Assembly: GCA_044221185.1 (NCBI GenBank) | Contig: JBGAPP010000017.1 | Coordinates: 4,018-68,017, forward strand | Source of the DNA: Chthoniobacteraceae bacterium | GTDB taxonomy: Bacteria > Verrucomicrobiota > Verrucomicrobiia > Chthoniobacterales > Chthoniobacteraceae | Direction of reading: 5' to 3' | DNA: 64,000 nt | Part shown: positions 1 to 64,000 of the stretch, piece after piece | Layout of the letters: every line of letters begins with the position of its first letter | Position numbering within the stretch: the stretch's first letter is position 1 | Program-made: the position numbers and the translations under genes | Notes under the pieces: model-generated | Database searches by the model: none | What the model was told of the DNA's origin: nothing | The model's input: the letters and a program-made list of their open reading frames with translations, nothing else

Positions 1-1226
1 TCGCCCTCCTTGCCGTTGATGTTCTGGCTGTTCATCAGGTGCGAGCGCCACGGATTCGCCATCGCCCATTTCAGCAGCGGCACGCCGCCCGCCAGCGTGT
101 GCGCGATGGCGAGGTCGGTGCTCGCGGTGATTTGCAGCGGAACATTCACGCCCTCGATGGCGAGACTCATCACCGCTGGAAAGCGCCCGCCATTTTGCGC
201 CAGCCCGAGCGGCGTCCAGTAGGCATTAAAATCCGCAGCGTTGTCGCGAATGTTTTGCCCGATCCACGTCTCGCCGCGCGACGGCGCGAGCGCGAGTGCG
301 CGCAGTTGCGCACGGGCGAGGAAGGTCGCGCTGGCGTCGCTTGGCTTGCCGGGAAAGGAGTTCGCGTCCTGCGGATCCGTCGCCGCGTGGTATTCCTGGA
401 GGTTCGTGAAGCCGTCGCCGTCGTAGTCGAGCGCGGCGTCGGCGGCGTTGCGCGGATTCAGCGCGAGCGGGAAACGCGCCTCCCAGTCATCCGGCAGCCC
501 GTCGTCATCGCTGTCGCTGTCATCGGAAAAAGGCAGCGTCGCCTGCGCGTGGTTCGCGGATTCCTCGCTGTTCCAAAGCCCGTCGCCGTCGTCGTCGAGT
601 TCCATCGCAAAATCATCGAGGTCGTAGCCGGGGAACCACGCCGGCGGCGGCGGATACGCACTCGACGAGCGGTGGAGCTGCTCGCACTCGAACTCAATCG
701 TCGCCGCTGTGAGCGACGTGACCCATTGGAGTTTCGCCGTTCCGGTGACGAGCACCCAGCCATCCTGCACCGTTACGATGCGCTCGGCGAGGATGAGCGG
801 CGTCTGCGACACTGAGTTGTCGCGCCAGCGCAGGAAGCACCGCACGCTCGCCTCCTGCGCCGCCGCATCGAGGCGGAACCAAAAGCGCGTCGTGTAAATG
901 CGCGCGTTGCCATTCGCGATGAGCGCATTCCTCAGCGCGACTGTGTTGAAGCTGCCTTGTGCCGGGCCGTCCTGCACGTGGTCGCGCCCCGCCACGCGCA
1001 GGATTGTTGACCCCGTGCCGCCCGGAAACCGCGCACCGGGGACGGGCAGGACGGTGCAGTCGAGCGGCGTGTTCGTGCCGATGCTGGATGAGAGCGAGTC
1101 CTTTTCCGTCCAATTCGCAGTGGAAAGTGCAGACTCGAAATCGCCATTCGCCACCGGCCCGGCAACGGCAGTCGTGAGTGTGAGCGAGGCGACGATGCTG
1201 CGGATGAATGCGTGGTGCTTCTTCAT
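1..1226 (-). CDS. Secreted protein, 3' end outside window (signal peptide, NGDFE carbohydrate-binding-like N-domain, Asp-rich calcium-binding/TSP3-like repeats)
   Basis: Own translation of the minus strand from the ATG (cat at 1224-1226) gives MKKHHAFIRSIVASLTLTTAVAGPVANGDFES... and later ...FAMELDDDGDGLWNSEESANHAQATLPFSDDSDSDDDGLPDDWE. The stretches I translated (about 480-662 and 1141-1226) contain no stop, and the track lists no ORF in this frame, consistent with a frame open to position 1. The listed 39..815(+) ORF is its Arg-rich antisense shadow. Confidence 0.6.
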   Translation of the reverse strand, partial: MKKHHAFIRSIVASLTLTTAVAGPVANGDFESALSTANWTEKDSLSSSIGTNTPLDCTVLPVPGARFPGGTGSTILRVAGRDHVQDGPAQGSFNTVALRNALIANGNARIYTTRFWFRLDAAAQEASVRCFLRWRDNSVSQTPLILAERIVTVQDGWVLVTGTAKLQWVTSLTAATIEFECEQLHRSSSAYPPPPAWFPGYDLDDFAMELDDDGDGLWNSEESANHAQATLPFSDDSDSDDDGLPDDWEARFPLALNPRNAADAALDYDGDGFTNLQEYHAATDPQDANSFPGKPSDASATFLARAQLRALALAPSRGETWIGQNIRDNAADFNAYWTPLGLAQNGGRFPAVMSLAIEGVNVPLQITASTDLAIAHTLAGGVPLLKWAMANPWRSHLMNSQNINGKEG

Positions 1227-1313
1227 GCCGCGAAACTGCGCGTGTTTCGGAAATCCGCATATGCACCCGCAGGAGTATTGGCCCGGGTGTCCGAATCCCC
1301 TACGTTGCGGGCG

Positions 1314-2837
1314 ATGAACCTCGCTCACTGGCTCGCGCGCCCCTTCGCCGTGGCGTCGCTCACGCTGGCGCTCACGCTCGTGCCGGTCGCGCTTGCGGTG
1401 CGGCATTTCCAGCGCGCGGCGGCGGCCAGCGACGCGGCCATTTTTTCCGCCGCCAGCGCCACGGTGGAGGAAAAGCTGCGGCTGATGACGGTGCGCCACA
1501 CCTCGTGGCTGAACATCCTCCGCAATCGCCTGGGCACGGCCGCCGGGCGCACGGCGCGCGACCTCGACCGCGAACTGCCCGACTACATCTGGCGCAACAG
1601 CCCGCCGCACTGGCACAGCATCGCGCTCGTCGAGGGTGGACACATCGTCTGGATGCGCGGCCAGGAAATCCCGCCGCTCGCCGTGGGCGCGGAGATTTCG
1701 GCGGAGCCGAAAATCGCGGCGCTGCTCGCGGGCATGGCCGCCGCGCCTGCTTCCGAGCACCAGTTCCCGTGGAGCACTGCGCTGCCGGGGCGCCGGCTCT
1801 GCGTGGCGATGCAATTGCGCGGCGACACCTCGCTGCTCGGCTGGCTCGACCTCGCCGCGATGTGCGCCAGCCCGGAGGCGCAGCTCTCAGGAAAACCGGG
1901 CGCGTTGCTCGTCGCGCTGGCCGATGAAAAACGGCCGGACTCGCGAGTGGTGGAAATCGGCGAGAACCGGCTGACGTGGCAGGCCGCCATCGCGCGCGGT
2001 CCACGCTACGCGGAACTGCTCGCGCATCCCTCCGGCACCTACGCGCTCGCGGCGGGAGGCTTCACCGCACTGCTGCTCGCCACGCTCGCCGGCCTCGCGG
2101 CAAAGGCGCGGCTGGATTCGCAGCGGACGCTGGCACTGCGCGCCGCGCTCGATGCGGAGCGCGAGGTCGGGCGGCTCCGCGGCCAGTTCGTCAGCTCCGT
2201 GTCGCATGAGTTTCGCACGCCGCTCAGCGTCATCGTCTCCTCGGCGGATTTGCTGGAGAGCTACGGCCCGCAGCTCGACGCCGCGCGCAGCAGCGAGGCC
2301 GTCGCGCAGATTCAAGACTCCGCAGCGCGGCTCGCTGAAATGGTGGACGAAATCCTCCTGCTCAGCCGCCTCGAATCCGGCCGCGTGCAGCCGCGCGCCG
2401 ATGACGTGGACCTTTCCCAGCTCTGCCACGTCGTCGCCCGCGAAGTCGCCACCGCCACACGCGACCGCTGCCCGATTTCCGTCGAGGCGAGCGGCAGCGC
2501 CCGCAGCGACGCCACGCTCCTGCGCAGCATCCTCGCAAACCTCCTCGGCAATGCCGTGAAATACAGCCCCGCCGGCTCGCCCATCCGCCTCGCCGCCGAG
2601 CAGCGCGGCGGCGCGACCGTTTTCACCGTGAGCGACAGAGGCATCGGCATCCCCGCCCCCGACCTCGCGCGAGTCGGCGAGGCTTTTCACCGCGCCGCGA
2701 ATGTCGGCGACACACCCGGCACCGGCCTCGGCCTCGCCATCGTGCGACGCAGCGCCGCATTGCTCGGCGGCACCTTCAGCATCGAGAGCGAGGAAGGCCG
2801 CGGCACCACCGCCACACTCACCCTGCCTGCGGCATGA
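1314..2837 (+). CDS. Membrane sensor histidine kinase (HisKA + HATPase_c)
   Basis: ORF 1212..2837. H-box SHEFRTPLSVI; ATP-lid motifs LLGNAVKYS, DRGIGIP, GTGLGLAIVRR. I prefer the ATG at 1314 (MNLAHWLARPF..., hydrophobic N-terminus) because the GTG at 1212 overlaps the divergent upstream gene. Confidence 0.9.
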   Translation: MNLAHWLARPFAVASLTLALTLVPVALAVRHFQRAAAASDAAIFSAASATVEEKLRLMTVRHTSWLNILRNRLGTAAGRTARDLDRELPDYIWRNSPPHWHSIALVEGGHIVWMRGQEIPPLAVGAEISAEPKIAALLAGMAAAPASEHQFPWSTALPGRRLCVAMQLRGDTSLLGWLDLAAMCASPEAQLSGKPGALLVALADEKRPDSRVVEIGENRLTWQAAIARGPRYAELLAHPSGTYALAAGGFTALLLATLAGLAAKARLDSQRTLALRAALDAEREVGRLRGQFVSSVSHEFRTPLSVIVSSADLLESYGPQLDAARSSEAVAQIQDSAARLAEMVDEILLLSRLESGRVQPRADDVDLSQLCHVVAREVATATRDRCPISVEASGSARSDATLLRSILANLLGNAVKYSPAGSPIRLAAEQRGGATVFTVSDRGIGIPAPDLARVGEAFHRAANVGDTPGTGLGLAIVRRSAALLGGTFSIESEEGRGTTATLTLPAA

Positions 2838-3448
2838 CCACCATCCTGCTCATCGAAGACCACGCGCCGCTGCGGCGAAACCTCAGCGACATCCTCGCGC
2901 TCGAAGGCCACCGCGTGCTCGAAGCCGCCACCGGTCCCGACGGCCTGCGCGCCGCGCGCGAGCAGCGCCCCGACCTCGTCCTCTGCGACATCATGCTCCC
3001 CGGTTGCGACGGCATGGAAATCCTCGCCGCCCTCCGCGGCGACGCCGCCACCAGCGCGCTTCCGTTCATCTTCCTCACGGCAAAGGGCGAGCCGCACGAC
3101 ATCCGCGCCGGCATGAACCTCGGCGCCGACGACTACCTCCCGAAGCCCGTCGTCCGCCGCGACCTGCTCGCCAGCATCCGCGCCCGCCTCGCCCGTGCCA
3201 GCAGCCAGCGCCCGCGCCTGCCGGATTTCAGCAGCCCCGCCCCGCTGGAAAAACTCGGCATCTCCCCGCGCGAAGCCGAGGTGCTCCTGTGGATGGCGCA
3301 GGGCAAAGCCAACCACGAAATCGCCACCATCCTCGGCTGCACCCATGCGACGGTGAAGAAGCACACCATCCACATTTTTGAAAAACTCAGCGTCGAGTCC
3401 CGCGGTGCCGCCATGCTCACCGCCATCGAGACGCTGGCCGTGGCGTGA
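2834..3448 (+). CDS. Response regulator, REC + LuxR/FixJ-type HTH (NarL family)
   Basis: MTTILLIEDH...DLVLCDIMLPGCDG...DDYLPKP receiver domain; C-terminal SPREAEVLLWMAQGKANHEIATILGCTHATVKKHTIHIFEKL. ATGA start/stop overlap with the kinase gene. Confidence 0.9.
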   Translation: MTTILLIEDHAPLRRNLSDILALEGHRVLEAATGPDGLRAAREQRPDLVLCDIMLPGCDGMEILAALRGDAATSALPFIFLTAKGEPHDIRAGMNLGADDYLPKPVVRRDLLASIRARLARASSQRPRLPDFSSPAPLEKLGISPREAEVLLWMAQGKANHEIATILGCTHATVKKHTIHIFEKLSVESRGAAMLTAIETLAVA

Positions 3449-3582
3449 TCGGTCTCATCGTCGCCGACATTCCCATCGGCGAATCCTGCCATTACCCGGA
3501 CCGCAGCAAATGGTGCGTGCCCATCCCCGGGCGCCGGCTCATCCGCTCCGATGCGCTGGACTACTACGACGGGGAGGAGTGA
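3445..3582 (+). CDS. Possible 45-aa Cys-containing small protein coupled to the LuxR-type regulator
   Basis: Own translation from the GTG at 3445 (GTGA overlap with the regulator stop): (M)IGLIVADIPIGESCHYPDRSKWCVPIPGRRLIRSDALDYYDGEE*. About 89% G/C at third codon positions, which looks coding. Below the size cutoff of the ORF track. Confidence 0.4.
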   Translation: MIGLIVADIPIGESCHYPDRSKWCVPIPGRRLIRSDALDYYDGEE

Positions 3583-3585
3583 GGG

Positions 3586-4476
3586 CTAGTGCTTCTTCTC
3601 CACCGGCACGAGCGGGACGCTGTGATCCGGGAGGCTCGAATCGAGAAAGCCGAGGGCGTGCGGGAGCTTGAGGACGCGGACGCCGGCGCGCTTCTGCTCC
3701 TCGGCGAACTGCTCGTGGAGGTCGCGCATTTTCGTCCAGTGCCACTTGGGGCGGAAGTGGTGCTCGGCGTGGTAGCCGTTGTTGAACCAGAGGAGGTTGT
3801 AGAGGCGGTTGTAGCTGCTGACGCCCCAGGCGATGGGCACGTCGGGGTTGCCGCCGTAGTGGCGGTAGTAGCCGTTCAGGTAGGAGAGGCAGTGGCCGAA
3901 ATACCAGAAGGGGAGGTAGAAGAAGACCATGAAGCGCCAGTTCCACCAGAAGGCGAAGGCGAGGAGCGCGACGAAGGAGATGATTTCAAAGAGGCCGAAG
4001 CGCGCGTCGGCGGGGTTCTTCCGCTTCAGCTCGCCGTAGATCATCTTCGGGTCGTCGCGGAAGAAGCTGAGGAAGGTGTAGCGCCAGACGTTCTCCGCGT
4101 CGTCGTCGTGGCCGTGGCGGTAGATGGAGAGCCAGTCGATGGTGTCGCCCTTCTCGTCCCTGCGGTCGCTGTTGCCCTTGTGGTGCTGCTGGTGAACGCA
4201 TTCGTAGAACTGCTGCGAGAAGCCGATGGTGATGGACTCGAGCCAGCTGAATGCGCGGTTCAGCGCGTGGGAGGTGAAGTAGGGGTTGTGGAGGAAGTTG
4301 TGGGAGATGCCGTTGATGTTCCAGGAGATGCTGATGGAGAAGAGCAGCCCGCACGCGACGATGGCCCACCACGGGAGCCACGGGAAGAAGACGAACACGG
4401 CGGCGAGGCACGCGAAGTGGAAAAGACCGGCGAGCACGGGGACGATGTCGGCCTTCGAGTGGGCGAAAATTTTCAC
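3586..4476 (-). CDS. Membrane fatty-acid desaturase family protein (three His boxes)
   Basis: C-terminal 296 aa of ORF 3586..5019. His boxes HNFLH, HQQHH, HAEHH with hydrophobic segments between them. I chose the GTG at 4476 (VKIFAHSK...) because the longer N-terminal extension is Arg/Pro-rich junk that overlaps two better genes. Confidence 0.85.
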   Translation of the reverse strand: MKIFAHSKADIVPVLAGLFHFACLAAVFVFFPWLPWWAIVACGLLFSISISWNINGISHNFLHNPYFTSHALNRAFSWLESITIGFSQQFYECVHQQHHKGNSDRRDEKGDTIDWLSIYRHGHDDDAENVWRYTFLSFFRDDPKMIYGELKRKNPADARFGLFEIISFVALLAFAFWWNWRFMVFFYLPFWYFGHCLSYLNGYYRHYGGNPDVPIAWGVSSYNRLYNLLWFNNGYHAEHHFRPKWHWTKMRDLHEQFAEEQKRAGVRVLKLPHALGFLDSSLPDHSVPLVPVEKKH

Positions 4477-4577
4477 GGCGCGGAGACTACGCGGCGAAGG
4501 ACGCGCTTCAAGCGGCGATGACTGGCGCAAAAGCGAACCACGGACACCGCGGCGATGCGCAGTGTCCGCGGGCGATG

Positions 4578-4787
4578 CTAGAAACGCAGCGTGAACTGCG
4601 TCGCGATCACGCTGCTCCCGCGGCGCGATCCCGTCGTCTCCTGCTCGAAGCTGTATTGCACTTTGAGCTGCGTGTGCGCGGTGAAGCGGTAGCCGAGCGC
4701 GGCGTCGATGCGCCATGCGTCGTTGCTCCAGCGCGAGGTGCCGCCGGCGACGACGAGGGCGACGAGGAGATTGCGTGCTTGGATCAT
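4578..4787 (-). CDS. Small (69 aa) protein with an outer-membrane beta-strand-like C-terminus ending in Phe
   Basis: MIQARNLLVALVVAGG...LGYRFTAHTQLKVQYSF...VIATQFTLRF. Alternating hydrophobic pattern and terminal F as in outer-membrane barrel C-termini. ATGA overlap with the upstream regulator stop (tcat at 4784-4787). High GC3. Confidence 0.4.
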   Translation of the reverse strand: MIQARNLLVALVVAGGTSRWSNDAWRIDAALGYRFTAHTQLKVQYSFEQETTGSRRGSSVIATQFTLRF

Positions 4788-5497
4788 GGAGTTGCGCCGT
4801 TGGATTTCGCCGCCGACGCGGTGCCCGGGGAGCGGATCGAGTAGCCGATGGAGCGCTCGGTGTGCACGAGCGGCTCCGCAAATGCGGCGTCCACCTTCTT
4901 GCGCAGGCGGCCGATGACGATGTCCACGGTGCGCATGTCATACTCGTGTTCGCGCTGCCAGACGAGTTCGCAGATCTCCGTGCGGGAAAATGCGCGCCCC
5001 GGCTCCTGCATGAGCACATGGAGCACGTCGAATTCCCGGGGAGAAAGCGGGATCGTCTCGCCCCCGCGGGTCACGCGCCGGTTTTTCACGTCCATCCGCA
5101 GATCGGCGACCTCGAGCCGGTCCGCCGCGGTCGGAGTGGACCCGCGCCGGCCGAGCGCCTCCACGCGCGCAAGCAGCTCGTCCATCGAGAACGGCTTCGT
5201 GAGATAGTCGTCGGCGCCGGCCTTCAGCCCCTGGACGCGGCTGGCGACATCGCCGCGGGCGGTGAGGATCAGCACGCGCGAGGCGCAGCGGTTCTCCTTC
5301 AGCCTCGCGAGCACTTCGAGGCCGTTCATCCCGGGCAGGTTCAAATCGAGCACGATGAGGTCGGGCACCTGATCGAGCGCCACCCGGAGGCCCTCGGCGC
5401 CGTCGTGCACCGCCTTCGCCTCATTGCCCGCGCGGTAAAGCGCACTCGTAACGTGTCGGGCAAGCTGCAGTTCGTCTTCGACAACAAGGACTCGCAT
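4784..5497 (-). CDS. Response regulator, OmpR/PhoB family (REC + winged-helix Trans_reg_C)
   Basis: MRVLVVEDELQLA...DLIVLDLNLPGMNG...LTARGDV...GADDYLTKPF, then an output domain ...LSPREFDVLHVLM...VDIVIGRLRKKV...HTERSIGYSI. Confidence 0.9.
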   Translation of the reverse strand: MRVLVVEDELQLARHVTSALYRAGNEAKAVHDGAEGLRVALDQVPDLIVLDLNLPGMNGLEVLARLKENRCASRVLILTARGDVASRVQGLKAGADDYLTKPFSMDELLARVEALGRRGSTPTAADRLEVADLRMDVKNRRVTRGGETIPLSPREFDVLHVLMQEPGRAFSRTEICELVWQREHEYDMRTVDIVIGRLRKKVDAAFAEPLVHTERSIGYSIRSPGTASAAKSNGATP

Positions 5498-6054
5498 GAG
5501 GGGTGGCTGGCAGTTAATGATCCGCTCCGGATTTCACGAGCGCCGCTTGAGCGCGCAGGCCCGCATCGGGCAGGGTTTTTGGATGAGAACCGGGCATTGA
5601 CCGCATCTCACCGCAGTAAAATGCAACGTGCGACATGATGCGAATCCATGAATTGTATCAAGGCTGATACAATCCCCGGATCACGCAAAAAGCCCTGGCG
5701 CGGCGGCGTTCGCTCGGGCCGAAGAGAACAACCAACGCATTCCCCGACCAGCCGCGAATTGGCCGGCGCGGCGTCTGCCGATCATTGGAAAGGCACCGAT
5801 TCAGCGGAGGGCCGGCCTGCTTCACCGGCGAAGCAGGCACCCCTCCCCACCCGAAACCCACAGTTTGGCGACCCGGTCGGACCCTGCCCCACCGGTTCCC
5901 CCCGGACCGATGTGGCTTAACCCTTTTACCGGCCGGGCCGCCTCCCTGTGATTTTGTTTCGGGTGTCCGCTTTCACGGACACGCGCCCATTTAGCATCCG
6001 ATATGCCAGCGTCGGCGCGCCGCACTTCCAACAGGGGAAACTTTCCTTCATGTC

Positions 6055-6074
6055 CAAAATCGCGCGGGATTTTG
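6055..6074. promoter_or_regulatory. Operator-like AT-rich palindrome CAAAATC-N6-GATTTTG (copy A)
   Basis: caaaatcgcgcgggattttg, about 230 nt upstream of the GalT-like gene. Same 20-mer architecture as the copies at 7975 and 9798. Confidence 0.35.
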
Positions 6075-6304
6075 GGTGAAAACCGCTGCGCGTTTTTTTC
6101 CACCGAGGAAAAAACGAGACGCCGTAAAAGCCGGGGAACCGCGTCCGCGGGCGGGATTTCCATCCGCGCAGCCGCTGCCCGGGAATCAATGGGATCGGCG
6201 CACGCCGGGATGCGTAGTTTCCCACACCCGAACCCACACTCGACGCTTCACTTCGCGCACGCGCCCTGCTTTCACTCAGGGCAACGCCACCGCGCCAGCC
6301 ACAC

Positions 6305-7309
6305 ATGGACAAAACCGACCTTCGCCTCGACCCGCTCACACGCGAATGGACCATTTTCAACGAAAGCCGCGCGCTGCCGCCGGTGAACGGCTCGGTGCGC
6401 GACGAGAAGCTCGGGGAGAGCCCGTTCCGCGCGGGGCTGGAGCATTTCGCGGCGCACGCGCTGCACCACTCCGCCGGCGAGTCGGGCTGGCAGGTGCGCG
6501 TGGTGCCAAACCGCCTGCCAGTCCTCCGCGTGGAGGGCGACAGCCGCGCGCAGATGGACGGCATCTACGAGCACCTCGACGCGGTGGGCGCGAACGAGAT
6601 CGTGATCGAGGATCCCGGCACCCGCAGCCTCGAGGATCTGCCGTCCGGCGCGATCGCGCAGGTGATCCGCGCGTGGGCTGTCCGCATCGAGGATCTCATG
6701 CGCGACATGCGGCTGCGCGCCTTCACGGTGGTGAAAAGCGTGGGCCGCGTCGCGGGACAGACCATCGCCCACAGCCTCAGCCAGGTCATCGCCATGGCCG
6801 TGGTGCCGCCCGCGCTGCGCCGCAAGCTGCGGCACGCCCACGAGCACTTCGCGCTTCGCAAGCGCTCGCTCTTCGCCGACGTGATCGAGCACGAGCGCCG
6901 CAACGCGACGCGCGTGGTGCATGAGAATGCGGACTTCTTCGTCTTCTGCCCCTACGCCTCGCGCGCGCCGTTCGAGCTGGCCATCTGGCCAAAGCGCGAC
7001 GGGCCCGACTTCCACCGCATCACCCATGAGGAGGCCGGCCACCTCGCGCAGGCGCTCGGCCTCGCGCTGCGGAAGCTGAACCGCGCCATCAACCATCCGC
7101 CCTACCACCTCTCGCTCACCACAGCGCCGTCGCGCGTCCATCCCACCGAGGACTTGGAGACGCTCGACCACGACTTCCGCTGGCACATCACCGTCTCGCC
7201 CGTCCTGCGCCCGACCGACGCGCTCGCCGCCGCCACCGGCTGCCACGTGAACGGCATCTGGCCCGAGGTCGCCGCCGACTACCTCCGCTCCCTGCCCGAG
7301 GCGCCATGA
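6305..7309 (+). CDS. Galactose-1-phosphate uridylyltransferase-like HIT-superfamily protein with a degenerate active-site motif
   Basis: GalT-like blocks: LDPLTREWTIF, VRVVPNRLPVL, GANEIVIEDP, FVFCPYASRAPFELAIWPK. The expected HxHxQ is AHSLSQ, and the CxxC zinc motif position reads SPFRAG. Confidence 0.65.
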   Translation: MDKTDLRLDPLTREWTIFNESRALPPVNGSVRDEKLGESPFRAGLEHFAAHALHHSAGESGWQVRVVPNRLPVLRVEGDSRAQMDGIYEHLDAVGANEIVIEDPGTRSLEDLPSGAIAQVIRAWAVRIEDLMRDMRLRAFTVVKSVGRVAGQTIAHSLSQVIAMAVVPPALRRKLRHAHEHFALRKRSLFADVIEHERRNATRVVHENADFFVFCPYASRAPFELAIWPKRDGPDFHRITHEEAGHLAQALGLALRKLNRAINHPPYHLSLTTAPSRVHPTEDLETLDHDFRWHITVSPVLRPTDALAAATGCHVNGIWPEVAADYLRSLPEAP

Positions 7310-7462
7310 GGCGGTCGAAGGACGACGGTCGAAGGACGAAGGCCAGCACGGCCTGCGGAGCGAGGCACAGCACCCGGACGCAGCTTCCTGCCTTCGACCT
7401 TCGCCCTTCGTCCTTCGACCTTCTGCCCTGGGCCTTCGACCTTCGACCCTCGTCCTTCGTCC
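7310..7462. repeat. Intergenic cluster of GTCGAAGG / CCTTCGAC 8-mers forming a long imperfect inverted repeat
   Basis: ggtcgaaggacga at 7313 and 7327. Its reverse complement tcgtccttcgacc is at 7408-7420. Further ccttcgac copies are at 7391, 7433 and 7440. A small central ggcc-agcac-ggcc hairpin is also present. Confidence 0.7.
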
Positions 7463-7466
7463 ATCC

Positions 7467-7739
7467 ATGACCGGCCGGCACGTCTTCTTCGAGGGCCGCG
7501 TGCAGGGCGTCGGCTTCCGCTGGACGGTGAAAAACCTCGCCCGCGGCTACGACGTCACCGGCTGGGTGAAGAACCTCCCCGACGGCCGCGTCGAACTCCA
7601 GGCCGCCGGCGATGCCGATGAAGTGGACGCCTTCCTCGAAGCCATCGAGGAGAGCGACCTCAAGGCGCACATCAGGAAGGTGGACGTCCACGTGATCGCC
7701 CCGCCCGCCGGCCTCCGCGGTTTTGAAATCGCGCAGTAA
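7467..7739 (+). CDS. acyP: Acylphosphatase
   Basis: 90 aa; FEGRVQGVGFRWTV...GWVKNLPDGRVEL matches the acylphosphatase signature. Confidence 0.85.
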   Translation: MTGRHVFFEGRVQGVGFRWTVKNLARGYDVTGWVKNLPDGRVELQAAGDADEVDAFLEAIEESDLKAHIRKVDVHVIAPPAGLRGFEIAQ

Positions 7740-7974
7740 AGGCGGCACCCCGTCCCGCCTCGCCTCTCGCACCCGCACCTCCGTTTCCCGAATCGTTCCC
7801 GGCCCTCAGCAGCTTCCATCCGGTCTCCGGCCACGGAGGATTCTCCCCACCGCCGACCACATCATCGTCGGCAGCAAACGGCATAAATCCACTCGAGAGG
7901 CGGGGAAACTCTAAACCCGCAATGAGCCCGACTGGCGCACGCTGGCAGGGGTCTTTTCGTCTTAACTTATTCAG

Positions 7975-8037
7975 CAAATGCGCGAGGGATTTTGACGGCG
8001 GTGGTGTGTGAACAAATGCGGGTGAAATCAAAACCGC
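7975..8037 (+). promoter_or_regulatory. Shared promoter/operator-like element (copy B) upstream of the small-Cys-protein / sensor / sigma operon
   Basis: caaatgcgcgagggattttgacggcggtggtgtgtgaacaaatgcgggtgaaatcaaaaccgc. It aligns over about 45 nt with copy C at 9798. Confidence 0.4.
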
Positions 8038-8071
8038 CCGCTCAACAAAAACAACAAACCAAAAAACAAGT

Positions 8072-8350
8072 ATGAAAACTCTCCTGAAACTCACACTCGC
8101 AATCAGTGCCATCGCAATGCTCGGTTCGGGCAGTCTCCGCGCTGACTCGTCTGAAGTCTTTCGGATGTCGAATCAAGCTGCTGCTGCCGCCTTTGCAAAA
8201 GGAAAGGTGCTCCCCGCGCCAGTGCGTGACGTGAAGTGCGACACGATGACCATCCAAGGCGGAGGCCGCAACGGATGGGTGACTGTCCCGTGCAAACACT
8301 ATGCAAGCGTCCGCCCGGACGATTGCCGCCGTGCCTGCGCCAACAAGTAA
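8072..8350 (+). CDS. Small secreted 4-Cys protein (92 aa)
   Basis: Signal peptide MKTLLKLTLAISAIAMLGSGSLRA. Mature part contains VKCDTM...VPCKHY...DDCRRAC. C/A-rich G-poor leader. Confidence 0.6.
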   Translation: MKTLLKLTLAISAIAMLGSGSLRADSSEVFRMSNQAAAAAFAKGKVLPAPVRDVKCDTMTIQGGGRNGWVTVPCKHYASVRPDDCRRACANK

Positions 8351-8366
8351 CACCGCAAACCAAATC

Positions 8367-8399
8367 AGCCGGGCGGGATACTCGACTTCCCGCCCGGCT
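8367..8399 (+). terminator. GC-rich 12-bp hairpin between the small Cys-protein gene and the next gene (attenuator or partial terminator; no T-tract)
   Basis: agccgggcggga (8367-8378), a 9-nt loop, then tcccgcccggct (8388-8399). The stem is perfect. Confidence 0.35.
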
Positions 8400-8416
8400 C
8401 CGGCTGGAATCCACCC

Positions 8417-8746
8417 ATGAAGGACGACCAAGAACTCCGTGAACTGCTCCGCAAAGCGGTGCCCGACGCTTCAGCGCCCCAGCGCTTCGGAGCCGCAGTG
8501 TGGCAGCGCATCCAGACCCGGAGCGAGGCGGAGGCCCGCAGCGGATGGAGGCAGTTTTTTGGAACCCTGTTTGCTCTGCGGACGCGCCCGGCGTTCGCTG
8601 CGTTTGCCCTGCTTGTGTCAGTCGGTGCTGCAGCGGGACTAGCATCACTCCGTGCGTCGGATGCGAACGCGCGTGCGCGCACGATGCTGGTGGAGCAGCA
8701 CGTTGCCACGATTGACCCGTATGCGCGGCTGGCCGTCACGCGATGA
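8417..8746 (+). CDS. Single-pass membrane protein, anti-sigma-factor-like (CnrY-like position)
   Basis: 109 aa with one hydrophobic helix (RPAFAAFALLVSVGAAAGLASL). Lies upstream of the sensor and ECF sigma genes, with a 4-nt overlap to the next gene. Confidence 0.5.
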   Translation: MKDDQELRELLRKAVPDASAPQRFGAAVWQRIQTRSEAEARSGWRQFFGTLFALRTRPAFAAFALLVSVGAAAGLASLRASDANARARTMLVEQHVATIDPYARLAVTR

Positions 8747-9207
8747 GACGGGTCGTGACCATGTTGCTGGCGATGGCAGCCGCGGCGGCGACCGCGTATT
8801 TGGTCCGCTATCATTTTGCCACACGCGAGACGAGGCAGATGCTCGATGCCCATGACGGAAGCGCGTGGCTGCGTTCGGAATTCGCGCTGACCGACGAGCA
8901 GGCCAGCGCAATCGCCGCGCTTCAATCTGAATACGAGCCGCACTGCATGGAAATGTGCTCGCGCATCGTCAAATCGCGCTCGCGGCTGGAAACGCTGGTT
9001 TGCGGGAGCAGCGCGATGACGCCGGAATTGGAGGCGGCGATGCTTGAGGCGGGCCAGCTTGAGGCCGAGTGCCGTGCCGCGACGCTCGCGCAGGCACTTG
9101 CCATCAGCACCCACATGGCCCCGGAGCAGGCCGTCCGTTACCGCGCGATGATTGCCCGGCGCATCCTGCCGGGCACGCTGCGCCACGACACGGCCACCCA
9201 CCGTTGA
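8743..9207 (+). CDS. Periplasmic heavy-metal sensor-like protein (Spy/CpxP/ZraP/CnrX-type helical protein)
   Basis: 154 aa with an N-terminal anchor (VVTMLLAMAAAAATAYL). LTDEQ-type motif (EFALTDEQASAIAALQSEYEPHC) and a second MTPE.../APEQ helix. His/Met/Cys candidates for metal ligation. Confidence 0.55.
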   Translation: MRRVVTMLLAMAAAAATAYLVRYHFATRETRQMLDAHDGSAWLRSEFALTDEQASAIAALQSEYEPHCMEMCSRIVKSRSRLETLVCGSSAMTPELEAAMLEAGQLEAECRAATLAQALAISTHMAPEQAVRYRAMIARRILPGTLRHDTATHR

Positions 9208-9209
9208 GC

Positions 9210-9791
9210 ATGAGTGATTCGCACGAGGCCGACGCCAACGCCATGACTCGGCTGCGCGCTGGCGACGACCTTGCCCTCAACGAGCTGATGGCGCGGTGGC
9301 AGCAGCCGCTCATCAATTTTCTCCTGCGTTTTTGCGGCAATGAAGCCACCGCGCTCGACATCGCGCAGGAGACCTTTGTGCGCGTCTATGAGGCTCGCGC
9401 CCGTTATGACACTCGGGGAAAATTTGCCACCTGGCTCTACACCATCGCCGGCAATCTGGCCCGTAATTCCCACCGCTGGCAGCAGCGCCACCCTTCCGTT
9501 TCACTCGACGCGCCGCTGGACGCTGACGGCCACACTTTTGGAGGACATTTGCCGGATTCCAAACCCGCGCCCGATGCGAGCGCGGAAACGAATGAGCGCG
9601 CGAAGGCCGTGCGTGCGGCCATCGCCGAACTGCCGGAAGACCAGCGAACGATTGTGCTTCTCAGCGAGTATGAGCACCGCTCCCACGCGGACATCGCCGC
9701 CGTCCTCGACTGCACGCCGAAAGCCGTGGAAACCCGCCTTTACCGCGCGCGGCAGACACTCCGCGAAAAGCTTTCGCGCTGGCTGGGCTGA
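9210..9791 (+). CDS. ECF (group IV) RNA polymerase sigma-70 factor
   Basis: Internal ATG of ORF 9069..9791. Region 2: ALDIAQETFVRVYEAR...FATWLYTIAGNLARN. Region 4: ELPEDQRTIVLLSEYEHRSHADIAAVLDCTPKAVETRLYRARQTLRE. Confidence 0.9.
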   Translation: MSDSHEADANAMTRLRAGDDLALNELMARWQQPLINFLLRFCGNEATALDIAQETFVRVYEARARYDTRGKFATWLYTIAGNLARNSHRWQQRHPSVSLDAPLDADGHTFGGHLPDSKPAPDASAETNERAKAVRAAIAELPEDQRTIVLLSEYEHRSHADIAAVLDCTPKAVETRLYRARQTLREKLSRWLG

Positions 9792-9797
9792 CTTTTC

Positions 9798-9855
9798 AAA
9801 AAATCGCGAGGGATTTTCCGGCGGGCGGTGTGTCACCGGATGAAAATATCGCGCC
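9798..9855 (+). promoter_or_regulatory. Shared promoter/operator-like element (copy C; perfect AAAATC-N6-GATTTT palindrome at 9800-9817)
   Basis: aaaaaatcgcgagggattttccggcgggcggtgtgtcaccggatgaaaatatcgcgcc, directly after the sigma gene stop and upstream of the Cys/His membrane protein gene. Confidence 0.4.
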
Positions 9856-9900
9856 TTGCCAACGGCACCGGCGCGGAATAGCCAGCAAATCGCGCTACCT

Positions 9901-10335
9901 GTGAACACTTTCCGCACCAGCCTCGCGCTCCGCCTCGTTGTCGTGGCGATGGCGCTGCTCGGCTACATGGTTCTCTCGAACCACTGCGCACTCGCGAGAG
10001 CGGCAGCGCAGGTGAAAACGGGAAACCTTGGCCAAGGCGGATGCTGCCACGGCAAACGGCATGGCGAACCGATTCCCTTTGAAAAGCGGGACGACTGCAC
10101 GCAGTGCTGCCGCTCACTGGCCGCCGTGATGCCGGACACTGCGAAGCTCGCGGACTCCCACGCGCCGGTCGCCGCGCTGCTGCCCGTGGTGTGGGCGCTG
10201 TGGAGTGACTCGGCGATTCTGGAAAAGCGTGCGACGCCGGAAGTTGACACCGGCCCGCCGCCCCGGGCGGCGACGTTCAGCGAACTTGTTCTGCACCGGA
10301 GCCTGCGCTCGCACGCTCCGCCCTTCCTCTCGTAG
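9901..10335 (+). CDS. Membrane-anchored Cys/His-rich protein (candidate metal-binding)
   Basis: GTG at 9901: VNTFRTSLALRLVVVAMALLGYMVLSNHC...GQGGCCHGKRHGEP...DDCTQCC... It has an N-terminal TM segment, two CC pairs, an HC, and a second hydrophobic stretch (VAALLPVVWALW). Confidence 0.55.
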   Translation: MNTFRTSLALRLVVVAMALLGYMVLSNHCALARAAAQVKTGNLGQGGCCHGKRHGEPIPFEKRDDCTQCCRSLAAVMPDTAKLADSHAPVAALLPVVWALWSDSAILEKRATPEVDTGPPPRAATFSELVLHRSLRSHAPPFLS

Positions 10336-10517
10336 CGGCACGGTCCCCGCCATCGGCGGGGATCCATTCCGTGCCGCCGCGCAATCCGCGCCCGTGCGGG
10401 CGTGGTGTCCCTGCGCGTGACTGTCCCCCAACCGCCTCCGCCGCATCGCGTGCCCGCCTGCCCGCGTGAGGCGACGGAAAGCAAAACCAAGGCGGGCTCT
10501 CTCAAACTACGAAACAC

Positions 10518-10811
10518 ATGAAACGAAACAGCATCATCGCAATCGCAGTCGCCGCGCTTATCGGCGGCGGCTTCACCGCGGCCTTCGCCGCAGACGAGCA
10601 AAAGAGCCCCGCCTCCGCGGTGCCGAAGGATTACCCGCTGACGACGTGCCCTGTCTCCGGCGAAAAGCTCGGCAAGCATGGCAAGCCCGTGAAGGTCACC
10701 AGCGAGGGCACTGACGTGTGGCTCTGCTGCAAGTCCTGCATCAAGGACTTCAACAAGGAACCCGCGAAGTTCGTGAACACGGTCAAGGACGCTAAGGCCA
10801 CGAAAAAATAG
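10518..10811 (+). CDS. Secreted YHS/TRASH-like Cys-motif protein (97 aa)
   Basis: Signal peptide MKRNSIIAIAVAALIGGGFTAAFA. TTCPVSGEKL...VWLCCKSCIKDFNKEPAKFV fits the C-x-V/M-x-G...C-C/S-x2-C-x3-F pattern of YHS/TRASH metal-binding domains. Confidence 0.6.
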   Translation: MKRNSIIAIAVAALIGGGFTAAFAADEQKSPASAVPKDYPLTTCPVSGEKLGKHGKPVKVTSEGTDVWLCCKSCIKDFNKEPAKFVNTVKDAKATKK

Positions 10812-10899
10812 CCCGCACCCAAACCGCGCCGTCCGGTTTCCGGACCGGGCGGCGCGGCTGCGCGCGGAGAGTCACCCGCTTTCACACACCAAAAAAGCC

Positions 10900-11049
10900 A
10901 TGCCCCAATCCTTCACCGTCATCATCACCGCGCTGCTGTCGGGCTGCGCCGGCGCGCCCCCGCCGCCGCTCACGGAAGCCTCGCCCGCCAGCCCGGATGC
11001 ACCCGGGGGCGCGCGCGGCGGCGGGCACAAACACGGTGCGATGTCATGA
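10900..11049 (+). CDS. 49-aa lipoprotein with a His-rich tail
   Basis: Own translation: MPQSFTVIITALLSGCAGAPPPPLTEASPASPDAPGGARGGGHKHGAMS*. LSGC lipobox. Its TGA overlaps the ATG of the AraC gene (ATGA at 11046-11049). Below the ORF-track cutoff. Confidence 0.5.
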   Translation: MPQSFTVIITALLSGCAGAPPPPLTEASPASPDAPGGARGGGHKHGAMS

Positions 11050-11951
11050 AAAGCGAAAAACGCCCGTCTTCGCCCGGGGTGCCGCCGCTGCTGGCTGCGC
11101 TTTCGGAGTCGAAAGTCTATCAGGATTACGAGGACGCCTTCACACGAGGCACCGGGCTGCCGCTGACGCTCCATGCGCCGGCGATGATGAGCGTGATGCG
11201 CCATGCGCGCCGCCAGCAAAATCCGTTTTGCGCGCTGATGGCCACCACGAATCAAAGCTGCGCGCAGTGCTACGCGCTCCAGCAGCAGCTGGAAAACGAG
11301 GCGCAGCTCGCGCCGAAGACTCTCAAGTGCTTCGCCGGTCTTTGCGAGACTGCCGTGCCAGTGCGCGTGGGCGACAAACTCATCGCCTTTCTTCAAACCG
11401 GCCAGGTCCTGCTGCATCGCCCCTCCAAGGCGGAGTTCAGCAAAACGACACGCACGCTCCTATCTTGGGGAACGAAGGTGGATTTGAAAAAGCTGGAGGA
11501 AGCCTACTTCAACACCCGCGTGATTGCTCCCGAGCAGTATGAGGCCCTTGTTCGGCTGCTCACCGTCTTCGCCGGACATCTCGCAGCCTGCGCCAATGCG
11601 CTATCGCTCAAGAGCGAACACGCCGAACCCGAAGCCGTGGCACGTGCGCGCGCCTTCATCGAAGCAAATGCCCAGGATGACCTGCGCCTCAGCGCCGTGG
11701 CGCAGATGGTGAACATGAGCGCCAATTATTTCAGCGAAAAATTCCACGAGGCGACTGGCATGACCTTCGTGGAGTTCATCGGGCGGACGCGTGTGGAAAG
11801 AGCGCGCAATCTTTTGCAAAACCCGCGCTGGCGAATCAGCGAGGTGGCCTTTGAAGTTGGTTTTCAGTCGCTCTCGCAGTTCAACCGCAGCTTCAAGGAA
11901 TACGCCGGACAATCGCCGTCGGAATATCGGGCGGGCATCTCCCAAAGGTAG
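11046..11951 (+). CDS. AraC-family transcriptional regulator with a PocR-like N-terminal sensory domain
   Basis: N-terminus FCALMATTNQSCAQCYALQ...KCFAGLCETAVPVRVGDKLIAFLQTGQV (PocR-like Cys pattern). C-terminus LRLSAVAQMVNMSANYFSEKF...ISEVAFEVGFQSLSQFNRSFKEYAGQSPSEYR (two AraC HTH units). Confidence 0.85.
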   Translation: MKSEKRPSSPGVPPLLAALSESKVYQDYEDAFTRGTGLPLTLHAPAMMSVMRHARRQQNPFCALMATTNQSCAQCYALQQQLENEAQLAPKTLKCFAGLCETAVPVRVGDKLIAFLQTGQVLLHRPSKAEFSKTTRTLLSWGTKVDLKKLEEAYFNTRVIAPEQYEALVRLLTVFAGHLAACANALSLKSEHAEPEAVARARAFIEANAQDDLRLSAVAQMVNMSANYFSEKFHEATGMTFVEFIGRTRVERARNLLQNPRWRISEVAFEVGFQSLSQFNRSFKEYAGQSPSEYRAGISQR

Positions 11952-11956
11952 AAATC

Positions 11957-12012
11957 CGAAAAAATGCGGAGTCTTTCTGGTGGGGTGCGTAGCGCGGAAA
12001 GTGTATCTCACC
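11957..12012 (+). promoter_or_regulatory. Weaker copy (D) of the shared upstream element
   Basis: cgaaaaaatgcggagtctttctggtggggtgcgtagcgcggaaagtgtatctcacc. It shares AAAAATGCG..TTT..GGTG.GT with copies B and C and sits upstream of the 12073 gene. Confidence 0.25.
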
Positions 12013-12072
12013 GAGTGTTCTCACGCGCGGCATTCGCTGCGTGGACAACAAACCTCAAACAAACACAACACA

Positions 12073-12438
12073 ATGAAAACACTACTCACACTCGCCATGG
12101 CCATTCTGGTCACAACCTTCACCGCAAAGGCCGGCCCCCCATTCACCCCCAACTGGACACCCATTCAGCCGCGCACTCTTGCGGCTGCTGAAGCATGCCA
12201 CAAAGGAGGCGAAGCCGTCGCCCTTGTCTGCAAAGACTGCAAGAGCGTCAACGAGGCCCCCAAGAAGGGGCTCGCTGCCTTCTTCAAGGCAGACTCCACG
12301 CACGGCTGCTCCGGCTGCGGAGGCAAGATCACGGTGAAGAACGCAATGTCGGGGAAGGGGCTGACCACCGGTGAATACACCCACGTGTGCTCCAAGTGCT
12401 CCAAGGATTCGACGACGTGCTCCAAGCACGCCAAGTAA
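12073..12438 (+). CDS. Secreted Cys-rich protein with three CxxC knuckles (121 aa)
   Basis: Internal ATG of ORF 11791..12438. Signal peptide MKTLLTLAMAILVTTFTAKA. Cys motifs: EACHKGG, VCKDCK, GCSGCGG, VCSKCSKDSTTCSKH. C/A-rich leader, followed by a terminator. Confidence 0.6.
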   Translation: MKTLLTLAMAILVTTFTAKAGPPFTPNWTPIQPRTLAAAEACHKGGEAVALVCKDCKSVNEAPKKGLAAFFKADSTHGCSGCGGKITVKNAMSGKGLTTGEYTHVCSKCSKDSTTCSKHAK

Positions 12439-12460
12439 CAATCATTGTTCATAGGTTGGA

Positions 12461-12498
12461 GGCCGTCCGGCGTGATGCGCTGGACGGCCTTCTTTCTT
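12461..12498 (+). terminator. Rho-independent terminator
   Basis: ggccgtccggcg, loop tgatg, cgctggacggcc (12-bp stem with one mismatch), then ttctttctt. Confidence 0.75.
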
Positions 12499-12639
12499 CA
12501 CTTGCCGGGCCCAAGCGTCCGCTGAAGAAACGCGGAATTTTTCCGGAGCGATGCGGAGCAATGGCGGGGCGTTTTGGCGAGATCGAACGTGTCGGAAGCG
12601 GATGACCGCGGAAGACAAAAATCAAGAAGGGCCAAAACA

Positions 12640-12777
12640 ATGAAAACGAGACTGAATCTGAAACTCCTGCTCGGCACTGTGGCGGCGATGAGTCTCGCGG
12701 CGCTCGCCGAGCCCAGCGCAAGCAGCTCACGGCAGGGCGGCTTCTCCAACAACCCCTATGCTTCAGAAATTCGATGA
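12640..12777 (+). CDS. Possible 45-aa secreted peptide
   Basis: Internal ATG of ORF 12574..12777: MKTRLNLKLLLGTVAAMSLAALAEPSASSSRQGGFSNNPYASEIR*. It is essentially a signal peptide plus about 20 residues and overlaps the next ORF by 20 nt. Confidence 0.3.
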   Translation: MKTRLNLKLLLGTVAAMSLAALAEPSASSSRQGGFSNNPYASEIR

Positions 12778-13045
12778 CGTAGTGGTGGAACTGAATACTC
12801 CGCTGGGAAGCGTCTTCACGGGGCGTGTGACGACTTTAGAACTGCGGACGAGCGACAGCGTGATCGCCATCAATCCGCCGAACCAAGCGTATCTGAGTCT
12901 CACGCACATCACTCAACTCACGCTTCGGGTGGGGACAGAATTCATGAGCTTCCGGCTCAAGAACGCTGCCGGGGGCCTGAACAACGGACGGCTCACCGTT
13001 CTCGCGGAGGAAATTCGCCGGGAGCGAGTGCCGAACAAGCAATGA
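12758..13045 (+). CDS. Small cytoplasmic-looking protein (95 aa) with a resemblance to the ATP-synthase epsilon N-terminal beta-sandwich
   Basis: VVVELNTPLGSVFTGRVTTLELRTSDSVIAINPPNQAYLSLT...GGLNNGRLTVLAEEI. ATGA overlap with the outer-membrane factor gene start (13042). Confidence 0.5.
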   Translation: MLQKFDDVVVELNTPLGSVFTGRVTTLELRTSDSVIAINPPNQAYLSLTHITQLTLRVGTEFMSFRLKNAAGGLNNGRLTVLAEEIRRERVPNKQ

Positions 13046-14322
13046 AGCGAGTAGCTTTAACCTTGGTAAGTCTGCTCATGATCGCGCCGATCGCTTCGGG
13101 CGAATCGCTCGACGAGCAGCAACTTGTCCGCGACGTGCTCGCCACGAATCCCATGCTCAAGGCCGCTGCGGCGAAGTGGGCGGCTGCGCGAGAACGAGTG
13201 CCGCAGGCAAAGGCGTGGGAAGATCCGATGGTCGGGGTCGATTTCGAGCGGATGGGAACGACGCGGTTCGGCACATATTCGGATTCCGAGTGGATGGTTT
13301 CCCAGACTTTGCCGCTCACCGGCAAAAACTTGAGTCGTGCCCGCGCATCCGAAGCCGAGGCACGCGCGGCCTACGAAGACGTGCGGCGCGCACGCCTGGA
13401 GGTGATCGCGATGGCGCGGGCGTCCTACTACCGGCTTGCCAATGCTCACGCGCAGCTCGCGATCAATCGGCAGAACCGCGACCTGTTCGACCGCGGCCTC
13501 GCCATCAGCAACGCGAAGCTGTCCGTGGGGAAGGCCGCGCAGGTCGATGTGCTTGCGACCGAAACCGACATTCAAAAGATCGATGTGGAATATGCCGGGC
13601 TTGAGCAGGTGCTGTCGGAACAACAGACCGCGCTCAACGTCCTGATGAATCGCCCGGCGAGTTCGTCGCTAGGGCGACCTGCGGCGCTTGCTTTTCGGGC
13701 GCTGGGTTGGCGTCCGGTCACGCTCGAAACGCGAGTGCTCGCGCAGCGCCCGGAGATTGCGGCGGCGGAACAACGGGTGAAAGCAGAGGAAGCGCGGCTC
13801 CAACTCGCGCGGAAACAATGGATTCCCGATCCGCAGGTGCGCGTTGAAGCGCGGCACTTTCGCGGCAGCGGCAGCACTTTCACGGAATACGACACGGGCG
13901 TTTTCTTCAGCGTGCCGTGGGTGAATCCCGGCAAATACTCCGCGGGCGTGCGCGAGGCGCAGCAGATGGTCGAGGCGATGCAGCGCGAACTCGATGGCCA
14001 GCGCACCGCCGCGCTCGGCAAGTTGCGCGATCAGCTTCGGAAGATTGAGACGCTGCGCCGGCAGTATGAGCTGTCGCGCGACAAGCTCGTGCCGCTCGCG
14101 CGCAAAGCCGCCGAGACGATTCGCGTGAACTATCAGGCGGACAAGGCGGGCTACATCGAACTGCTCACGACTCAGCGAATGCTCCGCGAATCCGAAGCGG
14201 GCGCCTCGACACAGCTTGCGGACTACCTCGCGGCGCTCGCTGAGGTGGAATCGCTCGTCGGATTCGATCCGACCGCCGCAGCGCCGGCAAAGGCCGTCGT
14301 TCCGCACAAGAAAGGCAGGTAG
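13042..14322 (+). CDS. cusC: Outer-membrane efflux protein (TolC/CusC-type outer-membrane factor)
   Basis: 426 aa with a signal peptide. Two OEP-type repeats with typical coiled helices (...RLANAHAQLAINRQN...; ...AGYIELLTTQRMLRESE...). First gene of a C-B-A efflux operon. Confidence 0.8.
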   Translation: MKRVALTLVSLLMIAPIASGESLDEQQLVRDVLATNPMLKAAAAKWAAARERVPQAKAWEDPMVGVDFERMGTTRFGTYSDSEWMVSQTLPLTGKNLSRARASEAEARAAYEDVRRARLEVIAMARASYYRLANAHAQLAINRQNRDLFDRGLAISNAKLSVGKAAQVDVLATETDIQKIDVEYAGLEQVLSEQQTALNVLMNRPASSSLGRPAALAFRALGWRPVTLETRVLAQRPEIAAAEQRVKAEEARLQLARKQWIPDPQVRVEARHFRGSGSTFTEYDTGVFFSVPWVNPGKYSAGVREAQQMVEAMQRELDGQRTAALGKLRDQLRKIETLRRQYELSRDKLVPLARKAAETIRVNYQADKAGYIELLTTQRMLRESEAGASTQLADYLAALAEVESLVGFDPTAAAPAKAVVPHKKGR

Positions 14323-14324
14323 CC

Positions 14325-15809
14325 ATGAATGCTCCATCACCTCGCAAAAAAGCACTCCTCCGTGCGGGCATCGCGCTCGTGATTGCCACGCTTCTCATTT
14401 TCATCGGCGCGCACTTCTTCTCGGCATCGAACGACGCGGGGACGGCAGTGATACCCGCCGGCGCGGAGGTGTGGACTTGTTCGATGCACCCGCAAGTGCG
14501 ACTGCCGAAACCGGGCAAGTGCCCGATCTGCTCGATGCCACTCGTGCTGGCGAGCACCCTGACGAAAAAGGCGGCAAGCACTGACGCAAGTGGCGGCTCG
14601 ATGCTCGAACTTTCCGAGCACGCTCGCGCGATGGCCGGTGTCCAGACCGCGCCCATCGAGCGCCGGAAGCTCGGCCGCGAAATCCGCGCGGTCGGCAAGG
14701 TGCAATACAATGAATCGGCGCTCTCCACGATCACTGCGCGTGTGGACGGCTACATCGAGCGGCTGTTCATTGACTACACCGGAGTCGAGGTGAAGGCGGG
14801 CGATCATCTTGTCGAGATATACAGCCCCGATCTCGTCGTCGCGCAGCAGGAGTTGCTGATGAATCCCGCGCAGAGCAGTCTCGCCGACGCGGCCAAGCTC
14901 AAGCTCCGCCGCTGGGAACTGACCGATGCGCAGATTGAGGAAATCACCCGCACTCGGAAACCGCAGGAGCGCATCACCCTCAAGTCTCCCATCGACGGCA
15001 CAGTGACGGAAAAGATGGTGCTCAAGAAAATGGCGGTGAAAGCGGGCGATGTGCTCTACCGGCTGGCGAACTTGGAATCTGTCTGGGTCTATCTCGACAT
15101 TTACGAATACGAGTTGTCGTGGGTTCGCTACGGGCAGACGGTCGAGATCACCACCGAGGCGTGGCCTGGCGAGACGTTCACGGGCCGCGTGTGGTTCATC
15201 AATCCCGTGCTCACCGACGAATCGCGCTCGGTGAAAGTGCTCGTGAATATCGCCAACAAGGACAAGCGGCTGAAGCCGGGAATGTTTGTGAGTGCCACGG
15301 TGCGCGCCGGTCTGCTGACGAACGGCCAGCTCGCACCCACCGGAGTCGAAGGCAAATGGACGTGCCTCATGCACCCGCAGGTGCTCCAGGCGAAAGATGG
15401 TCCGTGCCCGGTCTGCAAGATGGCACTCACGCAAATCCCACCCGCCGCTTCGCCGAAGCCGGACGATGAACTTGTGCTCGCTGTGCCTGCGACAGCGGTG
15501 CTCGACAGCGGCATCCGCAAGATCGCCTACGTCGAGCGTGCCTCCGGCGAATATGTCTCCGTAGAACTGAAACTCGGCCCTCGCGCGGGAGACTTTTACC
15601 CCGTGCTCGCCGGATTGAAGGAAGGCGACCGCGTCGCGGTGCGCGGAAATTTCCTGCTCGATTCGCAATTTCAAATCAGCGGCCTGCCGAGCCTCTTTTA
15701 CGAGCACCGCCAGGCCGGCGTTTCGGGACATCAACACGGCGGTCAGTCTCCTGCGCCCGCGGCTCCCGAAGGCCACGCCACGCCGAAACCCGCCGAACAC
15801 AAGCACTGA
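14325..15809 (+). CDS. cusB: Efflux RND periplasmic adaptor (CusB-like) with two CxxC heavy-metal-binding modules and a His-rich tail
   Basis: HlyD/MFP core (ITARVDGYIERLF..., SPIDGTVTEK..., RVWFINPVLTDESRSVKV). WTCSMHPQVRLPKPGKCPICSMPL and WTCLMHPQVLQAKDGPCPVCKMAL. C-terminal HQHGG...HATPKPAEHKH. Confidence 0.85.
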   Translation: MNAPSPRKKALLRAGIALVIATLLIFIGAHFFSASNDAGTAVIPAGAEVWTCSMHPQVRLPKPGKCPICSMPLVLASTLTKKAASTDASGGSMLELSEHARAMAGVQTAPIERRKLGREIRAVGKVQYNESALSTITARVDGYIERLFIDYTGVEVKAGDHLVEIYSPDLVVAQQELLMNPAQSSLADAAKLKLRRWELTDAQIEEITRTRKPQERITLKSPIDGTVTEKMVLKKMAVKAGDVLYRLANLESVWVYLDIYEYELSWVRYGQTVEITTEAWPGETFTGRVWFINPVLTDESRSVKVLVNIANKDKRLKPGMFVSATVRAGLLTNGQLAPTGVEGKWTCLMHPQVLQAKDGPCPVCKMALTQIPPAASPKPDDELVLAVPATAVLDSGIRKIAYVERASGEYVSVELKLGPRAGDFYPVLAGLKEGDRVAVRGNFLLDSQFQISGLPSLFYEHRQAGVSGHQHGGQSPAPAAPEGHATPKPAEHKH

Positions 15810-15812
15810 CCT

Positions 15813-18800
15813 ATGGTGGACTGGATCATCCGCTGGTGCTTGCGCAACGCCTTCCTCGTGATCCTCGCCGTCGCGGCGCTGCTCGCGGGCGGCTACTACG
15901 CGCTCACGCGCACGCCGGTGGATGCGATCCCGGACGTCGGCGAGAAGCAGGTCATCGTCTTTGCCGACTGGCCGGGCCGCTCGCCGCAGGACGTGGACAA
16001 CCAGGTCACGTATCCGCTCACCACGAGCCTCACTGGGACACCGGGCGTGAAGACGATTCGCAGCATGTCCGGCTTCGGATTCGCAATGGTCTTCGTCATT
16101 TTCAAAGACGAGGTGGACTACTACTGGGCGCGTTCGCGTGTCATCGAACGGATGAACGTGGCGCAGCAGCGCCTGCCCGCCGGAGTCATGCCCGTCATCG
16201 GCCCGGATGCCACCGCGCTCGGACAGGTCTTTTGGTGGACGGTCGAAGGGGAAGGCTTCGACCTAGCGGAGCTGCGCAGCATCCAAGACTGGTATCTGCG
16301 CTATCAGCTCAACGCCGTCGAAGGGGTGAGCGAAGTCGCGAGCATCGGCGGCTTCGTGAAGCAATATCAGATCGACGTTCACCCCGACAAATTGCGCGCG
16401 CATCGCGTCTCGCTCTTCGATGTCTATGAGGCCGTGCGGAAGTCGAACATCGACGTTGGCGCCAAGGTGCTGGAGAAAAATGGCGTCGAGTTCTTCATCC
16501 GCGGCGTCGGATTCATCAAGGCGGTCGAGGACATCGAGAAGGTCGTCATCCGCGAGGAGAAAGGGACGCCGATCCAGGTGCGCAACATCGCCACGGTGAC
16601 CATCGGCCCGGACTTCCGCCGCGGCGCGCTGGACAAGGCGGGCGTCGAAGCCGTGGGCGGCGTGGCGCTGATGCGTTACGGCGAGAATCCGCTGCATGTC
16701 GTCGAGCGCGTGAAGGCGAAGATCAAACAACTCGAAGCGGGCCTGCCGCGGAAGACGCTCGCCGACGGCCGCATCTCGAAGGTCCGCATCGTGCCGTTCT
16801 ACGACCGCACGGACATCGTGCATGAGACCATCGACACGCTGAAGGAAGCGCTCAGCGAGGAGGCGCTCATGGCCAGCGCGGTGATCCTCATTTTCCTGCT
16901 GCACCTGCGCAGCACGATGTCGGTGCTCGTCACGCTGCCGCTCTCGGTCTGCCTCTGCTTCATCCTCATGTATGCGTTCGGCGTGGACTCGAACATCATG
17001 TCGCTCGCGGGCCTCGCCATCGCCATCGGCGACGTGGGGGACATGGGGATCATCATGACGGAAAACATCTACCGTCACATCGCCAGCGCCGATCCGAGGA
17101 AGTCGCACTTCCAGCGCGTGTTCGACGGCGCGCGCGAAGTCGGCGGCGCCATCGTCACGGCGGTCTCGAACACGCTCGTCTCGTTCATCCCGGTGTTCTT
17201 CCTCACCGACCAGGAAGGGAAGTTGTTCCGCCCGCTCGCGTTCACGAAGACCTTCGCAATCGGCGCGAGCGTCATCCTCGCGCTGACGGTCGTGCCGCTC
17301 GTCTGCTATTACCTTTTCCGTCCGGTGAAATGGTCGCGTCGCACGGTCTGGATGATCGCTGGCGGTCTCGGATTCATCAGCATCTTCGCGTCGCACACGG
17401 TCTTCATGCGGGCGCTCACCGGCTCACATTACAGCGGCTGGCCGATGAGCATCGTGGTCGGCGTCATCGTCGCGCTCGCGTTCGTGCGGATGACGCGCGA
17501 GCGATTCCTGCCGCTGGAGGAAAATCCCGTCTCCCGCGGCATCGCGCGCGTTTACACGCCGGTGCTGAAGTGGATTCTGGATCACAAAAAGACCTTCCTC
17601 CTCGCGCCGCTCATGATCCTCTTTCTCGGCGTGAGCATCTGGCTCGGCATTCACACGACGCTGCGCCCCGTCGAGTGGCTCGCCAATCTCGGCGCACCCG
17701 CCGACCAGCCACGGCTGCAACTCGACAAACTCGAATGGCGCGGCAAACGCATCCTGCCCGGCATCGGTCGCGAGTTCATCCCGCCGCTCGACGAAGGCTC
17801 ATTCCTCTACATGCCTTCGCTGCTGCCGCAGGCGGGTCTCGGTCCCGCGGTGCAGGTGAACAGCATCCAGGACCGGGCCATCGCGTCGGTGCCCGAAGTC
17901 GAGAGCGTCGTCGGCAAACTCGGCCGCGCCGAGAGCGCGCTCGATCCCGCGCCCATCGGCATGATGGAGAGCATCATCATCCTCAAGCCGGAGAACGAGT
18001 GGCGTCATCTGCCGGTGCGGCGCTGGTTCTCGGATTGGCCCGGCTGGATCAGAAAGCCACTCGCGTTTTTCGCGCCGGAACATCGCCAGATTACGAAGGG
18101 CGAAATCCTGACCGAGTTGCAGGAGAAGACCGCGATCCCCGGCGTGCTGCCGACGTTTCTCCAGCCGATTCAGACGCGCCTCGTCATGCTCCAGACCGGC
18201 TTCCGCGCGATGATGGGCGTGAAGATTTACGGCGGAGACTTGAAAGAGATCGAGCGCATCGGCCTGCAAATCGAGGCGCTGCTCAAAGAAGTGCCCGGCG
18301 CGACCGACATCGTCGCCGACCGCATCGTCGGGAAACCGTATCTCGAGTTCGAGATCGATCGCGACCGCATCGCGCGTTACGGCGTGAACATCCGCGACGT
18401 GCAGGACGTGATCGAGATCGCCATCGGCGGCATGAACATCATGGAGTCCGTCGAAGGCCGCGAACGCTACCCGATTCGCGTGCGCTACCTGCGCGAGTTT
18501 CGCGAGGACATTCCCGAGCTGGAAAAAATCCTCCTGCCCACGAGCAGCGGCGCGCAGGTGCCGCTCGCGCAGGTGCTCACCATCAAGAGCGTGCTCGGCC
18601 CACAGGAGATCAAAGGCGAGCGCGGCCTGCTCGTCGGCTACGTGACGATGAACACGCGCGACCGCGACGAAGTGAGCGTGGTCGAAGACGCCGAGCGCCT
18701 GCTGCAAGCCGCGCTCAAGGACGGTCGGCTCAAAGTTCCCGCCGGCTACTATTGGGAATGGAGCGGCCAGTTCGAGAACCAGGTGCGCGCGACGAAGCGG

Positions 18801-19343
18801 ATGCAAATCCTCATCCCGGTCTGTCTCGCGATCATGTTCGTCATGCTCTACCTCGGCTTCGAGCGCTGGTGGATCGCGCCGGTCATCTACTTCAGCATCC
18901 TCGTCGCCGCGGCCGGCGGCTTCATCATGCTCGCGCTGTGGGGCGCGAATCTCTCCATCGCCGTGTGGGTCGGCTTCCTCGTGCTCTTCGGCGTGGTCGA
19001 TGACGACGGCGTGGTCATGTCCACGTATCTCGAAGGGCTCTTCGACAAGCGCACCTTCAGCTCCATCGCAGAGATCCGCGCGACCGTCGTGGAAGCCGGC
19101 CTCAAGCGCGTCCGCCCCGGCCTGATGACCATCTCCACGACCATCTTCGGCCTGCTGCCGATCTTCTGGGCCACTGGTCGCGGCAGCGACATCATGCAGC
19201 CGATGGCCATCCCGAGCGTCGGCGGCATGATCGTCAGCGTCCTCGTCACCATCTACATCGCCCCGTGCCTTTTCTGCGCGGTCGAGGAATGGAAATGGAA
19301 ACGCGCCCGGCGAATCGGCGCCGCACCGGAGCCTTCGGCATGA
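15813..19343 (+). CDS. cusA: Heavy-metal efflux RND permease, CusA-like (Met triad present; 1176 aa with insertions)
   Basis: CusA/CzcA family along its full length (...GEKQVIVFADWPGRSPQDV..., ...GFVKQYQIDV..., ...AIGDVGDMGIIMTENI...). LYM(667)PS, GM(717)ME and VM(792)LQ line up with my recollection of E. coli CusA M573/M623/M672. Confidence 0.9.
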   Translation: MVDWIIRWCLRNAFLVILAVAALLAGGYYALTRTPVDAIPDVGEKQVIVFADWPGRSPQDVDNQVTYPLTTSLTGTPGVKTIRSMSGFGFAMVFVIFKDEVDYYWARSRVIERMNVAQQRLPAGVMPVIGPDATALGQVFWWTVEGEGFDLAELRSIQDWYLRYQLNAVEGVSEVASIGGFVKQYQIDVHPDKLRAHRVSLFDVYEAVRKSNIDVGAKVLEKNGVEFFIRGVGFIKAVEDIEKVVIREEKGTPIQVRNIATVTIGPDFRRGALDKAGVEAVGGVALMRYGENPLHVVERVKAKIKQLEAGLPRKTLADGRISKVRIVPFYDRTDIVHETIDTLKEALSEEALMASAVILIFLLHLRSTMSVLVTLPLSVCLCFILMYAFGVDSNIMSLAGLAIAIGDVGDMGIIMTENIYRHIASADPRKSHFQRVFDGAREVGGAIVTAVSNTLVSFIPVFFLTDQEGKLFRPLAFTKTFAIGASVILALTVVPLVCYYLFRPVKWSRRTVWMIAGGLGFISIFASHTVFMRALTGSHYSGWPMSIVVGVIVALAFVRMTRERFLPLEENPVSRGIARVYTPVLKWILDHKKTFLLAPLMILFLGVSIWLGIHTTLRPVEWLANLGAPADQPRLQLDKLEWRGKRILPGIGREFIPPLDEGSFLYMPSLLPQAGLGPAVQVNSIQDRAIASVPEVESVVGKLGRAESALDPAPIGMMESIIILKPENEWRHLPVRRWFSDWPGWIRKPLAFFAPEHRQITKGEILTELQEKTAIPGVLPTFLQPIQTRLVMLQTGFRAMMGVKIYGGDLKEIERIGLQIEALLKEVPGATDIVADRIVGKPYLEFEIDRDRIARYGVNIRDVQDVIEIAIGGMNIMESVEGRERYPIRVRYLREFREDIPELEKILLPTSSGAQVPLAQVLTIKSVLGPQEIKGERGLLVGYVTMNTRDRDEVSVVEDAERLLQAALKDGRLKVPAGYYWEWSGQFENQVRATKRMQILIPVCLAIMFVMLYLGFERWWIAPVIYFSILVAAAGGFIMLALWGANLSIAVWVGFLVLFGVVDDDGVVMSTYLEGLFDKRTFSSIAEIRATVVEAGLKRVRPGLMTISTTIFGLLPIFWATGRGSDIMQPMAIPSVGGMIVSVLVTIYIAPCLFCAVEEWKWKRARRIGAAPEPSA

Positions 19344-19999
19344 AAGCCACACGATCATGTCCCGATTGCTGCCGTATCGTGCTCACGGGCGGTCCCGGCG
19401 GCGGCAAGACGACCGCCGCCGACTTATTCCGGCGCGAGATTGGCGAGCGCGTCGTCATCGTGCCGGAAGCCGCCACGATCCTTTTCCAAGGCGGTTTCCC
19501 GCGCTCTGCCTCGCCGCAAGCCGCGCGCTGCGCACAGACCAGCATCTTCCACGTTCAGCGAAATCTCGAAGACGTGCAGGCCGCGCTCTATCCGGGCCGC
19601 ACGCTGCTCTGCGACCGCGGCACGGTGGATGGCGCGGCATACTGGCCGGGCGAACCACACCATTATTTCAAGGCGGTGGGAACGACGCAGGAGGCGCAAC
19701 TGCGCCGCTACGATGCCGTCATCTTTTTTGAAACGGCCGCAGTCGGCGGTCTCGGAATCGAAGGCGGAAATCCGGTGCGGAACGAATCGCTCGAACAAGC
19801 CGTCGCTCTCGACCACAAGCTGCGAAGGCTGTGGGCAGGTCACCCGCGCTTCATTCTCGTTCCGCACAACGCCTCGTTCTTCAAAAAGATCAGCTTCGGG
19901 CTCGCGGCGTTGGAGAGCATCGTCACGCAGCTCGCGTGCGACGCGCGCTGCGCTCCCACGGCGCGAACACGCAAGGCGGCACAGAAAGGAGCGGTCTGA
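19340..19999 (+). CDS. P-loop NTPase (AAA_28/NadR-like ATPase family)
   Basis: Internal ATG of ORF 19265..19999: MKATRSCPDCCRIVLTGGPGGGKTT (Walker A) ...LLCDRG... ATGA overlap with the cusA stop and TGATG overlap with the next gene. Confidence 0.7.
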   Translation: MKATRSCPDCCRIVLTGGPGGGKTTAADLFRREIGERVVIVPEAATILFQGGFPRSASPQAARCAQTSIFHVQRNLEDVQAALYPGRTLLCDRGTVDGAAYWPGEPHHYFKAVGTTQEAQLRRYDAVIFFETAAVGGLGIEGGNPVRNESLEQAVALDHKLRRLWAGHPRFILVPHNASFFKKISFGLAALESIVTQLACDARCAPTARTRKAAQKGAV

Positions 20000-22719
20000 T
20001 GGATTCGGCCGTCGCGCTCCCCTGGCACCAGCGCACCGCAGATGAGGTGCTCGCAAAGCTCGGCGCAAATTCCGCGGGACTATCCGCCGCTGACGCCGCG
20101 CGCCGCCTGGCGGAGCATGGCCGCAACGAACTCGCCGAAGGCAAGGCGATCAGCCCGTGGACGATCTTTCTCGGGCAGTTCAAGAACCTCATCGTCTGGA
20201 TTCTCATCGTCGCGGGCGTCATCAGCGGCCTGCTCGGCGAGGGCGCTGATGCCATCGCGATCCTCGCCATCGTCGTGCTCAATGCGGTGATCGGATTCTA
20301 TCAGGAATTCAGCGCGGAGAAGTCCATCGCGGCGCTGCGCAGGATGGCTGCGCCGCGCGCGAAGGTGCTGCGCGATGGCAGCGTGACGACCGTGCCTGCC
20401 GCAGAAGTGGTGCCGGGCGACATCCTCGAACTCGAAGCCGGCGACCTTGTGGCGGCGGATGCGCGTGTGCTCGACGCAGCGTCGCTGCGGTGCGTGGAGT
20501 CCGCGCTGACCGGTGAATCCGAAGCCGTGAACAAACGCGCCGGCACGCTCGATCGTCCGGACGTGCCGCTTGGCGATCGCGAAAACATGGTCTTCATGGG
20601 GACGAGCGTGGCCGCGGGACAGGGGCGCGCCGTCATCGTGGGCACCGCGATGAACACGGAGATCGGCCACATCGCGGGCTTGATCCAGGAGGCGGGTGCG
20701 GAGGACGGCACACCGCTCCAGCAGAAGCTCGAAGCGTTCGGGCGCATCCTGGTGTGGGCGTCGTTGGGCATCGTCGCGTTGCTCTTCGTCCTCGGGCTCG
20801 CACGCGGGATGAAATTCTTCGAGCTGTTCATGACATCGGTGAGCCTTGCTGTCGCGGCGGTGCCGGAAGGCTTGCCCGCAGTCGTCACGGTTTCTCTCGC
20901 GCTCGGTGTGCTGCGCATGTCGCGCCGGCGCGCGCTGGTGCGGCGGCTGCCATCGGTCGAAACGCTCGGCTCCACGAGCGTGATCTGCACGGACAAGACG
21001 GGCACGCTCACCGTCGGCGAGATGACTGTGCGCGAACTCTACGCCGCCGGGCGCACCTTTGAAGTCACCGGCGAAGGCTACGGGCCGCAGGGCGAGGTGA
21101 TGTTTGCGGGCAAGGCCAGCGACACTTCGCACGCGGGGCCGCTGCTGGAACTCGCGAACGTGCTCGTCGGCTGCAACAACTCGCACCTCGTCCTCGAAGA
21201 CGGCACCTGGAAGGTCGTCGGCGATCCCACGGAAGGCGCGATGCTTGCCGCCGGACAGAAGGCCGGCGGCGACAAGCAGCGCCTCGACGCTGAGCATCCG
21301 AAGCATCACGAAATCCCGTTCGATTCCGACCGGAAGCGCCGCACGGTCGTCCGCGTGCGGCCCGATGGAACGCTGCGCGCGCTCATCAACGGAGCGCCGG
21401 ACGAGCTGCTTCGGCTCTGCACGCACATCTACACCGACGCCGGTGTGCGGCCGCTCACCGACGAAGATCGCCGCCAGATCGCGGAGCAAAACGCCCGCAT
21501 GGCGGGCCGCTCGCTCCGCGTGCTCGGCTCGACATTCCGCGACCTCGGCCCCTGCGCCCCGGCGCAACTCACGGCGGAGAGCGTCGAGCGCGATCTCGTC
21601 TTCGTCGGCCTCACCGGAATGTATGACCCGCCGCGCGCGGAGGCGAAGGTCGCCGTCGCGAAGTGCCACGCCGCCGGCATCCGCGTGGTGATGATCACCG
21701 GCGACCATCCGCACACCGCGCTCGCCATCGGCCGCGAACTGGGCATCGCGACCGCGGACAGCGTGGCGCTTTCCGGCCTCGAACTCGACAAGCTCGATGA
21801 CACCGACCTCGCCGCACGCACCTCACGAGTGGCCGTCTATGCGCGCGTCACCGCCGCGCACAAGCTGCGCATCGTCCGCGCGTGGAAGGCCGCGGGCGCA
21901 GTGGTCGCGATGACCGGCGACGGCGTGAACGATGCGCCCGCGATCAAAGGCGCGGACATCGGCATCGCGATGGGACGCAGCGGCACCGAGGTGACCAAGC
22001 AGGCATCCGACATGATCATCACGGACGACAATTTCGCCAGCATCGTCGCCGCTGTGGAACAGGGCCGCGGCATCTACGACAACATTCGCAAGACGCTGCA
22101 ATACCTCCTCGCCGGCAATGCCGGCGAATTGTTACTGATGACCCTATGCGTCGTCGTCGGGCTTCCCACGCCGCTCCTGCCAATCCATCTCCTCTGGATT
22201 AACCTCGTCACCGACGGTCTGCCCGCCCTCTGCCTGGCTACCGACCCGATTGACCCGGACGTGATGAAACAGCGCCCGCGAGCCCGCAATGAGCGCATCA
22301 CCGACGGCCGCTTTCTTCGAACGATGATCCTCACCGGGATCCTCACAGCCAGCGTTTCATTTGCCGTGTATGTCTATGGACTCCGCAGCGAGACGCCTGA
22401 ACTGGCACGCACGCACGCCTTCGCCGCACTCGTTTTCGCCGAGTTACTTCGTTCCTTTGGAGCCCGGAGCGAGACACGTCCGCTTTGGGGGATGAATTTT
22501 TTTTCCAACTTCAATCTCCTTCTCGTCGTTGCGGTGTCTTTCGCAATCCAAGTCTGGAGCCATCATAGCGAGGTTCTCGCACGGTTCCTGAAAACTGCAT
22601 CGGTTCCAATCGCCGATTGCCTGATGCTGTTGGCCGTCTCTACGGTGCCACTGTTCGTATTGGAGGCGTATAAGGTTGTTGAAAGGCGCAAACTTCGAAA
22701 GCGAGAGTCTGATTTGTGA
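19999..22719 (+). CDS. Cation-transporting P-type ATPase, P2-like (PEGL motif)
   Basis: Internal ATG of ORF 19831..22719. TGES, AVAAVPEGLP (TM4), ICTDKTGTLT (phosphorylation site), MITGDH, MTGDGVNDAPAIKGADIGIAMG. There is no CPC/CPH motif and no N-terminal CxxC heavy-metal domain. Confidence 0.9.
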   Translation: MDSAVALPWHQRTADEVLAKLGANSAGLSAADAARRLAEHGRNELAEGKAISPWTIFLGQFKNLIVWILIVAGVISGLLGEGADAIAILAIVVLNAVIGFYQEFSAEKSIAALRRMAAPRAKVLRDGSVTTVPAAEVVPGDILELEAGDLVAADARVLDAASLRCVESALTGESEAVNKRAGTLDRPDVPLGDRENMVFMGTSVAAGQGRAVIVGTAMNTEIGHIAGLIQEAGAEDGTPLQQKLEAFGRILVWASLGIVALLFVLGLARGMKFFELFMTSVSLAVAAVPEGLPAVVTVSLALGVLRMSRRRALVRRLPSVETLGSTSVICTDKTGTLTVGEMTVRELYAAGRTFEVTGEGYGPQGEVMFAGKASDTSHAGPLLELANVLVGCNNSHLVLEDGTWKVVGDPTEGAMLAAGQKAGGDKQRLDAEHPKHHEIPFDSDRKRRTVVRVRPDGTLRALINGAPDELLRLCTHIYTDAGVRPLTDEDRRQIAEQNARMAGRSLRVLGSTFRDLGPCAPAQLTAESVERDLVFVGLTGMYDPPRAEAKVAVAKCHAAGIRVVMITGDHPHTALAIGRELGIATADSVALSGLELDKLDDTDLAARTSRVAVYARVTAAHKLRIVRAWKAAGAVVAMTGDGVNDAPAIKGADIGIAMGRSGTEVTKQASDMIITDDNFASIVAAVEQGRGIYDNIRKTLQYLLAGNAGELLLMTLCVVVGLPTPLLPIHLLWINLVTDGLPALCLATDPIDPDVMKQRPRARNERITDGRFLRTMILTGILTASVSFAVYVYGLRSETPELARTHAFAALVFAELLRSFGARSETRPLWGMNFFSNFNLLLVVAVSFAIQVWSHHSEVLARFLKTASVPIADCLMLLAVSTVPLFVLEAYKVVERRKLRKRESDL

Positions 22720-22887
22720 TTTTTCGCCGGGCGGCTCGAAGTTTCCGGTTAAGCCGCGCGATTGGTGCCGCTGCCAAATCCCCAGCCAAAAGAACCGGTT
22801 ATGACAGCGCTGCATCGTCTGCACGCAGTCAGTCCGAGAAGGCGACGCGCTGGGCCGCCGCTCCGTCCGTGGGGGTCGGGCCGGGAA

Positions 22888-22924
22888 TTTTCAAAAAAAT
22901 GCAGAAAGTCTGTAACGATTTGCC
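22888..22924 (+). promoter_or_regulatory. AT-rich promoter-like tract related to the shared upstream element (copy E, weak)
   Basis: ttttcaaaaaaatgcagaaagtctgtaacgatttgcc in otherwise GC-rich DNA, about 120 nt upstream of the 23044 start. Confidence 0.25.
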
Positions 22925-23043
22925 TTGGGAAACGTATCGGGGGTGGACACCTGCCCCCCAGCAAACCGATGAGTGCTCCGGCGCTTGTGTGCGGCGGGGT
23001 GTTTGCGGATGGGAGGGTGCGGGGTCCGCAGAAAGGAACTCCC

Positions 23044-23601
23044 ATGAAGAACAATGATCGGAAGAAACCGGCTGCGCGGAAGGCGCGCGGCGAAGGCAGG
23101 GCGCAGGGCGCAAGCAAGGCGCAGGGCGAAGGCAGGGTGCGGACGGCGAAGATGCAGGCGGCGCGGATTCGGAAGGCCGCGGCGGCGCGCAGGACACCGA
23201 AGGCCGCGAATATCCACAGGACCCCGGAGGCGCAGCCGGACGCGCCCGAAATGCCGGCGCGCCCGATGCGGAAGGCGGGGCGCACGCCGTGGCGGCGGAA
23301 GCACAGCGTGCCGGCCGAGCGCGTGGTGGTGGTGCCGCCCGCGCTCGTCTCCGCCGTGCAGAAGGCATATGTGGATTGGCTGTGGCAGGCTTACCGGGGC
23401 CGCAAGCGCGGCCTGGAGTATCTCGGCGGGCAGATCGGCCTGTCGCGTCCCGCGCTCACGAAGGTGCTGCAGCGCCGGAACAGCGTGCGTCTGGCGACCT
23501 TTGTGAAGGCGTGCTTTCTCCAGCCGGGAACGTGCGTGCTCGTCGCGGAGGCGGGCGGCTGGCGGCTCGTCATCCAATGGTCCCTCAACAAGGCAACCTA
23601 A
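23044..23601 (+). CDS. Basic protein with a disordered K/R/A-rich N-terminus and a C-terminal HTH-like segment
   Basis: Internal ATG of ORF 22762..23601, preceded by aaagga. MKNNDRKKPAARKARGEGRAQGASKAQGEGR...; C-terminus LGGQIGLSRPALTKVLQRRNSVRLATFVKA. Confidence 0.55.
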   Translation: MKNNDRKKPAARKARGEGRAQGASKAQGEGRVRTAKMQAARIRKAAAARRTPKAANIHRTPEAQPDAPEMPARPMRKAGRTPWRRKHSVPAERVVVVPPALVSAVQKAYVDWLWQAYRGRKRGLEYLGGQIGLSRPALTKVLQRRNSVRLATFVKACFLQPGTCVLVAEAGGWRLVIQWSLNKAT

Positions 23602-23736
23602 GTTGCCTATGCACCGCCGGGCCCCGCGCTTAGACACGCGCCCGTGCCACTGCAAACGCGACCGCCTTTCATTTGGTCCCAGAGCCTCTGGGGCCAGGGC
23701 TATTGGTCGCCGGTGGTGCAGAACCAAACCAACACC

Positions 23737-24261
23737 ATGCCAGTCCAGAACATATCCGCACAGTTCACGCCGCAGGCGTTCACCGATGTCAAAGCGGACA
23801 TCGTTGCCATTGCCCCCCAGTTCCCCGCGCTGGTCACCCTCACCGATGCCGAGCGCAAGGCGCTGCCGCGCGTGGCGGCGGGGCGCGAGGCCTTCTGCGA
23901 CACCGCCTACACCGGGGCGCAGAATTTCCCCGCCGTGGTGCCGGGCTTCATCAGCGCGGTGGAATGGGGGAAGGACGAGACCTATTACACCCAGCTCGGG
24001 GAGCTGGAAATCCTCGTGGAGTCGCTGCTGGCGAAAATCCGGGACACGAAGGGCGTGTGCGGGACCGAGCGCTACCGGCAGTCGCGCAAGTTCTACGAGG
24101 CCGTGAAGTCGGCCAAGGAGGACGTGGCCGGCCTGCAGGCGCTCTATGAGGCGCTGCGGGATCAGTTCGATGGCCAGGGGGGAAGCGGGGAAGGTGACGG
24201 AGGGGGCGGGGACGGCGGCGGCGATGGAGGGGCTGGCGGCGGTGCGGGCGGGGGCAACTAG
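23737..24261 (+). CDS. Hypothetical protein with a Gly-rich C-terminal tail
   Basis: Internal ATG of ORF 23644..24261: MPVQNISAQFTPQAFTDVKADIVAIAPQFPALVTLTDAERKALPRVAAGREAF..., ending GQGGSGEGDGGGGDGGGDGGAGGGAGGGN. I recognise no family. Confidence 0.5.
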   Translation: MPVQNISAQFTPQAFTDVKADIVAIAPQFPALVTLTDAERKALPRVAAGREAFCDTAYTGAQNFPAVVPGFISAVEWGKDETYYTQLGELEILVESLLAKIRDTKGVCGTERYRQSRKFYEAVKSAKEDVAGLQALYEALRDQFDGQGGSGEGDGGGGDGGGDGGAGGGAGGGN

Positions 24262-24262
24262 C

Positions 24263-24619
24263 CGGTGAGCCGGAATGGCTGTCTGCCGCAAATGACTCGG
24301 ATGAAGCGTCTTGGATTTTTTGAAAAACGGAGCCGGTTGTCTGAAAAGATGAGCGGGTTCTGTTTTCCGGAGAACGGGTTGTCTGGAAATGACAGCCAGT
24401 TGTCTGATAGAGACAGCCAGTTGTGCCTATCAGACAACCCGTTCTCTGCGGCAGACAGCCAGTTCTGTGTTTCAGAGAACGGGCTGTGTCTTTCAGAGAA
24501 CGGGCTGTGTTGTTCAGAGAGCGGGCTGGCCGGAGCAGACAACGAGTTCTGTCATGAAGACAACTGGCTCTGTTTCTCAGAGAACCGGTTTGTTGCCAAA
24601 GACAGGACCGGAACTGGTT
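24263..24619. repeat. Tandem array of about 14 clear (up to 17) 21-bp units, each an imperfect palindrome CAGA[C/G]A[A/G]C-N2-G[T/C]T[C/G]TCTG
   Basis: Unit starts are at 24326, 24347, 24368, 24389, 24410, 24431, 24452, 24473, 24494, 24515, 24536, 24557, 24578 and 24599. Examples are cagagaacgggctgtgtcttt and cagacaacccgttctctgcgg. The 15-nt core 24371-24385 is the exact reverse complement of 24431-24445 (flanks diverge). Local GC is about 50%. Confidence 0.9.
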
Positions 24620-24666
24620 CTGAGAATAGCCCAGCACTTCAGTGCGGGGTCATCCGATGGGAGGCG

Positions 24667-24723
24667 GGCAAAGTCCCGTCAGGGACGGCAGGACCGTTCT
24701 GCCGTCCCTTGCGGGACTTTGCC
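24667..24723. other. Very stable hairpin (11 + 12 bp perfect stems, 2x2 internal loop, 7-nt loop)
   Basis: ggcaaagtcccg-tc-agggacggcag / gaccgtt / ctgccgtccct-tg-cgggactttgcc. Confidence 0.85.
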
Positions 24724-24739
24724 TGCATCGCGCCGCAAA

Positions 24740-24767
24740 CCCAGCGCTGAAGCGCTGGGCTATTTTT
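24740..24767 (+). terminator. Rho-independent terminator
   Basis: cccagcgc, loop tgaa, gcgctggg, followed by ctattttt. Confidence 0.75.
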
Positions 24768-24796
24768 CGCCATGCTTTCTCCGCACGTTGTCAACA

Positions 24797-24969
24797 AACC
24801 GGATAGGCATGGAAGAAACCATGCCTATCCGGTTGTTTGGCAAAGCGCGAGGGGAGAAGGTGGAGCGTGACCTCCGGGCACGCTTCTGCCGGGCGAAATG
24901 CCAGGAAACGCGCCCGGAGGTCGCATTCCACCCCGGCTTGGCAGGCAACCGGATAGGCATGGAAGAAAC
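24797..24969. repeat. Three copies of a 16-23-nt sequence: an adjacent hairpin pair plus a distal direct copy, giving 17-bp inverted repeats around a segment of about 110 bp
   Basis: aaccggataggcatggaagaaac occurs at 24797-24819 and 24947-24969 (direct repeat). ccatgcctatccggttg at 24819-24835 is the inverse of caaccggataggcatgg at 24946-24962. An inner 11-bp inverted repeat is gacctccgggc (24869-24879) / gcccggaggtc (24912-24922). Confidence 0.85.
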
Positions 24970-25027
24970 GCAAATCCCAAATCCAAAATCCTAACTCTTA
25001 AATCCTAACTCCCAACTCCCCTATCCC

Positions 25028-25744
25028 ATGCCCTTCGACCCCACCTTCCCCACGCCCAACACTCTCGCCGATGCGGACCTGATGCGCTCGCAGCTCAATG
25101 CGCTGAACGACCGCATTGACACCATCCCCGCCGGCCCGCCCGGGGTGCCCGGGGCTCCCGGGCAGGGCTTCACCTTCCGCGGGGACTGGGAGGAGAGCAC
25201 GGTGTATGCGCCCTTCGACGTGGCCGTGTGGATTGGCTCGGCCTTTGTCTGCCTCGCCACGACCACGGGGCCGGGCCAGCCGCCGCCGGATGCGGACGCC
25301 GCGCACTGGCACGTGCTCGCGCAGCGGGGCGGCGACGGCGCGCCGGGGACGGACGGCATCAATGGCAGCGATGGCTCCCCCGGTGCGCAGGGGCCGCAGG
25401 GGCCGCAGGGGCCGCCGTTTGCGAGTGCGCTGGTGGATGCGGTGAACACGCTGCCGCCGGGCAGCCCGGCGGGCGCGTCGGTGACGTTCGACGGGACGAA
25501 TGTGCGCTTCACCTTCAGCCTCCCCGCGGGGGCGGATGGGACGAGCGGCGCCGACGGCGCGCCGGGCGAGGTGACGAATGCGGCCCTCAGCGCCGCGCTC
25601 GCCGCCGCCATCGAGGGCACGAGCGGGAACACGAATGCGGTGCCGACGCTGGACGCGGCGTTCACGAACGACCCGCTCTCACTCGCCGAGGGGGAGCTGC
25701 TGCGCGCGAAGCTGAATGAGCTGATTTTGAATGGCAGGCGATAG
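25028..25744 (+). CDS. Collagen-like (G-X-Y) repeat protein resembling phage tail-fibre proteins
   Basis: GPPGVPGAPGQG; GGDGAPGTDGINGSDGSPGAQGPQGPQGP; GADGTSGADGAPG. FTFRGDWEESTVYAPFDVAVWIGSAFVCL...HWHVLA resembles the small carbohydrate-binding-like module common in tail fibres. Coiled termini (DLMRSQLNALNDRIDTI; ELLRAKLNELILNG). Confidence 0.65.
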   Translation: MPFDPTFPTPNTLADADLMRSQLNALNDRIDTIPAGPPGVPGAPGQGFTFRGDWEESTVYAPFDVAVWIGSAFVCLATTTGPGQPPPDADAAHWHVLAQRGGDGAPGTDGINGSDGSPGAQGPQGPQGPPFASALVDAVNTLPPGSPAGASVTFDGTNVRFTFSLPAGADGTSGADGAPGEVTNAALSAALAAAIEGTSGNTNAVPTLDAAFTNDPLSLAEGELLRAKLNELILNGRR

Positions 25745-25797
25745 GGAGCAGGGAGCAGGGAGCAATCGACAATCCGCAATCCGCAATCCGCAATCCG
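25744..25797. repeat. Two heptanucleotide microsatellites: (GGGAGCA)x3 then (CAATCCG)x4 plus one degenerate unit
   Basis: gggagcagggagcagggagca at 25744-25764; caatcga caatccg caatccg caatccg caatccg at 25763-25797. They lie between two convergent stop codons. Confidence 0.9.
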
Positions 25798-25809
25798 CGC
25801 GCGGGTCCC

Positions 25810-27924
25810 CTACTCCCCCTTCGAGCGCGCGGCGGTGTGGCCGTAGTATTCGGGATAGCGGTAGTAGGAGTATTCCTGCATGGACTCGGCGACGGCGTTG
25901 CAGATGAGGCCGATGATGTTGGCCTGGCGGTCGCGGAGGACTTCGAGGGACTTCGTGCTGGCGCGGACGCTGGATGAGCCCATGCGGAAGACGAACAGCG
26001 TGGCGTCCACCTTCGGCGCGAGGCAGGAGGTGTCGTCGGCGGCGGTGATGGGCGCGCTGTCGATGATGACGTAGTCGAACTGCGCGGCGGCGGCCTTCAG
26101 GAAGCGATCCGTGTCGGTGCTGAGGAAAAGCTCGCCGGGGTTTGGCGGGCGCGTGCCGCAGGAGAGGAGGGAGAGGTTGCGGACACGGGTGGGCTTCACC
26201 ACGCGCTGGAGGGAGGCGTCGCCATTGAGCACATCGGCAAAGCCCTGCTCATTCGGCAGGCCGAGGGCCTTGTGCAGCGCGCCGCGGCGGAGGTCGCCGT
26301 CCACGAGGAGAATGCGGACATCGAACATCGCCATGGTGATCGCGAAATTGAGCGCGACGGTGCTCTTGCCCTCGTTCGGAGCGGCGCTGGTGATGAGGAA
26401 GATTTTCGGCGCAGGCCCGTCCACGGGCAGGAAGAAAAGCGAGGAGCGCAGCGAGCGGAAGGACTCGACGAAGGCGTGGCGCGCATCGTCCGGCGTGAGC
26501 GGATCGACGTCCACGGTGCCGACGGCGCTGACCGCATGCGGGATGTGCGCGAGGACGCGGTCGGGGAAGTGCGCCTGGAAGTCCACGACGGACTCGATGC
26601 GGTCGTCGAACGGATCAATGACGACGAGGCACAGCAGGCCGCCGAGCAGGCCGAGGACGACGCCCACGGTGAGCGCCATGACGACGTTGACCCGGACGGG
26701 CTCGGCGACGCTGGCCTTCTGGCGGATGGAGATGATCTCCTGATCCACGTTGCGCGTGAGGTCCACGCTGCCCTTCGACTTTCCAAGCGAGTCGAGCTGG
26801 AGGCGCAGGCGACCGACTTCGGCCTGGAGCGCCGAATACTGCGTGAGGCGCTCGCTGTTCGCCGCGGCCTTCGCCTCCCAGTCCTTGATCGTCGTCTGGA
26901 GGTTGCGGATTTCGAGGCTCGTCGCATCGCGGCGGCGGCGGAGGTCCTCGGCGCTCTGCCTGCGGAAAATGTCCATGAGCTGCTGCTGCTGGGCGATCTG
27001 CTCGTCGAGCTCGACCATGATGGGGTGCTTCGCCGTGAGGTCGCGGGCGTAGCTCGCGCGCTCGGAGCGCAGCAGCTCGATCTTCTGCCGCGCGCGCTCG
27101 TATTCGAGCATCGGGCCGCTCGCGACCGGCGTGCGCGGATCGGATTCCTGAAAGTCGGGCTGCGCGCCGGCGGGCTTCGGCCGGTCGCGGACCATCTGGT
27201 GATCGAGCTCGAGGAGGCCCTGGAGCTGCGACTCGTTCTTCAGCTCGGCGAGGCGGGTGTTGAGCTTCGAGAGATACGCGGCGGCGGCGTTGCCCTCCTG
27301 CTCGAGGAAGCCCGTCTTGTTCTCGCGCTGGAAGGCGAGCAGCTTCTCCTCCTCCGCGCGCAGCTCGGTCTTCACGCGCTCGATTTCATCATCAATCTCC
27401 CCCGCGGTGAACTCGCCCTTCTGCGAGCGCATCTCGCGCCGCGTGGCGATGTATTCGTGCATCACGGCGTCGAGGAATTTCTGCGGATACCTCGGCTCCA
27501 CGCCGACGGCGGAGAGGTGGAAGATCGAGGTGCCGGGGATCGCCTTCACGATCAGATCGACCGGCGTGACGGGTGTCTCGGGGGAGTGCGTGCGCACGTG
27601 TGCCTCGGCGCGCGTCCGCACCGCCTCGTCCTTCATCAGCTCGCCCTGCGTCGCCATGAAATACGTCATCTCCTCCGAGAAGGTCGCGGTGTCGGGCATG
27701 GCGACCCGCCCGCTCACCATCATGCGGCCCGAGGAGACGTAGGCGGTTTTCTGCGAGGCGACATACCACGACGCGATGCCGAGACCGAGCGCGGAGGCGA
27801 AGGCGACGATCCACCAGTATTTGCGGAAGAGCGTGCGGTAGCGGATGAGCTTCGCGCGCACGATCTGCCAGAAGGCGTGCGGTGACGGTCGGGACGGCGC
27901 CCGATGGAAGTGCGTGGGCTCCAT
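25810..27924 (-). CDS. Polysaccharide chain-length determinant / tyrosine autokinase (Wzc/GumC/EpsG-like)
   Basis: 704 aa. N-terminal Wzz-like TM plus a long coiled periplasmic region, a second TM, and a C-terminal P-loop domain (ITSAAPNEGKSTVALNFA..., LLVDGDLRRG..., YVIIDSAPI). Confidence 0.85.
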   Translation of the reverse strand: MEPTHFHRAPSRPSPHAFWQIVRAKLIRYRTLFRKYWWIVAFASALGLGIASWYVASQKTAYVSSGRMMVSGRVAMPDTATFSEEMTYFMATQGELMKDEAVRTRAEAHVRTHSPETPVTPVDLIVKAIPGTSIFHLSAVGVEPRYPQKFLDAVMHEYIATRREMRSQKGEFTAGEIDDEIERVKTELRAEEEKLLAFQRENKTGFLEQEGNAAAAYLSKLNTRLAELKNESQLQGLLELDHQMVRDRPKPAGAQPDFQESDPRTPVASGPMLEYERARQKIELLRSERASYARDLTAKHPIMVELDEQIAQQQQLMDIFRRQSAEDLRRRRDATSLEIRNLQTTIKDWEAKAAANSERLTQYSALQAEVGRLRLQLDSLGKSKGSVDLTRNVDQEIISIRQKASVAEPVRVNVVMALTVGVVLGLLGGLLCLVVIDPFDDRIESVVDFQAHFPDRVLAHIPHAVSAVGTVDVDPLTPDDARHAFVESFRSLRSSLFFLPVDGPAPKIFLITSAAPNEGKSTVALNFAITMAMFDVRILLVDGDLRRGALHKALGLPNEQGFADVLNGDASLQRVVKPTRVRNLSLLSCGTRPPNPGELFLSTDTDRFLKAAAAQFDYVIIDSAPITAADDTSCLAPKVDATLFVFRMGSSSVRASTKSLEVLRDRQANIIGLICNAVAESMQEYSYYRYPEYYGHTAARSKGE

Positions 27925-27930
27925 CGCGCG

Positions 27931-28605
27931 TCAGAAATTGATGAATTTCTGCGGAACGATGATGCGGTCGTCCGGCTGGAGCGCGGGATCCTTGTCGATC
28001 TGCCCCTTCACCAGGATCGCATCCACATCCACCACGGTCGTCTCCACGCTGGCGCCGCGGTTGCGGACGAGCTTCACCTTTTTCTTGTCGGCAAACTCGG
28101 CGAAGCCGCCGGCCTTCAGGATCGCCTTGCTCACGGTGAGCCTGTCCTCCGGCGGCAGCTCGATGGGGCCCTGCGAGCGCACGCAGCCGCTCACATAGAT
28201 GGTGCCGCGCGACTTTGTGCTCACGGAGTCGAGGCTCACGATCACGGTGGCGTGGTGGAAATACTCGCGCTGGAGCAGCGGCTTGATCGTCTCGGCGAGT
28301 TCGCGGCACGTGCGGCCGCCCGCGCGCACGCGGCCGATGAGCGGGACCTCGACCTCGCCGCTGTCTGTGACGACGAGCGAAAGGGGCGCACGCCTTTCCT
28401 GCACCACGCGGTAGCTCAGCCGGTCGCCCGCGCCGAGCCGGCGGGAGTTGTCGAGCACCTCCATCGAGGTCGTGCCCGCGACCACACCCGCCGCGAATGC
28501 GGGCTCGGGCCGCTCGCGCCCCGGCGGCTGCTGTGCCCGCGCGCCGAGCGCCGAGGCCAGCGCGATGAAAGTGAGGACGAGAATCTGGCGGAGGTTCCGC
28601 GGCAT
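27931..28605 (-). CDS. Polysaccharide export protein (Wza/EpsE-like: Poly_export + SLBB)
   Basis: Signal peptide. ...RLGAGDRLSYRV...VTDSGEVEVPLIGRVRAGGRT..ELAETI..., then IYVSGCVRSQGPIELP...LTVSKAILKAGG. Confidence 0.8.
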   Translation of the reverse strand: MPRNLRQILVLTFIALASALGARAQQPPGRERPEPAFAAGVVAGTTSMEVLDNSRRLGAGDRLSYRVVQERRAPLSLVVTDSGEVEVPLIGRVRAGGRTCRELAETIKPLLQREYFHHATVIVSLDSVSTKSRGTIYVSGCVRSQGPIELPPEDRLTVSKAILKAGGFAEFADKKKVKLVRNRGASVETTVVDVDAILVKGQIDKDPALQPDDRIIVPQKFINF

Positions 28606-28609
28606 TTCC

Positions 28610-29890
28610 TCAGAAGCGGTAATTCAGGCTGATGATGCCGGAATTCTGGTAATAGCTGCGCAGCGCGAGGTCGGAGTCCTTGTGAACGTAGCCGTAGCGC
28701 AGCGTGAGCGTTGTGCGCGAGGCGATCTTCATCCCCATCGCGATGCCGCCGCCCCAGCGGAACGCATGCTCGGCCGACACGAGCGAGCCGCCGGACTCCT
28801 TTGCGTCCTCGATGAACGCGTCGAAATTCCACGTCATCGCCGCATTCATCCGCCACGTCGCGGCGTAGCGCGCAAAGACGTATTCGGCGAAGTTCACCGA
28901 AAGGCCGAGGCGGGCCTCGCGCCCGACGGTGAGCGTGTGGCTGAAATACTGCGAGAGCCGCTGCGCCGCGGAGAGGTTCGCATACCAGCCGCTGAAGTCG
29001 CTGCGGTCGAGGCTCGTCCCGCTGGCGTCGAAGCTCATGTTCTGGTAGCCGGCGCTGGCGCGCAGGCGCGTGTATTCCGAGAGCGATGCATCCGCGAACG
29101 CGCCGAGCGACCACGTCGTCGCGTCGTTGTTCACATTCTCGTCGTAGTGCACCGATGCGAAGCTCGACTCAAGGCCCACGCCGAGCGCGTCGGTCACGCG
29201 GCGCCGGGCGCTCGCGAAGAACTGCTCCTCGCTGCGGTCGAGGTAGCTGAACTCCGTGTCGAACGTGTGGTAGGTGAAGTGGTCGTAGCCGAGGATGAAA
29301 TCCCAGTCCGGGTAGCGGAGGAATGCCGTGACGCCCGCGGCATTCTGCAGGCGCGTGAAGCGGGCGACGTTGCTCAGCGTCGTCTCGTCCACCGGGTTCT
29401 GCACGATCTGGATGCGGTCGTGGATGTTCAGCCGCAGATGGTCGCCGACGAAGATGTCGAAGCCGAACTGCGTGCCGGGATCCAGCAGCAGCGCGTTCGT
29501 GTCGAGGTGCGAATTGCGGGCGTATTTCGCGTAGCTGACGCCCAGGCCGAGCCGGATCGAATTCAGCCGGCTCACGCGCCACTCCGCGTCCACGTTCACG
29601 CGCGGACGGAAAATCACGTCGGTTTTGCGATCCCTTTCCGAGAGGCCCACGTTGTCGTTCACCTCCAGTTCCATCTGCGCGGACGCATCCACATTCACCG
29701 GGCCCAGGCGCATGAACCCGCCCTGCAGCTTCGACATCTGATCCTGCCGGGCCTCGTTTGCGAGCGAGCTGATTCCCGAAGGGCGAATGGACTCCTGCGC
29801 ATGCACGGAGAGGCCGGAGAGACACGCAAAGGCGACGGCGGTCAGCGTTGTTGTAATGAAGTTGCTGTTACGAAATCGGGCGGGCGGCAT
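28610..29890 (-). CDS. Outer-membrane beta-barrel protein of the EPS locus (EpsL-like)
   Basis: Internal ATG (cat at 29888-29890) of ORF 28610..30178 gives MPPARFRNSNFITTTLTAVAFACLSGLSVHAQ (signal peptide). Alternating beta-strand pattern throughout; C-terminus ...GIISLNYRF. Confidence 0.7.
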   Translation of the reverse strand: MPPARFRNSNFITTTLTAVAFACLSGLSVHAQESIRPSGISSLANEARQDQMSKLQGGFMRLGPVNVDASAQMELEVNDNVGLSERDRKTDVIFRPRVNVDAEWRVSRLNSIRLGLGVSYAKYARNSHLDTNALLLDPGTQFGFDIFVGDHLRLNIHDRIQIVQNPVDETTLSNVARFTRLQNAAGVTAFLRYPDWDFILGYDHFTYHTFDTEFSYLDRSEEQFFASARRRVTDALGVGLESSFASVHYDENVNNDATTWSLGAFADASLSEYTRLRASAGYQNMSFDASGTSLDRSDFSGWYANLSAAQRLSQYFSHTLTVGREARLGLSVNFAEYVFARYAATWRMNAAMTWNFDAFIEDAKESGGSLVSAEHAFRWGGGIAMGMKIASRTTLTLRYGYVHKDSDLALRSYYQNSGIISLNYRF

Positions 29891-29990
29891 GGTTGGGTGG
29901 TGAAAGCCGCCCGAGAAGTGCAGCAGGCACGGAGTGTTGACAAACCATTTCGTTGGCTGACTTAATGCTACCCGTCCCGAGCAACCACCC

Positions 29991-30716
29991 GTGCGCACCA
30001 AGCTGTCTTTCACTTTCCTCATCGCCCTCCTCTGCTGCGGGGCTGCTGTCGGCGGAGCTGCCGAAAAGCCGACGAAAAGTGACACTGCCGCCACGTCAGC
30101 TTCCGCGGATGCAAACGATCGCCGCGCCGCCGCTGAAGCTGCCGCTGCGATTGAGGCGCTCGGGGCAAACCCCGGCACGCGGCAGATTTCCTCGATCGTT
30201 TACAAGGCGGTCCGCTCGTCGCCTGCGAGTGTCCTCCACATCGTGAATGCGGCGGTGCGCGTCTCCCCGCAGGCCGCAGCGCCTGAAATTGTGACCGCTG
30301 CGACCGCCGCGACACCGAACCCGTGGAAGCGTGTCACTTATCGGCGACTCGGCGCGGTCGATGTGAAGAGGGCCACGCCCGATTTCAAGAGCGGCCCCGA
30401 TGGCAAGCAGGCGTTGGACGGCAAGGCAGTCCGCGGCCCCGCCGAACCCGAGGGCCCCGAAATGACGCTCGCCGAAGCCATCGTGCGCACCGCGATGGAT
30501 GCACAGCCAGGGCTCTCGATGCCCGCGTTGATCGCCGCAGCTGATGTCGCCCTGCTCACCGACCCCGCGGTGCTCATCCAGCGCATCAGCGGTTCGCGCG
30601 CGATCTCCGGCGTCGGCGACGCCGACACGAGCAATTACGCCAACGAACCGCTCCGCCCCACGGTGGCCGGCACGACACCCGTGCCGACGCCGAATCCGCC
30701 GGCAGTCAGCCAGTGA
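29991..30716 (+). CDS. Secreted Ala-rich hypothetical protein
   Basis: GTG start; MRTKLSFTFLIALLCCGAAVGGAAE signal peptide; low-complexity A/P/T-rich body. First gene of the exosortase operon. Confidence 0.55.
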   Translation: MRTKLSFTFLIALLCCGAAVGGAAEKPTKSDTAATSASADANDRRAAAEAAAAIEALGANPGTRQISSIVYKAVRSSPASVLHIVNAAVRVSPQAAAPEIVTAATAATPNPWKRVTYRRLGAVDVKRATPDFKSGPDGKQALDGKAVRGPAEPEGPEMTLAEAIVRTAMDAQPGLSMPALIAAADVALLTDPAVLIQRISGSRAISGVGDADTSNYANEPLRPTVAGTTPVPTPNPPAVSQ

Positions 30717-30727
30717 TTTTTTCGCAG

Positions 30728-31477
30728 ATGAAATTCCCGCGCACATCCCTGCTCCCGCTGCTCGCCCTCGCGGCACTGATGCTGACTGCATCTTCGGCAC
30801 GCGCTGCCGTGCTCAACTGGTCAACTGTCACGTGGTCGGGAACGTCGCAGTCCTACAACGTGGACGGTGTGGCCGGGAACGACATCACCGTTTCCTACAC
30901 GAACAGCGCCGGCGTCTCCAGTCCGGCCTCTGCGATCACTTCCGTCAATGGAGCGACGGATCTCCGGTTATCCACCAGCGGAATGGGCGCCTCGCTCACG
31001 AACAACTTCACAGTCACCATCACGTTCATCGGCACCTACGCGGTGGGCGTCAAGAACGTGACATTCACCCTCAACGACGTGGATGCAAACCTTTCCTCCG
31101 GGGGATTTCAGGACCGCATTTCATTTACCGCCCTCGACGGAGCGACGCCCATTTCGATCACCGCGTCCAACAGCGGCGGCACATCCGTGAATACGATCAC
31201 CGGTTCCCCGGGCACGAATCCCGTCGCAACCGGCAACAGCAGCACAGGGACGAACCCGGAGGGCGACGTCTCGATCAACACCGGCACCACCAAGCTCAAC
31301 AGCATTTCCTTTGTCTGGACCAATCCGAACGCTTCGTTCCGCGGCACCCAGTGGATCGGGCTCGGAAACATCAACTTCACGGTCATCCCTGAGGTCGCCA
31401 GCGGTTCCGCGGCCCTGATTCTCTGCGGCGCGTTTCTCGCGTTCGGGCGTCGCCGCGTCCGTCAGGTCGCGGCATGA
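30728..31477 (+). CDS. PEP-CTERM sorting-domain protein (IPE variant), exosortase substrate
   Basis: MKFPRTSLLPLLALAALMLTASSARA signal peptide. Ser/Thr/Asn-rich beta-rich body. C-terminus TVIPEVASGSAALILCGAFLAFGRRRVRQVAA (motif + TM + Arg cluster). Confidence 0.8.
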   Translation: MKFPRTSLLPLLALAALMLTASSARAAVLNWSTVTWSGTSQSYNVDGVAGNDITVSYTNSAGVSSPASAITSVNGATDLRLSTSGMGASLTNNFTVTITFIGTYAVGVKNVTFTLNDVDANLSSGGFQDRISFTALDGATPISITASNSGGTSVNTITGSPGTNPVATGNSSTGTNPEGDVSINTGTTKLNSISFVWTNPNASFRGTQWIGLGNINFTVIPEVASGSAALILCGAFLAFGRRRVRQVAA

Positions 31478-33216
31478 ACCCTGACGGGCCAAGCTCCGAG
31501 GCGGAGCAGCCCAAATCACTGGCGACAACACGGGGGCGCCGCTGGTGGCTCGTTTCCGGGCTGATTGTCGCGCTTGCCCTTGCAGCCTCCATTGGACGCC
31601 CCGCATTCTCCCGCTGGCAGCATGACAAGCTGATTCGGAACGCCACGGAATCCCTCGCCGCCGGCGACGCCCGTGGCGCCTACCTTTCAGCGAGGGAGGC
31701 GATCTTGAAGAAGGCGGACAGCACCCAGGCCTGTGCCATCCTCGCACAGATCGCCGAGCAGCAGCTTTCACCCGAGGCAATCCTCTGGCGACAGCGGCTC
31801 GTCGAGATCGACCCAACTCAAAGCTCACGCCTCCTCGAACTCGCCGCCACCGCTGTGGGCTTGCAGGAGACGTTCATCGCCGAAGAGGCACTGGCGCAGG
31901 TTCCCGCAGCAGAACGCGGATCCGTCGCATTTCACGCGACGGCAGCCGCGGTCGCGATCGCCAAAAAGCAGTTCGCCCGGGCGGAGATGGAATTCAAGGG
32001 CGCCGCGGCTCTCGAGCCAGGCAACGAGAATCTCCAGCTCAATCTCGCCACGATCCAGCTCGCGCTACCGGAGGCCGCCGTCGCGGACAACGCCGTCACC
32101 ACACTCGAACGGCTCCGGGAAAAGGCGGAATTTCGAAAGCCCGCGCTCCGCGCCCTGCTGGCAGACGCGCGTCGCCGCGGCGAACCCGGGCGTGCGCGGA
32201 AACTCGCGCGGGAACTCAGGGATTGCGAGGGAGCCAGCCTCGGGGATCTGCTGCTATGGCTTGAGGAACTCCAGCAGGCGCGAGATCCAGACTTTGAGAG
32301 CGAGCTTCGCACACTCCAGAAGGCATCCGCACAAGGCAGCGGACCAGCCTACACGCTGCTGAGGTGGATGAATGCACGTGGCCTCGCCGCCCAGAGCGCC
32401 GAGTGGTGCGAGTCGATCCCTGGAAGAATCCGTGCACAGATGCCGGTGCCATTGGCGGAGGCGGAAGCTCTTGTCGCACTCGCGGACTGGAAACGCCTGC
32501 GCGAACTCGTTCGGGACAAGGATTGGGAGGCTTTGGATTTCCTCCGCCTGGCAATCCACGCCCGCGTGCTCCTCGAGTCGGACGGGCAGAAGCGGCGGCG
32601 CGCCGAGTTCCGCGCAGCCTGGGAGCGCGCGACAAATGCCACCCGCGGAAATCCGAACTCGCTCATGATGCTCGGCCGCCTCGTGAACGGCTGGGGCTGG
32701 GACGACGAGGCCGCGCAGGCGTGGTGGCTTGCTGCAAAGAACAGCGCCGGTGGGCGGGTCGCGCTGAAGGCGCTGTTTGAAAAATTTTCGTCCGCCAAAA
32801 ACACGCGCGAACTTTACCGCGTCGCGCGCCGCGTCCTCGAACTTGAGCCCGCCAACCCGGTCGCGAAAAACAACGTCGCATCGCTCGCGCTGCTGCTCGG
32901 TGAGGATGAGGCCGAGGCGCACCGCATCGCCGAGGAAATCCACAGGCTCTCACCCGGCCAGCCCGCAATCGCGACGACCTACGCGCTCTCGCTCCACCGG
33001 CGGAAGCGGACTGCGGAGGCAGTCGCCGCCTTGAGGAAGCTCCCGCCGCAGGCATTCAGCGAGCCCTCCGCCGCAGCGTGCTTCGGATCCCTGCTCGCGG
33101 AAAACGGTGAGCGCGACGCTGCGAGGCCGCTCCTCGAACTGGCGGAGCAGCAGAAGCAGCAGCTTTTCCCCGAGGAAGCCGCGATGGTCGCCGAGGCGCT
33201 GCGCCGCATCCGGTGA
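31474..33216 (+). CDS. TPR-repeat protein with an N-terminal membrane anchor
   Basis: 580 aa. RRWWLVSGLIVALALAASI anchor, then repeated Ala/Leu-rich TPR-like helices. 4-nt overlaps with both neighbouring genes. Confidence 0.7.
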   Translation: MNPDGPSSEAEQPKSLATTRGRRWWLVSGLIVALALAASIGRPAFSRWQHDKLIRNATESLAAGDARGAYLSAREAILKKADSTQACAILAQIAEQQLSPEAILWRQRLVEIDPTQSSRLLELAATAVGLQETFIAEEALAQVPAAERGSVAFHATAAAVAIAKKQFARAEMEFKGAAALEPGNENLQLNLATIQLALPEAAVADNAVTTLERLREKAEFRKPALRALLADARRRGEPGRARKLARELRDCEGASLGDLLLWLEELQQARDPDFESELRTLQKASAQGSGPAYTLLRWMNARGLAAQSAEWCESIPGRIRAQMPVPLAEAEALVALADWKRLRELVRDKDWEALDFLRLAIHARVLLESDGQKRRRAEFRAAWERATNATRGNPNSLMMLGRLVNGWGWDDEAAQAWWLAAKNSAGGRVALKALFEKFSSAKNTRELYRVARRVLELEPANPVAKNNVASLALLLGEDEAEAHRIAEEIHRLSPGQPAIATTYALSLHRRKRTAEAVAALRKLPPQAFSEPSAAACFGSLLAENGERDAARPLLELAEQQKQQLFPEEAAMVAEALRRIR

Positions 33217-34742
33217 ACGCGTTCCTCCACCGCTTCGCGTGGCCGGCAGCGATCCTCGTCGCGTGGTCGCTCACGTGGCTGCACCTCGCGCACGACTGGG
33301 CGGCGGACGAGCAATACCGATTCGGATTCGGTGTCCCGCTGCTCGCGGCATGGATCGCATGGCGGCGGCTCCCCGGACCACTCGCGCCTCCGCGGACCGG
33401 CGCAGTGTGGTGGATTGCGGTGATGCTTTCCTTTGCGCTGCTGGCGATGGGTGCCGCGCTGTCGTGGCACGATCCACTCTGGCGTCTCACGGGAACGCTC
33501 CTTCAGTCAGGAGCCACAATCCTCACTATCGCTTGGCTGCAGCGCGCGGGCGGAAGGCCGCTGGTTTGCAGACAGCTTTTCCCCCTGCTTTTCGCCGCGC
33601 TCGCCGTGCCGTGGCCGGTGCCGGTGGAACTCTGGACCATCCGCCATCTCGCATCGGCCGTCACCGACATCGCCGTGTCGGCTGCAAACCTCGCGGGCAT
33701 TCCGGCGCTCCAGCACGGCAACACCGTCGAGCTGACCACCGGCGCTGTCGGAGTGGACGAGGCATGCAGCGGAATCCAGTCGCTCCAAGCCGCACTCATG
33801 GCGTCGCTGTTTCTCGGCGAATTCTTCATGCTGAAACCCGCGCGCCGACTGGCGCTCGTCGCCGCCGGGGCAGCGCTCGCCTTCATCGCAAATTGCACAC
33901 GGGTGTTTGCGCTCACCGTCGTCGCGCACAGGCACGGTGGCAACGTGTCGGATGGCTGGCATGACTTCGTTGGCGGCACGGCGACATGCCTCATCTTCGC
34001 GCTGCTCCTCGTCACCGCACTGTTCCTCGCGCGCGGAAGCACCCCGGCGACACAGCCACGCGCTTCCTCCATCACCACGCCGATGCCGGAAGGAATCGCA
34101 GTCCTTGCTATCGCGATCGCAATCCCCGTCGCGGCACGCGTCTGGTTTTCACGCTACGACAGCTCGGCCGGAGATCCGAGGGCGCAGCCTGCGCTGGCAA
34201 TCTCGGTGGAGCATCTGCCGCAGGGATGGACCTCCGAACGCATCGCCTCCGCCAAGTCCACCCGCGCGCTGCTTCGCTTCAGCGAATGGCAGTCGTTCGC
34301 CGTGCGCAATGCGGAGGGCGCCACCGCGCAAATCATCCGCCTCGCATGGGATGCCCACGCGCGCACTCCGGCATTCGCCACGAACCACACGCCCGCCATC
34401 TGCATGCCCGCGGCGGGATGGACGCTGCAGGAGCCGCCGTCCCTTCTCACCCTCGAGATCCGCGGCACCGAGCTGCCGTGCGCCGCGTATCCGTTCGCAC
34501 GCGGCGGCACGCGCATCCTCGCGCTGCAAGTCCTCTCCGCCGGCGGCTGCCTCGAAAAGCGCCTCGTGGACCCTGCGCAAATCCCCGGCACCTTCCGAAG
34601 GCTAGCGACTCTCTGGCAGGAGCCGCTGCGGCAAATCACCGAGGAGCTGCTGCTCTACTTGCCGGACCCGCTCGATCTCGGAGCGCGAAAAGCAGCGGCC
34701 TCTTCATTCCTCGAAGCGCTGCTCGTCCCGCTGCCGCGCTGA
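33213..34742 (+). CDS. Exosortase fused to a C-terminal EpsI-family domain
   Basis: Polytopic N-terminal half with DEACSGIQSL (catalytic Cys motif) and NCTRVFALTVVAHRHG (conserved Arg/His). C-terminal half has LPQGW... and HTPAICMPAAGW, as in EpsI-family proteins. Confidence 0.85.
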   Translation: MNAFLHRFAWPAAILVAWSLTWLHLAHDWAADEQYRFGFGVPLLAAWIAWRRLPGPLAPPRTGAVWWIAVMLSFALLAMGAALSWHDPLWRLTGTLLQSGATILTIAWLQRAGGRPLVCRQLFPLLFAALAVPWPVPVELWTIRHLASAVTDIAVSAANLAGIPALQHGNTVELTTGAVGVDEACSGIQSLQAALMASLFLGEFFMLKPARRLALVAAGAALAFIANCTRVFALTVVAHRHGGNVSDGWHDFVGGTATCLIFALLLVTALFLARGSTPATQPRASSITTPMPEGIAVLAIAIAIPVAARVWFSRYDSSAGDPRAQPALAISVEHLPQGWTSERIASAKSTRALLRFSEWQSFAVRNAEGATAQIIRLAWDAHARTPAFATNHTPAICMPAAGWTLQEPPSLLTLEIRGTELPCAAYPFARGGTRILALQVLSAGGCLEKRLVDPAQIPGTFRRLATLWQEPLRQITEELLLYLPDPLDLGARKAAASSFLEALLVPLPR

Positions 34743-36635
34743 TCACGGCCTCGGCGCCGACGCTGCACCGATTTCACCAGCCCTCTTTTCAAAGGCCGCA
34801 CGCAACGCGGCATCGCCGCGCGCTGCGACAGGCGCGAGTTCCTCGATGCGCCCCTTCGCCTCTGCGGGCGGCACTTGGAAGAACCAATCCATCTGCAGCC
34901 TGTCGCGACCGCTGGCGATCTGCAGCAGACGCGCGCGGAAGGCCGCGTCGTTTGGCGCCGAACGGATCATCGTCGCGAAAAGACCCGCGTCGTCCGGGGC
35001 TCGCACACGCCGCAGCGCCTCTCCCCATGCGGCAAGCGCGAGTTCGGGCTGGATGCGCAGCCAGAAGCGGCCCTCGTCATACGGCAGCATCGCGTAGTGA
35101 GGCTCCAGCAGGCGCGCCCGGCGGAAATCGGCCAGTGACTCGATGATCTTCCCCTGGCAGCCGAGCGCCACGGCGCGCGTGAAATGCGGATGCCAGTCGA
35201 GAGGCGCGCGAACGATCGCGCGGTTCGCGCGGACCACCGCGGCGGAGAATTTCCCATCGCGGGCGAGAGCCTCCGCACGCACCGCGTCTTCGGGCAAATT
35301 CAGCCACCACGCCGCGAGCGCGACCAGCGCCAGCCCGATTCCACGCCAGAGCGGCGCCGCTGCGCGCGAAGGGACCAGCGCGGCTGCATCCCTGCGAGAG
35401 AGCGTGAGGACAAATGTCGCAGCAAGGACGGAGCCGAGCCTGTGGCCGGGCACATCCACGAACCCGTGCATCACCGCCGCGACTGCCGCCGCGACCGCCG
35501 CACCGCGGAGCCGCCGCTGCGTGCCGCGCTCCAGCGGAAACGTGCCCGACACCGCAACAGCGAACGCGGTGAGCGCGAGGGCGACAGCCAGCCAGCCGCA
35601 TTCGGCGGCGAGCTGGAGCCAGTCGCTCTCCGGATGCAGCACCGTGGACTGGATCACGGACTCATTCCGGAAAAATGGAAACAGCGCGCGGAAATTCCCC
35701 AGCCCCACACCGCACCACGGCGACGCGGAGATGAGTGCGGCGGTGTCCTTCCAAATCTTGAAGCGGAAACCCTCCCCCGAGTCCGCGCCGCCCGCGAACC
35801 GCGCTGCAATCGGTCCGCCGAAAACCAGCACCGCCGAGACTGCGACGCAAATCGCCGACAGGCCAAGCAGCAGGATTTTCCAAGAGCGGCGCGTCCACGC
35901 GACTGCGGCATTCCAGAGGCCGAGCGCGCAGAAGAACATCAGCACGCCGCCGCGCGAATACGTCACCGCGAGCGCTGCGAGAATCACGGCGGAAACCAGC
36001 AGCCACGGCAGCCCGCGCAGCACGCCCCGGCGCATCGCATCCGCAGAACAGCCCACGGCGAGCACGCCGCCGAGCGCGAGCACATGCGCGGTGTGGTTGC
36101 GGTTGGGAAACGGTCCGCGGCCGACGTCGGAAAGCCATCCCGGCGGACGCCAGCCGGTCCGCCACTGCACGAGCGAGAACACCGCGAGCACGCCGAAGCC
36201 GAGAGCTAACGTCCGGGCCGCAAGCCGTCGCGAAGCGGAGTCCCACGGGCTCGCCAGCAGCCATGCCGTCCACGCGATGCCGGCGGCGAGCAGCAGCCAT
36301 GATTCGAGCGTGAGCTGCGGCTGCGGCGAAAGCGTCGAAGGCAGCGCAATGCCCGCATCCTGCACGGCTTCACGCCATGGTGACGCGCGGAACCACGCAG
36401 TCGGGAGAGCGCCCGACACGGCGACCGCAAGCAACCCCACGGCCGCGAGGCTCCACCTTCGCTCCGGCCATGCCTGCGGCGGCGCGGCGACGATCAGCGC
36501 GCCGATTGCCGCGAGCACGATCGCCTGCGGCACGCGCTGCGTCGCGCCACCCGTGAAGACTGCGGCGACAATGACGACCACCGCGAGCACGCGGGCCGGA
36601 ACTTGGAAAAGGGGGTTGGACTTCGCCTCGCTCAT
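34743..36635 (-). CDS. O-antigen ligase/polymerase-like (Wzy_C) membrane protein with a C-terminal TPR-like domain
   Basis: ORF 34743..36671; I prefer the ATG at 36635 (MSEAKSNPLF...). More than 10 TM segments with ...YSRGGVLMF... and HPESDWLQLAAECGWLAV. The stop codon abuts the exosortase stop (tgatca at 34740-34745). Confidence 0.7.
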   Translation of the reverse strand: MSEAKSNPLFQVPARVLAVVVIVAAVFTGGATQRVPQAIVLAAIGALIVAAPPQAWPERRWSLAAVGLLAVAVSGALPTAWFRASPWREAVQDAGIALPSTLSPQPQLTLESWLLLAAGIAWTAWLLASPWDSASRRLAARTLALGFGVLAVFSLVQWRTGWRPPGWLSDVGRGPFPNRNHTAHVLALGGVLAVGCSADAMRRGVLRGLPWLLVSAVILAALAVTYSRGGVLMFFCALGLWNAAVAWTRRSWKILLLGLSAICVAVSAVLVFGGPIAARFAGGADSGEGFRFKIWKDTAALISASPWCGVGLGNFRALFPFFRNESVIQSTVLHPESDWLQLAAECGWLAVALALTAFAVAVSGTFPLERGTQRRLRGAAVAAAVAAVMHGFVDVPGHRLGSVLAATFVLTLSRRDAAALVPSRAAAPLWRGIGLALVALAAWWLNLPEDAVRAEALARDGKFSAAVVRANRAIVRAPLDWHPHFTRAVALGCQGKIIESLADFRRARLLEPHYAMLPYDEGRFWLRIQPELALAAWGEALRRVRAPDDAGLFATMIRSAPNDAAFRARLLQIASGRDRLQMDWFFQVPPAEAKGRIEELAPVAARGDAALRAAFEKRAGEIGAASAPRP

Positions 36636-36695
36636 GCGATGCGCGGCACTCAACCACAGTCTGCGGTGCAATTGCCAACCCCAACGCGCCGCCCG

Positions 36696-38717
36696 CTAGA
36701 ACGCGAAGCCGAAGCTCAGGTGAAATGCTCCTGACGCCTCACCATTCCGGCGGCTAGGATTGTAGCCGTAGTCAATCCGCAGCGGGCCGATGGGGAGCTG
36801 GTAACGCAGGCCGGCACCGACGGCATAGCGCATGTCTTCGAGCGACACCGTGGAGCTGCTGAGCAGGTTGCCCGCATCGGCGAAGAGCGCGCCGCTCAGC
36901 GCGCCTGTGATGGGGTAGTTCCACTCCGCGTTGAAGACGGTGTAATACTCGCCGCCGAGCGGGTTGTTGCCCGCGTCCTTCGGCCCGAGCTTGCGCTCGG
37001 CGAAGCTGCGCACAGTCGTGCCGCCGCCGTTGAAGAAGCGCAGGTCAATGGGCACATCCGTCCCGCCATCCAGCGGAATGATCCAGCCCGCGCGCGCGCC
37101 GAGCGCGAGCAGTGACTTTCCGAATGTGCGATACCACGAGTAGCGCACCGTCGCCCGCGCGAATGCGATGCGGCCGTCGAGCGCGTCGATGTCGCCCGAG
37201 GTCGTGAGCACCCATCCGCGTGTGGGGCCCATCGTGTCGTTGCGGAAATCGAGCGTCTGCGTGAGGCCCACGCCTGTGAGCGTGTAGTCCGCCGGGCCCG
37301 CGAGCCGGGGATCGATGTCGAGGTCGGTGATGCGCGTCTTTTCAAAAACCGTGTAGCCGCCGACCTCCCAGTGCCGCGTGAGCTTCCGGGCAAGTTCGAC
37401 GCGCGCGCCGCCGGATGACTTCGAGTAGCCCAGCTCGTCGCGGAACTGCGAGTAGATCTTCGCCCGCAGCGCCCAGCGCGTGTCGAACAGCCACGGGTTC
37501 ACGTAGAGCAGCTCGCCGCGGAAGCCGCGCTGCGAATACTGCAGGCTCAGCGAGAGCGGACGGCCATGGCGGAGGAAATTCCGGTCGCCCAGCGTGACAC
37601 CCGCGGAGACTCCGTCGTAGGTGCCGTAGCCGAGTTCAAAGCCGAGTTCCTTCGCCTTCGCCTCCTCCACCTCGACTTCGAGATTCAGCGAATCGGCGCC
37701 ATCCTGCACAGGCCGCACACGAAGGCCCTTGAAGAGCCCCGTCTTGATCATCTCGCGGTAGCGCTCCTCGAGTTTCTCCGGGTCGTAGATTTTGCCGGTG
37801 AACGACTCGAAGCGCTTCTCGATGAATTCCGGCGGGAGACGATCCGTTCCGCTCGGCAGCACCTTGCCCACGCGGAACCGCGCACCCGCCTCGCACACAA
37901 ACGTGATCGGCACGCGGCCGTGGATGGCGCGCGCGCGGTCCGCACGCACCTCGACCTTCGCGGCAAAAAATCCCTTCGAGCGAAGGAACCCGCGCAGCGT
38001 GCGCTGCAGCTCATCCGCGATGAACGGCGTGAACGGCGCGCCGTCCTTCAGCGTGAACGCGCCGAGCAGCTCCTCGCGCTGCAGCACCGGACGGCCTGTG
38101 AAAATGAATTCGCCCAGCAGGTATTTCTTCCCCTCGCTAATCCGCACGACGAGATCGGCGCTCTTCCCGCTGGCGCTGAGGCGCGTCGCGGAAAGGTCCA
38201 CGACGGCGTCGAGAAATCCCTCCGACTGATAGAACGCGATGAGTCGCTCCACTCCCGCGACGACCTCGCTGTCGTTGAACGGCAGCTTCGACTCCGCGAT
38301 ATTTTCGGGCGCGACGCCGACCATGTAGTCGGCGAGCTTCTTGTCGTCGAAGGCGGCGGCGCCCACGAACTTCAGCGACTGCACGAAGGTCCGCGTGCCC
38401 TCGCGCACTTTCAGCACAAGGCTCGAGCCACGGACTTCGTAGGTGACCTCCGCGGACGGGAAGCCCTGCTTCCGGTAAAACGACCCGAGGAACCATGCCG
38501 CGTCGTCCGCACGCGCGGGCGTGAGTCCCGATGCCGCGATTTCACCGAGCTGCTCGGCGAGCGCCGCGCGGAGCTTCTGCTCGGTGAAACTGGTCGCTCC
38601 GGGAAAAGTCACGTCCGCCTCCGCGCCGAAGGCCGCACCCAAAACAATGCCGGCCGCGGCCGCGAGCACAGCCGCACGCCATCGGATTTTTTTCGCAGTC
38701 ATCGCACCGTCCATCAT
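36696..38717 (-). CDS. Omp85-family outer-membrane protein (TamA/BamA-like; POTRA repeats + surface-antigen barrel)
   Basis: 673 aa with a signal peptide. POTRA-like repeats (...VTFPGATSFTEQKLR..., ...LKFVGAAAFDDKKL..., ...FIFTGRPVLQREEL...). Barrel ends ...GAFHLSFGFAF. Confidence 0.85.
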   Translation of the reverse strand: MMDGAMTAKKIRWRAAVLAAAAGIVLGAAFGAEADVTFPGATSFTEQKLRAALAEQLGEIAASGLTPARADDAAWFLGSFYRKQGFPSAEVTYEVRGSSLVLKVREGTRTFVQSLKFVGAAAFDDKKLADYMVGVAPENIAESKLPFNDSEVVAGVERLIAFYQSEGFLDAVVDLSATRLSASGKSADLVVRISEGKKYLLGEFIFTGRPVLQREELLGAFTLKDGAPFTPFIADELQRTLRGFLRSKGFFAAKVEVRADRARAIHGRVPITFVCEAGARFRVGKVLPSGTDRLPPEFIEKRFESFTGKIYDPEKLEERYREMIKTGLFKGLRVRPVQDGADSLNLEVEVEEAKAKELGFELGYGTYDGVSAGVTLGDRNFLRHGRPLSLSLQYSQRGFRGELLYVNPWLFDTRWALRAKIYSQFRDELGYSKSSGGARVELARKLTRHWEVGGYTVFEKTRITDLDIDPRLAGPADYTLTGVGLTQTLDFRNDTMGPTRGWVLTTSGDIDALDGRIAFARATVRYSWYRTFGKSLLALGARAGWIIPLDGGTDVPIDLRFFNGGGTTVRSFAERKLGPKDAGNNPLGGEYYTVFNAEWNYPITGALSGALFADAGNLLSSSTVSLEDMRYAVGAGLRYQLPIGPLRIDYGYNPSRRNGEASGAFHLSFGFAF

Positions 38718-41700
38718 CGGAAACGCAGCAGGTATTTCACTTTGCCCGTGAACTGCCCCTCGGTGTCGAGCTCGCCGAGGAAATACACTTTGTCCGTCAT
38801 GCGGACGCTCGCCTCCACATCGGGGCGGCCGGTCTTTGGATCGACATTGCTCACATCGAGATCGAAGCGGTCCATGAACGACTCCTGCCCCTCGGCAGCG
38901 GGCTCGTCGGCGCCCTTCTTGAACGTCTTGCGATACCAGCGCTTCACCGTCAGCAGCGCGGCCTTCGACGCGAGCGCGCTCGCATTCGATCCGATCTCGC
39001 CGCTCGTCGTGCCCGTCGCGAGCAGCGAGAGGATGTCCTTCTGCGGAAGCGGCGGCTCGCTCTCGAGTTCGAGGCGCGGCGCGGTGGCTGGACCGGAAAT
39101 GCTCGTCTTCACGGTGTTCTTCCCGATGCGCGACTGCGCCTGGATGTCGAGCACCGGCTGGAATGGATCATCCTCGGAAAACGTCACGACTCCGCGCTGC
39201 ACCTCGAGTTTGCTCACCGGCAGCACGGCGTTGAAGCTCTCAATCTGCACCTGGCCGGTGAGGAACGGATTCAGGCCGTTGCCGCCGAGCCGGAGATTCA
39301 GCGCCGCCGCGCCCTTCGCCGCATTTCCCCGGATGAGGAATGCGTCGTTCTCACGCGTCTTGAGCGCGATGTCGAATTTCCAGTCGCGCAGCGGCGGATT
39401 CGGAAACGACACGCGCACCGGCGTGGAGACCGAGCGCGCCTGCGGCACCTTCTTTCCCGGCAGCACGATGGGCAGGATGTCCACGTCCTTCAAAAAGCGG
39501 CTCTGCGTGACATAGACGGTGCCCGCGGCGGTCGCGGCGCTCAGCGGGCCCTTCAGCGTCACGTCCGCATCGGTGCGCACGGTGATGGATTCATCGCGCA
39601 GCACGAGGATCTTGTTCGAGCGGAGGCGCAGGTCGAAGGCGGCCTTCACGATGTTCACGCTGCCGTCGAGGTTGAAAGTGCCGCCGCCGATTTCGCCGCG
39701 CGTGTCGCGGAGCGCGACGGTGTCCTCGTGCAGGACGAACCTGGCGTTGAAATTGGAAACCGGCGGCAGCGCACCCGAGGCGAGGCGCAGTGATTTCGCC
39801 GCGAGTGAAACCTCACCACCCACCACGGGCTTTGCGACCGTGCCGCGGACTTCCACATTCGCCGCGAGCGTGCCTTCCAGCTTTGCGATCGCGGGCACGA
39901 AACGCGGGACCACGCCGAGCGATGTCGCGGGGAGCTTCACCGCGACCGAGAGCGGCAGTTCGCGCAGAAGCTCCGGCTGCGCGCGCAGCTTCTCCACGTC
40001 AAACGGCAGCGACGCGGCCACCGTGAGCGGCTGGATGTCCCGCTGCCGTGCGACCGCATCGAGAGCGAGTCGCGAGTCGGCGATGCTCAGTTTCAAGTCC
40101 ACATCCGCGGGCGCGACGGAGCTGGCTTTCGGGCTCTTCACGCCGCGCGCGGTCACGCTGAGCTTCACATCCGGCTTGGCGAGCGCGCCGCCGGCCGCGA
40201 GGTCGAACGACACCCGGCCCGCGACAGGCTCCGGCACACCGACGCCCGCGAGCAGCCGTGCGATGTCCACATTCCTGCCGCTGAACTGCACCCGCACCGG
40301 CTGGTCGAATGGAACGGGACCGTTCGGATTTTTCGGGTCCAGAGAAATGGACGCGCTGCCCGCGACGGCCTGCTCGCCGGCGACCGTGATGGCAAAATCC
40401 GAGAGGTCGAGAAGGCCCGCCTTCCACCGGACGCGCCCGCCGAGCTTCGTTTTGTCCGCGACCACGAGCAGTTCATCGGTCTCCACCTGCTCCGGCGAAT
40501 ACGCGACGCCGAGTCGCACCTCGTTCAGCGTGAGCGCGTCGTGCCGCACGTTCTTCGCGCCCATGCGCAGCTTGCCGCTGTGCGTCATGTCCGCGAGCCG
40601 GCCTTCGCCTGACCAATCGAACGTGAGCGAGCCGCCGAGCTTGGCCTGATGCCCGGCGGCAGCGAGCAGGGCGTCGAGCTTGCCGAGGCTCGGGAGATTC
40701 ACGTGCAGTTCGGCGGTGTAGGAAAGCGGAGCGTCGAGCGAGACACGGCCCTGCGCGGTGATTTCACCGGCATCGGCGACTGCGACTTTCAGCGACTCGA
40801 GGACCGCCGCGCCGTTTTCAAACTTCACCTGTGCGCGGAAGCCACCGGCAGGTGCTTTTCCGAGCTGCAGGTCCGCACCGTCCGCGACGAGGCCGCCGAC
40901 CACCCGCATGCCGTCGATCTGCACCGTGCCCTTCAAATTCAGCGCGCCCGAGAGCGCGGCGCCATTCACCGTGATGCCGAACTGCTCCAACCGCGGCGCT
41001 GCGATGAGCAACTCCAGCGCAGGCGGGCTCGCGAATCCGGCGGCGCCGGGCTTCAGCGTGGTGCGGCCGGAACCGGAGAGGCGGTTTTCCCCACTCGTCA
41101 CGCTGAACTGCTCGATGCTCGCATTCTGCCCGTCGAGTTTCCCCTGCACGGACAGTGTGTCCACGCGGACGCCGTTGGCTCTCACGCCCTTCGCGTCGAA
41201 GGACAGGTTCGCAGTGAGACTCGCGAGGATGTCGGCGAACGACTCGATCTTCCGCCGCGCGTCGATGCGGAACGTCGCGGAATCCACCTGTGCCGGACCC
41301 TGCACGAGCTTCATCGCCTCGATGTCGCCCGTCGTGTGCGCCACGCCGTTTTCAAATCGCAGCCGGCCCGCGCCCGAGAGCGCTCCGCGGATGGCGGGCA
41401 CGTCCTGGATGCGCAGCGTGGTGAGGTCCGGCGCAGAAATCCGCCACGTGATTTCGCCACTGAATTTCGACGGCGTGAAATCGTGCAGCGGGGCGTTCAA
41501 AGTGCCGCCGATGCGGAGGTCCACGCCGGACGAGGACGCCGTGAGCTCTGAAATGGCGAGCGTGCCGCCGGTCAGCTTCGCCGCACCGCGCACCAGCGCC
41601 GCGGGGAAGACGGCCTTTTCATCCATGCGGAAAACGAAGCCGACATCCGCGGTGGAGGTGTCGAGCTTCTCGGGCTTGCCGGTGAACTTCGCGTGGAAAC

Positions 41701-42598
41701 TCTCGATGGCCGCGGGCGCCGGCAGGTCCACGCCGAAGGATGCGGTCACATCGTTCAGCCGCACCTTGTCCACGTCCACCGACACATCGAGCGCGTCGGC
41801 TGTGCGCGACGGCTCGACCTTCAGCCCCGCGGTGCCGCCGCCCGCTTCGAGGAAAATCTCGAGGCCACCGCGCGGCAGCGTGGGCGTGACGTGGTTGAGC
41901 GACAGGCGCCGCACGACGATTTCCGGCAGCAGGTCGAGCTTCGCGATGGAGAAGGTGGTTTCGCTCGCGACGAGTTCCGCGTGCGCCGGGCCGAAGTCCG
42001 GAAAGCCGACCACGTGAATTTTCTCCCACCCGATGTGGCCCGGCTGCCGGTTGCTCATCTCCACCTGCAGGCCGCGGAGCGCGGCCACGTCCTTCACCTC
42101 CAAATCAACGCGGCCCACCGAGAGCTGCTCCACCGGCGAGAGCGACTGCGAGAGCACCTTCTCGAAGACTTCGGCAACCGGCGTCTTGGGCTCGGCGGCT
42201 TTTTCAGACGGCTGCACGGTGATGACGCCATCCAGCGAGCCGACTTGGACGCGGCGCACCACACGCGGCCAGTCAGCGCGGACTACTTTCCACAGATCAT
42301 ATTCCACCGCGATGCGGTCGAGCTTCAGCCGCTCGACAGGCGCCGGGCCCTGGCCATCCGCACGGATGGAAACATCGAGAATCTCCACCTTGCTCCACAA
42401 GTTCCCCGCGATGCGGAGGTCCAGCACCATGTGCTCCCGCGCCGCAAACCAGATCGCCGCCCGGCGCGCGACGAAGTGCAGCAGCGGCCGGTGAACGACG
42501 ACAAGGACCAGCAGCGTCCAAAGCATCCACTTCCCAATCCGCCGCAGCCAGCCGCGGCGTTTCGTGCGGAGCGGGTTGTGGCTCGGTTGGGACGGCAT
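38714..42598 (-). CDS. tamB: Translocation and assembly module protein TamB-like (N-terminal anchor, long beta-rich body, C-terminal DUF490-like region)
   Basis: 1294 aa. WMLWTLLVLVVVH anchor. C-terminus ...VTFSEDDPFQPVLDIQAQSRIGKNTVKTSISGPATAPRLELESEPPLPQKDILSLLATG... 4-nt overlap with the Omp85 gene. Confidence 0.8.
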   Translation of the reverse strand: MPSQPSHNPLRTKRRGWLRRIGKWMLWTLLVLVVVHRPLLHFVARRAAIWFAAREHMVLDLRIAGNLWSKVEILDVSIRADGQGPAPVERLKLDRIAVEYDLWKVVRADWPRVVRRVQVGSLDGVITVQPSEKAAEPKTPVAEVFEKVLSQSLSPVEQLSVGRVDLEVKDVAALRGLQVEMSNRQPGHIGWEKIHVVGFPDFGPAHAELVASETTFSIAKLDLLPEIVVRRLSLNHVTPTLPRGGLEIFLEAGGGTAGLKVEPSRTADALDVSVDVDKVRLNDVTASFGVDLPAPAAIESFHAKFTGKPEKLDTSTADVGFVFRMDEKAVFPAALVRGAAKLTGGTLAISELTASSSGVDLRIGGTLNAPLHDFTPSKFSGEITWRISAPDLTTLRIQDVPAIRGALSGAGRLRFENGVAHTTGDIEAMKLVQGPAQVDSATFRIDARRKIESFADILASLTANLSFDAKGVRANGVRVDTLSVQGKLDGQNASIEQFSVTSGENRLSGSGRTTLKPGAAGFASPPALELLIAAPRLEQFGITVNGAALSGALNLKGTVQIDGMRVVGGLVADGADLQLGKAPAGGFRAQVKFENGAAVLESLKVAVADAGEITAQGRVSLDAPLSYTAELHVNLPSLGKLDALLAAAGHQAKLGGSLTFDWSGEGRLADMTHSGKLRMGAKNVRHDALTLNEVRLGVAYSPEQVETDELLVVADKTKLGGRVRWKAGLLDLSDFAITVAGEQAVAGSASISLDPKNPNGPVPFDQPVRVQFSGRNVDIARLLAGVGVPEPVAGRVSFDLAAGGALAKPDVKLSVTARGVKSPKASSVAPADVDLKLSIADSRLALDAVARQRDIQPLTVAASLPFDVEKLRAQPELLRELPLSVAVKLPATSLGVVPRFVPAIAKLEGTLAANVEVRGTVAKPVVGGEVSLAAKSLRLASGALPPVSNFNARFVLHEDTVALRDTRGEIGGGTFNLDGSVNIVKAAFDLRLRSNKILVLRDESITVRTDADVTLKGPLSAATAAGTVYVTQSRFLKDVDILPIVLPGKKVPQARSVSTPVRVSFPNPPLRDWKFDIALKTRENDAFLIRGNAAKGAAALNLRLGGNGLNPFLTGQVQIESFNAVLPVSKLEVQRGVVTFSEDDPFQPVLDIQAQSRIGKNTVKTSISGPATAPRLELESEPPLPQKDILSLLATGTTSGEIGSNASALASKAALLTVKRWYRKTFKKGADEPAAEGQESFMDRFDLDVSNVDPKTGRPDVEASVRMTDKVYFLGELDTEGQFTGKVKYLLRFR

Positions 42599-42782
42599 GG
42601 GCGGCGGATGCTACCTGCGGATACCCATTCAGCAAATTCATACCCTTATTTTCCCCGTAAAATCCCTTTGCACCCCTTGCACGCTATGGCATAGAGCGCG
42701 CCCCTTTTTCGCCCGGCTGGAGACCCCCGTGCCGCGGGGCGCGATGATTTAACCAAACTCCAAACACAACACACACACGCCA

Positions 42783-45560
<2,778 letters not shown>

Positions 45561-45586
45561 TCCGCGCCGACGGAAACATTCACGAA

Positions 45587-45618
45587 AGCCGCCGTGGGAA
45601 ACCGCGGCGGCCTTTTCG
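45587..45618 (+). terminator. Rho-independent terminator after ppdK
   Basis: gccgccgtgg, loop gaaa, ccgcggcggc (one mismatch), followed by cttttcgttgtt. Confidence 0.75.
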
Positions 45619-45716
45619 TTGTTCCAAACTCGCTGGATCGCCGCACGGACTGCGTCGCGGCTCTTGAACATTTTGCTCGCCCGCGCGGAAAACACGCGCA
45701 CGATGCCGCCACTCGT

Positions 45717-48700
45717 ATGCCTCCTCCCGAGCGACAGCAGGAGATTGAGCGACAGCGCGGTCCGGCGCAGCGGCCCGGAATCGGGGATGCCGGCGGTGCT
45801 CCGCTGAATCCGCACGGGGATGCGGAGCGCCAGGACCCGGAATCGAAGGGCGAGCTGCTCGCGCGGTTCGCCGCATTCCGGGATCGGCAAATCCACGTCC
45901 TGGAACAACTGGCCGCCGGGGCATCGGCGACGAAGACTTTCGAGGCCGTGGTGCAGATGATCCAGGAGCAGTCGCCCGGCACGATCGCCTCGGTGCTCCT
46001 GCTCGATGAGAACGGGACGCACCTGCGGCACGGCGCGGCTCCCGACCTGCCGGCGGAGTATTGCCGGATGATCGACGGCGCCGCCATCGGCCCCTGCGCA
46101 GGCTCGTGCGGCACGGCGGCTTTCCGCGGCGAGCGCGTCATCGTGAGCGACATCGCCGCGGATCCGCTCTGGAAGAACTACAAGGGCCTCGCGCTGAAGC
46201 ACGGCCTGCGCTCGTGCTGGTCGGAGCCCGTCCTTTCCTCGCGGGGAAAAGTGCTCGGCACCTTTGCGATGTATCACCGGCACGTCAGCGAACCAACCGG
46301 CGAGGATTTGCAGAGCATCCGCGTGGTGGCGCACCTCGCGGGGATCGCGATCGAGCGCGAACGCTCGGAAGATGCGCGCAAGGCTGCCGAGCGGGAGCGC
46401 GACCAGAAGGAGCGCGACAACATCGCGCGGGCGCAGATCGCCGAGGCCGTGCGGGAGAGCGAGGAGCGCTATGCGCTCGCCGAGCAGGCCACGCGCGACG
46501 GCATCTGGGACTGGCGGCCGGAGACCGGGAGCACCTACCTGTCGCCGCAGTGGAAGGCGCTGCTCGGCTTCAAAAACAGCGAGCTGGACAACCAGCAGGC
46601 ATCGTTCTTCGCGCGAATCCACCCGGACGACGCGGCGCTGGTCCGCGAGGCGGTCCGCCTGCACATCGAGCAAAACCAGCCCTATTGCGTGGAGCTGCGG
46701 CTCCGCTGCAAGGATGGGCGCTACCGCTGGTTCGAGACGCGCGGAAAGGCGACTCGCGACGACGCGGGAAAGATCCTGCGGATGGTCGGCGCAACCAGCG
46801 ACATCACCGAACGCAAGCTGGCGAACCAGCGGCTGGCAATCCAGTATGCGGTGACGCGCGTGCTGTCGGACTCACAGTCGCTGGACGATGCCGTCCGCCG
46901 CATCATGCAGGCGATCTGCGAGGGGCTCGGCTGGGACTTGGGAGCGATCTGGCAGGTGTCCCGCCCGGAGAATGTCCTGCGATGCGTGAATCTCTGGCAC
47001 GCGCCTGACCGCAACCCAGGCGACTTCCTGACGGTCATTCGGGAGTCCGCGTTCGCGCCCGGCGCCGGAATTCCCGGCCGAGTCTGGCAACGCGGAGAGC
47101 CGCTCTGGATTCCGGACTTGGCACTGGACCAAAACTTCCCGCGCCGCCCGCAGGCCGCGATCGCGGGCCTGCATGCAGCGTTCGCATTTCCCCTCCGGCG
47201 CGGCAGCGAAGTCCTCGGCGTGCTGGAGGCGTTCAGCCACGAGATTCAGGAGCCCGACGAGGAGCTTCTGCAGATGATGAACGGCATCGGCAGCCAAATC
47301 GGTCTCTTCATCGAGCGCCGGGAGGCCGAGGCGGAGCTCGCGCGCAGCGAGCAGAAATACCGGCAGCTCTTCGAGTCCTCGCGCGACGCCATCATGACGC
47401 TGTTTCCCCCCGAGTGGAAATTCACGAGCGCAAACGCGGCCACCATCGAGCTGTTCGGCGTGCGGGACGAGCAGCAGTTCGTCTCGGTCGGGCCGTGGAA
47501 CCTCTCGCCGGAACGGCAGCCGGACGGGGAGCTTTCCTCGACGGCGGCGCAGCGCGCGATCGAAACGGCGATGGAGCGCGGCTCGCACTTTTTTGAGTGG
47601 ACGCACCAGCGGCTCGATGGCGCCCCGTTTTTCGCCACAGTGCTGCTGACGCGCATCGAGCTCGACGGAAAAACCGGCCTGCAGGCGACAGTCCGCGACA
47701 TCACCCAGCAGAAGCGCGCGGAGGAGGAGCTGGGCCTCGTCTCAAACCGGCTGCAGCTCGCCACGCGCGCGGCCTCCGTCGGCGTGTGGGACTTTGACCC
47801 CGTGAACAACATCCTCGTCTGGGACGACGCGATGTTCCGCGTCTTCGGAATCACGCGGGAGAGTTTCGCAGGCACCTATCAGGCCTGGCAGGCGACAGTG
47901 CATCCCGATGATCTGCCGCGCGAACTCGATCGCGTGCAGATGGCGCTGCGCGGCGAACGGGAGTTTGACAGCGAGTTCCGCGTGATTTGGCCGGACAAAT
48001 CCATCCACCACATCAAGGCGAACGCCTCGGTCTTCCGCGATGCTGCCGGCAAGGCGGTCCGGATGATCGGCACGAACTGGGACATCACCGCCCAAAAGCG
48101 CGCGGAGGAGGAGCTGGCGCACACCGTGGCGGAGCTGGCGCGCTCGAATGCGGACCTTGTCCAGTTTGCATCAGCCGCCTCGCACGACTTGCAGGAGCCC
48201 CTGCGCGCCGTCGTCGGCTGCGTGGAACTGCTGGAGCGGCGCTACCGCGACAAGCTCGATGACCAGGCGCGCGAATGGATCCATCTCACCGTGGATGGTG
48301 CTCGGCGCATGCAGACGCTCATCCGCGACCTGCTCGCCTATTCGCGCGTCGGCACGCGCGGAAAATCGTTTGAGGAGACCGACTCCGGCGCGGCGCTCAA
48401 TGCGGCGCTCGCGAACCTCGCCACCGCGATCCGCGAGAGCGGGGCCGCCATCACACACGATCCCCTCCCCTCGGTGGTGGCGGATCCGACGCAGCTCACA
48501 CAGCTTTTTCAGAACCTCATCGGCAACGCCCTCAAGTTCTGCAAGGAGCGCCGTCCGGAAATCCGGATCAGCGCCAAGCGCGATTCGGGAAGCTGGAGGT
48601 TTTCCGTGCGGGACAACGGCATCGGCATCGAGCCGCAGTATCGCGGGCGGATTTTCGAGATTTTCCAGCGGTTGCACACGCGCGCGGAGTATCCCGGCAC

Positions 48701-48830
48701 CGGCATCGGGCTCGCGATCTGCCAGCGCATCGTCGAGCGCCACGGCGGACGGATCTGGGTGGAGTCGGAGTTGGGGAAAGGTTCGACGTTTCACTTCACC
48801 ATCCCGAAAGTGCCGAAGCAACGCCCATGA
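45717..48830 (+). CDS. Multi-domain sensor histidine kinase (GAF-PAS-GAF-PAS-PAS-HisKA-HATPase_c)
   Basis: ORF 45594..48830. The listed start lies inside the ppdK terminator, so I prefer the ATG at 45717. PAS blocks (...DGIWDWRPETG..., ...VGVWDFDPVNN...). H-box ASAASHDLQEPLR. GTGIGLAICQRIVERHGGRIWVES. Confidence 0.9.
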   Translation: MPPPERQQEIERQRGPAQRPGIGDAGGAPLNPHGDAERQDPESKGELLARFAAFRDRQIHVLEQLAAGASATKTFEAVVQMIQEQSPGTIASVLLLDENGTHLRHGAAPDLPAEYCRMIDGAAIGPCAGSCGTAAFRGERVIVSDIAADPLWKNYKGLALKHGLRSCWSEPVLSSRGKVLGTFAMYHRHVSEPTGEDLQSIRVVAHLAGIAIERERSEDARKAAERERDQKERDNIARAQIAEAVRESEERYALAEQATRDGIWDWRPETGSTYLSPQWKALLGFKNSELDNQQASFFARIHPDDAALVREAVRLHIEQNQPYCVELRLRCKDGRYRWFETRGKATRDDAGKILRMVGATSDITERKLANQRLAIQYAVTRVLSDSQSLDDAVRRIMQAICEGLGWDLGAIWQVSRPENVLRCVNLWHAPDRNPGDFLTVIRESAFAPGAGIPGRVWQRGEPLWIPDLALDQNFPRRPQAAIAGLHAAFAFPLRRGSEVLGVLEAFSHEIQEPDEELLQMMNGIGSQIGLFIERREAEAELARSEQKYRQLFESSRDAIMTLFPPEWKFTSANAATIELFGVRDEQQFVSVGPWNLSPERQPDGELSSTAAQRAIETAMERGSHFFEWTHQRLDGAPFFATVLLTRIELDGKTGLQATVRDITQQKRAEEELGLVSNRLQLATRAASVGVWDFDPVNNILVWDDAMFRVFGITRESFAGTYQAWQATVHPDDLPRELDRVQMALRGEREFDSEFRVIWPDKSIHHIKANASVFRDAAGKAVRMIGTNWDITAQKRAEEELAHTVAELARSNADLVQFASAASHDLQEPLRAVVGCVELLERRYRDKLDDQAREWIHLTVDGARRMQTLIRDLLAYSRVGTRGKSFEETDSGAALNAALANLATAIRESGAAITHDPLPSVVADPTQLTQLFQNLIGNALKFCKERRPEIRISAKRDSGSWRFSVRDNGIGIEPQYRGRIFEIFQRLHTRAEYPGTGIGLAICQRIVERHGGRIWVESELGKGSTFHFTIPKVPKQRP

Positions 48831-49276
48831 ATTTCAGGCCGGACGACACACCGATAGACATTCTTCTCGTGGAGGACAGCAACACGGACGCGCTCTTCGC
48901 CGCGGAGGCCTTCTCCGAGTGCAGGCTCCCGCACCGCTTCCACGTGGTGGAGGACGGCGTGAAGGCGATCACCTTCCTGCGCCGCGAGGCGCCCTACGCC
49001 GCATCACCGCGTCCCCACCTCATCCTGCTCGACCTGAACCTGCCGAAGAAGAACGGCTTCGAGGTGCTCGCCGAGATCAAGGCGGATGAGCTGCTGTGTT
49101 TGATTCCCGTGATCGTCCTCACAAGCTCAAGCGCGGACAACGACGTGCTCAGGAGCTACCAGCTCCACGCCAACGCCTACGTCACGAAGCCATCCGGGCT
49201 CGACTCGTATGCGGATGCCGTCGCCTCCATCGAGAAATTCTGGTTCTCATCGGCGACGCTGCCCAACCGCGCCTGA
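48827..49276 (+). CDS. Single-domain response regulator (CheY-like)
   Basis: IDILLVEDSNTD...HLILLDLNLPKKNG...VIVLTSS...NAYVTKP. ATGA overlap with the kinase gene. Confidence 0.9.
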   Translation: MNFRPDDTPIDILLVEDSNTDALFAAEAFSECRLPHRFHVVEDGVKAITFLRREAPYAASPRPHLILLDLNLPKKNGFEVLAEIKADELLCLIPVIVLTSSSADNDVLRSYQLHANAYVTKPSGLDSYADAVASIEKFWFSSATLPNRA

Positions 49277-49300
49277 GCGGCCGCGCGGCCAATCCTCCGC

Positions 49301-50587
49301 TCAGCGGCGCGGCTTCTGCGACGCGAGCCAGTTTGCGGCGAACTGCGAGATGAAAGTGCCTATGAAGAACGCCTGCAGGCACTCCACCGCGGCGGAGCCG
49401 AGCGGCGAGCGCGCCGGCGGATCCAGCAGCAGGACCGCGAGCACTGCGAAAAGACCGAGCGCGCCGAGAACGGCGGCGATCGCTGCCATCGTCAGCCGGG
49501 GCCATCCGCGCTCGCACCCAAAGATCGCAATCGTCGGCAGCGCGAGCAGCCCGAGCACGAGCGCGAGCAGCAGGTATTCAAACCTCCTTCCTGCAAACAG
49601 CCACACACTCAGCGACAGCAGCGCGAAACCGAGCAGCATCCCGGTCCAGCTTGCCTGATTCCGCTGATCGCCGCTCAGCGCGTGCCGCCCGTGCGGATGC
49701 AGGAAGAGCATCAGGTTGAACAGCGGATACGCGAGCCACGTGAGCAGCGCGAACGCGACATAGAGCACGCGGAGCGGCAGGATCCACGGGGCCAGCGCGG
49801 GGCTGGAGTCTGAAAGCGACGCAAGCATGCGATTGCCGAAATATCCGCCGAGGAGGATGCCCCAGCGCGCGCGGTCCGAAAGCTTCGACACCCACAGAAA
49901 ATACCGCAGCATCAGCGCGTAGAGCGGGTTCCCCGCCTTGATCGCCTCCACGAGGCCCGCTCGCGCCCAGTCGTTCTCCGGATCGAGCCGCAGGCTTTCG
50001 CGGAAATGCTCCATCGCCTCGCGGCGGGCGCCGGAGTGCAGCAGCGTCCAGCCCTTGTTCGCGTGCGAAATTGAGTTGTCCGGGTCGCGCGCCAGCGTCG
50101 CGTCGAGCGTCGCGCCGGCCTCGGACTTCCTGCCGAGCTTCACGAGCGCCATCGCCCGCAGGTTGTTGCAGTTCACGTGCTCGGGGTCGAACTGCAGGCC
50201 CGTCTCCGCCGCATCGAGCGCGGCCTGCCAGCGGCGTCGGTCGAACTCGATCGCCGCGAGCGTCCCGTGGTAATCGGCGTCCGCCGGTTCCAACCGGATC
50301 GCCTCCTGAATCGCAGCCGCGGCCTCGTCGTCCCGGTTGCGCGCCGAGAGCACCCGCGCCATCGCGTAATGCGAGAAAGCCGCGTCCGGCTCGAGCCCGA
50401 TTGCCTCGCGCGCGGATTCCTCGGCCTCGCTGCGACGCTCGATCTCCAGCAGGCTCAGCGCGAGCAGCGAATGCGCGAATGCATCCGACGGCGCGCCTGC
50501 GAGGTGCTGGCGGAGTTCCTTCTCAGCGTGTTCGTGCCGGCCCTGCGCCTGGAGCACGAGCGCGCGCTGGATTTGTGCGCTTTGCAT
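49301..50587 (-). CDS. TPR-repeat protein with a C-terminal polytopic membrane domain
   Basis: The N-terminal ~200 aa are TPR (…GRHEHAEKELRQHLA..., ...NRDDEAAAAIQEAIRLEP...). The C-terminal half has about 5-6 hydrophobic helices (WGILLGGYF..., LRVLYVAFALLTWLAYPLFNLML...). Confidence 0.7.
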   Translation of the reverse strand: MQSAQIQRALVLQAQGRHEHAEKELRQHLAGAPSDAFAHSLLALSLLEIERRSEAEESAREAIGLEPDAAFSHYAMARVLSARNRDDEAAAAIQEAIRLEPADADYHGTLAAIEFDRRRWQAALDAAETGLQFDPEHVNCNNLRAMALVKLGRKSEAGATLDATLARDPDNSISHANKGWTLLHSGARREAMEHFRESLRLDPENDWARAGLVEAIKAGNPLYALMLRYFLWVSKLSDRARWGILLGGYFGNRMLASLSDSSPALAPWILPLRVLYVAFALLTWLAYPLFNLMLFLHPHGRHALSGDQRNQASWTGMLLGFALLSLSVWLFAGRRFEYLLLALVLGLLALPTIAIFGCERGWPRLTMAAIAAVLGALGLFAVLAVLLLDPPARSPLGSAAVECLQAFFIGTFISQFAANWLASQKPRR

Positions 50588-50599
50588 CGCCGGGAAAAA

Positions 50600-51985
50600 T
50601 CAGAGCTTCAGGTGCTTCAGGATGTCGTCGTAAACGCCGCCCTGGTTCGAGTAGAGCGCGTAGTTCTTCGCCGTGGCAAACCACTCGCGCGTCGTCGCCT
50701 TCTGCGACGCTGCGGCGGTCAGCAAATCCTTGGTGCGGATCGGCGACGGTGTCCCCGTCTTCATCGCCTCGCGCAGCTTGTTCTCGATGGTGATGTCCAC
50801 CACGGCCTTCAGGTCCGCGCCGGAAAATCCATCGCACTTCTTCGCCACCGCGTCGCAGTCCAGCTCCTCCTGCGGCTTGCCGCGGAGGTTCAGGCGCAGC
50901 ACCGCCCCGCGCGCGGCCGCGTCCGGTGGCGGCACGAAGAGGATGCGGTCGAATCGCCCCGGCCTGCGGAACGCGCTGTCGAGGTGCCACGGCGCGTTCG
51001 TCGCGCCGAGGATGAGCACGCCCTCGTTGCTCGCCTTCACGCCATCCAGCTCGGAGAGGAACTGGTTGATGAGGTGCCGCCCCGCGCTCGTCTTCATGTC
51101 CGTGCGGCTCGCGCCGAGCGCGTCCACCTCGTCGAAAAAGAGAACGCACGGCGCATTGCGGCGCGCCTGCTCGAAGAGCGAGTGCAGGTTCCGCTCGCTG
51201 TTACCGATCCACATGTCGAGCACGTCGTGGATCCCCACGGCGATGAACCCCGCCTTCACCTCGCCCGCCGTCGCGCGCGCGAGGTGCGTCTTTCCGCAGC
51301 CCGGCGGGCCATACATCAGGATGCCGCCGCCGATGCTCTTGCCGTAGGCCTTGAACACCTCCGCGTGCGAGAGCGGGTAGATGATCTTCAGCCGGATCTC
51401 CTCCTTCAGCGCGTCCATCCCGCCCACGTCGGCGAATGTGATCTTCGGCCGCTCCACCTCCGCGGGCGCGGCGTCGTCGCCGCCCTCCCACGACTGGCGC
51501 ACGCGGCCTTCCACCACCTCGTCCTCGGCGCCCGGCGGGGAAAAAGGCGCCGCCTCCTCCGGCTCCGGCGTCGCGCGGATGCCGAGGCGCGCCGCGAAAT
51601 CCGCGTCCGCCGCAGCCGCCTCCTTCTCCACGCCGCGCCGGTATTGCCGCACCGCCTGCTCCACCTCGCCGATGCCCGCGAGGATCCGCGCATGCAGCAC
51701 GAACGCGCGCGCCGGCGCGTCGTGCGATTTCAACAGATCCTCCAGCACCACCAGCGCGTGGCTGTTTTTGCCACCCGCGTGGAAGGCGCGCGCCAGCCCG
51801 AACTTCAGCGCCGCACTTTCCGGCGCAAGCGTGAGCGCCGCCTTGAACTCCTCCTCGGCCGCCGAGGCGAGTCCATGTGAAAGCAGCGCGTCGCCCAGCG
51901 CCACGCGCAGCGGGATGTTCGTCGGTGAGAGACGGGCCGCTTCCCGGAGCGGGCGGAGCGATTCTGGTTCCGGATTCGTTGCCAT
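50600..51985 (-). CDS. AAA+ ATPase (classical CDC48/FtsH-type module) with an N-terminal TPR domain
   Basis: Internal ATG (cat at 51983-51985) of ORF 50600..52126. Walker A GPPGCGKTHLA; Walker B VLFFDEVD; second region of homology GATNAPWHLDSAFRRPGRFD. Confidence 0.85.
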   Translation of the reverse strand: MATNPEPESLRPLREAARLSPTNIPLRVALGDALLSHGLASAAEEEFKAALTLAPESAALKFGLARAFHAGGKNSHALVVLEDLLKSHDAPARAFVLHARILAGIGEVEQAVRQYRRGVEKEAAAADADFAARLGIRATPEPEEAAPFSPPGAEDEVVEGRVRQSWEGGDDAAPAEVERPKITFADVGGMDALKEEIRLKIIYPLSHAEVFKAYGKSIGGGILMYGPPGCGKTHLARATAGEVKAGFIAVGIHDVLDMWIGNSERNLHSLFEQARRNAPCVLFFDEVDALGASRTDMKTSAGRHLINQFLSELDGVKASNEGVLILGATNAPWHLDSAFRRPGRFDRILFVPPPDAAARGAVLRLNLRGKPQEELDCDAVAKKCDGFSGADLKAVVDITIENKLREAMKTGTPSPIRTKDLLTAAASQKATTREWFATAKNYALYSNQGGVYDDILKHLKL

Positions 51986-52077
51986 CGCGCGAACGTGCCC
52001 GTGCAACCGCCGATGAAAAGCGGAAAGATGCCGCGGCACGCACCGCCCGCGCTGGTTTTTTATTGGCGCGGGCCGCG

Positions 52078-53904
52078 ATGCGCGCCGAACCTCCCCACGT
52101 GATGAATGCGCAGGCCACACCTCCACTCGATCATGGGGTCATCGGCAACGGTCGGGTGCTCGCGCTGGTCTCGCCCACGAGCGCCGTCGAGTGGCTGTGC
52201 CTGCCGCGCTTCGATTCGCCGTCGGTCTTCGCGCGCATCCTCGACCGGGAGAAGGGCGGCTCCTTCATCATCGAGCACGCCTCGGGCGAGGTGCGCGGAA
52301 AGTCGGAATACCTCACGAACACCAACGTGCTGCGGACCGTCTTCGAGGCCGGCGACGCATCGTGGGAGGTGATCGACTTTGCACCGCGGCTGCTCGACGG
52401 GATGGAGATCCGCGTGCCCTTCGAACTCGCGCGCCTCGTGCGCCCCCTGCGCGGGCACCCGCGGCTGCGCGCCCGCTTCGAGCCGCGCCCGGACTACTCC
52501 CGAGCGGAGGTGCAGATGATGCCGGCGGGCGACTGCCTGCTCATCACCGGCGCCGCAGAGCCGCTGCGGCTCTTCACGGATGTGCCGATGCCCTACGTCA
52601 CAGGCATGCGCGAGTTCGCGTTGGACAAGCCGATGTTCTTCTCGCTCGTCTGCGGCGGCACGCGCCAGCGCATCACGCTCTGGCACGTGCTGGAGCAGTT
52701 CGAGCGCACCGTGGAAGGCTGGCGTCGCTGGGCGATGACATGCGCGCTGCCCACCTTCGCGCCGGACGCCGTGCTGCGCTCGGCGCTGGTGCTCAAGCTC
52801 CACCAATACCACGACACAGGCGCGATCATCGCCGCGACGACCACAAGCATCCCCGAGGCGATGGGCACGCCGCGCACGTGGGATTACCGCTACTGCTGGC
52901 TGCGCGACGCCGCGTTCGTAGTCGAGGCGCTGCGCCGGCTCTCGCACCTGCGCGAGGGGGAGGAATTCCTGCGCTACCTGCGCGATGTCGCAGAAGCCGG
53001 GCCGCTCCAACCCCTCTACGGCATCGGCGGCGAACGCGATCTGCCCGAGGAGGTGCTCGGCCATCTCAGCGGGTTCGGCGGCAGCGGCCCGGTCCGCATC
53101 GGAAATCAGGCGGCCGAGCAGCGGCAGAACGACCTGATGGGCGAGTTGATCCTCTGCCTTGAGACGCTGCTCACCGACCCACGGCTCGCGCACCTGCGCG
53201 GCGGCGATTATTTCCCGCTCGTGCACCGGCTCGTGGAGGAGGCCGTCGCCGCCGCACCGACCCTCGACACGGGCATCTGGGAATTCCGCCAGATGCTGCG
53301 CCCCTACACCTTCTCACGCGCGATGTGCTGGGTCGCGATCTCGCGTGGTGCAAAGCTCGCACGGCACCTCGGCGAAACCGTCCATGCCTCGCGCTGGGAA
53401 AAGATCGCCGAGGCGGAGCGCGAAATCGTGCTCACGCGCGGCTTCAACGCGGCTGAAGGCTTTTTCACACAGGCCCTCGACGGGAAACACCCGGACGCCT
53501 CGCTGCTGCTGCTCCCCACCATCGGCATCGTGGATGCAAAGGACCCGCGCTTTGTCTCCACAGTCGAAGCCTACCAGCGCATCCTCGCGCCCGACGGCCT
53601 GATGAAGCGCTACATCGCGCTCGACGACTTCGGCGAGACGACCAGTGCCTTCACCATCTGCTCCTTCTGGTGGTGCGAGGCGCTCGCTCTCATGGGGCGG
53701 CTCGACGAGGCCTGCGAATTGTTCCACCGCCTCGAGCGCCACTCCAACGCACTCCGGCTATTCTCCGAGGACATCGAGCCGGGGACCGGCGCCATGCTCG
53801 GCAATTATCCGCAGGCATACACCCACGTGGGCCTCATTCACGCAGCGATGACCATCTCCGAGCTCCTCGAGGCGCGCGACGGAAAGGCGCGCGCGTGGGC
53901 GTGA
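52078..53904 (+). CDS. Glycoside hydrolase family 15 (glucoamylase/trehalase-like)
   Basis: LDHGVIGNGRVLALVSPTSAVEWLCLPRFDSPSVFARIL is the typical GH15 N-terminus. ...YRYCWLRDAAFVV... and ...FWWCEALALMG... belong to the (alpha/alpha)6 barrel. Start is either 52078 or 52102. Confidence 0.8.
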   Translation: MRAEPPHVMNAQATPPLDHGVIGNGRVLALVSPTSAVEWLCLPRFDSPSVFARILDREKGGSFIIEHASGEVRGKSEYLTNTNVLRTVFEAGDASWEVIDFAPRLLDGMEIRVPFELARLVRPLRGHPRLRARFEPRPDYSRAEVQMMPAGDCLLITGAAEPLRLFTDVPMPYVTGMREFALDKPMFFSLVCGGTRQRITLWHVLEQFERTVEGWRRWAMTCALPTFAPDAVLRSALVLKLHQYHDTGAIIAATTTSIPEAMGTPRTWDYRYCWLRDAAFVVEALRRLSHLREGEEFLRYLRDVAEAGPLQPLYGIGGERDLPEEVLGHLSGFGGSGPVRIGNQAAEQRQNDLMGELILCLETLLTDPRLAHLRGGDYFPLVHRLVEEAVAAAPTLDTGIWEFRQMLRPYTFSRAMCWVAISRGAKLARHLGETVHASRWEKIAEAEREIVLTRGFNAAEGFFTQALDGKHPDASLLLLPTIGIVDAKDPRFVSTVEAYQRILAPDGLMKRYIALDDFGETTSAFTICSFWWCEALALMGRLDEACELFHRLERHSNALRLFSEDIEPGTGAMLGNYPQAYTHVGLIHAAMTISELLEARDGKARAWA

Positions 53905-53974
53905 GGCATCGCCGCCGACGCGCAATTTCCCGCGCCCCCTGAGTCCCGCAGGGACGATTCAATCCAGAACATCC

Positions 53975-56227
53975 ATGCCACGCTTCATCATCGTCTCCAA
54001 CCGCCTTCCCGTCACCGTCGTCCCGCAAGAGGACGGCTGCGAGCTGAAGCCCTCAGTTGGCGGACTCGCTACCGCGCTTTCCGGCCTCGGCGGCGAGGGC
54101 GGGATGCTGTGGATCGGATGGCCTGGGGAAACCGCGGCATTCTCCGAGGAGACACGCCGGCAGCTCGACTCCGACCTCGCCGCGCGCAGCCTCGCCCCGG
54201 TCCACCTCTCGGCGGCGGAGGTGGAGAGCTTCTACGAAGGATTCTCCAACGGCGTCCTCTGGCCCCTCTTTCACTACCAGATCGAACGCGTGAACATGGA
54301 CGCGTGGCGCGACTGGGAGACCTACGAATCGGTCAACCGCAAGTTCGCCGAAGCTGTCGCCGCGCAGTGGCGCGAGGGCGACCGCATCTGGATTCATGAT
54401 TACCACCTGATGCTCGCGCCGGCGATGCTGCGCGAACTCCTCCCGCACGCCTGCATCGGCTTCTTCCTGCACATCCCGTTTCCCTCCATGGAAGTATTTC
54501 GCACGCTGCCGTGGCGGCGTGAGATCGTCCACGGCCTGCTCGGCGCGGACGTCATCGGCTTCCACACCTACGGCTACCAGCGCCACTTCGCCGCGTGCCT
54601 TCTTCGCATCATGTCACTCGACGTCGTCGTGGACGAGTTTCACTGGAAAGGCCGCACCGTGCGGATCGGCGCTTTTCCCATCAGCATCGACACTGCTGAA
54701 TTCACCGCTCGCGCCAGCGACCCTGCCACCGCCAAAGCCGCGGCGAAACACACCTCGCATTCTCCCCGCGTGAAGCTGCTCCTCGGCGTGGACCGCCTCG
54801 ACTACAGCAAGGGCCTGCCCCGCCGGATGCTCGCCATCGAGCGGCTGCTCGAGATCGACCCATCGCTTGCCGGCCGCTTCCGCTTTGTTCAGATCGCCGC
54901 CCCATCGCGCACCAATGTGGCGGCCTACGCGCAGTTCCGCCGCGGCCTCGATGAACTCGTCGGCCGCATCAACGGCCGCTTCTCCACCACCGACTGGGCG
55001 CCCATCCACTATCTCAACCGCGGCGCATCCATCGAGGAACTAATCCCGCTCTACCGCGCCGCGGATGTGATGGTTGTCACCCCCCTCGCGGACGGCATGA
55101 ACCTCGTCGCGAAGGAATTCATCGCGTGCCGCGTGAACGACGACGGCGTCCTCGTCCTCAGCGAATTCGCCGGCGCGGCGTGGGAACTGGGTGAGGCCGT
55201 TCAGGTGAACCCCTACAACGTCCACCAGACTGCGCTCGCCCTCCAGCAAGCCATCCTCATGGATCCCGCCGAGCAGCGCGCCCGGATGGCGACACTGCGG
55301 CAGCGCGTGGCGAAATGGGACATCCACGCATGGGTGCGCGGCTTCACCGGCGCCATGGAGTCTGCCACCGCGCGCCCGGAGGAGAAGCCCGTCGAGGGCA
55401 ACCCGCCGAGCGCCACGGAAATCTCCCTCATGCACTCCGCGCGGCACCTTCACCTGCTGCTCGACTACGACGGCACGCTCGTCCCCTTTGCCGCGCGCCC
55501 GGAACTCGCCAACCCCGACCCCGACCTTCTCGATCTGCTGAAGTCCCTCGCCTCCCACCCGAACCTCAGCGTTCACATCATCAGCGGGCGCCCGCGCGCG
55601 GCTCTCGACAGCTGGTTCCGCAAGCTCCGCGTCGGTCTCCACGCCGAACACGGCTTCTGGAGCCGCACGCCCGGCGGTGAATGGCGGGCAAACACCGCCC
55701 TCAGCCACGGTTGGAAGGAGCGCATCCGGCCCGTAATGGAGAACTTCGCCGCTTGCACCCCTGGCGCATTCGTCGAGGAAAAGGAAGCCGCCCTCTGCTG
55801 GCACTACCGCCTTTCGGAGCCGGATCTCGGCTCAAGACAAAGCCGGGAACTCACACTGCACCTCACCGGCTTCCTTGCGAACCTCCCTGTCGAGGTCATG
55901 CCTGGCCACCGCACCGTTGAGGTCCGCCAGCACGGCGTGAACAAGGGCATTGTCCTGCCAGCCATCCTTGCCGCCATCATCACCTCGCCGGAGGAGTTCG
56001 TCGTCGCATTCGGTGACGATCGCACCGACGAGGACCTCTTCGCGGCACTCCCCGCGCACTGCATGGGCATCAAGGTTGGTGAGGGCGCCACGCTCGCAAA
56101 GCGCCGCCTGCGCGACCCCGCCGCCGTGCGCACATTCCTCCGCGACCTCCTGCAAAACTGCGGTCGTGGGAAAATGAAGCCGCCGTCTTCCATCAAGGGA
56201 TTCTTCCGGCGTCTGGTGGGGAGGTGA
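53975..56227 (+). CDS. otsA: Bifunctional trehalose-6-phosphate synthase / phosphatase (OtsA-OtsB fusion)
   Basis: [13 protein letters not shown]..., [19 protein letters not shown], and [12 protein letters not shown] are GT20 motifs. The C-terminal third has [12 protein letters not shown] and [11 protein letters not shown] (HAD phosphatase motifs). Confidence 0.9.
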
Positions 56228-56294
56228 CGTCCGCGCCGATTCCGCCACGGCTTTTTCATTTTCCTACCCTGCCGCGCAGCCTACGCTCGCGCGC

Positions 56295-56762
56295 ATGAAA
56301 TCTCCCGCCCTCGCAAGAATCTCCTGTGCAGCCGCCATCGCCGCATTCACCGTCGCGCCCCTCATGGCAGACTCCAACACCGAAAAGGGCGAGGCATACC
56401 TCAGGGAAAACGCCGCCAAGCCCGGCGTGAAGACCACGGCCAGCGGTCTCCAATACCGCGTCGTCCAGGAGGGCACCGGCAAGAGCCCGAAGGCCACCGA
56501 CACCGTCGTCGTGAACTACCGCGGCACGCTGATTTCTGGGAAGGAGTTCGACAGCTCCTACAAGCGGCACAAGCCCGCGGAGTTCCCGCTGAACCGTGTC
56601 ATCCCCGGATGGACCGAGGGCGTCCAGCTTATGAAGGAGGGCGCGAAATTCGAATTCGTGATTCCCTCGAAAATTGCCTACGGCGAGCGCGGCACACCCG
56701 GCGGCCCCATCCCGCCAAACGCGACGCTCATCTTCGAGATCGAGCTCATCACGGTGAAGTAG
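56295..56762 (+). CDS. FKBP-type peptidyl-prolyl cis-trans isomerase (secreted)
   Basis: Signal peptide. GLQYRVVQEGTG...VVVNYRGTLISGKEFDSS...VIPGWTEGVQLMKEGAKFEFVIPSKIAYGERG...LIFEIELI. Confidence 0.9.
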   Translation: MKSPALARISCAAAIAAFTVAPLMADSNTEKGEAYLRENAAKPGVKTTASGLQYRVVQEGTGKSPKATDTVVVNYRGTLISGKEFDSSYKRHKPAEFPLNRVIPGWTEGVQLMKEGAKFEFVIPSKIAYGERGTPGGPIPPNATLIFEIELITVK

Positions 56763-56824
56763 CGCGCACTGCGGCCGCCCGTTTGCGCTCGCCGCACGGG
56801 CAGCGCGGTGGCAGTTCCACGGCC

Positions 56825-57679
56825 ATGCCGCAGACATTGCTGAAGCTCTCCTGCCCCGACCGCTCGGGGCTGCTCTCGCGCATCACGTCGTTCATCGCGG
56901 AGCGCGGGGGGAATCTCTTCGAGGTGAACCAGTTCACGGACACGCGGGCCGGGTGGTTCTTCGCGCGGCTGGCGATCGAATCCGCCACGCTGCGCACACC
57001 GCTGCCGGAGCTGCGCGCTGAGTTCGCGCCGGTGGCGGCGGAACTCGGCGCGTCGTGGAGCCTGCGCCGCGAGTCGGAGCGGCCCCGCGCGGTGCTGATG
57101 GTGTCGCGCCTCGGGCACTGCCTGGTGGATCTGCTGTGGCGGTGGAAGGCGGGTGAGCTGCCGTGCGAAATCGCGGGGGTGATCGGGAACCACGCGGATT
57201 TCCGCGCGACGGTGGAGCGCGAGGGGCTGCGCTTCGAGCATCTGCCGGTGCGCGCGGACTCGAAGCGCGGGGACTTTGAAAAGATCGAGGCGCTCTGGCG
57301 GGAGATGGGCGCGGACCTTGTGGTGCTCGCCCGCTACATGCAGATCGTGCCGGGCGACGTGTGCGAGCGGTGGGAGGGGCGCATCATGAACATCCACCAC
57401 TCGTTCCTGCCGTCGTTCGTCGGGGCGGACCCGTATCGCCGCGCGTGGGAGCGCGGCGTGAAGATGATCGGGGCGACGTGCCACTACGTGACGGCGGAAC
57501 TCGACGACGGGCCGATCATCGAGCAGGAGGTGGTGCGCGTGGAGCACTTCCATTCGCCGGAGGATCTGCTGCGGATGGGGCGCGACGCCGAGCGGCAGGC
57601 GCTGGCCCGCGGCGTGCGCTGGCACGTGACGGACCGCGTGCTGCTGCACGGGAGGCGCGCGGTGGTGTTTCACGACTAA
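56825..57679 (+). CDS. purU: Formyltetrahydrofolate deformylase
   Basis: Internal ATG of ORF 56609..57679. N-terminal ACT domain (LLKLSCPDRSGLLSRITSFIAERGGNL) and a formyltransferase core (...VLARYMQIV..., NIHHSFLPSFVGADPYRRA..., GATCHYVTAELDDGPII). Confidence 0.9.
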   Translation: MPQTLLKLSCPDRSGLLSRITSFIAERGGNLFEVNQFTDTRAGWFFARLAIESATLRTPLPELRAEFAPVAAELGASWSLRRESERPRAVLMVSRLGHCLVDLLWRWKAGELPCEIAGVIGNHADFRATVEREGLRFEHLPVRADSKRGDFEKIEALWREMGADLVVLARYMQIVPGDVCERWEGRIMNIHHSFLPSFVGADPYRRAWERGVKMIGATCHYVTAELDDGPIIEQEVVRVEHFHSPEDLLRMGRDAERQALARGVRWHVTDRVLLHGRRAVVFHD

Positions 57680-57784
57680 GCTCGGATCGGCCCGGCGCTC
57701 CGCGCACACTTCCGTTTGCGCCGCGCGCGGAGGCCCCGACTCCATTGACCGCGACGCGCGGTGCCGATACGCTCGACGCCCCTG

Positions 57785-59155
57785 ATGGACACCGAATCCC
57801 CGCTGCTTGGCCTCCGCGGCTGCGTCATTGACGCGCCCGAACCCGGCAAGCTGCGCGCATGGCGCGACGGTGCCGTGGTGATCGGAGACGGACGCATCGT
57901 GGAGGTGGGGAATTTCCAGTTCCTCGGGAAGAAGACGCGCCCGAGGCCGATCCACTGGCAGCAGTCGGACCGCGCGATCATTCTTCCCGGCCTCATCGAC
58001 GTCCACACGCACCTGCCGCAATACCCGGTCGTGGCGCGCGGCCGCGGGCAGCTCCTCGAGTGGCTGCATCAGCACATTTACCCGCGCGAGCGCGGCTTCA
58101 CCGGTCCGGCGAGCGAGCGCGAGGCGGCGTGGTTTTTCTCCGAGCTGGCGCGCCACGGCACGACGGCCGCGGCGGTTTACACGGCGATCTATGAGGACTC
58201 GGCGGACATGGCGTTTGCCGCAGCGGCGGCGTCCGGCATGCGCGTGATCATGGGCCAGACGATGATGGATGTGGGCACCTACGGCACACTGCAGCCGCGG
58301 AAAATCCTGAGCGTGGCCCTGCTCGAGAGCGAGCGGCTCTGCCGCAAGTGGCACGGCGCCGCGGACGGGCTCATTGACTACGCGTTCAGCCCGCGGTTTG
58401 CGCTGGCGTGCAGCGAGCGGCTCATGCGCTCGGCCGCGGAGATGGCGCGCGACTTCGGCTGCTACCTGCAGACGCACCTCGCGGAGAACCGTGAGGAGTG
58501 CGACCGCGTGGGGCACCTCTTCCCCAACTCCGCGGACTACACGGGCGTGTATGAGAAGGCCGGGATGCTCGGGCCGAAATCAATCTTCGCCCACTGCATC
58601 CACCTTTCGCCGCGCGAGACTGCGGTGCTCGCCGAGAGCGGCACCGCGGTGGCGCACTGCCCCACGGCGAACCTCTACCTTTCCAGCGGAATCATGCCGC
58701 TCGGCGAGCACCGCGCCGCGGGCATCCGCGTGGGCCTCGGCACGGACGTGGCCGCGGGCCCCGAGCTGAACCTCTGGCAGGTGATGCGCAGCGCAATCGA
58801 AAGCCAGAAGGCGCGCAGCTTCCACCAGCAGGGAGTGGCCGTCCCCTCGCACGCCGATGCGCTGCACCTCGCCACGCAGGGCGCCGCGGACGCGCTCGGA
58901 AAGGGCGACATCATCGGCAGCCTCGACGCGGGCAAGGAGGCGGACATCACGGTGATGGATCTCGCCGCGCTGCTGCCCTACGGCGGCGACGGGATGAAGA
59001 TCGAGGACCTCACACCCGACGACATGCTCGCGCTCTGCATCTACCGCGGAGGCCCGCACGCGGTGCTGGAGACGTTTGTGCGCGGCGAGAGCGTGTGGCG
59101 CGCGGGCGGCAGCGCCGCGACGGAGGAGGACGCCGCCGTGATTGATGAGGAGTGA
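57785..59155 (+). CDS. Metal-dependent amidohydrolase, guanine-deaminase-like
   Basis: PGLIDVHTHLPQ, QTHLAENREE, FAHCIHL, and GLGTDVAAG are amidohydrolase metal-ligand motifs arranged as in guanine/chlorohydrolase-type deaminases. Start is either 57761 or 57785. Confidence 0.7.
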   Translation: MDTESPLLGLRGCVIDAPEPGKLRAWRDGAVVIGDGRIVEVGNFQFLGKKTRPRPIHWQQSDRAIILPGLIDVHTHLPQYPVVARGRGQLLEWLHQHIYPRERGFTGPASEREAAWFFSELARHGTTAAAVYTAIYEDSADMAFAAAAASGMRVIMGQTMMDVGTYGTLQPRKILSVALLESERLCRKWHGAADGLIDYAFSPRFALACSERLMRSAAEMARDFGCYLQTHLAENREECDRVGHLFPNSADYTGVYEKAGMLGPKSIFAHCIHLSPRETAVLAESGTAVAHCPTANLYLSSGIMPLGEHRAAGIRVGLGTDVAAGPELNLWQVMRSAIESQKARSFHQQGVAVPSHADALHLATQGAADALGKGDIIGSLDAGKEADITVMDLAALLPYGGDGMKIEDLTPDDMLALCIYRGGPHAVLETFVRGESVWRAGGSAATEEDAAVIDEE

Positions 59156-59159
59156 CGCG

Positions 59160-60035
59160 ATGCCCGGCCCGAACGAGAACCGAAAAAGCAGGAATGAAAC
59201 CGCGCACGATCCGGTCGCGCTCGCGCTGGCCGAGGACATCGGCTCCGGCGACCTGACGTGCGAATTTTTCGTGGACGCCGCGCGCCGCGGAAAAGCGCGC
59301 ATCTTCGCAAAGCAGCCGTGCATCCTCGCGGGCACCGAGGCTGCGGCACGTGCGTTCGCCCTCGTGGGCGCATCACTCGAGGTCCGCACTGTTCGCAAAG
59401 ACGGCGATGCCCTCCAGTCCGGCGACACGGCCATCGAGATCGCCGGCCCGGTCCGCGCGATCCTCACCGCCGAGCGGACGGCGCTGAATTTCATCCAGCG
59501 CCTCAGCGGCGTGGCCACGCTCACACGGCGCTTCGTCGAGGCGGTGAGGCCGCATGCCGCGCGCATCCTCGACACGCGCAAGACGACGCCTGGGCTGCGC
59601 GCGCTCGAAAAGGCGGCGGTGCTCGCAGGCGGCGGCACGAACCACCGCATCGGGCTTTTCGACATGGTGATGGTGAAAGACAACCACCTCGCGGCGGGAA
59701 CGGCGCTCGCACGGCTGCAGGAAGACATCCGGCGCTTCCGCGTCGCGAACCCCGGCGTGCGCGTGGAGATCGAGGCAGACCGGCTCGACCAGGTGCGCGA
59801 CTTCCTCGCGCTCCAGGGCGTGGATGTGATCCTCCTCGACAACATGACCACCTCGCAGCTCGACGAGGCGGTGCGGATGCGCGGTGGCCGCCCCATTCTC
59901 CTCGAGGCGAGCGGCGGCGTGACGCTGGAAACGGTGAATGCAATCGCCGCGACGGGAGTGGACTTCATCAGCGTGGGCGCACTCACGCACTCGGCGCCCG
60001 CGGTGGATTTCTCGCTCGAACTGGTCGAGGCATGA
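59160..60035 (+). CDS. nadC: Nicotinate-nucleotide pyrophosphorylase (quinolinate phosphoribosyltransferase)
   Basis: ALAEDIGSGDLT..., TAERTALNFIQRLSGVAT..., ILDTRKTTPGLR..., KDNH..., ILLDNM..., LEASGGV... Confidence 0.9.
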   Translation: MPGPNENRKSRNETAHDPVALALAEDIGSGDLTCEFFVDAARRGKARIFAKQPCILAGTEAAARAFALVGASLEVRTVRKDGDALQSGDTAIEIAGPVRAILTAERTALNFIQRLSGVATLTRRFVEAVRPHAARILDTRKTTPGLRALEKAAVLAGGGTNHRIGLFDMVMVKDNHLAAGTALARLQEDIRRFRVANPGVRVEIEADRLDQVRDFLALQGVDVILLDNMTTSQLDEAVRMRGGRPILLEASGGVTLETVNAIAATGVDFISVGALTHSAPAVDFSLELVEA

Positions 60036-61033
60036 GCGGGCTTTCGCTCGACGCACGGCTCCTCCGCGAACTGCGCGCGTCGGACGTCCACCTGCTGCCG
60101 GGCGACTTTGCGGAAACGCTCGGAGCAGCACGCGGTGAAATCGCAGAAGCTTTATCGCGTCTGCGCGATGCCGGCTTTGACATCGAGGAGCGCCCCGGCA
60201 TCGGCTGCCGCCTCCTCGGCGCGCCGGACCGCCTCATCGCCGACGATCTGCACGCACGCATCGGCGAATGCCCGCTCGCACGGGAGATCCTCGCTTTCGA
60301 GGAGACCTCTTCCACGAACGATGTCGCCGCGCGGCTTGGACGCGACGGGCGCGGCAGCGGAGTGCTGGTTTTCGCCGAGCGGCAGACCGCAGGCCGCGGG
60401 CGATTCGGCCGCCGGTGGGATTCCGCGCCGCGCGCGGGCCTGTGGTTTTCGCTGTTGCTGCGGCCGGATTTTTCCACGGCGCTATGGCCGCGGCTCACCA
60501 CATGGGCCGGCGTGAGCGCCGCGACGGCCATTGAGCGGACGACAGGGCTCGAAGCGCGGATGAAATGGCCGAATGACATCCTCGTCGGCGGCAAGAAAGT
60601 CGCGGGCATCCTCGCGGAGTGTTCCAGCGACGCGGGCCGCACCATGTTCGCAGTCATCGGCATCGGGCTGAATGTGAACCACGAGGCCATGCCGGACGAA
60701 CTGGCCGCACGCGCCGCGTCCCTGCGGCAGTTCGCCGGCCGCGCGATCGACCGCGCCGCGCTCGCCGCCGCCATCGTCGCCGAACTGGCCGCACGCCTGC
60801 CCGCCGTGGACGCCGATTTTCCCACGATCCTCGCCGAGGCCTCGCGCCGCAGCACGGTGCTCGGGAGCTGGATCCGCCTCGATTCGGCGGACATTTCGTT
60901 CGAGGGCCATGCCGAGGATCTGGACTCCGAGGGCAACCTGCTCCTGCGCCTCTCGGATGGCAGCCTGCGCACAATGACCGCAGGGGAAGTGACTTCGCAA
61001 ACAGCGCCAGCATTCGTGCCAGCCACAAAATAA
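60032..61033 (+). CDS. birA: Biotin-[acetyl-CoA-carboxylase] ligase with an N-terminal winged-helix domain (BirA)
   Basis: Internal ATG (ATGA overlap with nadC) of ORF 59258..61033. SSTNDVA..., ERQTAGRGRFGRRWDS (GRGRxGRxW), KWPNDILVGGKKVAGIL. Confidence 0.9.
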   Translation: MSGLSLDARLLRELRASDVHLLPGDFAETLGAARGEIAEALSRLRDAGFDIEERPGIGCRLLGAPDRLIADDLHARIGECPLAREILAFEETSSTNDVAARLGRDGRGSGVLVFAERQTAGRGRFGRRWDSAPRAGLWFSLLLRPDFSTALWPRLTTWAGVSAATAIERTTGLEARMKWPNDILVGGKKVAGILAECSSDAGRTMFAVIGIGLNVNHEAMPDELAARAASLRQFAGRAIDRAALAAAIVAELAARLPAVDADFPTILAEASRRSTVLGSWIRLDSADISFEGHAEDLDSEGNLLLRLSDGSLRTMTAGEVTSQTAPAFVPATK

Positions 61034-61113
61034 TTTTACCGGCCCGCGGGGAAAAGTTTCGCCGCCCGCGTCCGCGCACACTGGCTGCTAAGACGATTGG
61101 CAGCTCAACCCCG

Positions 61114-61848
61114 ATGCAACTCGTCTTCTCTGAATTCCAGGATCAACTCGTGCGAGGCCTGGCTCACCGGATGAACAACATCCTCTCCCTTTTCCACGGA
61201 TACCTCGGCCTGCTCATGGACGAGAAGAAGCTCGACCCGGTGACCAAGGAGGGCCTCACGCGCATCCGCGAGGGCGCCCGCGAGGCGACGGAGCTGATGG
61301 AGCGCATCAATGCCATCAGCCGCCCGGCCTCCAGCACGCCGCGGGAAGTGGATCCCGCCGACTTTTTCCGCCAGCTCGCGCCGACCTTCGAGCGGCTTCG
61401 CAGCCCGCAGGTCGCAGTGACTGTGGAGTGTCCCGCGGGGCTGCCGCACCTGTTTGTGGACACGTCGCGGATGAAGCTCGCGATCGTCGAGCTGGTGCGC
61501 AACGCGTGCGAGGCCGCTGCCTCGCGCGTCACCGTGCGCGTCGGTGCGGACCGCGGCGCCGAGCAGCCGGAGCTTTTCCCGAGCAGCGCGAACCGAGAGG
61601 GCGACTGGCTGAAGATCGAAGTCGTTGACGACGGGCCGGGCATCCGCACCGATGAGGCCGTGCGAATCTACGAGCCGTTCTACTCGACGCGGAAAAGGAC
61701 GCAGGCCGCGGGCCTCGGACTCGCAGTCGCGCTCGGCTGTGCGCAGCAGTTCGGCGGCGCGCTCCAGCACCGCAGCCGGAAGGGCGAGACGATCTTCCAG
61801 ATGTCCCTGCCCGCGCGCGCGCCGCAGCAGCTCAGCGCCGTGGCGTAG
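61114..61848 (+). CDS. Soluble histidine kinase (H-box + HATPase_c, no sensor domain)
   Basis: Internal ATG of ORF 60619..61848. GLAHRMNNILSLFHGYLGLL; ELVRNACEA; VVDDGPGI; GLGLAVALGCAQQFGGAL. Confidence 0.8.
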   Translation: MQLVFSEFQDQLVRGLAHRMNNILSLFHGYLGLLMDEKKLDPVTKEGLTRIREGAREATELMERINAISRPASSTPREVDPADFFRQLAPTFERLRSPQVAVTVECPAGLPHLFVDTSRMKLAIVELVRNACEAAASRVTVRVGADRGAEQPELFPSSANREGDWLKIEVVDDGPGIRTDEAVRIYEPFYSTRKRTQAAGLGLAVALGCAQQFGGALQHRSRKGETIFQMSLPARAPQQLSAVA

Positions 61849-61903
61849 CCGCCAGGCGCCAGCCGCATGGAGCGGATGACGGCGGGGACGAAGTGCGGCG
61901 TGT

Positions 61904-64000
61904 TTAGTTCTGCGAAAGCTTCGACGTTTTCGCTTCGCCGCCCTTCTTCGTCGCCTCGTATTGGGCGCGCAGCTTTTCCGCCTCGGCCTTCGCGGTCTCA
62001 AGCTCCTTTGCGCTGGCGATGGATGCCTTCTCCGCCTCGGCCTTCGTCTTCACGGCGTCCTTCTCCATCTGCGCGATTTTCCCCTTCAGCTCGGCAGCGA
62101 GCCTCTTCGCGTCCTCGATCTCCTTCTTCGCGGCGGCCAGCGCCTTCTCGGCGGGCACGACCTTCTTGTTGGCGAGCTTGAGTTCGAGTTCCTCCTTCTT
62201 CACGGCCTCGGTCAGCTCCGCGGGAACCTGCTTTGAAGTCTTCTCCGCGAGCTTTGCTGTGGCTTCGTCGAGCGCCTTGTGCGCGGCCTCCGCCGCCGTC
62301 CGCACGGGCTGGTAGGCGGCATTGGCCTTGTCGTGTTCGGGCGTGCCGCGCTGGAATTTCTCGCGCTCCTCGCGCAGCTTTGCCCGCTGCGCGTCGAGAT
62401 CGTCGGCCTTCTTCTTCGCGGCGTCCACGACGGCGGTGGCGGCTTTGATCTCCTCGGCCATCTTCGCGTCCGGCGGCGACTTTTTGTAATCCTCGATCGC
62501 CTTCTCGGCCTTCGCGAGCTCCGCTGCGGCAGCCTCGGCGTCCTTCTTCACCTTCTGCAGAGCCGCCTCCTTCTCGCCGATGATCTTCGGCGCATCGGCG
62601 ACCATCTTCTCGGAATTGACGATGCTCTGCTTTGCCAGCTCCACCTGGCGGAACGCGTCCTTCGCCGCGGCGATCAGATCGTCATGCTTCGACTGCTTCT
62701 CGGCGACAGTCTGCCGCGCGTTGAACACGGTCTGGTAGAGCTGCGCGCGCTTCCAACGGGCGATGCTCCCCTGCGACGCGGCAATCTGCGCGCTCGCCGC
62801 TTCGAGCGCGGACTTCGCGGCGGCGAGCGCCTTGTCGGCCTCCGTCGGCTGCGGTCCCGCAACAGCAGCCTTGGCGGCGTTCAGCTCGCCCTCGATTTTC
62901 GCCACCTCGGCCTTCTTCGCCTGCAGGGCATCGTTCGCACGGTTGTAATCGGGCGTGCCCTCCTTGAGCCTGCCACGCGCCGCGCGGAGCTGCTCGGCCT
63001 GCGCGTTCGCCGCATCGAACGACTTCTGCAGCGCCGCAGCCTTCGCGATGATCTCTGGCGTCGGCGTGTATTTCCCGGGCTGGAGTTTCGCGATGTCCGC
63101 GGCCGCCGCCTGCACGGCCTTCTCCGCCTCGGCGACCATCTTCGGCGCGGCACCCTTCACGCGGCCGGCCTCAGTCACCGCCTTCTGGTGCTGCTGGCGC
63201 AATTCCTCGGCGGATTTCTGCGCTGCGGCCACCGCGGCTTTCGCCGCATCCACCTTGTCGCGGCCCGGCGGGACTGGCGCGGCATCCACAGCGCGCTTCG
63301 CGTCGGCGACGGCCTTCTCGGCCTGCGCGACCTTCGGCTCAAATTCCTTCACCTGCTGCTCCGCCTTCGCAAACTCCGGCGAACCCGCTGCGGCCTTCGC
63401 ACGCACGTCCGCGCGCCTTGCGAGTTCAGCCTTCTCCTTCTCAAGAGTGTCCTGCGCGGTCTTCGCGGCAGCCTCGGCATTCGCCCGCTGGCGCGAAGCG
63501 GCGGCAGTCTCGATCTCCTGCGCGGTCTTGCGCGCAGCGGCGACCGCAGCCTGCGACTGATCCATCCGCGCCTTGATTCCATCGGCGGCCTTCTGCGCGT
63601 TGTCCGGCGCGGCTTTCGCGTCGGCCACCGCCTTCACCGCCGCCGCCTTGCGCTGCTCGGCTGCGGCGAGGTCCGCCTTGCGCTTCGCCTCCGCAGCCTC
63701 GCGCTCGGCTTTCACGCGCGCCTCGGAATCCACAACGGCCTTCTGCAAATTCGGCAGCACAGCCTGCGTGTCGGCGAGCGCCTTCTCCGTCTGCGCAAGC
63801 TGCTCGGCGATGCCGGGAGGATTCGCCGTGAAAGTCCCGAGCTTCTTGCCGTCGAGCGCATACACGCGGATGTCGCCGCCCCAGTCGGCGGCAATGACGC
63901 GCTCGCTGTTCAGCGAACTGCGCAGCGCCAGATCCCCGAGCGCCTCAGTCGCGAAAATCTGCTTTCCTGTCGCGTCCCAAACCTTCGCCACCTTGTCGCG
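61904..64000 (-). CDS. Beta-propeller (WD40-like) plus >600-aa Ala/Lys/Glu coiled-coil protein; 5' end outside window
   Basis: ORF 61904..63991 is open to the window edge (upstream codons RDKV...). ...VWDATGKQIF...IRVYALDGKKLGTF..., then uninterrupted AKAE-type heptad-rich sequence to ...KGGEAKTSKLSQN. Confidence 0.7.
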   Translation of the reverse strand, partial: RDKVAKVWDATGKQIFATEALGDLALRSSLNSERVIAADWGGDIRVYALDGKKLGTFTANPPGIAEQLAQTEKALADTQAVLPNLQKAVVDSEARVKAEREAAEAKRKADLAAAEQRKAAAVKAVADAKAAPDNAQKAADGIKARMDQSQAAVAAARKTAQEIETAAASRQRANAEAAAKTAQDTLEKEKAELARRADVRAKAAAGSPEFAKAEQQVKEFEPKVAQAEKAVADAKRAVDAAPVPPGRDKVDAAKAAVAAAQKSAEELRQQHQKAVTEAGRVKGAAPKMVAEAEKAVQAAAADIAKLQPGKYTPTPEIIAKAAALQKSFDAANAQAEQLRAARGRLKEGTPDYNRANDALQAKKAEVAKIEGELNAAKAAVAGPQPTEADKALAAAKSALEAASAQIAASQGSIARWKRAQLYQTVFNARQTVAEKQSKHDDLIAAAKDAFRQVELAKQSIVNSEKMVADAPKIIGEKEAALQKVKKDAEAAAAELAKAEKAIEDYKKSPPDAKMAEEIKAATAVVDAAKKKADDLDAQRAKLREEREKFQRGTPEHDKANAAYQPVRTAAEAAHKALDEATAKLAEKTSKQVPAELTEAVKKEELELKLANKKVVPAEKALAAAKKEIEDAKRLAAELKGKIAQMEKDAVKTKAEAEKASIASAKELETAKAEAEKLRAQYEATKKGGEAKTSKLSQN

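Follow-up and report, generated by a model that had tools for sequence, protein, structure and literature searches.

Organisation of the locus

Within the window (the whole 64-kb stretch of DNA analysed here), a gene for a basic protein and a gene for a conserved helical protein are followed by a short leader, a tandem array of 21-bp units, several hairpins and other repeats, and a small collagen-like gene (Table 1).

Table 1. Features at the locus, in window coordinates (strand '.' where none is assigned)
Feature	Position	Strand	Basis and details
Gene for 185-aa protein, N-terminal half very basic	23044..23601	+	ORF; candidate array binder
Gene for conserved 205-aa all-helical protein with Gly-rich tail	23644..24261	+	Homology; family unannotated
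Leader	24262..24325	+	Fixed length, stop codon to first repeat; conserved CTGCCGCAAATGACTC (24284-24299), then T/A-rich stretch
Array of 21-bp units	24326..24598	.	13 contiguous imperfect palindromes, CAGA-SARC-NN-GYTS-TCTG; core AGAAC-NN-GTTCT
Degenerate last (14th) unit and out-of-register core	24599..24621	.	14th unit, 24599-24619
Near-perfect hairpin of ~145 nt, its base an intrinsic terminator	24623..24769	+	Inverted repeats, terminator scan, folding energy
Further palindromes	24782..24969	.	AACCGGATAGGCATGG-AAGAAA-CCATGCCTATCCGGTT; hairpin with 28-nt arms, 24859-24932; third half-copy, 24947-24969
C/A-rich heptanucleotide repeat, CAAATCC, ~8 copies	24971..25027	+	Abuts the collagen-like start codon
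Small collagen-like gene, 238 aa, Gly-X-Y repeats	25028..25744	+	Pfam Collagen, 1.7e-6; PHROG tail-fibre families

The C-terminal part of the 185-aa protein aligns weakly to XRE/HTH_3 proteins whose genes occupy the equivalent place in related cassettes. In L121, L126, L131 and L127, a homologous ORF stands before the ~200-aa gene, the L121 homologue being an uncalled ORF (3524-3976, 37% identity), and in L130 and L133 the same position is taken by HTH_3 proteins. Conservation of this upstream protein is poor (14-37% identity), and L122-125 and L144-146 lack it altogether. A reading of the letters and open reading frames alone (hereafter, the sequence-only reading) had called it a basic HTH protein. 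The basic N-terminal half stands, but the HTH label is weak: the product has no Pfam match, hhalign gives a probability of 25%, and a single-sequence AF2 model of the putative domain reached a pLDDT of 53, which makes it unusable.

The second gene is the most constant protein partner of the array. Homology places its start at 23644 rather than at 23737, as initially annotated, and its 205-aa product has 24 homologues at 60-70% identity. AF2 models the protein entirely as helices (pLDDT 80); no fold match was found in PDB or BFVD, and sequence searches were likewise empty. A profile search with the ~200-aa family returned 1781 cluster representatives at E<=1e-3 (clusters at 50% identity), spread from Verrucomicrobia to Bacteroidota and including one Chromatiaceae plasmid. 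Pfam, PHROG, NCBIfam and PADLOC hold no family for this protein or its wider family, and a metagenome search with the protein alignment returned only two short contigs.

The leader (CTGCAAATGCCTGC...TTTAATT), of about 65-70 nt, is of fixed length and common to related loci. Alignment of nine loci gives the consensus TTTTCTGCAAATGCCTGC-N11-TTTAATTnAGGTGCC, which is held at a constant distance from both the stop codon and the first unit, and the leader also adjoins two arrays that lack the protein gene (L142 and L143). The array had first been described as starting 2 nt past the stop of a hypothetical gene, with weaker units reaching back to 24263. Since 24263-24325 is non-repeat leader, homologous and of fixed length in the related loci, the array instead begins about 65 nt after the stop codon. 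Promoter scans found no sigma-70 consensus promoter in the leaders, and the leader spacing, judged by eye, does not fit a sigma-54 promoter.

Both the hairpin and the terminator that the sequence-only reading had placed after the array were recovered, the latter at 24740-24769 (stem 24740-24759 plus T-run). The whole hairpin has a folding energy of -120.5 kcal/mol (z = -11.6); it is a genome-specific insertion that separates the array from the collagen-like gene, and syntenic loci lack it. The palindromes that follow are probably inserted material as well, outside the conserved cassette, and CCGGATAGGCATGG, from this region, is found nowhere else in the 64 kb. Further downstream, the heptanucleotide repeat has counterparts in L121 and L130, where C/A-rich tracts of 7-nt period occupy the same place before the collagen-like gene. 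The collagen-like protein is weakly similar to phage tail fibres. By alignment, its homologues lie directly 3' of the array in L121, L127, L130 and L133, with a remnant in L143. The distance from the end of the array to the collagen-like start codon is only ~27 nt in L133 and ~45 nt in L130, and the array is therefore inside the transcription unit in those two loci.

Structure of the array

Read in a 21-nt register from 24326, the sequence is readily recognised as a series of units that continues to 24598. Lag-21 identity across 24326-24619 is 0.59, the best lag-21 value in the entire 64 kb, and no lag exceeds 0.397 in any of 2000 shuffles. TRF calls a period of 21 for 24378-24528, and a repeat search finds nine copies at 21-nt spacing. 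The periodicity proposed from the letters thus holds. Fourteen units had been counted between 24326 and 24619; thirteen are convincing, but the last is degenerate. A perfect GAACTGGTTC core occurs at 24611-24620, 29 nt beyond the previous core and thus out of register.

The dyad is equally well defined. The pattern CAGASARCNNGYTSTSTG, searched across 64 kb with up to two mismatches allowed, has 18 matches where 1.1 are expected, and all 18 fall inside 24326-24574, bearing out the dyad claimed for the unit; this search found no dyad copies marking a promoter elsewhere in the window. Dyad scores of the units range from 3 to 7 of 8, against a background mean of 2.18. As had been pointed out, 24371-24385 (AGAACGGGTTGTCTG) is the exact reverse complement of 24431-24445, which can be read directly from the sequence, and the drop in local GC to about 50% was measured at 0.495-0.525.

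The palindromes, each of 16-18 nt, are separated by only 3-5 variable nt. A CRISPR array, with its unique spacers of similar length, was rejected on these grounds; the only CRISPR match in Rfam, CRISPR-DR41, stays far short of its gathering score (16.4 bits, with 36 required; E = 4.8).

Conservation across loci

The same layout recurs in 12 independent loci from about a dozen uncultured Verrucomicrobia-type bacteria: a gene for a ~200-aa all-helical protein, the leader, the 21-bp array and, usually, a small collagen-like gene. The full architecture is present in the window, L121, L123, L126, L127, L130, L131, L133, L134 and L144, and leader and array alone are present in L142 and L143. Relatives are labelled Chthoniobacteraceae, and the genomic contexts differ among the 12 loci. 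What had appeared to be an orphan islet is thus a component of a conserved cassette found at 12 loci or more.

Unit sequence varies by locus, with TGAAC-NN-GTTCA and TGAAT-NN-ATTCA occurring alongside the AGAAC-NN-GTTCT of the window. These between-locus changes in the consensus are symmetric: T/A becomes A/T at positions 4/15, and C/G becomes T/A at positions 8/11. Spacing is nearly invariant, as 113 of 124 intervals across loci are 21 nt and the other 11 are 19, 20 or 22 nt, while copy number ranges from 5 to 17 units. Four independent assemblies (L122-125) carry one and the same array, and the arrays of L131 and L132 do not differ either. The flanks of the units lack symmetry and point the same way with respect to the leader (GGTGAAC..GTTCAGGT), a property that a purely symmetric site would not need. 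The array also persists without an intact ~200-aa gene: L144 has a pseudogene, and L142 and L143 lack the gene, so that a binder encoded in cis is not always present.

Beyond these loci, TGAAC-NN-GTTCA occurs in unrelated phage contigs as two or three operator-like sites, 21 bp apart, which suggests that this core also serves as a site outside the cassette. Viral contigs scanned for two adjacent TGAACNNGTTCA units yielded operator-like phage pairs and coding repeats, and no array. A scan of the genome collection for three copies of CAGASARC at 21-bp spacing gave 120 loci, nearly all of them 7-bp microsatellites such as (CAGAGAA)n and none with the dyad unit; the unit pattern suited to a triple, 21-bp-spaced scan of this kind is TGAAYNNRTTCA. 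Rfam and a literature search returned no described element with this unit, in agreement with the sequence-only reading, and the array element looks undescribed.

Coding potential

The array is almost certainly not a gene. The information profile of 127 units is mirror-symmetric across the dyad (r = 0.89). Mean information at the three codon positions is 0.81/0.75/0.65 when pooled and 1.14/1.13/1.14 per locus; third positions are conserved like first positions, and there is no 3-nt periodicity. The sequence-only reading had set against its own proposal the case of a protein that is kept while the dyad is lost. The reverse was found: syntenic loci hold dyad and period while the amino acids change, with implied heptads of ENGLCLS, VNEFTxx and VNWFRSE in different loci, and reading frames also break.

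It is accordingly very improbable that the array encodes a heptad-repeat protein of the form x-[DEV]-N-x-[FL]-x-x, represented in the window by the ORF 24265-24750. The heptad frame has no stops in the window and L133, valine at heptad position a and phenylalanine at position d in some loci would suit a coiled coil, and five loci have a conserved leader ATG in frame with it. That ATG, however, is absent in four of nine loci and is not accompanied by a ribosome-binding site. In L121, L123, L126, L127, L130, L131, L134 and L144, the frame is interrupted by stops or thrown off by spacings of 19, 20 or 22 nt, a TAG stands in the first unit of L126, L134 and L144, and no protein homologue of the array ORF of the window was found among 5.8 billion clusters.

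Stop counts are a separate matter. Across 99 units, the heptad frame contains 9 stops where a column shuffle gives 23.6 +/- 3.0, a shortage that favours coding over non-coding sites, although this null is inflated because the shuffle breaks the centre dinucleotide pairs GA/TC and TG/CA. In the window, four of six frames had been thought open across the array; two are fully open, but two more carry one stop each (1, 5 and 0 stops in the + frames; 0, 6 and 1 in the - frames).

Gene callers do emit heptad-repeat pseudo-proteins, as had been anticipated, with called ORFs in L121, L123 and L133 and two further cases, P0025 and P0026. The last two lie on opposite strands relative to the leader, which also argues against a genuine gene. 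A RiPP multi-core precursor was considered and rejected, as Ser/Cys heptads are confined to the window and L133, and the neighbourhood encodes no modifying enzymes.

DNA sites, RNA or neutral repeat

An array that acts as RNA, transcribed from the leader or together with the upstream gene, is unlikely. Such an RNA might serve as a structured 5' leader on the collagen-like mRNA, sequester protein as a sponge, or resemble the repeat RNA of a type III antitoxin. In keeping with this, the leader accompanies the array in the two loci without the protein gene (L142 and L143), unit orientation is fixed relative to the leader, the array must be transcribed in L130 and L133, and a strong terminator follows it in the window. 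The predicted folding energy of the array is also low (-140.7 kcal/mol, z = -8.1), but this is expected for any palindrome-rich sequence, and one unit could make only a 4-5-bp stem with a 2-4-nt loop. Leaders are without a consensus promoter, and no Rfam family scores above threshold.

Evidence from substitutions within units is more discriminating. Half-sites follow the locus consensus, and within-unit complementarity is not above that of a within-locus shuffle, so there is no covariation. G-T mismatches are about as frequent as A-C mismatches (54 vs 45, p = 0.42), with no excess of G-U on either strand. The lack of covariation and the balanced mismatches fit the half-sites of a dimer on duplex DNA, not single-strand hairpins.

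Repeat RNAs of type III toxin-antitoxin systems offer the closest RNA comparison. ToxI units of ToxIN are ~34-36 nt long and fold into pseudoknots, with an endoribonuclease gene downstream. The array shares the order of tandem short repeats, then (in the window) a terminator, then a protein gene. Its units are 21 nt, however, the downstream gene is collagen-like rather than an endoribonuclease, and the repeats have neither RNA-level covariation nor a conserved RNA structure. PADLOC finds no ToxN-, AbiQ-, CptN- or TenpN-like protein among the cassette proteins.

A minisatellite without function has only a small chance of accounting for the array. Slippage or unequal exchange would homogenise the units, and template-switch 'quasipalindrome correction' would renew their symmetry. 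Units are indeed more alike within than between loci, as in concerted evolution, copy number varies by locus, and arrays survive beside a pseudogenised or missing partner gene. Yet loci whose proteins are only 60-70% identical agree in position, leader, orientation, period and dyad core, indels are limited to +/-2 bp around 21, and four independent assemblies share an identical array. GAAY-NN-RTTC is kept in every lineage, which is not expected of a neutral repeat.

Comparison with known repeat systems

Plasmid iterons (R6K, RK2, pPS10, P1) are 17-22-bp direct repeats phased ~22 bp apart; they lack internal symmetry, and a winged-helix Rep protein binds them as a monomer. The array resembles them in unit length, contiguity and phasing at about two helical turns, and in the short A/T-rich stretch and small gene nearby. 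Unlike iterons, its units are palindromic, and it has no replicon context: Pfam, NCBIfam, PHROG and PADLOC scans place no Rep-type (winged-helix) initiator gene beside it, and the large chromosomal-type contigs that carry it do not correspond to an autonomous replicon origin.

Ribbon-helix-helix (RHH) proteins also bind arrays, as cooperative repressors or at centromeres, for instance the omega protein heptad arrays of pSM19035 and ParR with parC of R1 and pSK41. Dimers polymerise along one face of contiguous short sites, with units of 7, 10, 11 or 20 bp, and regulation is combined with another role. Here too, many short contiguous sites fill a DNA segment, but unit and spacing differ, no RHH protein was found, and there is no partner NTPase. 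The half-site centres lie 7 bp apart, a distance that is unusual for classical HTH dimers and suits beta-ribbon readers better.

In the F-plasmid centromere sopC, a 43-bp unit is directly repeated 12 times, and SopB binds a 16-bp inverted repeat within every unit (PMC3177203). Like sopC, the array consists of tandem direct repeats that each hold a palindromic motif, has a similar copy number (12-14), lies immediately 3' of the last gene of a small operon, and could nucleate a large nucleoprotein complex. It differs in its unit (21 bp vs 43), in the absence of a SopA/ParA ATPase and a ParB-family protein, and in being chromosomal, on no PLSDB plasmid, and followed by a collagen-like gene.

By analogy, it is plausible that the array works like an iteron or centromere array. 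That it is actually a cis-acting site, belonging to a small element that is mobile or was once autonomous, whether as origin iterons or as a sopC/parC-like centromere with the cassette proteins as initiator or centromere binder, is quite unlikely. Its 21-22-bp phasing and copy number resemble those of iteron sets, sopC and parC-type centromeres, a short A/T-rich stretch adjoins it, and its place right behind the second gene of a two-gene module recalls that of sopC behind sopB (PMC3177203). That module, however, is not recognisable as a par operon, and gene tables and family scans reveal neither a Rep-type initiator nor a ParA, ParM or TubZ NTPase in any of the 12 loci. In keeping with mobility, the contexts of the cassette are unrelated, and a tyrosine integrase adjoins it in L130, as do Y1 and IS66 transposase genes in L131, but most loci lack a recombinase.

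All loci lie on chromosomal-looking contigs (121,926 bp for the record that holds the window), and the close ~200-aa family is absent from 72,556 plasmids (PLSDB), 50,697 phages (INPHARED) and IMG/VR. Remote family members have no phage matches, and the single plasmid homologue, on Thiodictyon pTs417, has no array beside it. The iteron- or centromere-like label of the sequence-only reading therefore survives as a description of geometry, that of phased dyads in binding-site arrays, but class membership is not supported, given the lack of Rep, of a partition NTPase, and of plasmid or phage copies.

REP sequences are dispersed, occur in many copies and carry GTAG or CGTC tags (PMC3733652). The array recalls REP/BIME elements in its short imperfect palindromes just past a stop codon, which in REPs too can be clustered, and in the Y1 transposase gene near L131. 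It was rejected as such an element, since all copies in the 64 kb (18 of 18 dyad matches) lie in one head-to-tail, strictly 21-bp array tied to one gene family, and the units are without GTAG or CGTC tags (PMC3733652).

Interpretation and significance

The analysis shows that the array exists, has homologues in other loci, does not code for protein, is mirror-symmetric and phased with the helix, and belongs to a cassette. It is a likely docking track for a DNA-binding protein. The more specific proposal, that its phased, dyad-symmetric sites on double-stranded DNA are bound by a putative dimeric protein and regulate the collagen-like gene, has about an even chance of being correct. Counting against it are the poor conservation and patchy presence of the HTH-like protein, the arrays that lack an intact ~200-aa gene, the 7-bp distance of the half-sites, the asymmetric flanks, the shortage of stops in one frame, and the lack of further dyad copies at promoters in the window.

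The cassette comprises, in order, the basic HTH-like gene, the ~200-aa helical gene, the fixed leader, the array and the collagen-like gene. Under this proposal, the array would act as a row of 13-14 sites, each accepting one dimer. With one site per two helical turns, bound dimers would all face one side of the helix, and could assemble into a cooperative filament over ~290 bp. Because the array lies within the transcription unit and immediately precedes the collagen-like gene, such a filament would most likely serve to set or block transcription into that gene. The binder would probably be one of the cassette's own proteins.

A broader proposal is more tentative, and its probability falls well short of even. 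The leader, the array and the ~200-aa protein may together constitute an undescribed protein-DNA system of Verrucomicrobiota-type bacteria. In such a system, a new kind of putative binder would polymerise on a phased palindrome track, and either switch a gene for a collagen-like surface fibre on or off or mark a small mobile cassette for maintenance without a canonical Rep/Par NTPase.

In practical terms, the array misleads gene callers, and public databases hold heptad-repeat 'proteins' from either strand, one of which (P0025) bears the JGI name 'archaellum component FlaC'. If a protein does bind the array, this would provide the first functional handle on a large unannotated family, and would add a new type of phased operator- or centromere-like array, one that operates without Rep or Par partners of the usual sort. 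The way in which a little-studied phylum controls its small collagen-like surface proteins would also come to light.

Structure of the array

The 21-bp array is a conserved, non-coding, dyad-symmetric and helically phased element of a recurring four-part cassette (Table). In a 21-nt register starting at 24326, it resolves into units like CAGAGAACGGGCTGTGTCTTT and CAGACAACCCGTTCTCTGCGG, with the consensus CAGA-GARC-NN-GYTS-TCTG. The periodicity noted in the sequence-only reading is borne out: TRF called a period of 21, a repeat finder returned nine copies at 21-nt spacing, and identity at lag 21 was 0.59 over 24326-24619, the next highest lags being 42 and 63, against a maximum of 0.397 at any lag in 2000 shuffles. 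Across the 64 kb, the array is also the best-scoring 294-nt stretch at lag 21. Its dyad is also real: CAGASARC-NN-GYTSTCTG, allowing up to two mismatches, has 18 matches where 1.1 are expected, all within 24326-24574. The exact reverse-complement identity of 24371-24385 and 24431-24445 and the local fall in GC (to about 0.50) were confirmed, while thirteen of the fourteen proposed units are convincing and the last is degenerate.

Table. Positions of the array, its neighbours and related features
Feature	Location	Position	Remark
Basic, HTH-like gene	window	23044-23601	
200-aa protein gene	window	23644-24261	start first read as 23737
Leader	window	24263-24325	first read as weaker units
Leader motif CTGCCGCAAATGACTC	window	24284-24299	
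Array	window	24326-24598	degenerate unit to 24619
Hairpin and terminator	window	24623-24769	
Palindrome and half-copy	window	24782-24969	
(CAAATCC), ~8 copies	window	24971-25028	adjoins collagen-like start codon
Collagen-like gene	window	25028-25744	
(AGGGAGC)3 + (GCAATCC)5	window	25743-25798	directly past collagen-like stop
(CCTTCGA)10	window	7391-7459	elsewhere in window
CTAG-centred unit 1	L126	4657	
CTAG-centred unit 1	L134	3239	
CTAG-centred unit 1	L144	4497	
Decaying 200-aa gene	L144	3880-4430	
P0025	L142	2493-3149	leader strand
Phage TGAACAnGTTCA sites	L136	3109-3185	
Phage TGAACAnGTTCA sites	L137	904-945	
Phage TGAACAnGTTCA sites	L138	9245-9315	
Phage TGAACAnGTTCA sites	L141	4220-4295	

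The hairpin and terminator noted downstream are both present. The hairpin is near-perfect (24623-24767, about 145 nt; -120.5 kcal/mol, z = -11.6), with an intrinsic terminator at its base, and resembles an insertion, perhaps MITE-like, because syntenic loci are without it. The terminator stem scored 32.2 bits against Rfam Acido-Lenti-1, below the gathering score of 37. Beyond it lies a perfect palindrome, AACCGGATAGGCATGG-AAGAAA-CCATGCCTATCCGGTT, with a third half-copy 150 nt further downstream and a hairpin with 28-nt arms between the two; CCGGATAGGCATGG has no other occurrence in the 64 kb. The heptanucleotide repeats could act as slippage-based switches, and in two other loci (L121, L130) the collagen-like gene is likewise preceded by C/A-rich tracts of 7-nt period. 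Among loci L001-L120, from a scan of genome contigs, (CAGAGAA)n, (CAGACAA)n and (CAGACAG)n microsatellites were strikingly common in Saprospiraceae, Acidobacteriaceae, Bacteroidia and others.

A recurring cassette

For the gene that ends at 24261 we found 24 homologues sharing 60-70% identity, one of them labelled Chthoniobacteraceae. A 21-bp array occupies the equivalent place on every homologue contig long enough to include it (contigs L121, L123, L126, L127, L130, L131, L133, L134 and L144), and the array is therefore not the orphan islet it was taken for. L123 is identical to L122, L124 and L125, and L131 to L132; the array is unchanged across the four independent assemblies L122-125. A leader of constant length (65-70 nt), with a conserved motif TTTTCTGCAAATGCCTGC-N11-TTTAATTnAGGTGCC, separates the stop codon from unit 1. 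Searching proteins with array-implied peptides added L142 and L143, in which leader and array occur without the 200-aa protein gene, followed in L143 by a collagen-like gene remnant.

The 5' neighbour is a basic protein aligning with its window counterpart in L121, L126, L127 and L131, and a bona fide HTH_3 protein in L130 and L133; the 3' neighbour in L121, L127, L130 and L133 is a small homologue of the collagen-like protein. Because the surrounding genes differ between loci, the cassette is an independent module. Its surroundings include a P-type ATPase gene and EPS export genes in the window, DAHP synthase in L122-125 and L144-146, and GAF histidine kinases in L121 and L127, while L130 has an integrase and L131 has Y1 and IS66 transposases. 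The lineage linked to DAHP synthase shows decay of the 200-aa gene: a frameshift and a premature TAA interrupt the L144 copy, and P0021 has a frameshifted C-terminus, with leader and array still intact.

A profile of 22 close homologues matched 1781 cluster representatives at a cut-off of E<=1e-3, of which 568 pass E<=1e-10. Members of this wider family are about 160 aa long, with an MPYQNISA-like start and a Gly/Pro-rich tail, and have no Pfam, PHROG, NCBIfam or PDB relative. They include MBI4929937.1, from a Bacteroidota MAG, and WP_100922920.1, encoded on the Thiodictyon plasmid pTs417. No array lies beside the Thiodictyon gene, so the array belongs to the Verrucomicrobial subfamily and not to the whole family.

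Conservation of symmetry and spacing

Unit consensus varies among loci: GGT-GAAC-TG-GTTC-AGGT in L123, L126, L131, L134, L143 and L144, GGT-GAAT-GA/TC-ATTC-ACC in L121, L127 and L142, and GGGA-GAAT-GA-GTTC-TG in L133, the last intermediate between the AGAAC type of the window and the TGAAC type. These changes are symmetric (positions 4/15 from T/A to A/T, positions 8/11 from C/G to T/A), and across 127 units the information profile mirrors itself around the dyad centre (r = 0.89). Spacing is 21 bp in 113 of 124 cases, 22 in eight, 20 in two and 19 in one. It is DNA symmetry and spacing that are conserved, not unit sequence or implied peptide.

In several arrays, unit 1 is centred on CTAG, giving a perfect GAACTAGTTC palindrome (among them L126, L134 and L144), and unit 1 lies 22 bp rather than 21 from unit 2 in five loci (L121, L127, L130, L134 and L144); it may serve as a conserved site for nucleation or as a boundary. 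Four IMG/VR phage contigs have an intergenic region rich in palindromes, with two or three TGAACAnGTTCA copies at 21-bp spacing; the arrangement looks operator-like and is unrelated to the cassette.

Coding potential

ORF callers emitted heptad-repeat ORFs over these arrays on both strands (P0025, and P0026 on the opposite strand), as the sequence-only reading had foreseen. Of the four open frames it described, two are fully open and two have one stop each. JGI names P0025 'archaellum component FlaC', very likely because coiled-coil-like heptads prompted a spurious call. That the array encodes a heptad-repeat protein is highly improbable. One result points the other way: across 99 units the heptad frame contains 9 stops, where a column shuffle gives 23.6 +/- 3.0. 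This null is inflated because the centre dinucleotides GA/TC and TG/CA get split; the symmetric frame on the opposite strand has 21. The frame is broken in eight loci by in-frame stops and spacings not divisible by three, including a TAG in the first unit of L126, L134 and L144, and the window ORF has zero homologues among 5.8 billion clusters. Third codon positions are constrained as strongly as first, without 3-nt periodicity (mean information at positions 1/2/3, 0.81/0.75/0.65 pooled and 1.14/1.13/1.14 per locus). Residues vary between loci (window, ENGLCLS; L121, VNEFTxx; L134, VNWFRSE) although the dyad is kept, the reverse of the conserved amino acids and decayed dyad that a real protein was expected to leave.

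Duplex DNA or RNA

Hairpin pairing in RNA would require compensatory changes within units. No within-unit covariation was found, with complementarity at every mirror pair at the level of within-locus shuffles, and mismatches have no strand bias (54 G-T vs 45 A-C, p = 0.42). A lone unit forms a stem of 4-5 bp at most, and no Rfam family scored above threshold for the array. Its folding energy is low (z = -8.1), as any run of palindromes would yield. Half-sites that track the locus consensus, together with symmetric change between loci, form the pattern predicted for a homodimer reading duplex DNA; template-switch correction of quasipalindromes with array homogenisation could in principle produce it too.

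Relation to known systems

By architecture, the nearest systems include arrays bound by RHH proteins (omega, ParR/parC) and sopC of plasmid F, in which 12 direct 43-bp repeats, all containing a 16-bp inverted repeat, lie 3' of sopB (PMC3177203); plasmid iterons are near by two-turn phasing. Membership in any of these classes is not supported, as no cassette locus has a Rep initiator, ParA, ParM or TubZ and the close 200-aa family has no match in 72,556 plasmids, 50,697 phages or IMG/VR. The label 'iteron/centromere-like' is thus fair for geometry and likely mode of action and unsupported as family membership. Type III toxin-antitoxin, REP/BIME and CRISPR elements were set aside, their defining features being absent. 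We found no published description of such an element, in line with the initial impression.

A putative regulatory track

The function of the array is putative. With the balance about even, we infer a phased track of dyad sites for a putative dimeric protein, assembling cooperatively on one helical face. Judged by type, the obvious candidate binder is the basic, HTH-like protein encoded upstream; it is poorly conserved and missing from one lineage. The most constant neighbour is the 200-aa protein, which is without a recognisable DNA-binding fold (all helices, AF2 pLDDT 80) and has no structural match in PDB or BFVD. Arrays persist where its gene is pseudogenised (L144) or absent (L142, L143), implying that the putative binder acts in trans or that these arrays are relics. 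From the array end to the collagen-like start codon there are about 27 nt in L133 and 45 nt in L130, too short for a separate promoter, which places the array within the transcription unit there; in the window, inserted hairpins and the terminator (24623-24969), absent from other loci, break this link. A bound filament would gate transcription into the collagen-like gene.
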